Position numbers and translations under genes: made by a program
Shown: positions 1 to 32,000 of the stretch, in pieces
Layout: each line of letters opens with the position of its first letter
How positions within the stretch are numbered: position 1 is the first letter of the stretch
Notes under the pieces: generated by a model
Databases searched by the model: none
Seen by the model: the letters and a program-made list of their open reading frames with translations, nothing else
What the model was told of the DNA's origin: nothing
Source of the DNA: Massilicoli timonensis
GTDB lineage: Bacteria > Bacillota_I > Bacilli_A > Erysipelotrichales > Erysipelotrichaceae
DNA: 32,000 nucleotides
Direction: 5' to 3'
Assembly (NCBI RefSeq): GCF_900199515.1
Contig: NZ_LT963432.1
Coordinates: forward strand, 30,001 to 62,000

Positions 1-1585
1 AAATATCGTATTCCTGATTTTCAAACTGTTCCAACAAACGCTCATGCGCGTCTTTTTGCGTGGTCGTATCTCGATCCATCCGCAGCACGCGAATGCCCGG
101 CAGTAAAGATAACAGCGCTTCTTCCATGCGCTGGGTGCCATAGCCGATGTATTCAAAGCTCTGTGTCGCATGACAGTTTGGGCAAGCTGTCGGCACAGCC
201 GTCATCGTATCGCAAATATGGCATTTTAAGACCTGCTTTTGCTTATGATACGCCATCGCACTGTCACAGTGCGGACAATGCAGGACTTCTCCGCACTCCC
301 CACAGCGCAAGATCGGGGTATGCCCGCGCCGATTCAGAAGCAAAATGACCTGTTCCTTGCGCATGACACACTGTTCGATCGCTTCTTTCAGCGCCGGTGC
401 GATCAAATGATGGGCGCCCTTTCGCATACTGCCTTTCATATCGACCAGATCGATCTTTGGCATTTGCTTGTTGATCCGCTCTTTTAAGCTTACCAAGCCA
501 TACACCTGCTTATAAGCACGCGCATACGATTCCAAAGAAGGCGTCGCACTGCCCAAAAGCACTTTGCAGTGATGATAGCGCCCACGCCACAGCGCCACAT
601 CCCGACAATGGTAACGCGGCGATTGATCTTGCTTATAACTATTATCATGTTCTTCATCCATAACGATCAATCCCAGCTTCGCAAACGGCATGAAAACCGC
701 GCTTCTGGTACCGACCACGATATGTACGCGGCCCTTTGCCACCAGCTGATACTGTTCATATTTCTGCTGAGGAGACAGCCCTGAATGATAGATCGCCACA
801 TCCGCACCAAAACGCATCGTGACCCGCTTGACCATCTGCGGAGTCAAAGCGATCTCCGGTACCAGCAATAAAACCGTTTCCCCCGCTTCTACCACTTCCT
901 GTGCCAACTGCAGATACAGTTCCGTCTTGCCGCTGCCCGTCATGCCGTGCAGCAAGACCACATCCTGCTTCGCCGCTTTGATTTCCGCAAACGCCTTTTC
1001 CTGCGCAGCGCTCAGCTTTTTTTTGACATCCAGCCGTTCTCCCTGCAGCAGCGCTTCCTTTTCACACAGCAGCTCCCGAAAGCAGCCTTCCTTGATCAGT
1101 CTGGTGCCCACACTTTTATATAACATCAAAAATTCCCGCTTTGAGATCGACTGCAATACTTTCATCTCATCCAGCACTTCCAGCTGCCGTTTGGTCGGAT
1201 TGCGCTTGTGCATCACGTATTCGATCCATGTTTCAAATACGACCTTGTCCTTATGCGAACGCGGCTTGATCTTACTTGGCAGCATCGCCTGAAAACAGGA
1301 AATCATCGGTGCGACATAGTGATAAGACATCTGCTTTGCCAAAGCGAACAATTCCTCGTTAATAAGCGGTTTCTCATCCAGCACTTCATAGACCGCCTTT
1401 AGCTGATAGCGCCCTTCATAGCGTTCCACTTCTTCCACGTGATCGACAAAACCGACGCTCAAACGATTCCCAAAAGGCACCTTGACCCGCATCCCTCTTT
1501 CCACCGGCAGATCTTGGCAGTCATAAGTAAAGGTATGATTTAAGGATAACGTCTGATATTCCAGATAGACATGTGCCAGTTTCAT
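1..1585 (-). CDS. priA: Primosomal protein N' / replication-restart helicase PriA (first ~528 codons; 3' end lies beyond the window)
   Basis: Absent from the ORF track because no stop codon lies in the window. Manual minus-strand translation from the ATG at 1585 gives MKLAHVYLEYQTLSLNHTFTYDC... It shows Walker A VLLHGMTGSGKTE (958-920), a DEEH box LIVMDEEHDN (670-641) and zinc-finger cysteines CGECGEVLHCPHCDSAMAYH...CHICD...CPNC (~330-160). The + strand ORFs at 163-1402 are antisense to this frame. Confidence 0.85.
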   Translation of the reverse strand, partial: MKLAHVYLEYQTLSLNHTFTYDCQDLPVERGMRVKVPFGNRLSVGFVDHVEEVERYEGRYQLKAVYEVLDEKPLINEELFALAKQMSYHYVAPMISCFQAMLPSKIKPRSHKDKVVFETWIEYVMHKRNPTKRQLEVLDEMKVLQSISKREFLMLYKSVGTRLIKEGCFRELLCEKEALLQGERLDVKKKLSAAQEKAFAEIKAAKQDVVLLHGMTGSGKTELYLQLAQEVVEAGETVLLLVPEIALTPQMVKRVTMRFGADVAIYHSGLSPQQKYEQYQLVAKGRVHIVVGTRSAVFMPFAKLGLIVMDEEHDNSYKQDQSPRYHCRDVALWRGRYHHCKVLLGSATPSLESYARAYKQVYGLVSLKERINKQMPKIDLVDMKGSMRKGAHHLIAPALKEAIEQCVMRKEQVILLLNRRGHTPILRCGECGEVLHCPHCDSAMAYHKQKQVLKCHICDTMTAVPTACPNCHATQSFEYIGYGTQRMEEALLSLLPGIRVLRMDRDTTTQKDAHERLLEQFENQEYDI

Positions 1586-1823
1586 CTCTTCACGCTCGCT
1601 TTCCATCGCTTATTATACTAAAATTCCCGGCGCAAGTAAACCAAACGAAAACCGCTCTACATCAAACACTTTCAAATAATTTGCACATTTCTTTCAAAAA
1701 AAGATGCAAATTTTACATTTTTCCTTGATTGCCCGCTCATTTTTGTGTATCCTATATAGTATATTGGTAGAAAGCCAATCGACAGACAGTCAATCGTTTT
1801 TATGATAACAGGAGGAATGAGTT

Positions 1824-2696
1824 ATGGATTTTACAAAATGTCAAAGCGTATGGAAAGCGTACGGCGGCTCACTGCCGAAAAATGCAATTATCTATAACGA
1901 TACATTGTATATGGTAAAAACGCCAAGGACTGTCTTCAACCGCTCTGCCAATCAGGATCAATACATCAATCAGATCTATGCCGAGCATCTGTGCTGCATG
2001 ATCATACATGCATTAGGCTATGACGTACAGGAAACGATCTTAGGCACATATGGCGCCAAAGTAGCGGTTGCCTGCAAGGATTTTACCGATGATGAATATG
2101 AATTAGAAGAATTCAGCCATATCAAGAATGCGGTCAATGACTGCAAGTATTCAGGCAAAAGCGTGGATATTGACGATATTTTGACTGCCTTAAAGCACCA
2201 GTCGCTGATCGAACCGCACATTTTAGAAGAATATTTCTGGGATCAGTTCATCTTAGATGCGTTCTTTGGCAATGTCGATCGCTACAATGAAAACTGGGGC
2301 ATCTTAAAAAACAGCCGCACCGATGAAGTGAAGCCGGCGCCGATCTATGACTGTGCTTCTTCTATGGATTTCAATCTCAGTGAAGCACAGATCGAGGAGC
2401 TGCTTGCTTCCCCATTGCAGATGAAGCTGTATGTCTTATCTACCCATTCGGTGATGACCCACCGGGGCAAAGACATCAACTATGCGTCATTCATCGCTTC
2501 TCATGCCTATGCGGGCTGTACGAAAGCGTTATTGAAGTTTATGGAACGTGTGGATTTTCATATGATCCATGCATTGATCGATTCCCTTCCCGATGTTTCG
2601 CAAATACGCAGACAGTTTTATAAAAGCGTATTAGAAGAGCGTTATCATTGGATCATGGAAGCAGCGCGTTCTCACTATCGAAGGAGATTCAGCTAA
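1824..2696 (+). CDS. HipA-like (HipA_C-type) putative Ser/Thr kinase, stand-alone
   Basis: 290-aa ORF preceded by AGGAGGAATGAGTT-ATG. The catalytic-loop-like motif GNVDRYNENWG (2268-2300) resembles the HipA_C motif GN.DRH..N. A downstream PIYDCASS (from ~2340) resembles the P.YD Mg-binding segment. It is the only + strand gene between gmk and priA. Confidence 0.6.
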   Translation: MDFTKCQSVWKAYGGSLPKNAIIYNDTLYMVKTPRTVFNRSANQDQYINQIYAEHLCCMIIHALGYDVQETILGTYGAKVAVACKDFTDDEYELEEFSHIKNAVNDCKYSGKSVDIDDILTALKHQSLIEPHILEEYFWDQFILDAFFGNVDRYNENWGILKNSRTDEVKPAPIYDCASSMDFNLSEAQIEELLASPLQMKLYVLSTHSVMTHRGKDINYASFIASHAYAGCTKALLKFMERVDFHMIHALIDSLPDVSQIRRQFYKSVLEERYHWIMEAARSHYRRRFS

Positions 2697-2733
2697 TTAA
2701 AACTGGATGCGTATGAAACAAAAAGGGATAACC

Positions 2734-2760
2734 GGCATATCGTTATGATGTGCCTTTTTT
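2734..2760 (+). terminator. Rho-independent terminator of the HipA-like gene
   Basis: GGCATAT-cgttatg-ATGTGCC (7-bp stem with one G-U pair) followed by TTTTTT. Confidence 0.55.
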
Positions 2761-2770
2761 CTGCCTGTAA

Positions 2771-2798
2771 AACAAAAAAAGACGAAGTGAATCGTCTT
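2771..2798 (-). terminator. Rho-independent terminator of gmk
   Basis: Minus strand reads AAGACGA-ttcact-TCGTCTT followed by TTTTTTTGTT, directly after the gmk stop codon. Confidence 0.7.
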
Positions 2799-3361
2799 TA
2801 CATATTGCGTTTGATGATCAAAGCGATCACATCGGCAGCTAACTGCGGATCGTCGTTGCATACAACATATTTATAGTCTTTCACCATCTTCATTTCCCGC
2901 TGGGCCTTTGCCAAACGCTGTTGAATGATCTCCTCCGGTTCACTGCGTCTGCCGCGGATACGGTTTTCCAGTTCTTCCATGCTCGGCGGAATCATAAAGA
3001 TCGTAACGGCATCCGGACATTTCTCCTTGACCTGCGTGCAGCCCTGTACTTCAATTTCCAGGATCACATTTTTCCCCGCTTCGCGCAAACGCTCTACTTC
3101 CTTTAGCGGCGTGCCGTAGTAATTGCCGACAAACTCTGCCCATTCCAGCAGTTCGCCGTTTTCGATCGCCTGTTCAAAATGCGCCTTGTCAGTAAAGAAA
3201 TAATCGATTCCCTCTACTTCTCCTGCTCTTGGCTGACGCGTTGTCATAGAAGTGGAATATACAAGGTTCAATTCCTCATTTTGCATAAAATACTGTCTGA
3301 CGGTTCCCTTGCCGACACCGCTGGGACCGGAAAGTACGATCAGTAATCCTTTCTTCATCAT
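2798..3361 (-). CDS. gmk: Guanylate kinase
   Basis: P-loop LSGPSGVGKGT and TTRQPRAGEVEGIDYFF. Start moved to the internal ATGATG at 3361, which has GCGGGGTG 5 nt upstream; the 25-codon extension in the ORF track has no RBS. Confidence 0.9.
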   Translation of the reverse strand: MMKKGLLIVLSGPSGVGKGTVRQYFMQNEELNLVYSTSMTTRQPRAGEVEGIDYFFTDKAHFEQAIENGELLEWAEFVGNYYGTPLKEVERLREAGKNVILEIEVQGCTQVKEKCPDAVTIFMIPPSMEELENRIRGRRSEPEEIIQQRLAKAQREMKMVKDYKYVVCNDDPQLAADVIALIIKRNM

Positions 3362-3547
3362 ATTGCACCCCGCTTTTTTAATTATTTTACCGTTCCCTAT
3401 CATGCTTGTCAAAAGTTTTTTCATAAATATTCCCATATTCGTTTTCCTAATTGAAGCCCATCTTGATGAAATTGTTTCATTTGTGATTGAAAATTGTGCG
3501 AATCCACTATCCTGTGCTATAATATTGCCCTGAAATGAGGTGTTTTT

Positions 3548-5206
3548 ATGGCATTAGACGGTGTGATCCTGCATCAGATCAATCAGCAGTTAAAAAGCAT
3601 GCTGCCGGCTAAGATCAATAAGATCCAGCAGCTCTCGGACTGTGAGTTTTTATTTACGCTCCGCAGCAATCATCAAAACAGACGGCTGCTGATCTCGGCG
3701 CACAGTGTATATAACCGCATCAACCTGACGCAATTATCTTATACGACTTTAGAGATCCCCAATAATTTTTTAATGGTGCTGCGCAAGCATATTGACGGCG
3801 GCATCATTTTATCCTGTGAGCAGGAGGGACTGGATCGCATCTTGAAAATGCAGGTGGAAACGCATAATGAATTGGGCGATCGGCGCAGCATCACGCTCAT
3901 GATCGAACTGATGGGAAAATACGCGAATCTGATCTTGGTCGATGAAGACGGCAAGATCATCGACGCCTTAAAGCGCATTCCCCCTTTTGAAAACAGCAAA
4001 CGACTGATCCTGCCGCAGGCATTGTTTGTACCGGTGGAAAAGCAAAAGGAAAAAAGCGATCCGTTTCAGGCGACGCAGATCGACGTTCAGCGTTCTTTGG
4101 TCAAACAGTTTTCCGGCTTTTCTCCGCTTCTCGCAAGCGAGGTGGAATATCGTATGCAAAACAAACAGGATTTTGGCAGCATCCTATCAGAGATCAAAAA
4201 AAGCGATCAGCTTTATTTCACCGATATTGAGGAACAAACTTTTTTCCATGTCATTCCTTTGACCCATTTACAGAAGCCGGCTTACGCGTATCCGATCATG
4301 AAAGGCCTTGATCTGCTCTATCATGATCAGGAAGAAAAAGTACGGATCAAGCAGCAGGCAGGCGATCTGTTTCGACTGGTAAAAAAAGAATTGCATAAAA
4401 ACCGGCAAAAACTGCCGAAGCTGGAGGAAACCCGTAAAGAGGCGCTGGATTGTGATCAGTACCGCATCTACGGCGACCTGCTTTTTTCCTATCAGCATCA
4501 AATTAGGCGCGTTGATCAGGTGCAGCTGCCTTCCTTTGAAACCGGTGAACCAATCAGGATCCCATTGGATCCGAAGCTGGATGCCAAGGGCAATGCGAAT
4601 AAATACTATCAAAAATATCACAAGCACAAGCGTGCGCAAAGCATCGTAGAGGAACAGATCGACCTCTGCGAAAAAGAGATCCGCTATTTTGAAAGGATCG
4701 AGCTGCAGCTTTCACAGGCAGCGATCGAAGATGCCGAGGAAATTCGCAGTGAACTGGCAGCACTGGGCTATCTCCCACAAAAGAAGCAGCAGATCCGCCG
4801 CCGCAAAAAAGCAAGTGTTCCTCATTTTGACACGTATGTATGTGAAGATGGCACGATCTATGTCGGCAAAAACAATCTGCAAAACGAATACCTGACATGG
4901 ACGCTCGCCCATAAAGAAGATTACTGGCTGCATGCCAAAGATCTGCATGGCGCCCATGTCGTCATCAAATGTGAAACACTGAGCGAATCACTGCTGCGCA
5001 GCGCGGCACTGTTGGCGGCATGGTATTCCAAGGGGCGCTATTCTTCCAGCGTACCGATCAACTATACGAAGATCAGGACCTTAAAGCGGATCAAAGGCGC
5101 AAAAAACGGTTTGGTCGCATTAAGCAGTTATCAAACCATTTACATCGATCCAAGCAAGGAAGCGATACAAGCATTAAACGACGCTTATTTGAAGCAAACA
5201 CACTGA
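3548..5206 (+). CDS. rqcH: Ribosome quality-control protein RqcH (NFACT / FbpA-DUF814 family, YloA-like)
   Basis: 552 aa. The N-terminus MALDGVILHQINQQLKSMLPAKINKIQQ is typical of NFACT-N. There is a central coiled-coil region and a C-terminal NFACT-R motif LHAKDLHGAHVVIK. RBS GAGGTG lies upstream. Confidence 0.8.
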   Translation: MALDGVILHQINQQLKSMLPAKINKIQQLSDCEFLFTLRSNHQNRRLLISAHSVYNRINLTQLSYTTLEIPNNFLMVLRKHIDGGIILSCEQEGLDRILKMQVETHNELGDRRSITLMIELMGKYANLILVDEDGKIIDALKRIPPFENSKRLILPQALFVPVEKQKEKSDPFQATQIDVQRSLVKQFSGFSPLLASEVEYRMQNKQDFGSILSEIKKSDQLYFTDIEEQTFFHVIPLTHLQKPAYAYPIMKGLDLLYHDQEEKVRIKQQAGDLFRLVKKELHKNRQKLPKLEETRKEALDCDQYRIYGDLLFSYQHQIRRVDQVQLPSFETGEPIRIPLDPKLDAKGNANKYYQKYHKHKRAQSIVEEQIDLCEKEIRYFERIELQLSQAAIEDAEEIRSELAALGYLPQKKQQIRRRKKASVPHFDTYVCEDGTIYVGKNNLQNEYLTWTLAHKEDYWLHAKDLHGAHVVIKCETLSESLLRSAALLAAWYSKGRYSSSVPINYTKIRTLKRIKGAKNGLVALSSYQTIYIDPSKEAIQALNDAYLKQTH

Positions 5207-5233
5207 CGTCTGTCTAAACGGCAGACGTTTTTA
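5206..5233 (+). terminator. Rho-independent terminator of rqcH
   Basis: ACGTCTG-tctaaacgg-CAGACGT followed by TTTTTAT, overlapping the stop codon. Confidence 0.7.
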
Positions 5234-5238
5234 TCTTA

Positions 5239-5261
5239 TAAAAAAGCAGTCCTTCGACTGC
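5239..5261 (-). terminator. Rho-independent terminator of the cydDC-ygbA-DUF454 transcription unit
   Basis: Minus strand reads GCAGTC-gaag-GACTGC followed by TTTTTT. Confidence 0.65.
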
Positions 5262-5267
5262 GTAGCA

Positions 5268-5633
5268 TCATTCTTGGATCGTGCGTACCCGCCACAAGAT
5301 AAAATATGCATGGGCAACATAGATCAGCACCAGTACGATCTGCGCAAGCAATACCTGATGCATCATGACAAAACCGATGCTCATCAAAAGGGTAACGGTC
5401 GCCATCGCTTTGATCTTCGTGCGTCTGCTCATGCCTTTCCCCTTCACTGCCGCTTTGACATATTTCTGATAAAGCGCACTGTTTTCCAGTTTTTGACGCA
5501 GGCGTTCGCTGCTTTTAGAAAAGCAAAACATCGCCAACAGATAGAATGGCACTGTCGGCAAGATCGGCAGAAACGCCCCTGCCGTTCCAAGGGCAAAGCT
5601 GATACAGCCGACCATCAGATAAATATACTTCAT
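5268..5633 (-). CDS. DUF454 (YbaN-like) small inner-membrane protein
   Basis: 121 aa. GTAGAFLPILPTVPFYLLAMFCFSKSSERL is the characteristic DUF454 N-terminal motif. Two hydrophobic hairpins. The ATG overlaps the upstream stop by 4 nt (ATGA). Confidence 0.7.
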   Translation of the reverse strand: MKYIYLMVGCISFALGTAGAFLPILPTVPFYLLAMFCFSKSSERLRQKLENSALYQKYVKAAVKGKGMSRRTKIKAMATVTLLMSIGFVMMHQVLLAQIVLVLIYVAHAYFILWRVRTIQE

Positions 5634-5968
5634 TTTTCTCGCTCCAATCTTCTTTTTTCTTGTATTGAGGAAATCACGTGGTGCACTGCCATCAGCGGGT
5701 GGTGAAGCAGCATCCGCGGACCGCTGTAACGCATGATGGCTTTGATCTGTTCCCGTTTTGTTTTCTCATAGCAGTGGACCCGGCAGTTTGAACAAAAAGT
5801 CTTGCTTTCCATAAAAGGACAAAGATCAATGCGCCGATGCGCATAAGCAAGCAGTTCTTCACAATCCTCACACAAGCCCTTTTCCCGGTGGTGATCGTTA
5901 CAGTAAATACGGATCATCTGGGCGACCACCTTTTTTTCTTTTGCCCTTTTTTTGCTTACTGCTCGCAT
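5630..5968 (-). CDS. Nitrous-oxide-stimulated-promoter family (YgbA-like) Cys-rich protein
   Basis: 112 aa with IYCNDHH...LCEDCEELLAYAHRRIDLCPF...KTFCSNCRVHCY, the Cys/His pattern of the YgbA_NO family. Overlaps the cydC 3' end by 13 nt. Confidence 0.65.
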   Translation of the reverse strand: MRAVSKKRAKEKKVVAQMIRIYCNDHHREKGLCEDCEELLAYAHRRIDLCPFMESKTFCSNCRVHCYEKTKREQIKAIMRYSGPRMLLHHPLMAVHHVISSIQEKRRLEREK

Positions 5969-7620
5969 GGCTTCCAGCCTTTTTCTACATTGATGATCGT
6001 ATCGGCCAGCTTCATCGTAGAAGCACGATGGGATACTAATACAACGCTGCGCTTTTGTTCATCCTGTGCTAAGGCAAGTAAGATCTTTGCTTCATTCAGA
6101 CTGTCTAAGTTGCTGGTCGGTTCATCCAGAAACAAAAGCGGCGCATCATGTAAAAATGCTCTTGCTAAACCGATCCGCTGTTTTTCTCCGCCGGATAAAG
6201 AATCACCCAGTTCGCTTGCCATCGTATCATAGCCCTTTGGCAAAGAACAGATATGTTCATGGATATGTGCTTTTTTACAGGCGGCGATCACTTCTTCAGC
6301 AGTTGCATCTGCTTTGGCAATGCGGATGTTTTCAAACAGCGTATCATGAAACAAATGCGTTTCCTGCGTCATATAGGATTGCTTTTGACGCAGTGCCTTG
6401 GTATTGATCTTTTTTACATCGACATCGCCTAATAGGATCTTGCCCTGTTCGACATCCCAAAAACGCATCAGCAGCTTTAACAGCGTCGATTTCCCGCATC
6501 CGCTGCGTCCATATAGTCCGATCGTTTTACCGAAAGGAACTTGCAGCGATACATCCTTTAAGATCATTTCCTCTTCATAAGCAAAACAAATGTGATCGAC
6601 CTGCATCTCGCTGCCGCTGACCCACTTGCCGGCGTGTACTTCTTCCACCTGCGGCGTTTCCTCTAACAGCGATAAGACCCGCTCGCCCGCCGCGAAGGTC
6701 TGCTGAAGCGTCGTTCCCAGATTCGCCAAAGCGACTACCGGGCCAAAGGAAGAAAACAGCAGGATAAAGGCAAGCAGCACCTGTGCAAAAGAAACGATCT
6801 GCTGCTCATACAGATAAGCACCGAGCACAAAGATGCCCATAGAAAGCGCCATGATGCAGACATTCGTCATGCCCATCGCTTTGCCGCTTGCTTTTTTGAA
6901 TTGTTCATCTAAGGCGTTCAGCTCAACAAAACGCTCCTTCAATGTCCATAGCAAAGGCTGTTGCTGCTGATACTGCAGCACTTCCTGCAGCCCTCTCAAA
7001 CGATCCAGCACAAAAGAAGAAAGCGCCCCGCTTGCCTGCCGCTGCCGCATGCCGATGTCTTTCGTCATTTTTGAGATCCGCATCGGCAAAACGATACCGA
7101 CGATGACATAGGAAGCAAACGCCCATAAGGCAAACAGCGGATGAAACTGGTAAAAGAGGATGACCAATACCAAAGAAACAAAGAAAGCAATGGCGATCGG
7201 TGAAAGGGTATGCGCATAAAATACTTCTAACAGCTCGATATCTGCCGTGATCACCGCAATCAGATCGCCTTTTCCTTTCCCTTCCAGCTTCGCCGGACAA
7301 AGCTTGCGAAGGGCCGCAAACACTTGTTCTCGTATTTGTGCCAACAGATGGAAAGCGATATAGTGATTGCATGCCTGCTCCCCATAGCGCAAGAATCCGC
7401 GCACAAATGCCATCACCAAAAGCAGTACGCTGCATATCGTAAAGCTAAGGGAGAAGGAAAAACCAAGAAGTGTCAGCAGCATCATCGACGCCCACAGCGT
7501 TAAAAGGATCGAACAGAGAAAACCGATCACACCTAACAGGATCGCTAAGCTCATATAACCGTACATTCCATTCATAAACCGCAATAATCCGCGCATGATC
7601 TTAACATTGCTTCGCTTCAT
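5956..7620 (-). CDS. cydC: ABC exporter, fused permease/ATPase, CydC-like (thiol reductant exporter subunit)
   Basis: 554 aa. N-terminal 6-TM domain, Walker A GRSGCGKSTL, signature LSGGEKQRIGLARAF, Walker B LLFLDEPTS. Overlaps the cydD stop by 20 nt. Confidence 0.7.
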   Translation of the reverse strand: MKRSNVKIMRGLLRFMNGMYGYMSLAILLGVIGFLCSILLTLWASMMLLTLLGFSFSLSFTICSVLLLVMAFVRGFLRYGEQACNHYIAFHLLAQIREQVFAALRKLCPAKLEGKGKGDLIAVITADIELLEVFYAHTLSPIAIAFFVSLVLVILFYQFHPLFALWAFASYVIVGIVLPMRISKMTKDIGMRQRQASGALSSFVLDRLRGLQEVLQYQQQQPLLWTLKERFVELNALDEQFKKASGKAMGMTNVCIMALSMGIFVLGAYLYEQQIVSFAQVLLAFILLFSSFGPVVALANLGTTLQQTFAAGERVLSLLEETPQVEEVHAGKWVSGSEMQVDHICFAYEEEMILKDVSLQVPFGKTIGLYGRSGCGKSTLLKLLMRFWDVEQGKILLGDVDVKKINTKALRQKQSYMTQETHLFHDTLFENIRIAKADATAEEVIAACKKAHIHEHICSLPKGYDTMASELGDSLSGGEKQRIGLARAFLHDAPLLFLDEPTSNLDSLNEAKILLALAQDEQKRSVVLVSHRASTMKLADTIINVEKGWKPCEQ

Positions 7621-9343
7621 TTAGATACGCTCCTTTCTCTAAATACTGCTGGGTATGCCACATCTTGGCATATAATCCCGCTTTGGCTAATAATTCTTCG
7701 TGCGTGCCGCTTTCTTTGATCCGCCCTTTTTCCAACACATGGATCACATCACATTCCTGTACATTTGCCAGACGGTGAGAAATGATCAAGGTCGTTTTTT
7801 GCTTCGACAATGCCTTGATCTGTTCATTGATGATGGTTTCACTTTCCACATCAATATTAGAAGTAGCTTCATCAAACAGGTAAATGCTACTGTTATGCAA
7901 CAGCGCTCTGGCCAAGGCAAGACGCTGACACTGCCCGCCGGAGAGATTGCCTCCCTTTTCCCGCAGTACAAACGACAAACCGCCCTGAGATCGGATAAAA
8001 GCATCCAGATCCACCTGTTTTAACACTTCCCACAGCTTTGCATCATCGGCATCAGGATCGGCTGCCAGCAGGTTTTCCCGTACACTTCCCGCAAACAGAT
8101 AGCTGTTGTGTGACACCAGGGTAACCTGTCGATAAAACGCTGCCTGTTTGATCTTTGCCAATGGGATATCATTCAGTTTGATCAAGCCCTGATCAGCGCT
8201 GCGCTTGCCCATAAGCAAAGAGGCAATCGTACTTTTCCCACTGCCGCTCTCGCCAACGACCGCCACGCTTTTGCCTTTTTGTAACACCAGCGATACATCT
8301 TCTAAGATCGGCACTTCTTTCTCATAAGCAAAGGAAACATGCTCCATTACCAATTCCTTTGCTTCCGCGATATCCTGTTCTCCATCTTCTCCTTCTTGCA
8401 GATCTAACAGGGCAAACATGCGATCTGACGCTGCCATGCCGTTCATCGCAATATGGAAATAAGAGCCAAGCGTGCGCATCGGCAGAAAAAACTCGGCCGA
8501 TACCAGAAAGAATAAGATCGCCGCACTGATGGAAAGCTGTCCGCTTTGGTACTGATACAGCGCGCACAACATGCCGATCGCCGCTCCGCCAAACGCCACG
8601 ATATCCATGATCGTAATGGAATTAAGCTGCATGATCAGTACCCGCATCGTTACCCTGCGAAAAGTTTCCGCCTCTTCTTTCATCTGCTGCTGCTTTCGTG
8701 CATCTGCCTCATAGATCTTCAAGGTCGTCATTCCCTGCAGATTTTCCAGAAAATGATCGCCCATCGTCGTGTATTGTCCCCAGTATTTGGCTAAAAGCCG
8801 CTTTGCCAGCTTTTGTACGACAACGATCGACAGCGGAATGAGCGGTACACAAATCAGCAATACCAGCGCTGCCTGCCATGATAAAAAGGCCAATGCGCCA
8901 AATAAAGTAAGCGGCGCCAGCATACTGTAAAAAAACTGCGGCAGATACATGCCAAAATACGTTTCCAGCTGAGTGATGCCTTCTACGCTCACCTGTACGA
9001 TTTCACTGGTCGCAACCTTTTCATGATAAGCGCTGCCTAAGCGAAACAGCTTCTCCATGATCTTGATGCGCAGTTTTTCTTTCACATCTCGGGCAGCCAG
9101 TTCACTGTATTTCATCAGCAAAACATTGCCGAAATAGCGTACCAAAAGCAATATGCCAAATACCAAAACACTGATGGCAAGCGCTGCTGCTGTCAGTTCT
9201 CTTTTATATAATCGTTCCAGCATCCATGCGAAGATCCCCATCATGCCCACATTCATCACGAGCATGATCCACTGACATCCCACATGATACTTTACATAGC
9301 GCAGGGAATCCCCTGCCTCTTTTATCAATCTTCGGTTGATCAT
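7601..9343 (-). CDS. cydD: ABC exporter, fused permease/ATPase, CydD-like (thiol reductant exporter subunit)
   Basis: 580 aa. The TM domain carries the CydD-typical YFGMYLPQFF segment. Walker A GESGSGKST, signature LSGGQCQRLALARALL, Walker B IYLFDEATS. Confidence 0.7.
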   Translation of the reverse strand: MINRRLIKEAGDSLRYVKYHVGCQWIMLVMNVGMMGIFAWMLERLYKRELTAAALAISVLVFGILLLVRYFGNVLLMKYSELAARDVKEKLRIKIMEKLFRLGSAYHEKVATSEIVQVSVEGITQLETYFGMYLPQFFYSMLAPLTLFGALAFLSWQAALVLLICVPLIPLSIVVVQKLAKRLLAKYWGQYTTMGDHFLENLQGMTTLKIYEADARKQQQMKEEAETFRRVTMRVLIMQLNSITIMDIVAFGGAAIGMLCALYQYQSGQLSISAAILFFLVSAEFFLPMRTLGSYFHIAMNGMAASDRMFALLDLQEGEDGEQDIAEAKELVMEHVSFAYEKEVPILEDVSLVLQKGKSVAVVGESGSGKSTIASLLMGKRSADQGLIKLNDIPLAKIKQAAFYRQVTLVSHNSYLFAGSVRENLLAADPDADDAKLWEVLKQVDLDAFIRSQGGLSFVLREKGGNLSGGQCQRLALARALLHNSSIYLFDEATSNIDVESETIINEQIKALSKQKTTLIISHRLANVQECDVIHVLEKGRIKESGTHEELLAKAGLYAKMWHTQQYLEKGAYLNEAKQC

Positions 9344-9354
9344 CTTTTCACTCT

Positions 9355-9406
9355 CCAGTTAGTTAAAACTAATGTATAGGTTAGCACAATCTAACTGGCA
9401 TGTCAA
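9355..9406 (-). promoter_or_regulatory. Candidate cydD promoter with overlapping nested palindromes (putative operator)
   Basis: Minus strand reads TTGACA (9406-9401), a 17-nt spacer, then TGcTAACCT (-10 at 9383-9378). The outer inverted repeat is CCAGTTAG (9355-9362) / CTAACTGG (9391-9398). Inner palindromes are TTAGTT-aa-AACTAA (9359-9372) and GTTAG-n6-CTAAC (9380-9395). Confidence 0.45.
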
Positions 9407-9462
9407 TCAAAACCTACTGTTAAAATATGAATTTAATTACACATCTTCTTTTATAGTGCTAT

Positions 9463-9490
9463 GAAAAAAAGATGATCTGATCGATCATCT
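9463..9490 (-). terminator. Rho-independent terminator of asnA
   Basis: Minus strand reads AGATGATC-gatca-GATCATCT followed by TTTTTTT. Confidence 0.7.
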
Positions 9491-9508
9491 CAAGTGCAAT
9501 CTGTTTTC

Positions 9509-10528
9509 CTACAACAAATGGATCCGATGCTGCTTGCAAAGCGCCAGCGTTTCCTCATCCCAAAGCGATACCTGCACTTCTCCGATGTGCGCCTTATTTA
9601 GCAGCAGCATACAGATCCGGCTCTGTCCAATACCGCCCCCGATCGTCTGCGGCAGTTCATGATGCAGCAGCTGCTGATGGAAAGGCAGCTGTGCGCGTTC
9701 CATGCAGCCGGCCTTTTGCAGCTGCTCTAACAGGACCTCCTCATTCACACGAATCCCCATCGAAGAAATCTCCACCACACAATCCAGCAGCGGATAATAA
9801 ATCAAAATATCGCCGTTTAACGACCAGTCATCATAATCCGGCGCTCTGCCATCATGCACACTGCCATCGCTCAGCCGATCGCCGATCTGCATCAAAAACA
9901 CCGTGCGATGTTCTTTGACGATCTCATATTCCCGCTGCTTCACTGTTTTATCCGGATAACGCTCCAACAATTCCTGCGTCGTGATAAAATAGACCTCCTC
10001 TTTGATAAAAGGCTCTAAATTCTCAAATACGATCGACAATTCTTTTTCGGTTTCCTTTAACGCCTTCATGACCTGCATCACACAATAACGCAGGGTTTCC
10101 ACATTTCGTTCGCTTGGATCGATGATCTTTTCCCAGTCCCATTGATCGACATAAGTGGAATGCAGATTATCCAACTGTTCATCACGCCTGATCGCATTCA
10201 TATCGGTATAGATCCCTTTGCCGCATGTAAAACGATAACGTGCAAGCGCCATCCGCTTCCATTTCGCCAATGAGTGAACGATGGTAACTTCCTTTCCCAG
10301 TTCCTTCATATCGAAGCATACAGGCCGCTCTACACCATTCAGGTCATCATTCAAGCCACTGTCCGCAAGTACATAAAGCGGCGCGGATACACGCATCAGA
10401 TTCAAATGATGCGCCAAGCGTTTTTCAAACAGGTCCTTTACATACTTAATGGCGATTTCCGTAGTAGTAAAATCCAATTTATTTTCATAATGCTTTGGCA
10501 GGATCAGTTCCTTTGCACACATAGGCAT
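9509..10528 (-). CDS. asnA: Aspartate--ammonia ligase (asparagine synthetase A)
   Basis: 339 aa with the AsnA-type class-II synthetase-like core ending in GGGIGQSRICMLLL. RBS AAAGGGG lies upstream. The start could also be the second ATG, 2 codons downstream. Confidence 0.85.
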   Translation of the reverse strand: MPMCAKELILPKHYENKLDFTTTEIAIKYVKDLFEKRLAHHLNLMRVSAPLYVLADSGLNDDLNGVERPVCFDMKELGKEVTIVHSLAKWKRMALARYRFTCGKGIYTDMNAIRRDEQLDNLHSTYVDQWDWEKIIDPSERNVETLRYCVMQVMKALKETEKELSIVFENLEPFIKEEVYFITTQELLERYPDKTVKQREYEIVKEHRTVFLMQIGDRLSDGSVHDGRAPDYDDWSLNGDILIYYPLLDCVVEISSMGIRVNEEVLLEQLQKAGCMERAQLPFHQQLLHHELPQTIGGGIGQSRICMLLLNKAHIGEVQVSLWDEETLALCKQHRIHLL

Positions 10529-10556
10529 TATCCCCTTTCTTCCTAATATGCTTTAT

Positions 10557-10584
10557 AGTATAACGCATTTTTCAAAAATGGCAA
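10557..10584 (-). promoter_or_regulatory. Candidate sigma-A promoter of asnA
   Basis: Minus strand reads TTGCCA (10584-10579), a 16-nt spacer, then TATACT (10562-10557), ~30 nt upstream of the ATG. Confidence 0.5.
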
Positions 10585-10749
10585 AGGTTGGCTTAACGAA
10601 AAAGGCGGTTTTACTGATCCTCTGCTTCCAAACTATCATGATACAAATCATATGCAAAAGATCACCCTGGATCACGCGCAAAGCAAAACGGCATCGCAAA
10701 ACGCCATGCCGCCTTCCTACAAACCATTTTGTCCTATTACGCAAACCGT

Positions 10750-11277
10750 TTATTTCACTTCGTTCTTTTTGATGATGCGGTTGATCCCGACCACGGTATG
10801 ATCGTCCGGCACATCACAGGTTACGACCGCATTGGCGCCGACCTTGACACGGTTGCCGATCGTTACATTCCCCAGTATTTTCGCACCGGTTCCACACATG
10901 ACCCCATTTAATAAAGTAGGATGCCGCTTGCAGTGCTCTTTTCCTGTTCCGCCAAGCGTTACCCCGTGATAGATCAAACAGTCATCACCGATCACTGCCG
11001 TTTCCCCGATCACAACACCCGTGCCATGGTCAATGATCAAACCTTTTCCGATCTGCGCACCCGGATGAATCTCAATATTCGTCCAGAAGCGGCCGATATT
11101 AGAGAAAAAGCGCGCCAAGAAAAACAAATGCCAGCGATAAAGCCGATGGCTCAGCCGATAAAACAACAGCGCTTTGATATGCGGATAAAGCAGCAGCACT
11201 TCCAGTTTAGAATGCGCTGCCGGATCATGCTCCATCGTTCGATTGATGTTGTAAATCATGTTTCTCACAGTTTTCAT
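10750..11277 (-). CDS. cysE: Serine O-acetyltransferase
   Basis: 175 aa. Left-handed beta-helix hexapeptide repeats IHPGAQIGKGLIIDHGTGVVIGETAVIGDDCLIYHGVTLGGTG, typical of CysE. Lies 3 nt after cysK. Confidence 0.85.
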   Translation of the reverse strand: MKTVRNMIYNINRTMEHDPAAHSKLEVLLLYPHIKALLFYRLSHRLYRWHLFFLARFFSNIGRFWTNIEIHPGAQIGKGLIIDHGTGVVIGETAVIGDDCLIYHGVTLGGTGKEHCKRHPTLLNGVMCGTGAKILGNVTIGNRVKVGANAVVTCDVPDDHTVVGINRIIKKNEVK

Positions 11278-11280
11278 AGA

Positions 11281-12165
11281 TCACTTCCCAAAAGGGAGCA
11301 CCGATAAATACTTTTCCCCGCCATCCGGCGCGATCGTAACGATGACCTGCTTTGGATCATACTTTGCTAAGCGTTTTGCCAAAGCGATATTCGCGCCGCT
11401 GCTAATACCGACCAATACCCCTGTCTGCTTGACAAAGGCAATGGTTTCCTTGATTGCGTCTTCATCCTCGATCAGCATGATGTCATCGATCAATTCCCGT
11501 TTCAAAATAGATGGAACAAAGTTTGCCCCGATTCCCTGTATCTTATGTCCTCCCGGTTTATGTCCGCTGAGGATCGCACTGCCGCTTGGCTCGCCGATAA
11601 TCGTACGCACCTGCGGTTTCTCCTCTTTTAAGCGCTTTGCCACACCGCTGAAAGTGCCGCCTGTTCCAGCACATGCCACAAACACATCAAGATTCGGCAC
11701 CTGCTTTAAGATCTCCACCCCGGTCGTTTCATAATGCGCTTTGACATTCGCTTCATTGTCAAATTGCCCCAGTGAAAGATAATGCGGATCCTGCTTTTTT
11801 AATTCCTCCATATAAGCAACGGCTCCGCTCATTCCTTTCGCTCCTTCGCTCAGCAATACCTCGGCACCGTAAGCACGCATCAGCTGTCTGCGTTCTACGC
11901 TCATCGAATCCGGCATCACGATCGTTACCGGAATCTGATACAGCGCTCCTAACATCGCCAAAGCGATACCGGTATTGCCGCTGCTTGCTTCGATCAATAC
12001 CGTATCTTCCTTGATCAAGCCTTTCTTGATCGCATCTTCCAGCATATAAAGTACGGCACGGTCTTTCACACTGCCGCCTAAGTTATACTTTTCCAGTTTC
12101 ACATAAATATTTGTATCCGGGATCTGCACAACCGGTGTGTTCCCGATCAGTTCGATTGCTTTCAT
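11281..12165 (-). CDS. cysK: Cysteine synthase A (O-acetylserine sulfhydrylase)
   Basis: 294 aa. PLP-lysine motif NLGGSVKDR, SSGNTG loop, AGTGGTFSG. RBS GGAGCAGGAGG. Confidence 0.9.
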   Translation of the reverse strand: MKAIELIGNTPVVQIPDTNIYVKLEKYNLGGSVKDRAVLYMLEDAIKKGLIKEDTVLIEASSGNTGIALAMLGALYQIPVTIVMPDSMSVERRQLMRAYGAEVLLSEGAKGMSGAVAYMEELKKQDPHYLSLGQFDNEANVKAHYETTGVEILKQVPNLDVFVACAGTGGTFSGVAKRLKEEKPQVRTIIGEPSGSAILSGHKPGGHKIQGIGANFVPSILKRELIDDIMLIEDEDAIKETIAFVKQTGVLVGISSGANIALAKRLAKYDPKQVIVTIAPDGGEKYLSVLPFGK

Positions 12166-12229
12166 TTGTTACCTCCTGCTCCTATTGTATGAAAAAAACG
12201 TGGATTCATACATCTTTCTAATCTCTATC

Positions 12230-12258
12230 ATTATACTATGATTTAAGTGCTACGCCAA
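12230..12258 (-). promoter_or_regulatory. Candidate sigma-A promoter of cysK-cysE
   Basis: Minus strand reads TTGGCG (12258-12253), a 17-nt spacer, then TATAAT (12235-12230). The leader contains the inverted repeat GTATGAA-n11-TTCATAC (12187-12211). Confidence 0.5.
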
Positions 12259-12276
12259 ATGTGATACCTAAAACAC

Positions 12277-13563
12277 TTACAATTTTCTTCTCCTCACATC
12301 ATGAAACAGTCGGCGCAGATAAGTGCGTAACGGTTCTTCCCTGCGTACATAATGGCGGTGCGCGTCAATTTGCCCCTCCCCATTCATCGTAAACGCAATC
12401 GTTTCCTCATAGCGCATCTGTTCACAATACTTGTGCACATAGTAATTCAATGTGCTTTTTTCATCCATGATCGCCAAAACATAGCGATCCTCCCAGCGTT
12501 CGATCACACCTCTTACATGATGCTTTGACAAAAGCGCATCAAGTTTGACCAGCGCGGCTTCCAGTTCCTCTTTGCTGCCGATCTTCACCAGAAGAAACGG
12601 CGCCTCTCGCACTTCCCCTTCCACAAAAACCACATCAGGCAAATGATGCAGCTGCTTGATATAGATTGCCGATGCATCACTTGGAAACGCATACGACACA
12701 TAAAGCAGATCCTGCTTCAAAGAAAACGTAAAACAGTCCGCTGCATCAAGAACCGTCAAGATCTCTTGGACTGCGCAGGCAGCGATGCGATTGCCAAAGA
12801 GATAGCGCCGCTGCATTTGATCATACGCAAAAGCCCCATGTAAACAAATGATCGGATGCGCAGTGGGAAAATGTAAATGCGATAGTGCTGCAAAACGGGG
12901 CAGTTCATTGCAATAGCACGCCAGTGCGCCGCCTCGTTCACGAAAATGCTTGAGCTTGATCAACGCATAGCGATCCAGCTGCTTGTTTTCATCTAACAGC
13001 GTTTCCAGATCGAACAGATAAAGCCGCTTAGACGCACGATGAAAAGGCAGCGCCATACGGTTCACAAACAATGCGACAAGGATCCCGATGCAAGTATCCA
13101 AAATACGGTTCCATGCAAATAAAAACGGATTTTCATCTAAGCCGTGCGAAACGCAAATGCTTAAAAATACCACACAGGCAAAATAGGAAACCTGCCCCTG
13201 TTTGATCAGCAAGGTCGTATAGATCACAACGACGATCATGACCGATATAAACAGATAGCGCAGTACCTCCATTTCCTTGATCGCGGTATTTTGAATGACC
13301 AATAATCCAAGCAATCCGATCAAACCGCCATGCAGCGTACCGATCAAACGATTGCACGCGACCGTGGTAGAGCTGGAAACATCTTTTTGGATACACAGCA
13401 CCGCCGCTATACAAGAATAAAATACGATTCCTTCCCCGCTGCGAAATAAATTCAGCATCAGGCAAAGAAACACCGCAAGCGCACTTTTGATGATGCGCAT
13501 GCCGATCCTTTGAACTGCCATTGCCTTCACCCTGCCTTTCTTCGTTTTATCGATCCAGTCCAT
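12277..13563 (-). CDS. ArAE/FUSC-type (aromatic acid exporter family) membrane domain fused to a degenerate Cof-type HAD-like domain
   Basis: The N-terminal ~175 aa (RIGMRIIKSALAVFLCL..., 4-5 TM helices) matches the ArAE_1 pattern. The C-terminal ~250 aa aligns by eye to HAD-IIB: motif I is FDLETLL (13014-12994) instead of FDLDGTLL, and motif IV is FTMNGEGQID instead of fGDg.NDi. The true start may be the ATG at 13521 (MAVQRIGMRII), which has GGGTGAAGG upstream. Confidence 0.55.
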   Translation of the reverse strand: MDWIDKTKKGRVKAMAVQRIGMRIIKSALAVFLCLMLNLFRSGEGIVFYSCIAAVLCIQKDVSSSTTVACNRLIGTLHGGLIGLLGLLVIQNTAIKEMEVLRYLFISVMIVVVIYTTLLIKQGQVSYFACVVFLSICVSHGLDENPFLFAWNRILDTCIGILVALFVNRMALPFHRASKRLYLFDLETLLDENKQLDRYALIKLKHFRERGGALACYCNELPRFAALSHLHFPTAHPIICLHGAFAYDQMQRRYLFGNRIAACAVQEILTVLDAADCFTFSLKQDLLYVSYAFPSDASAIYIKQLHHLPDVVFVEGEVREAPFLLVKIGSKEELEAALVKLDALLSKHHVRGVIERWEDRYVLAIMDEKSTLNYYVHKYCEQMRYEETIAFTMNGEGQIDAHRHYVRREEPLRTYLRRLFHDVRRRKL

Positions 13564-13570
13564 TCATTTT

Positions 13571-14200
13571 TCAATATCCCAGATCCTGATCGATCAAGAT
13601 CACATGGATCCGATCCGCTCGCATTTGCCAATGAATGATGACCTCATCGCAGCAGATCCTGCCGCTGCTTTTACAATCCATACAGACACCGGTTTTCACA
13701 CAAGGGGTATTCGTCTGAAGCCGCTTGCAGTTTTGCACGGCGGAAATCTCTTTCATTCGTGTTTTCGCCTCTTCCAGATCCTCGACGATTTTATTTTTGC
13801 CGGCGATGATATACACTTGTTTCGGGCCGTATAACAACGCTGCCAAACGATTGCCGGTGCCATCCATATTATAAATCTCTCCCTGCATCGTAATGGCCGA
13901 GGAGCTCATGAGATACACATCCGCATCTAAGCCTTTGCGACGACATGCTTCTTTTTCCACTGTGCTTAAATGCGCTGCATTATGATTGATGAGCGGGATC
14001 TCATCGAAATGATCGACCAGTCCTAATTCATCCAGTGTTACACTGCCTCCACGGCATACCAGCATCTCTTTTTTGATAACCGTACGCAAATAGTCATACA
14101 ATTCTTTTTGATCTTTTACGATCACAGCGGGAATGCGATGCTCCTCAAGTGCTGCTTTTACCCGGCGCAGCTTAGATTGTTCCACCAGTTCCTTTAACAT
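13571..14200 (-). CDS. LUD-domain (LutC/YkgG-like, DUF162) protein with C-terminal Cys cluster
   Basis: GGSVTLDELGL...LMSSSAITMQGEIYNMDGTGNRLAALLYGP is LUD-like. The C-terminal Cys cluster is CVKTGVCMDCKSSGRICC. Start placed at 14200 (MLKELVE), which has AGGAGGAAG 5 nt upstream; the ORF-track start at 14254 has no RBS. Confidence 0.6.
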   Translation of the reverse strand: MLKELVEQSKLRRVKAALEEHRIPAVIVKDQKELYDYLRTVIKKEMLVCRGGSVTLDELGLVDHFDEIPLINHNAAHLSTVEKEACRRKGLDADVYLMSSSAITMQGEIYNMDGTGNRLAALLYGPKQVYIIAGKNKIVEDLEEAKTRMKEISAVQNCKRLQTNTPCVKTGVCMDCKSSGRICCDEVIIHWQMRADRIHVILIDQDLGY

Positions 14201-14709
14201 GACGCTTCCTCCTGATGCCGATGTGCCAATTTCACATAATGCGCCGCATTCCATAAAATATGTTCATGCTGCTTCGGCGTGAGCGTCTTGATTACCTTTG
14301 CGGGACTGCCGACCGCAATGCTGTTGGCAGGGATCCGCATGCCTTCCAATACCACTGCTCCAGCTCCGATGATACAGTTTTTCTCCACATGAGCGCCGTT
14401 CATAATGATAGCGCCCATGCCGATCATGCAGTGATCTTCAATGACACAGCCATGAATGATACAGCGATGTCCGATCGTTACCGATTCGCCGATGCGTAAC
14501 TCATAATGCAGATCAGTATGGAGCGTACAGTGATCCTGCACATTGCTGTAAGGACCGATCACAATGCTGCCGCAATCTCCTCTGACAACGCTTTGATACC
14601 AGATGCTCGCATCTTTTTTCAGCGTAACATCACCAATCACCTCTGCACTGTCCGCGATCCAGCTGCCCGCTTCTTGTATGACCGAATGATCTTCAAAAGT
14701 TTTGACCAT
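14194..14709 (-). CDS. Gamma-carbonic-anhydrase-like / hexapeptide-repeat protein (YrdA/PaaY family)
   Basis: IADSAEVIGDVTLKKDASIWYQSVVRGD...NVQDHCTLHTD...IGHRCIIHGCVI is typical of the gamma-CA family, including the His ligands. GAGGAGG sits 7 nt from the ATG at 14709 but only 1 nt from the ATG at 14715, so 14709 is preferred. Confidence 0.75.
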   Translation of the reverse strand: MVKTFEDHSVIQEAGSWIADSAEVIGDVTLKKDASIWYQSVVRGDCGSIVIGPYSNVQDHCTLHTDLHYELRIGESVTIGHRCIIHGCVIEDHCMIGMGAIIMNGAHVEKNCIIGAGAVVLEGMRIPANSIAVGSPAKVIKTLTPKQHEHILWNAAHYVKLAHRHQEEASC

Positions 14710-14736
14710 AGCCATTCCTCCTCATGTTTTTTATTA

Positions 14737-14765
14737 AGTATATCACAATCCCAAAAACATGCGAA
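14737..14765 (-). promoter_or_regulatory. Candidate promoter of the gamma-CA-like/LUD/ArAE-HAD unit
   Basis: Minus strand reads TTCGCA (14765-14760), a 17-nt spacer, then TGaTATACT (extended -10, hexamer 14742-14737). Confidence 0.45.
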
Positions 14766-14795
14766 AAAAAACTGAAAGAAACCAGTTCTTTCAGT
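14763..14795 (-). terminator. Rho-independent terminator of clpB
   Basis: Minus strand reads ACTGAAAGAA-ctggt-TTCTTTCAGT (10-bp stem) followed by TTTTTTTT, abutting the clpB stop. Confidence 0.8.
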
Positions 14796-17348
14796 TTAAG
14801 AAGCATGCCGGATCTGCACATCATACGCTCCATCCTTCACATCGACTTCGATCGTATCATCTTTCATCGCTGCTCCCGCAATCATCTCATGAGCAATCGC
14901 AGTTTCAATATTGCGCTGGATATAGCGTTTCATCGGTCTTGCGCCATATACCGCATCTACTCCCTGTTCTGCGATCATATCGAACACCGCATCGCTTACC
15001 TTGAGCGTAATATCCTTCTTGGCAAGTCTTTGTGCCAGTTCATTCATGAATTTATGAGCGATCTTTTTCATCATATCGTCATCTAACGCATGGAAGATTA
15101 CGATCTCATCAATACGGTTCACAAACTCCGGCTTGAAATACTGCTTCACAGCTGCCATATAGCCGGCTTCACGATCTTCATCAAAGGCATGCTCACTGCC
15201 CAGATTGCTCGTCATGATTAGCAAAGTATTCTTAAAATCGACGGTTACACCCTTTGAATCGGTAATTCTGCCATCATCTAGGATCTGCAACAAGACATTG
15301 AATACATCCGGATGTGCCTTTTCGACTTCATCAAAGAGAATGATAGAATAAGGATTGCGCCGTACCGCTTCACTCAACTGCCCGCCTTCTTCATAACCGA
15401 CATAGCCCGGAGGCGCTCCGATCAAACGGGCAACGCTGTGTTTTTCCATATATTCGCTCATATCGATCCGCACGATATGCGCTTCACTGTCAAACAGCTG
15501 TTCGGCAAGTGCTTTTGCCACTTCGGTCTTACCAACACCGGTTGGTCCTAAAAATAGGAATGAGCCGATCGGACGGTTTTCATCTTGAATCTGTGCTTTG
15601 CTTCTTAGGATCGCATCAGTTACCAGCTCCAGCGCCTGATCCTGTCCGACGACCCGCTTTTCCAGCGCTTCCTTCAAGTGCAGCAGCTTGACCCTTTCAC
15701 TTTCCACCAGACGGGAAACCTCAACACCGCTCCATTTCGATACGATCTTGGCAATCAATTCCTCATTGACCGTTTCCTGAATGAGGGCATCTTCTTTTTC
15801 CTGCTCCTGTACCTGCTTGATGCGCTTCTCCAGTTCCGGGATCACGCCGTACTGTAAACGTGCAGCATCTTCATAACGTGCTTCATTCTGCGCCTGCTCT
15901 AAATCTAATCTGGCTTTTTCCAGTTTTACTTTATCATCTTTAGATGCCTCCAACTGTGCTTTTTCATCATTCCACTTCGTATAGAGCGCATCCTTTTGTG
16001 CTTTTAACTGTGCCAGTTCTTCCTTGATCTGTTCGCGGCGTTCGATTACTTTTTTATCATCTTCCTGCTTCAAAGCCGTCTCTTCGATTTCTAACTGCAT
16101 GATCTTACGCATGAGTTCATCCAATTCCTGCGGCATCGATTCCATCTCCACCCGCAGTGTCGCACAGGCCTCATCAATCAGATCGATCGCCTTATCCGGT
16201 AAGAAACGATCGGTAATATAACGATTTGACATGACGGCGCTGGCAATGATCGCTTCATCTAAGATCTTGACACCATGATACGATTCAAAGCGATCCTTTA
16301 AGCCACGCAAGATCGAAATCGTATCTTCTACGGTCGGTTCTTCGACCTGTACTTTTTGGAAACGTCTTTCTAATGCCGCATCCTTTTCAATGTACTTACG
16401 ATATTCATTGAACGTAGTAGCGCCGATACAGCGCAATTCGCCACGTGCCAGCATCGGTTTCAACAAGTTAGCCGCGTCCATGCTTCCTTCTGTTTTCCCG
16501 GCACCGACCAAATTGTGGATCTCATCAATAAATAAGATGATGCCGCCTTCCGCCTGCTTCACCTCTTCCAAGATCGCCTTTAAGCGCTCCTCGAACTCAC
16601 CGCGATATTTCGCACCGGCAATGAGTGAACCCATGTCCAATTCGATCAGCTTTTTGTCCTGCAAAGATGCCGGAATATCACCTTTCATGATACGCCATGC
16701 AATGCCTTCCACGATCGCTGTTTTACCAACGCCCGGTTCACCGATCAATACCGGATTGTTCTTCGTCTTACGCGCTAAGATCTGAATGACCCTACGGATC
16801 TCATCATCACGGCCGATGACCGGGTCGATCTTGCCGTTCTTGACGTCCTCTACCAGATCACGTCCGTATTTCTGCAACGCTTCAATGTTGTTTTCTGCAT
16901 TCGGTGTATCCATCTTCTTCCCTCCTCTGCGTTCTAATTCTGCCTTTTTACAAGCACTCTCCTCCAACTGAAATGCTTTTACCAGCTGCTTTGACAAATA
17001 AGAGCGGTTAAACAGAAACGCGATCCAAACAGAAGCACAGCTCAGATACGTTTCATCCTGTTCTTTTGCCCAAGCCGCAGCCTGATCAAAGCTTTTCAAA
17101 GCCTCATTTGAAAAATTGGGATTGCTTTGTGAAGAAGAAGCGATCCGCTTCAATTCTTCGTCGATCATCGTTAAAGCTTTGTTTGGATCGACCTGTAAAC
17201 GCTGAAACAATCCCGACAGTGTTTCACTTTCAAATAACGCTTTCAGCATATGCGGGGTATCGATCGTCGGATGGCGATATTCCTTCGCCAGCTCCACCGC
17301 TCGCATGATCGCTTTCTGAAGCGCTTCTGACATCATTTCAAAATTCAT
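14796..17348 (-). CDS. clpB: ATP-dependent disaggregase chaperone ClpB
   Basis: 850 aa. Clp-N repeats, two AAA+ modules ([13 protein letters not shown] and [14 protein letters not shown]) and a long coiled-coil middle domain ([25 protein letters not shown]...), which separates ClpB from ClpA/C. Confidence 0.95.
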
Positions 17349-17369
17349 AGTAACACCACCTTTGCTTTT

Positions 17370-17396
17370 TTAGCACTCTAACACTTTAACTGCTAA
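17370..17396. promoter_or_regulatory. CIRCE-like HrcA operator (promoter-proximal, imperfect right arm)
   Basis: TTAGCACTC-taacacttt-AACTGCTAA compared with the consensus TTAGCACTC-N9-GAGTGCTAA. The left arm is perfect and the right arm has 2 mismatches. It lies between the -10 and the clpB RBS. Confidence 0.65.
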
Positions 17397-17400
17397 TTGT

Positions 17401-17428
17401 ATTATAGCACAACTTTTAGCACAGTCAA
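17401..17428 (-). promoter_or_regulatory. clpB sigma-A promoter
   Basis: Minus strand reads TTGACT (17428-17423), a 16-nt spacer, then TGcTATAAT (hexamer 17406-17401). Confidence 0.65.
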
Positions 17429-17442
17429 TAGCAGAGTGCTAA
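17416..17442. promoter_or_regulatory. CIRCE HrcA operator overlapping the clpB -35
   Basis: TTAGCACAG-tcaatagca-GAGTGCTAA. The left arm has 2 mismatches and the right arm is perfect, with N9 spacing. Confidence 0.75.
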
Positions 17443-17761
17443 TATTTTGTTTTTTTTTTATTCCCAGTAAAATCAAGCTGTGATTTTTCTTTCAGTTTGT
17501 TTTTATGTATCGTCATGGAAATCAGATGGTACATTTTTATAGGATAAAAGAAATAAGGGCAATCGATTTTTGCCTACATATCGGTAAAAATAGTATTCAA
17601 GCAATCACACTAATCTTAAATTTAGGTGCAAAAAAGACAATCCATCATAAAGCTAACGCCGCATAAGTAAGTAATCGCTCTAAACGCACTTTATGAGCAA
17701 TAGCAAGGTCTCAAAGAAACATTTATCGAAATATCGTATTCCATATTTTGATTTTAGTAAA

Positions 17762-17788
17762 TAAAAAGCGAAGACTGATCGCCTTCGC
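17762..17788 (-). terminator. Rho-independent terminator of hsp20
   Basis: Minus strand reads GCGAAG-gcgatcagt-CTTCGC followed by TTTTTATTT. Confidence 0.7.
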
Positions 17789-17794
17789 CCATCA

Positions 17795-18214
17795 TCATTC
17801 GATCATAATGTTCTTCTTTTCCGGCAGCTTTGCGCTTTCCTTCGGGAACGTGATCTTTAATTCGCCGTTTTCATAACTTGCACGTACGTCTTCTTCTTTC
17901 ACATTTTCACCTACATAGAAGCTGCGTGAGAAAGTGCCGCTGTAACGCTCCTGACGGATGATATTGCCCTTATCGTCTTTTTCATCGCTGCCGGTATTGT
18001 GAGATGCGCTCACATTCAAATAGCCATCACTGAGTTCCAGATGAATTTCCTCTTTCTTGCATCCCGGCAATTCCATATCCAGCGTGTAATAGCCGTCCTT
18101 TTCCGTAATGTCGGTTTTCATCGTCATATCGCTTCGATTGCTGAAAAACGGTGAAGTGAACATATCATCAAACATGTCATCAAATAAACTGCTCGTTCTT
18201 GGAAAGAATTTCAT
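17795..18214 (-). CDS. Small heat-shock protein, Hsp20/alpha-crystallin family
   Basis: 139 aa. Alpha-crystallin-domain pattern MKTDITEKDGYYTLDMELPGCKKEEIHLELSDGYLNVSA...ERYSGTFSRSFYVGENV...ASYENGELKITFPK. RBS GGAGG. Confidence 0.9.
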   Translation of the reverse strand: MKFFPRTSSLFDDMFDDMFTSPFFSNRSDMTMKTDITEKDGYYTLDMELPGCKKEEIHLELSDGYLNVSASHNTGSDEKDDKGNIIRQERYSGTFSRSFYVGENVKEEDVRASYENGELKITFPKESAKLPEKKNIMIE

Positions 18215-18306
18215 AGTATCGCCTCCATTTTCACATCCTCACGGTTGTTTTTACGCAGCCGTTTACGAATTTCCTTCCATCGGGGCATCCCCCGATTACA
18301 CTTCCT

Positions 18307-18334
18307 ATTATACTCACGTTTTTAGCACTGTCAA
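18307..18334 (-). promoter_or_regulatory. hsp20 sigma-A promoter
   Basis: Minus strand reads TTGACA (18334-18329), a 16-nt spacer, then TATAAT (18312-18307). Confidence 0.65.
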
Positions 18335-18348
18335 TAGTTGAGTGTTAA
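18322..18348. promoter_or_regulatory. CIRCE HrcA operator overlapping the hsp20 -35
   Basis: TTAGCACTG-tcaatagtt-GAGTGTTAA, with one mismatch per arm against the CIRCE consensus and N9 spacing. Confidence 0.7.
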
Positions 18349-18451
18349 TTTTTTAATATTTTTTCCTATTTCGTAAATGCAAGAAGCCGATCAGTTTTGA
18401 AGATTCACACTTTCCCTCAATTAGATGCTAATATAAGGCGTTCATCAGACA

Positions 18452-18480
18452 TAAAAAAGGAACGTCAACACCGGCGCTCC
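18452..18480 (-). terminator. Rho-independent terminator of nifS-nifU
   Basis: Minus strand reads GGAGCG-ccggtgttga-CGTTCC (one G-U pair) followed by TTTTTTAT. Confidence 0.55.
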
Positions 18481-18496
18481 TTCCCTTACATCCGTT

Positions 18497-18922
18497 TTAG
18501 CCATGCTCATGCGCACAGCCTACTGTTTTGAACATCGCTTCATCATAAGCAATCTGATTTTTATCATAATAATCTTTGACTGCTGCCTTGATTGCCTGCT
18601 CCGCTAAGACCGAACAGTGGATCTTTACCGCCGGCAAGCCATCTAATGCCTCCACAACAGCCTTGTTTGACAAGGTCAGTGCTTCTTCCAGTGTCTTGCC
18701 TTTGATCATCTCGGTCGCGATCGAACTGGTGGCAATCGCACTACCGCAGCCAAAGGTATTAAACTTCACATCGGTAATACGTCCATCTGCTACTTTGATA
18801 TACATTTTCATGATATCGCCGCATTTCGCATTTCCCACTTCTCCGATACCGTCCGCATCTTCCATTTTTCCTAAATTGCGGGGATTTGTAAAATGATCCA
18901 TTACTTTATTACTGTATAACAT
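18497..18922 (-). CDS. nifU: Fe-S cluster assembly scaffold (NifU/IscU-type)
   Basis: 141 aa with the three scaffold cysteines in GNAKCGDIM, FGCGSAIATSS and IHCSVLAEQA. Overlaps nifS by 14 nt. Confidence 0.9.
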   Translation of the reverse strand: MLYSNKVMDHFTNPRNLGKMEDADGIGEVGNAKCGDIMKMYIKVADGRITDVKFNTFGCGSAIATSSIATEMIKGKTLEEALTLSNKAVVEALDGLPAVKIHCSVLAEQAIKAAVKDYYDKNQIAYDEAMFKTVGCAHEHG

Positions 18923-20102
18923 ATGCTTTCTCTCCTTTTTCCAGTGCTTCCCATACCGGCGATATATTACGCAGGTAGGATACGGTTTCTTTTACCGCAT
19001 GGATGATATAGTCGATCTGTTCCTTTTGTAATTCCATGCCGATCGAAAGACGCAGCGATCCATGCGCCACTTCATGCGGCAGCCCCAGCGCCAATAAGAC
19101 ATGACTAGGATCAAGCGAGCCGGAAGTACACGCAGAACCGGAAGATGCCGCAATGCCCTTTTGATCCAGCCACAGCAACAAAGACTCCCCTTCGATTCCT
19201 TCAAAACAGAAATTGATCGTCTGCGGTACCCGCCGTATGCGATCCCCGTTTAAGCGGCTGTGAGGAATTTCTGACAAGCCTTCGATCAGTTGATCGCGTA
19301 ATGCGGATACTTTACGCATCTGTTCGCTCATCTGTTCACACGCATCGCGCAGCGCCGCCGCCATTGCGATGATAGCAGGCAGATTTTCAGTGCCCGCACG
19401 CAGCCCTTTTTCCTGTGCGCCGCCATAAAGCAAAGGAATGAGCGGTGCGCCCTTTCGCACATACAGCCCGCCGATCCCTTTCGGCCCCTGAAATTTATGA
19501 GCGGAAAACGCCAGATAGTCCACTTGATCTTTTATGACATCGACCGGTATATGTCCTACTGCCTGTACCGCATCACAGTGAAACAAAACCTTATGACGGC
19601 GACAGATCGCCCCGATTTCCGCAACCGGCTGTAAAGTGCCGATCTCATTGTTCGCATACATGATCGTTACCAGACAGGTTTCTTCTTTGATCGCCTGCTC
19701 CAGCTCTGACACATCAATGATGCCGTTTTCATGCACATCGAGATAAGTAATCGAAAAGCCTTCTTTTTTCAGCGCGTCTAGTGTATGCAACACCGCATGA
19801 TGCTCAAAGGCACTGGTGATAATATGCTTCTTGCCTTTTCTAGCGCCGATGGAAGCCGCTGAACGAATGGCCTGATTATCTGCTTCACTGCCTCCGGAAG
19901 TAAAGTAAATCTCCTCCTGTTTGGCATGCAGACAATCGGCAATCTCGCTTCTTGCTTGCTCCAGCGCTTCTTTTGCCAGCTGTCCTTCCCGATGAAAGGA
20001 TGAGGGATTTCCATAACGATCCATCGCCGCCAGCATCGCTTCCTTCGCTTTTTCACTGATCGGTGTAGTAGCGGCATGATCGGCATAAATATATTGCTTC
20101 AT
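18909..20102 (-). CDS. nifS: Cysteine desulfurase (NifS/IscS class I)
   Basis: Start moved to the ATG at 20102 (MKQYIYADHAATTP), which has GGAAGGTG upstream. PLP lysine in SAHKFQGPKG and catalytic Cys in SSGSACTSG. The 81-codon upstream extension in the ORF track crosses the promoter region and the rrf2 start. Confidence 0.9.
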   Translation of the reverse strand: MKQYIYADHAATTPISEKAKEAMLAAMDRYGNPSSFHREGQLAKEALEQARSEIADCLHAKQEEIYFTSGGSEADNQAIRSAASIGARKGKKHIITSAFEHHAVLHTLDALKKEGFSITYLDVHENGIIDVSELEQAIKEETCLVTIMYANNEIGTLQPVAEIGAICRRHKVLFHCDAVQAVGHIPVDVIKDQVDYLAFSAHKFQGPKGIGGLYVRKGAPLIPLLYGGAQEKGLRAGTENLPAIIAMAAALRDACEQMSEQMRKVSALRDQLIEGLSEIPHSRLNGDRIRRVPQTINFCFEGIEGESLLLWLDQKGIAASSGSACTSGSLDPSHVLLALGLPHEVAHGSLRLSIGMELQKEQIDYIIHAVKETVSYLRNISPVWEALEKGEKAYVIQ

Positions 20103-20119
20103 CTTATAACACCTTCCTA

Positions 20120-20168
20120 TTCCTATTGAATACATAGGAATTATAAACAGTATTTCTTCTCCCGTCAA
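20120..20168 (-). promoter_or_regulatory. nifS-nifU promoter with inverted-repeat operator at the transcription start
   Basis: Minus strand reads TTGACG (20168-20163), a 17-nt spacer, then TATAAT (20145-20140). This is immediately followed by the inverted repeat TTCCTAT-n7-ATAGGAA (20120-20140). Confidence 0.55.
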
Positions 20169-20223
20169 TTCAAACACCTTATCACTGCTCTCCTCTCTCT
20201 TTCTTATTTCTATTAAAGCACAT

Positions 20224-20279
20224 ATCTGCTTACAATGAGCAGATTGCATATTGCGTATCTTCGCACTTTTTTGTACAAT
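20224..20279 (+). promoter_or_regulatory. rrf2 promoter preceded by an inverted repeat
   Basis: Inverted repeat ATCTGCT-tacaatg-AGCAGAT (20224-20244), then TTGCGT (20251-20256), a 17-nt spacer, then TACAAT (20274-20279). Confidence 0.45.
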
Positions 20280-20304
20280 AGAAAAACAAGGAGGTTTTAC
20301 CAAT

Positions 20305-20739
20305 ATGATGATTTCTACAAAGGGCAGATATGCACTGCGTATCATGCTGGATCTGGCGCAGCATGAAACAGAAGGCTATATCTCATTAAAATCGGTATCG
20401 GAAAGACAAGCGATTTCATTAAAATATTTAGAACTGGTCATTGCGATGCTGCATAAAGCAAACCTCGTTGACAGTATGCGCGGCAAAGAAGGCGGCTACC
20501 GCTTAAGCAAAGACCCTAGCGAATACAGCATCGGTTCGATCTTAAAGGTGATGGAAAAGACGCTGGCTCCGGTTGCCTGCATGAGCTGTGGGGAAACTGC
20601 ATGCAGCAATAAAGAAAACTGTTTGACACTGCCGCTTTGGCAGCAGTTAGATCAGATCATTGATACATACTTGGAAAGCGTTACCCTAAAGGACCTGCTG
20701 GATGGGAACGTGCAAATCCCGATCATGCAAAACGCATGA
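20305..20739 (+). CDS. Rrf2-family transcriptional regulator (IscR/CymR-like, Cys-cluster type)
   Basis: MMISTKGRYALRIMLDLAQH...ISLKYLELVIAMLHKANLVDSMRGKEGGYRL is the Rrf2 winged-helix domain. Cys cluster ACMSCGETACSNKENC. Start set at 20305, 10 nt after AAGGAGG. Confidence 0.85.
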   Translation: MMISTKGRYALRIMLDLAQHETEGYISLKSVSERQAISLKYLELVIAMLHKANLVDSMRGKEGGYRLSKDPSEYSIGSILKVMEKTLAPVACMSCGETACSNKENCLTLPLWQQLDQIIDTYLESVTLKDLLDGNVQIPIMQNA

Positions 20740-20768
20740 TGCGCTTTTCATACATGATCGCTAAAAAA

Positions 20769-20798
20769 GGGATGAACGCAAATCATCCCTTTCGTTTT
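20769..20798 (+). terminator. Rho-independent terminator of rrf2 (T-tract interrupted by the IS insertion)
   Basis: GGGATGA-acgcaaa-TCATCCC followed by TTTCGTTTTAT. The last 8 nt are the target-site duplication. Confidence 0.65.
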
Positions 20799-20800
20799 AT
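20793..20800. repeat. Target-site duplication, left copy (CGTTTTAT)
   Basis: The identical 8-mer CGTTTTAT directly flanks both ends of the element (20793-20800 and 22434-22441). 8 bp is the usual ISL3-family duplication size. Confidence 0.65.
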
Positions 20801-20804
20801 GGCG

Positions 20805-20886
20805 CTCTAAACTTCCGTGTGGGTGTGGGTACGCCCTAAACTTATGTGTGGTATTTTTCAGATACCTCTAACATTTTGTGTGGGTG
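20805..20886. repeat. Three direct copies of the IS end motif (left end)
   Basis: CTCTAAACTTCCGTGTGGGTG (20805-20825), CCCTAAACTTATGTGTGGTAT (20834-20854) and CTCTAACATTTTGTGTGGGTG (20866-20886). Confidence 0.7.
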
Positions 20887-20895
20887 AATAAAAAA

Positions 20896-20942
20896 CCTTC
20901 GTGATATGATTTCTTTGTCGAGAAGAAATTACACGAAGGAGG
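20896..20942 (+). promoter_or_regulatory. Compound hairpin occluding the transposase RBS
   Basis: CCTTCGTG (20896-20903) pairs with CACGAAGG (20932-20939). The inner stem is ATTTCTT-tgtcgag-AAGAAAT. The right arm overlaps the SD sequence GAAGGAGG (20935-20942), 10 nt before the ATG at 20953. Confidence 0.5.
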
Positions 20943-20952
20943 TATTTAACCT

Positions 20953-22290
20953 ATGAATGATTTTATCACAGATTTATTTAATATTGATAGAAAAAAGATT
21001 AAAAAAATGAATGTTGTTACTAGTAAGGATAAAACTGAGTTTCATATCGTCTTAAACCACGATGGTGATTTATTTTGTCCTTTTTGTTATGGTGTCGTTC
21101 ATGCCAATGGCTATTCGAAACCTAAAATAATCAATCACCCTAAACTAACAGATAGAAAAGCGGTAATTATCTTTTATAACCATCGTTATCAATGCAACGA
21201 ATGCTTGCGTACTTTCTCTGGGAAAAATCCTTTCACTTTTTCTAACTTTAGAAATTCTTATCTTTCTTTTGAAAACATTATGAAGCAGCTTTCTAATTTG
21301 AATTATTCATATAAAATGGTAGCTGAGCTGAACCATATCTCTCCTACCCAAGTACAAAGATATTTTGATAGCTTCGTAAACATTCCTAGAATCACTCTAC
21401 CTGAATCTATAGGGATTGATGAGATTCATTCAAAAATGGCAAAACGAAAAGATTCTGCTTATTTATGTGTGATGGTGGATAATAAGAAACGTTCTCTTTT
21501 TGAAATACTTCCATCTCGTTCTAAAGCAGAATTAAAACGTTATTTTGAAAAGATTCCTCAAATAGAACGGAACAACGTAAAATATGTAACCATTGATATG
21601 TGGTTTCCTTATAAAGAAGTAGCGAATAAGTATTTCCCTAACTGCATTGTAGCTGTTGATCCATTTCATGTTGTCGAACATTTAATGACTAGTTTCCGCC
21701 GTATACGTCTTAATATCATGTATCAGGTAGAATATGGCAGTGATAGTTACTATTTACTCAAAACATGGAAAGACTTAATTGAAAAGAATGTTTTTCTCGA
21801 TAATGAACCAGTCTACAATAATCGCTTCAAAATGAAACTAAACAAAAGACAGCTACTTGATTTAATTCTTGAGATTAGTGAAACATTGGCTTTAGGATAT
21901 CACCTAAAAGAGATGTATTTAACCTTTAATAAAAATGCAACGGAAGAAAATTGTGAGGAATGGTTCAATTCTATTTTAGAAGCTTTTAAAAAATCAGGAA
22001 TATCAGAGTTCCATGATTTTATTCAAACACTTGAAAACTGGAAACCAGAAATTCTTAATTCATTCAAAAGACCTTTTGATGAGCACAAACTAAGCAATGC
22101 ACTCTGTGAAAATATCAATGGGCAAATTAGAACATATTTATCTGTATCAAAAGGAGTATCTAATTTTATCCGTTTTAGAAAAAGATGTATTTTTGCTTTA
22201 AATCCAAAGGTTTTCTATTCAATTACAAATCAATTAAAATCTAATAAAGTTCAAGGCAAAAGAAGAGGCAAATATAATAAAAACAAATAA
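20953..22290 (+). CDS. ISL3-family transposase (zf-ISL3 + DDE_Tnp_ISL3)
   Basis: 445 aa. N-terminal zinc finger CPFCYG...CNEC. DDE region with GIDEIHSK..., VTIDMWFPY and VAVDPFHVVEHL, all typical of ISL3 transposases. Confidence 0.85.
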   Translation: MNDFITDLFNIDRKKIKKMNVVTSKDKTEFHIVLNHDGDLFCPFCYGVVHANGYSKPKIINHPKLTDRKAVIIFYNHRYQCNECLRTFSGKNPFTFSNFRNSYLSFENIMKQLSNLNYSYKMVAELNHISPTQVQRYFDSFVNIPRITLPESIGIDEIHSKMAKRKDSAYLCVMVDNKKRSLFEILPSRSKAELKRYFEKIPQIERNNVKYVTIDMWFPYKEVANKYFPNCIVAVDPFHVVEHLMTSFRRIRLNIMYQVEYGSDSYYLLKTWKDLIEKNVFLDNEPVYNNRFKMKLNKRQLLDLILEISETLALGYHLKEMYLTFNKNATEENCEEWFNSILEAFKKSGISEFHDFIQTLENWKPEILNSFKRPFDEHKLSNALCENINGQIRTYLSVSKGVSNFIRFRKRCIFALNPKVFYSITNQLKSNKVQGKRRGKYNKNK

Positions 22291-22318
22291 ATAAATGAAT
22301 CGTACTTCTCGACACATA

Positions 22319-22365
22319 AAAAGGTGGTTCATTAGTACTTACTTGTACTAAATATACCACCTTTT
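22319..22365 (+). terminator. Compound hairpin after the transposase gene (terminator-like)
   Basis: AAAAGGTGGT (22319-22328) pairs with ACCACCTTTT (22356-22365). The inner stem is TTAGTAC-ttactt-GTACTAA. Confidence 0.45.
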
Positions 22366-22376
22366 ATCTCATCTTA

Positions 22377-22429
22377 AACCACTCGAAAGTTTAGAGTTCA
22401 TTTTCTCAAAACCACTCGAAAGTTTAGAT
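22377..22429. repeat. Two copies of the IS end motif (right end, inverted relative to the left copies)
   Basis: AACCACTCGAAAGTTTAGAG (22377-22396) and AACCACTCGAAAGTTTAGAT (22410-22429). Their reverse complement, CTCTAAACTTTCGAGTGGTT, matches the left-end repeats. Confidence 0.7.
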
Positions 22430-22433
22430 TACT

Positions 22434-22441
22434 CGTTTTAT
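22434..22441. repeat. Target-site duplication, right copy (CGTTTTAT)
   Basis: See the left copy at 20793-20800. Confidence 0.65.
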
Positions 22442-22449
22442 CAAGCGAT

Positions 22450-22474
22450 GCCGCTTTTCACAGCGGCTTTTTTT
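22450..22474. terminator. Terminator hairpin in the convergent rrf2 / ABC-operon intergenic region
   Basis: GCCGCT-tttcac-AGCGGC followed by TTTTTTT on the + strand, with an A-run on the other side. It abuts the stop codon of the minus-strand permease gene. Confidence 0.55.
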
Positions 22475-24152
22475 ACAGTTTTGCAAATAAACGGTTTGTC
22501 TGCTTCTTTACCAACTGATACAAAAGCGGTGATGTGACAAGCAGGATCACCAACAATGCGATCGCCAGTTCAAGCACATGCTCCAGTCCTACCCGGATCC
22601 CTAAAAAGATGATGATGCCGCCAAACGCAAATCCGCTCAGCATCATGATCGCAGCGGTAAAATTCTGTTTCACAGCGCTGGCTTCCTGTTCCCATACTAA
22701 TTTCGGATGCAGCAGATCGACCAATACGCCGAGGAAATTGCCATATACATCGCCTAAGATAAACGTAAGCAATAATAGTGCGGAAGCAAGCAGCGGCATT
22801 TGTAAACCGATGATCGCCGGGATTACCAGCAATAACCCGCCGGCAAGTGAGATCACGATACCGGAAGTCGCTTTCGCCGCAACCTGTGTCATATAAGAAA
22901 GCGGAATATACTTCATAAAATCATAATGTGCGCCCTCTCGTGAAATCGCTGTCGCAGAGATCATATTCGTATTGCTCATAAAGAAACCAAGCCCGATGCC
23001 GCCTAAGATCACAAAGGCATAGCTTTCATTTGGATAGCGGGTAAAAGCAAGATCAAGGAAATAGCGCAAATCGGCTAATGTTTCCATAAAATTCATATCC
23101 TCGCCGCCGATCAGCACCGGGACGAAAAATAACACCGGCATCAGAAAACTGATCAGCACACAGTTTTGAAAATAGATCGGATTGCGGATCAACAGGCGCA
23201 GTTCTTTTTTCAAATACGAAAAGAACGCCGGTTTTCTCACCGTTTGTTTTCGCATGGAAGCACGGCTCAATTTCTTGCCGGTGCTCATGCTGTCAGATAC
23301 GTTTACCGCCGATTTCAAATAAATGCGATTGCCCAGTACCAAAAATAAAGCCATGAGCACAACGATGACCACTACAAACAGACCTAGCTGTACAAAGTCT
23401 TGATCAGCCAACGCATTCGCCATCATCGCAACCGTCGGAAAGATCGCACTGAAAACATTGACCAAAGGACTGTCGCCCGTTAATAAGCCGAGGATGAAAT
23501 TCGTATCGCTCATTAACGTATTCATCGAAGAATACTGAAAATAATATACGACCACCAGCGTTGCCAATAAACCAAGCGTACCGAAGATCATATTGAAGCG
23601 ATCTTTATTTTTCGCAAACGGCAGAAAGCGCATCATCAGGATGACGATGAGCGAAGCGTAAAGCAGCGGCACGATCGGCAATAACAGAAAACAGATCGTA
23701 CCGATCACCACGAAGCCGATAGAAGCGCCTAATTCCTGCACATAAGCGACATACATCGGCAGGATCACCAGCAATGAGAATAAATATTCAAATGCCAGCA
23801 TGACCGAAAACTTGCTTGCCAAAATATGATGCGGCTTGATCGGCAGATATAATAAAGTCTGAATATCCTTTGAGAAATAATAAATGCCCGGCACCATAAA
23901 CATCGCAAAGATAAAGGTCACAAAAGAACTTAAATAAAAGCCCAGCCCCAAACCGGCACTTTGCTGATGCAGCAGTGTTACCGTTTCAAAAATATAGACA
24001 AACAGATCATACAAGACATATAGCATCGGCAAAAAGCAGACCGCAAGCAACGCATAGAGCGCGATCGTCGAAAGCTTTTTGCTTTTCGCATCGTTAAAGG
24101 ACTGTCCGCTCGTCTTGATCAGCGTTTTCGTTAACACCCAGAACTCACGCAT
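22473..24152 (-). CDS. Large polytopic ABC-transporter permease (internally duplicated, EcsB/'putative ABC exporter'-like), module 2
   Basis: 559 aa and almost entirely hydrophobic, with about 12 or more predicted TM segments. A basic cytoplasmic linker (SRASMRKQTVRKPAFFSYLKKELRLLIRNP) restarts an ABC-2-like N-terminus mid-protein. The ATG overlaps the upstream ATPase stop by 8 nt. Confidence 0.6.
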   Translation of the reverse strand: MREFWVLTKTLIKTSGQSFNDAKSKKLSTIALYALLAVCFLPMLYVLYDLFVYIFETVTLLHQQSAGLGLGFYLSSFVTFIFAMFMVPGIYYFSKDIQTLLYLPIKPHHILASKFSVMLAFEYLFSLLVILPMYVAYVQELGASIGFVVIGTICFLLLPIVPLLYASLIVILMMRFLPFAKNKDRFNMIFGTLGLLATLVVVYYFQYSSMNTLMSDTNFILGLLTGDSPLVNVFSAIFPTVAMMANALADQDFVQLGLFVVVIVVLMALFLVLGNRIYLKSAVNVSDSMSTGKKLSRASMRKQTVRKPAFFSYLKKELRLLIRNPIYFQNCVLISFLMPVLFFVPVLIGGEDMNFMETLADLRYFLDLAFTRYPNESYAFVILGGIGLGFFMSNTNMISATAISREGAHYDFMKYIPLSYMTQVAAKATSGIVISLAGGLLLVIPAIIGLQMPLLASALLLLTFILGDVYGNFLGVLVDLLHPKLVWEQEASAVKQNFTAAIMMLSGFAFGGIIIFLGIRVGLEHVLELAIALLVILLVTSPLLYQLVKKQTNRLFAKL

Positions 24153-24870
24153 GGCTCACTACCTCTAAGAAGATCGATTCCAGACTGTCGAAATTTTGAT
24201 ACTGCGCTTTTAATGCGTCGAGCGTTCCATAAAATAAGACCTTTCCTTTATTGATGATGACCACTTTGTCGCAGAGCTTCTCCGCCGTTTCCAGCACATG
24301 CGTCGAGAAGAATACGGTATTTCCTTTCCGCGCGTGTTCCCGCATCAGCTCCTTTAAGGAAAAGGCGCTTTGCGGATCTAAGCCGGTCAGCGGTTCATCT
24401 AAGATCCAGATGCTCGGTTCACAGATCAAAACGCCCATGATGACGATCTTTTGGCGCATCCCGTGTGAATAGCTCAAGATCTTGTCATTCAGCGCTGCTT
24501 CCATTTCCAGCATCTTGGCATAATGCTCGATTCGCTCCTTGCGCAGCGCACTGTCGATCTGATAAATATCGGCGATGAAATTCAAGTATTCGATTCCCTT
24601 CAAACGCAAGAAAATATCGGCGTTATCCGGGACGATGCCAAACTGTTTTTTCGCTTCCAGCGTATCAGAAGTGATACTTTTGCCATTCAGGTAAATTTCA
24701 CCTTCATCAATTTGCAGCACGCCGGTCATCATTTTGATCGTCGTCGTTTTCCCGGCGCCGTTTGGCCCGATAAAGCCGATGATTTCTCCTGATGGAATTT
24801 CCAAGCACAGATCATCGACCGCCTTGTGCGTTCCTCCATACACTTTAGATACATGTTTTATTTCAATCAT
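24145..24870 (-). CDS. ABC transporter ATP-binding protein (ABC-2/DrrA-like), module 2
   Basis: 241 aa. Walker A GPNGAGKTTT, variant signature YSHGMRQKI, Walker B IWILDEP, H-loop STHV. Confidence 0.85.
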   Translation of the reverse strand: MIEIKHVSKVYGGTHKAVDDLCLEIPSGEIIGFIGPNGAGKTTTIKMMTGVLQIDEGEIYLNGKSITSDTLEAKKQFGIVPDNADIFLRLKGIEYLNFIADIYQIDSALRKERIEHYAKMLEMEAALNDKILSYSHGMRQKIVIMGVLICEPSIWILDEPLTGLDPQSAFSLKELMREHARKGNTVFFSTHVLETAEKLCDKVVIINKGKVLFYGTLDALKAQYQNFDSLESIFLEVVSHA

Positions 24871-24881
24871 AGTCGTTCTCC

Positions 24882-26465
24882 TTATTCACTTTGTATATCA
24901 CAGCCGTTCATCATATTTTTACTGAAGTAAAATAAGATCAGCGACAGGACAAAATTCAATGCCAGTGAGCCGTATGTTACCATTTCATACGCCGATACAT
25001 CGGTTACATGCCACTTCGTCAACATAAAAAACGTCAAGAAAATGCCCGGCAGCGCGCATAGGATCAAAATGATCATGCGAATCATATTTTCCACGATTGC
25101 CGTTGCCCGCGATTTCAAGATCCTTACCGACAAAGCGCTGGCTGACAAAAATACCAAGATATAGCCTTCCATCTGAATCATGTTTAATAAGATATCTTTC
25201 GTGGTTACGCCGAAGTAAATACCGCCGATCAAAATGGATACACAGGCGATCAATGAAATCTTGATCAGGCTCGGCAACATCGCAAACAATAATTTCTTGC
25301 CGGCGGAATCCGGAATCAGATAGATCTGATAATTTTTTAACTCCTTTAACAGATCGCAGTCCTGAAGCAAAATAAACAGAAACACATACAGCATATAGGC
25401 AAACATCTCAAAACTGTTATCCAGCACGATCGCCATTAAGAAATAGATCGCAATGATCAAAAGTTCTTGTCCCCGCAAGAGCGATCTGCCCTTTTTCATC
25501 ATCAGCAGATTTTTTGAGAAAACGGCGCCGGCACCTCGATAAAATCTAGTGTGTTTGACCTGCTTGACCTTTTTCGCATTCATATCGAAGCTGCTCTTTT
25601 TGCCGCTGCGGATCGCCTTATAATACTGCGAAAACTCTTCACTGTCCAGCATCGCATACTCATAAAAATCCGGCTTGCGACGAATAAACAGCAGCAGCGT
25701 CAAAATATAAAGCAGCACCAGCACACCTAAACCGATCGCCAAAGCAGATAGATCGTGATTGAGAAAAGCGATGAGCGCCAGCTTCATCTGCCCGAATACC
25801 GGGAAAAAGTAGAAAGCGTCTGTCATGAGGAAATCCTTGCCTGCCGCCATGATGGCAAAGTCGTTTACATAGGCTTCCCACAGCAGCAAGATCCCCGTCA
25901 AAGCCAATAATACGATCGCGATCCAGCGAACGATCGGCTTATATTTTGGATATACCAGGCTATAAAGATAGATCGTATCATTGAACTGCACCCAGATCAT
26001 GACCGAAAGCATAGAAGTGAGCAGCAGCATCCCCATGAAGCCAAAGGAAATCTCATTCTGCATGCTCATTGCCACGACCACGAACACCGTTAAAAGACCA
26101 AATAAAAATGAAGTGGTCAGCGTCGCCAAAGAGGCGTAAAGCAAGATCTGTCTTTGGGTAAAAGGACCTTTGAATAAATAAAAGCTGTCCTCCGCAAACA
26201 AAAGCGCCTTGCGTTTTTGAAACATCGTCGAAAAGACCATCAACGCCGTATAGCCTACGCCAAGCATGACGATGCCATGCTGATTCAGCGCATTCATCAT
26301 CGCCAGCGGATTTTTGTCGAGCGTCAGCATCATCACCATGATACCGACATAGCCAAGCGCACATAAGATCGTAAAGATTGCGCTGGACTTCGTTTGAAAC
26401 AGATTGCGGATCTTTGCCTTTCCTTTTAGAAACGCTAAACTAAGCAGCACTCTCATGATGTTCAC
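24882..26465 (-). CDS. Large polytopic ABC-transporter permease (internally duplicated, 'putative ABC exporter'-like), module 1
   Basis: 527 aa with two hydrophobic halves separated by a basic linker (KAIRSGKKSSFDMNAKKVKQVKHTRFYRGAGAVFSKNLLMMKKGRSLL). Overlaps the upstream ATPase 3' end by 26 nt. An alternative start lies at codon 4. Confidence 0.6.
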   Translation of the reverse strand: MNIMRVLLSLAFLKGKAKIRNLFQTKSSAIFTILCALGYVGIMVMMLTLDKNPLAMMNALNQHGIVMLGVGYTALMVFSTMFQKRKALLFAEDSFYLFKGPFTQRQILLYASLATLTTSFLFGLLTVFVVVAMSMQNEISFGFMGMLLLTSMLSVMIWVQFNDTIYLYSLVYPKYKPIVRWIAIVLLALTGILLLWEAYVNDFAIMAAGKDFLMTDAFYFFPVFGQMKLALIAFLNHDLSALAIGLGVLVLLYILTLLLFIRRKPDFYEYAMLDSEEFSQYYKAIRSGKKSSFDMNAKKVKQVKHTRFYRGAGAVFSKNLLMMKKGRSLLRGQELLIIAIYFLMAIVLDNSFEMFAYMLYVFLFILLQDCDLLKELKNYQIYLIPDSAGKKLLFAMLPSLIKISLIACVSILIGGIYFGVTTKDILLNMIQMEGYILVFLSASALSVRILKSRATAIVENMIRMIILILCALPGIFLTFFMLTKWHVTDVSAYEMVTYGSLALNFVLSLILFYFSKNMMNGCDIQSE

Positions 26466-27147
26466 CTACACATGCAAAAAACACTTCTTTCAGCGACTGC
26501 TCTTTTAATTCCGTACGCTTCAACGTCTGCACGATCTTGCCGTGATCCATGATATACGCATCATCCCATATTTCATCAATGACATCGATGATATGCGTTG
26601 AGATCAGGATACTGACACCCTGTTCCTTCAATTTCACAAACAACCGCAGCGTATCTTCAATGCTGGCAGGATCCAAACCCACCATCGGCTCATCTACCAG
26701 CAATGCCTGCGGCGAAATGATCAGCGCCAGCATCATACTGAGCTTTTGCTTCATCCCCTTGCTCAATTCCTTTGCCATCTTATCCTTTTTATCACTGAGA
26801 TCGAATAGCTCCAAATACTGTACCATCTTTTCTTCATAATGTTCCACGCGATAGGCATTCGCGATAAAGCGGACATGTTCCGCAACCGTCAAGATATCGT
26901 AGAGCACCGGCGCTTCCGGTATATAGCCGAACAGCTTCTTCGCCGCGACACTGTGATTATCATGCCCGCAGATCTTGATTTCTCCTTCATACTTCAATAA
27001 AGCCGCAATGCTTTTGATCGTGGTCGATTTCCCGGCGCCGTTTGGACCAAGCAAAACCGTAATTTCACCCGGCTTGGCGCATAGATTCACATCATCGACC
27101 GCTTTCAGTTTCCCATACGTTTTCGTTAAATGATGCACTTCGATCAT
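26440..27147 (-). CDS. ABC transporter ATP-binding protein (ABC-2/DrrA-like), module 1
   Basis: 235 aa. Walker A GPNGAGKSTT, variant signature LSKGMKQKL, Walker B ALLVDEP, H-loop STHI. RBS GGAAGGAGG. Confidence 0.85.
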   Translation of the reverse strand: MIEVHHLTKTYGKLKAVDDVNLCAKPGEITVLLGPNGAGKSTTIKSIAALLKYEGEIKICGHDNHSVAAKKLFGYIPEAPVLYDILTVAEHVRFIANAYRVEHYEEKMVQYLELFDLSDKKDKMAKELSKGMKQKLSMMLALIISPQALLVDEPMVGLDPASIEDTLRLFVKLKEQGVSILISTHIIDVIDEIWDDAYIMDHGKIVQTLKRTELKEQSLKEVFFACVGEHHESAA

Positions 27148-27173
27148 ATGATCGCCTCCTTCCTTTTGGTTTC

Positions 27174-27202
27174 AGTATATCCTACTATACTGTACACTGC
27201 AA
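27174..27202 (-). promoter_or_regulatory. Candidate proximal promoter (P2) of the ABC operon
   Basis: Minus strand reads TTGCAG (27202-27197), a 17-nt spacer, then TATACT (27179-27174), ~27 nt upstream of the ATG. Confidence 0.45.
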
Positions 27203-27225
27203 GTACAATTCTGTAAGATAGTAAT

Positions 27226-27256
27226 ATTTTACCCCCCCCCCCCCATTTTTTGTCAA
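27226..27256 (-). promoter_or_regulatory. Candidate distal promoter (P1) whose spacer is a G13 homopolymer
   Basis: Minus strand reads TTGACA (27256-27251), AAAAAT, G13, then TAAAAT (27231-27226). The spacer is 19 nt in this sequence. Confidence 0.4.
27232..27244. repeat. Homopolymeric C13 (+) / G13 (-) tract
   Basis: Counted directly: 9 C at 27232-27240 plus 4 C at 27241-27244. It is the only long G:C homopolymer I noticed in the window. Confidence 0.95.
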
Positions 27257-27317
27257 TCTTTTCCACATCCAAATCAGCTCTATTTCATCTCTTCCCTGTT
27301 TCATAAGCGTTTTGATC

Positions 27318-27346
27318 AAAAAATAAGAGCATCCTGAAATGCTCCT
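27318..27346 (-). terminator. Rho-independent terminator of the aminopeptidase gene
   Basis: Minus strand reads AGGAGCAT-ttcagg-ATGCTCTT (one G-U pair) followed by ATTTTTT. Confidence 0.65.
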
Positions 27347-27358
27347 ATTCTTCATGCT

Positions 27359-28591
27359 TTACAAGACAAAATTACCGTCCGCGAATACCGCGACTTCCTT
27401 TCCGTCTTCCAAGATGCCGGTAATGCACATATCGGCTGTACCGAACATAAAGTCCACATGCGTATTGGAATCATTGGCACCGGCCTTTTTCAGCTCCTCC
27501 TCGCTCATGGTCAAACCGCCGGCCACATTCATCGCATAAGCACGTCCCAGCGCCAGATGACAAGAGGCATTTTCATCAAACAGCGTGTTCAGAAACAACA
27601 GATTGCTCATCGAGATCGGTGATGCGTATGGCACCAGTGCCACCTCGCCGATATAATGACTGCCCTCATCAAAATCAACAAGCAGTTTCAACGCCGCTTC
27701 CTCTTTTTTCGCCCCGCAGTCTACGACCCGGCCCTTTTCAAAACGGAAATAAAAATCTTCGATCAATTTACCGTTATGATCCAGCGGCTTGCTCGCATAA
27801 ACTACCCCGTTTACGCCTAAGCGATAGGGCATGGTAAATACTTCCTCCGTCGGCATGTTCGGATTGAATACGATGCCTGCTTCACTGACTTCACAGCCGC
27901 CGGCCCAAATATGATCCTTCACCAATTCGACCCAAAGATCGGTACCCGATGACTGACTGGTAAAATGCAGTTTTTCAAAACGCAGCGCATTCAGCTTTTC
28001 TACCCGCTTTGCCAAAGTGGCATTGTGCTTTTCCCATACGGCAACCGGATCATCGTTATCGACATGCACCGCTTTTAAGATCGCATCCCACAGCGCCTCC
28101 AGCGCCTCCTCTTCCTTTAAGTGCGGAAATACCTGTTTGGCCCATTCCTTGTTCGGTACGGCGACGATCGACCACTGCACCTTATTTTTGCTGGTATAGG
28201 CATTGACTTCCTTCATGGCCGCTCCTCTCGCCTGCATCGCCTTTGCGCTTTTCGCAGGATCGACATCTTTCATGACGCCCGGGATCCCGCAATGGATCTT
28301 CAGCAGACAAGCGCCTTCCTTCAAATAATCCAGCTTGCTTTCCACCTGCCAATTACGCACATGAGAAAGGGTTTCTTCACTTTGATAGGTATAGTGCATC
28401 GCCGCTATTCTTTCATCTTCATAGTTTACGATGACTTCCTTGGCGCCTGCCTCATACGCCGCTTTTACACAGGCTCTGGTAAAGTCGATCGCCTCTATTG
28501 AAGTATTGAGGATCAGCGTCTGTCCTTTCTGCACGTTGGCACCCATCTCTACTGCCAGTTTGGCATATTGCTCTAATCGTTTCTGTTCCAT
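27359..28591 (-). CDS. M29-family aminopeptidase (AmpS/PepS-like)
   Basis: 410 aa. The N-terminus LEQYAKLAVEMGANVQKGQTLILNTSIEAIDFTRACVKAAYEAGAKEV and the C-terminal region HLALGRAY...NDSNTHVDFMFG are characteristic of peptidase M29. Confidence 0.8.
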   Translation of the reverse strand: MEQKRLEQYAKLAVEMGANVQKGQTLILNTSIEAIDFTRACVKAAYEAGAKEVIVNYEDERIAAMHYTYQSEETLSHVRNWQVESKLDYLKEGACLLKIHCGIPGVMKDVDPAKSAKAMQARGAAMKEVNAYTSKNKVQWSIVAVPNKEWAKQVFPHLKEEEALEALWDAILKAVHVDNDDPVAVWEKHNATLAKRVEKLNALRFEKLHFTSQSSGTDLWVELVKDHIWAGGCEVSEAGIVFNPNMPTEEVFTMPYRLGVNGVVYASKPLDHNGKLIEDFYFRFEKGRVVDCGAKKEEAALKLLVDFDEGSHYIGEVALVPYASPISMSNLLFLNTLFDENASCHLALGRAYAMNVAGGLTMSEEELKKAGANDSNTHVDFMFGTADMCITGILEDGKEVAVFADGNFVL

Positions 28592-28627
28592 ATGTTCACT
28601 CCTTCTTAAACCAGATTGGCTGTTTTA

Positions 28628-29347
28628 TTAAAAATGCTTGCAGCGATCCTGAAAGTGCGCATAGATCGCATCATTGTCAAAGCCGTCCACATTTTGTGAT
28701 TGAAAGATATATAACGGCTTGCCGGCTGCTACGACCTTGCGTATTGCCTCGTCGACGATCAAATTCATCAAGAACATGCCGACGATCGTTGAAGCCGGTC
28801 CGCTTTGATAAGGGCCGATCTGCGCAAGTGCGTCGCCAAAAGGCACACAGGTGTCAAGGACACAGTCTGCACACTCATACAGCTTTTTCCCGCTCGCATG
28901 ACGGCTCTTCGCCTGTTTGGATTGGCTTACATTCGTCATAGCAATCGTATAGATTCCTTCTTTTTGACAGCGCATCGCCATTTCGATCGGTACCGCATTT
29001 CTTCCCGAATTGGAAGTAATGACCATAAGATCACCTTTTTCAATGCGGTAAGAATCAAAGATCGCATCCGCCACACCGCTGCACTGTTCCATCCTGCCGG
29101 CACGCTGTGCACCGAAGCTCGGAATGGTATCCGGATCTAAAAGCGCATTGATATTGCCTAGACCGCCGGCTCTGGCAAACAGCTCAACGCCGATCATATG
29201 CGAATGTCCGGTGCCAAACACATGAATGATCCGATCCTGCATGATCGTCTCTGCAAAACGCGCTGACAGCGCTTCGATCATTTCCCTGTTTTGTTCTTCT
29301 GCCTGCTTCATCACCGCAAGCAGCGCTTCACTATATGCAAATTTCAT
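28628..29347 (-). CDS. SIS (sugar isomerase) domain protein, UPF0309-like
   Basis: Start moved to 29347 (MKFAYSEALL), which has GAGGAGG upstream. IHVFGTGHSHMIGVELFARAGGL and VITSNSGRNAVPIEMA match the SIS fold. Confidence 0.7.
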   Translation of the reverse strand: MKFAYSEALLAVMKQAEEQNREMIEALSARFAETIMQDRIIHVFGTGHSHMIGVELFARAGGLGNINALLDPDTIPSFGAQRAGRMEQCSGVADAIFDSYRIEKGDLMVITSNSGRNAVPIEMAMRCQKEGIYTIAMTNVSQSKQAKSRHASGKKLYECADCVLDTCVPFGDALAQIGPYQSGPASTIVGMFLMNLIVDEAIRKVVAAGKPLYIFQSQNVDGFDNDAIYAHFQDRCKHF

Positions 29348-29470
29348 ACTATCCTCCTCTTTGTATCGGAAAACACATCTTACTGAAACATTGTACCATC
29401 TTTTTCTTATGAGTTGTACTATCATCCTGATAAATCGCATCGTTTTGTCTTTCCATCCTCTATTTTCCCA

Positions 29471-29498
29471 TAAAAAAAGACCACAGTTATCTGTGATC
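29471..29498 (-). terminator. Rho-independent terminator of pfkA-pyk
   Basis: Minus strand reads GATCACAG-ataa-CTGTGGTC (one G-U pair) followed by TTTTTTTA. Confidence 0.7.
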
Positions 29499-29510
29499 CT
29501 TTATATTTGC

Positions 29511-30935
29511 TTAACGCACTTCGATGATCTTCATCGCATTGGTAGCACCGACACCGACCGGATAGCCGGCCACCACGATGATCAGTTCGCCCGGTTTTAC
29601 GCCCTGCTCTTTTGCGATATTGCTTGCTAATTCGATTTCATTTCCTAAATTGTTCGATACTTCGCTCAATACCGTCGTAACGCCCCATACCGGCGCCAAA
29701 GCGCGCTGGGTGACTTCATCAAAGCATACGGCGATGATCGGACACTTCGGACGGAATTTTGCCAATCGGCGTGCGGTATTGCCGCTTTGCGTAAAGGCGA
29801 TCGCCGCCTTGACATCTAATGCCAGCGCCGTATCGGCAACAGAAATACCGATTGCGTCATTGCGCGTTTTCTGACAAGACTTCACTGCTGATTTCAAACG
29901 GTCTTTATAAGGGAAGGTCTGTTCGATCGCTTTACCGATCGTATCCATCGTATGTACAGCTTCGATCGGATACATGCCCGCCGCAGATTCACCCGAAAGC
30001 ATGATACAGTCCGTACCATCTAAGATCGCATTGGCAACATCGCTTGCTTCGGCACGAGTCGGACGCGGATTGCTCTGCATGCTTTCCAGCATGTGCGTAG
30101 CGGTAACGACCGGCTTCCCAACCCGATTGGCAGCCTTGATGATCGCCTTCTGATAGATCGGCACCAGTTCCAAAGAAACATCGACCCCGAGATCTCCGCG
30201 GGCAACCATGACGCCATCCGATACTTCCAAGATCGCATCCAGATTGTCAAATCCTTCCTGATTCTCGATCTTCGGAATGATCTGAATGCCGTCTCGTTTT
30301 TCTTCATGCAGGATCTTGCGGATCGCTAACACATCTTCCGGACGGCGGGTAAAAGAAGCCGCGATAAAATCGACATCCATCTTACAGCCGAAACGGATAT
30401 CCGCTTCATCCTTTTCCGAGATGAACGGCATAGAAAGCTTGACATTTGGCAGGTTGCAGCCTTTGCGGCTCTTTAAGGTATGCGGATTTTCAACCCGGCA
30501 TTTCAATACGCCGTCGCCTTTTTCCAAGATGGTAACGCGCATTTTTCCATCATCCATCAAGATCGCGCCGCCGACTTCTACATCATCAAAGATTTCCGGA
30601 CACTGAATATGAAAACGCTCATGTGTTCCCAACACCTTTTCCCGGACGATCGTAACGATCTCGCCTTTTTCATAGTCCTCAGAACCGTTTTCAAAATCAC
30701 CGAGGCGTACCTCCGGTCCTTTCGTATCCAATAAGATCGCAATGTTCTTGCCGGTCTTTTTAGATACCTCACGGATATTATGGATACGCTTTGCATGCTC
30801 CTCATAATCCCCATGGGAAAAATTCAAACGAATGATATTCATTCCTGTATCTACTAATTTTTCCATCATTTCCATACTTTCAGACGCCGGTCCGATCGTA
30901 CAGATAATTTTCGTCTTTCTTTCCATCAATTTCAT
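29511..30935 (-). CDS. pyk: Pyruvate kinase (short form, no C-terminal PEP-utilizer domain)
   Basis: 474 aa. KIICTIGPAS, NFSHGDYEEH, MVARGDLGVDV and the MLSGESAAG motif. Confidence 0.95.
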   Translation of the reverse strand: MKLMERKTKIICTIGPASESMEMMEKLVDTGMNIIRLNFSHGDYEEHAKRIHNIREVSKKTGKNIAILLDTKGPEVRLGDFENGSEDYEKGEIVTIVREKVLGTHERFHIQCPEIFDDVEVGGAILMDDGKMRVTILEKGDGVLKCRVENPHTLKSRKGCNLPNVKLSMPFISEKDEADIRFGCKMDVDFIAASFTRRPEDVLAIRKILHEEKRDGIQIIPKIENQEGFDNLDAILEVSDGVMVARGDLGVDVSLELVPIYQKAIIKAANRVGKPVVTATHMLESMQSNPRPTRAEASDVANAILDGTDCIMLSGESAAGMYPIEAVHTMDTIGKAIEQTFPYKDRLKSAVKSCQKTRNDAIGISVADTALALDVKAAIAFTQSGNTARRLAKFRPKCPIIAVCFDEVTQRALAPVWGVTTVLSEVSNNLGNEIELASNIAKEQGVKPGELIIVVAGYPVGVGATNAMKIIEVR

Positions 30936-30964
30936 TCCTTCCTTTATTTGTCGTTTGTATTGCT

Positions 30965-31927
30965 TTATACCAGCCGTTCAAACAGATTATACAACTGTTT
31001 GCGCGATTCTCTCGGTACGCTCAGCGCTTCTTCGATCGCCACATCGACGATCTCGTTTTGCTGGATGCAGACGCAGCGTCCGCCGATTCCCTGCATCAAC
31101 AGATCTACTGCCTTTTCTCCCATTCTGGAAGCGAGCACACGATCGGAAGGCGTAGGCGAGCCTCCGCGCTGAATGTGCCCCAAAATGGTGGCACGGCCGG
31201 AAAAACCGGTTGTTTGCGTGATCTTTCTGGCAAACTGATGCACATCGGTGATCTTTTCTGAGATCAAGACGATGGCATGGCGCTTTTTACGAACCAGATC
31301 GAGCTCTCTCAAACGTTCCAGCACTTCTTCTTCATCAAAGCCGGTCTGCGCCGTTACGACGATCTCCGCCCCACAGGCGATGCCTGCCCAAAGCGTTAGG
31401 TCGCCGCAGCGATTGCCCATGACTTCGACCACCGAACAACGATGATGCGAACTGGACGTATCGCGCAGCTTATCGACTGCCTCGACTACGGTATGAAGCG
31501 CTGTATCAAAGCCGATCGTATAATCGGTGCTGGTGATGTCATTGTCAATGGTACCCGGCAAGCCGATACAGTTGATGCCCATTTCCGTTAATGCCAGCGC
31601 ACCACGGTAAGAACCATCTCCGCCTATCACGACCACCGCTTCAATGCCGCGTTTCTTTAACTGTTCCACAGCCTTCTCCCGCACGCTTGGATCTTTGAAT
31701 TCCGGCAAGCGGGCAGAGCCGAGCACGGTGCCGCCGCGATCGATCACTTCTCCGACTTCCTTACGGGTCAACGGTTCGATATGTCCATCTACCATGCCTC
31801 GGTAGCCGTCATAGATGCCAAATACTTCAATGCCGCTGTTTAAGGCCACTCTGGTAACGGCGCGGATCGCCGCATTCATGCCCGGTGCGTCACCGCCGGA
31901 AGTCAGAACACCGATTCTTTTTATCAT
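30965..31927 (-). CDS. pfkA: ATP-dependent 6-phosphofructokinase
   Basis: Start at 31927 ([24 protein letters not shown]), which has GGAGGTG 7 nt upstream. Also GGDGS, PGTIDND and MGNRCGDL. Lies 29 nt upstream of pyk, the classic pfkA-pyk operon arrangement. Confidence 0.95.
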
Positions 31928-32000
31928 AAAAAGCACCTCCAATTCCGTGTCTTATTCTAACACTATTCTGATTATTTTTCTACCTTCTGCTGCTGCCTTT

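Follow-up and report, generated by a model that had tools for sequence, protein, structure and literature searches.

A candidate variable promoter with a poly-G spacer upstream of an ABC exporter-like operon in the gut bacterium Massilicoli timonensis

Repeat-tract phase variation has been studied almost wholly in pathogens, such as those of Neisseria, Haemophilus, Campylobacter, Helicobacter, Treponema and Mycoplasma. Massilicoli timonensis is a human-gut member of the Erysipelotrichaceae (PMC6796691), and the 32,000-nt stretch of its DNA that was analysed here as a whole (the window) contains a run of 13 G upstream of a cluster of ABC transporter genes. Is this run the length-variable spacer of a promoter, and if so, what would its length do to the genes downstream?

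Direct reading of the minus strand gives TTGACA-AAAAAT-G13-TAAAAT at 27256-27226, in which G accounts for 13 of the 19 spacer nucleotides (Table 1). This bears out an earlier note on this DNA, which had described the run as 13 nt of the 19-nt spacer of a consensus −35/−10 pair with a perfect −35 and a good −10; its arithmetic is right as well, the loss of 2 G (G11) giving a spacer of 17 nt. The run is the sole run of G or C longer than five in the 32,000 bases of the window. Runs of at least 9 G were expected 0.06 times according to dinucleotide-preserving shuffles, whereas five overlapping matches were observed, all of them inside the tract. The G13 run is not due to chance and is a gross outlier for the sequence of the window. 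In our own intergenic promoter scan, which allowed spacers of 15–24 nt, TTGACA-19-TAAAAT (P1) was the top hexamer pair of the intergenic region, with 11 of 12 consensus positions. The standard consensus scan, which allows only for 16–18 nt between the hexamers, reported neither P1 nor a second pair closer to the gene (P2), P1 being absent because its spacer is 19 nt long. The P1 hexamers lie 79 nt upstream of the ATG, past the terminator of the upstream gene.

Table 1. Coordinates of the promoter region and of the ABC genes in the window.
Feature	Position	Strand	Basis
Intrinsic terminator of M29 aminopeptidase gene	27318..27353	-	16-bp stem and U run
P1 −35 hexamer TTGACA	27251..27256	-	6/6 consensus
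P1 spacer, fixed stretch AAAAAT	27245..27250	-	invariant across intact loci
Poly-G tract, G13 in the window copy	27232..27244	-	direct reading
P1 −10 hexamer TAAAAT	27226..27231	-	5/6 consensus
Imperfect dyad ATCTTACAGAATTGTAC-N7-GTACAGTATAGTAGGAT	27179..27219	-	direct reading
P2, weak tract-independent promoter-like pair TTGCAG-17-TATACT	27174..27202	-	8/12 consensus
Ribosome-binding site GGAGG, 7 nt ahead of the ATG at 27147	27155..27159	-	direct reading
ABC ATPase 1, 235 aa	26440..27147	-	PF00005, 6.9e-27
PF16962 'putative ABC exporter' membrane protein, 527 aa	24882..26465	-	PF16962, 1.5e-84
ABC ATPase 2, 241 aa	24145..24870	-	PF00005
559-aa membrane protein, last gene of the cluster	22473..24152	-	weak PF16949, 4.7e-05, below Pfam cutoff

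The four-gene ABC operon that had been proposed downstream of the tract is real and tightly packed, as judged by open reading frames and domain matches: the genes are close-packed or overlapping, and all four reading frames are intact in the window. ATPase 1, the M29 aminopeptidase and a pyruvate kinase, all encoded in the window, are identical to proteins that NCBI assigns to M. timonensis, ATPase 1 under the name ABC transporter ATP-binding protein. The PF16962 protein has 527 aa when read from a GTG, and gene callers use an ATG start that gives 524 aa. No relatives of the two membrane proteins were found in the PDB, and similarity between the 559-aa protein and the PF16962 protein was not detectable. 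A role of the operon in anti-phage defence was rejected, as PADLOC matched neither membrane protein and hit the ATPases merely through their generic P-loop. In the metagenome samples spanning them, ATPase 1 (235 aa), the permease (524 aa) and ATPase 2 (241 aa) were called at full length; what had looked like a truncated permease in locus L012 was actually a scaffold gap of 100 N.

An ISL3-family insertion sequence is located at 20805-22428, ~45 nt past the final stop codon of the ABC cluster, with its transposase at 20953-22290 on the plus strand. Its terminal inverted repeats are CTCTAAACTTCCGTGTGG / CCACTCGAAAGTTTAGAG, its G+C content is ~31% compared with ~46% in the surroundings, and an Rrf2 regulator and NifS-like cysteine desulfurase pair lies beyond it. 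The element may have displaced the terminator of the operon. Elsewhere in the window, a T10 run at 17450-17459 (A10 on the minus strand) is found ~20 nt upstream of a good promoter, TTGACT-16-TATAAT, which serves an 850-aa gene at 17348-14796; this run resembles a common A-tract or an element of the UP type.

Upstream of the tract and on the same strand, the M29 aminopeptidase gene (28591-27359) is followed by an intrinsic terminator with a fold of −17.4 kcal/mol (z = −4.1), which none of 200 shuffles equalled. The terminator ends ~60 nt ahead of the P1 −35. Since it is strong, the operon needs a promoter of its own within the next ~160 nt, and the only alternative to P1 in this interval is P2. 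The earlier note had placed this second pair at 27202-27174, where it is indeed present, though with 8 of 12 consensus positions only. P2 retains the most conserved positions (TTG, TAnnnT) at a spacing of 17 nt and is invariant across all Massilicoli loci; with such a second promoter-like pair in place, the caveat that the tract may modulate expression rather than gate it holds. The imperfect dyad (17+7+17 nt, with 12 of 17 arm positions complementary) spans P2 from its −35 through its −10. The dyad does not reach significance as an RNA hairpin (leader fold, z = −1.2). It may be a repressor operator; no regulator gene is adjacent to it.

Promoters of the sigma-70/sigma-A type work best at a spacing of 17 nt, tolerate 16–18 nt and lose most of their activity beyond this range. 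On balance, we lean towards the view that the poly-G run is hypermutable and, taking up the greater part of the P1 spacer, makes this distal promoter of the sigma-A type a spacing-dependent variable promoter of the ABC exporter-like operon. Slipped-strand mispairing would alter the length of the tract and with it the spacing of P1, which would be active at G10–G12 (16–18 nt), weak at the G13 of the window copy (19 nt) and essentially silent at G14 or more. P2 would provide a basal level of expression independent of the tract, and the tract would serve as a volume control that is heritable, stochastic and reversible, not as an absolute on/off gate. At any length, the G just before TAAAAT would match the G in the TGn motif of extended −10 promoters, with possible −35-independent activity. 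We infer that P1 would work, that tract length would alter expression, and that switching would be frequent, reversible and adaptive.

Tract length was compared across contigs carrying the window's exact ATPase and aminopeptidase, to which the commoner alleles of both were added. This gave Massilicoli loci from 29 independent samples, the window included, with a bias towards long contigs. The tract is intact in 17 samples, with G12 in three, G13 in three, G14 in four, G15 in three, G16 in three and G18 in one. It is long enough for slippage (~8–9 nt or more) both in the window, at G13, and in the other samples, at G12–G18, and in the cross-strain comparison that the earlier note had set it is anything but invariant. 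Among the 136 possible pairs of the 17 intact samples, 17 pairs have no difference in the 1,260-nt flanks; the tract differs in 15 of these 17, by 1–3 nt, in short-read calls that are imprecise and may individually be wrong by at least one base. The tract varies within both flank haplotype groups. An interrupting point mutation within the G run was seen in no sample, the hexamers are perfect or near-perfect throughout, and TTGACA is unchanged in each Massilicoli locus that extends that far. Two further assemblies lack the first T of TAAAAT (L070 reads G11, L072 reads G14), probably owing to a miscall of the base after the G run. A JGI metagenome scan with the conserved flanks and any spacer of 0–30 nt yielded no match.

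The tract is, by far, either the fastest-changing or the most error-prone site of the locus. We consider it improbable that the tract is real and of fixed length, its variation arising from short-read sequencing or assembly error. Such error would agree with the contig break or N gap found exactly at the tract in 10 of the 29 samples, with the loss of the T after the run in two assemblies, and with the garbled broken ends, which are typical of reads losing phase past a long G run; the breaks themselves fit either heterogeneity or read errors. However, the consensus range of 12–18 exceeds errors of about one base, and error alone would hardly account for consensus calls that span six bases. The breaking or gapped loci are L008-L010, L013, L014, L074-L077, L080 and L084 (window equivalent 27232-27244), and where contigs are broken, their ends show long spurious A/G runs and a corrupted version of the flanks. 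For two NCBI assemblies, accessions of the flanking proteins are 64 apart (MCQ5122322/MCQ5122258) and 100 apart (HIR15682/HIR15582), a spacing which suggests that these assemblies also break at the tract. An artefact of two-colour chemistry was rejected as an origin of the poly-G, as the tract is internal, with unique flanks, in 17 intact assemblies from different samples. The earlier caution that homopolymer lengths are error-prone is well founded in view of the error-riddled contig ends at the tract. In practical terms, the tract breaks or gaps about one third of the short-read assemblies examined, and lengths taken from such assemblies are not trustworthy.

The alleles of the 17 intact samples are centred at 14–15 G, beyond the optimum. 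Their spacers are 18–24 nt long, with 14 of the 17 at 19–24 nt; a spacing of 17 ± 1 nt is found in the three samples with G12 (18 nt), and a clean 17-nt spacer, i.e. G11 with an intact −10, in none of the 17. That alleles are mostly longer than optimal suggests that expression would be mostly off or low, and this off-heavy distribution fits a locus that is usually off and a promoter disabled by runaway expansion equally well. The second possibility amounts to non-adaptive decay, in which the tract is a real mutational hotspot with no selected function, P1 has already been disabled by expansion, and the operon is driven by P2 or hardly expressed. We regard this as rather unlikely. It would be in keeping with the predominance of 19–24 nt spacers, with the lack of any of exactly 17 nt, with a P2 that is invariant and correctly spaced, and with the proximity of the ISL3 element to the last gene, which hints at relaxed constraint. 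On the other hand, a long tract free of selection should degrade, whereas here the hexamers are kept and the run is uninterrupted. G12 alleles do occur, the four reading frames are intact in the window with ATPase 1, the permease and ATPase 2 full-length in spanning samples, and three other lineages have polymorphic G runs at the corresponding position of the promoter, with lengths that straddle 17 nt.

These other lineages come from a wider comparison of the operon. The databases hold no sister species for promoter footprinting, the next ATPase being 74% identical, and a scan of species genomes with the permease alone gave no relative. An alignment-based scan of species-representative genomes recovered 53 homologous operons, none of them from Massilicoli timonensis; they belong to Erysipelotrichales and Blautia and have permease identities of 30–40%. 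A G run of at least six in the promoter region is present in two of these 53 operons, both from Massilimicrobiota, and is not a family trait. Massilimicrobiota was followed up with contigs for four ATPase alleles, which revealed a common layout in three Coprobacillaceae lineages. The distal promoter is invariant, with nTGACA-17-TATAAT in both Massilimicrobiota-type lineages and AGTGAC-17-TATAAT in Allocoprobacillus. It is followed by CTTGCCCC-TTGCAA-(7 to 11 nt)-Gn-TATATAAT, and the ribosome-binding site and ATG follow ~20 nt past TATATAAT. The tandem promoters are located ~40–130 nt upstream of the ATPase start (loci L098-L107, L088-L097 and L108-L117).

In Allocoprobacillus halotolerans the element reads TTGCAA-AAATGCT-Gn-TATATAAT. 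With identical flanks, the run is G7 in the finished genome (CP101620.1), G9 four times, G11 four times and G12 once, giving spacers to TATAAT of 16, 18, 20 and 21 nt. The Massilimicrobiota timonensis group has G6–G12 and spacers to TATAAT of 17–21 nt, with some A-to-G changes extending the run, and the L020 group has G6–G10 (mode G7) and spacers of 18–21 nt. In Massilimicrobiota timonensis the whole interval from TTGCAA to TATAAT is hypervariable and the remaining intergenic sequence is conserved. Point changes extend the run in some of its alleles, for example from CCGGAGGGGGG to CCGGGGGGGGGGG, and others differ by an inserted TG or by a changed −10 (TGTATAAT, TGTAAT); the variant loci are L088, L089, L091, L092, L095 and L097.

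Short-read consensus is usually reliable at the shorter G-run lengths of Allocoprobacillus and Massilimicrobiota. Polymorphism of the promoter G run is therefore real in this operon family, and the range of G6–G12 between identical flanks, where a finished genome has G7 as against G9 and G11 elsewhere, also speaks against error as the source of the variation in Massilicoli. The gene upstream of the operon differs by lineage (M29 peptidase, PTS IIB, GH32 or a transposase), so that the promoter module moves together with the operon. How the promoters correspond between genera is ambiguous in a MAFFT alignment of the intergenic regions, which pairs P2 of the window with the Massilimicrobiota G-run promoter and P1 with the invariant distal promoter. 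By layout (TTGnCA-AAAAT..Gn..TAnAAT), P1 would be the better counterpart of the Coprobacillaceae G-run promoter. The Massilicoli ATPase is nearer to relatives without a G run, such as that of [Eubacterium] hominis (72%). It is possible, if doubtful, that the length-variable spacer G run represents a conserved or repeatedly evolved contingency promoter, in gut commensal Firmicutes, of the exporter family that combines an ABC ATPase with a PF16962 membrane protein; the lineages concerned number four or more within the Erysipelotrichales (Massilicoli, Allocoprobacillus and the two of Massilimicrobiota type), and the genomic neighbourhoods of their operons differ. For the window itself, the earlier proposal of a promoter spacer that varies through slipped strands gains support from the polymorphic tract, the terminator upstream and the similar runs in other genera, which together are consistent with it.

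The tract might act otherwise than by spacing, either as a protein-binding site or an unusual DNA structure (G-quadruplex, A-like helix) that insulates the operon against upstream transcription, or as an RNA element of the leader. We give this little credence for the window. In the Coprobacillaceae the G run is downstream of the invariant nTGACA-17-TATAAT and would be transcribed beside a conserved CCCC, with which it would form a leader hairpin that is predicted to strengthen from −13.8 kcal/mol at G7 to −22.0 kcal/mol at G12; this hairpin could be a length-dependent leader element. A three-layer quadruplex is possible in principle for a run of at least 15 G. The window, by contrast, has no pairing C run: the G run is unpaired and the predicted fold energy is equal at G11, G13 and G16, so that an RNA-structure role of the window tract was rejected. 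A search of the whole window against Rfam returned no family. In addition, with a strong terminator ahead of it and the P1 −10 after it, the tract is probably little transcribed, and such a role leaves the consensus hexamers that flank the tract unexplained.

Two other types of promoter were considered and rejected. A sigma-B-like −10 (GGGTAA/GGGTAT) has no GTTT-type −35 at a suitable distance, and sigma-B would not be expected in this clade. A MerR-type promoter with an over-long spacer (19–20 bp) would not fit a spacer that lacks a dyad. Nor do the 10 largest open reading frames of the 19–31 kb part of the window include a regulator of the MerR family, the sole transcription regulator found there being of the Rrf2 family.

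A spacing-dependent variable promoter, the reading that we favour, has several known counterparts. In the vlp promoters of Mycoplasma hyorhinis, a poly-A homopolymer in the −35/−10 spacer is an on/off switch, and the Mollicutes are phylogenetic neighbours of the Erysipelotrichia; unlike the tract described here, that homopolymer is poly-A and not poly-G, and its targets are surface lipoproteins. In the fim promoters of Bordetella pertussis, the length of a poly-C run of ~12–15 sets the expression level by spacing the site of the activator BvgA from the −10, whereas neither an activator site nor a nearby regulator gene was identified at the Massilicoli tract. The tract of porA in Neisseria meningitidis comprises ~9–11 G. 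Its alleles centre on the optimum, in contrast to the Massilicoli tract, whose lengths of 12–18 are mostly above the optimum. In addition, porA encodes an outer-membrane porin of a Gram-negative pathogen, while the Massilicoli tract precedes an ABC exporter and has a second promoter-like pair downstream of it.

The resemblance to porA is nevertheless close: there, too, a G homopolymer occupies the spacer of a sigma-70-type promoter, and slippage sets both spacing and transcription (PMC7864442). Poly-G between −35 and −10 with an optimum of 17 nt is experimentally established for Treponema pallidum tp0126 as well as for N. meningitidis porA (PMC7864442). In tp0126, as at P1, poly-G separates the −35 from the −10, and transcription is best at 17 nt (PMC7864442). 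The poly-G tracts of the tpr genes vary in length within and between isolates (7–11 in tprL), with longer tracts silencing the gene (PMC7864442). T. pallidum differs in being a spirochaete with surface antigens as targets, and the effects of length were shown there by reporters and fragment-length analysis.

The mechanism itself is textbook, known from porA and tp0126. What is new is the clade, the target, an uncharacterised ABC exporter family, and the fact that polymorphic G runs recur in the promoters of this family in several genera; we found no paper linking the Erysipelotrichaceae to homopolymer phase variation. If the tract tunes the operon, obligate gut commensals of this clade would share the bet-hedging device otherwise known from pathogens, and the unstudied PF16962 exporter family, which has no named function or structure, would be a trait under fluctuating selection. 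Variants with short and long tracts would then offer a simple handle on the function of the exporter. If a contingency promoter is true of all four lineages, this would point to strong fluctuating selection on the exporter, for example where antimicrobial peptides, bile or phage impose a trade-off.
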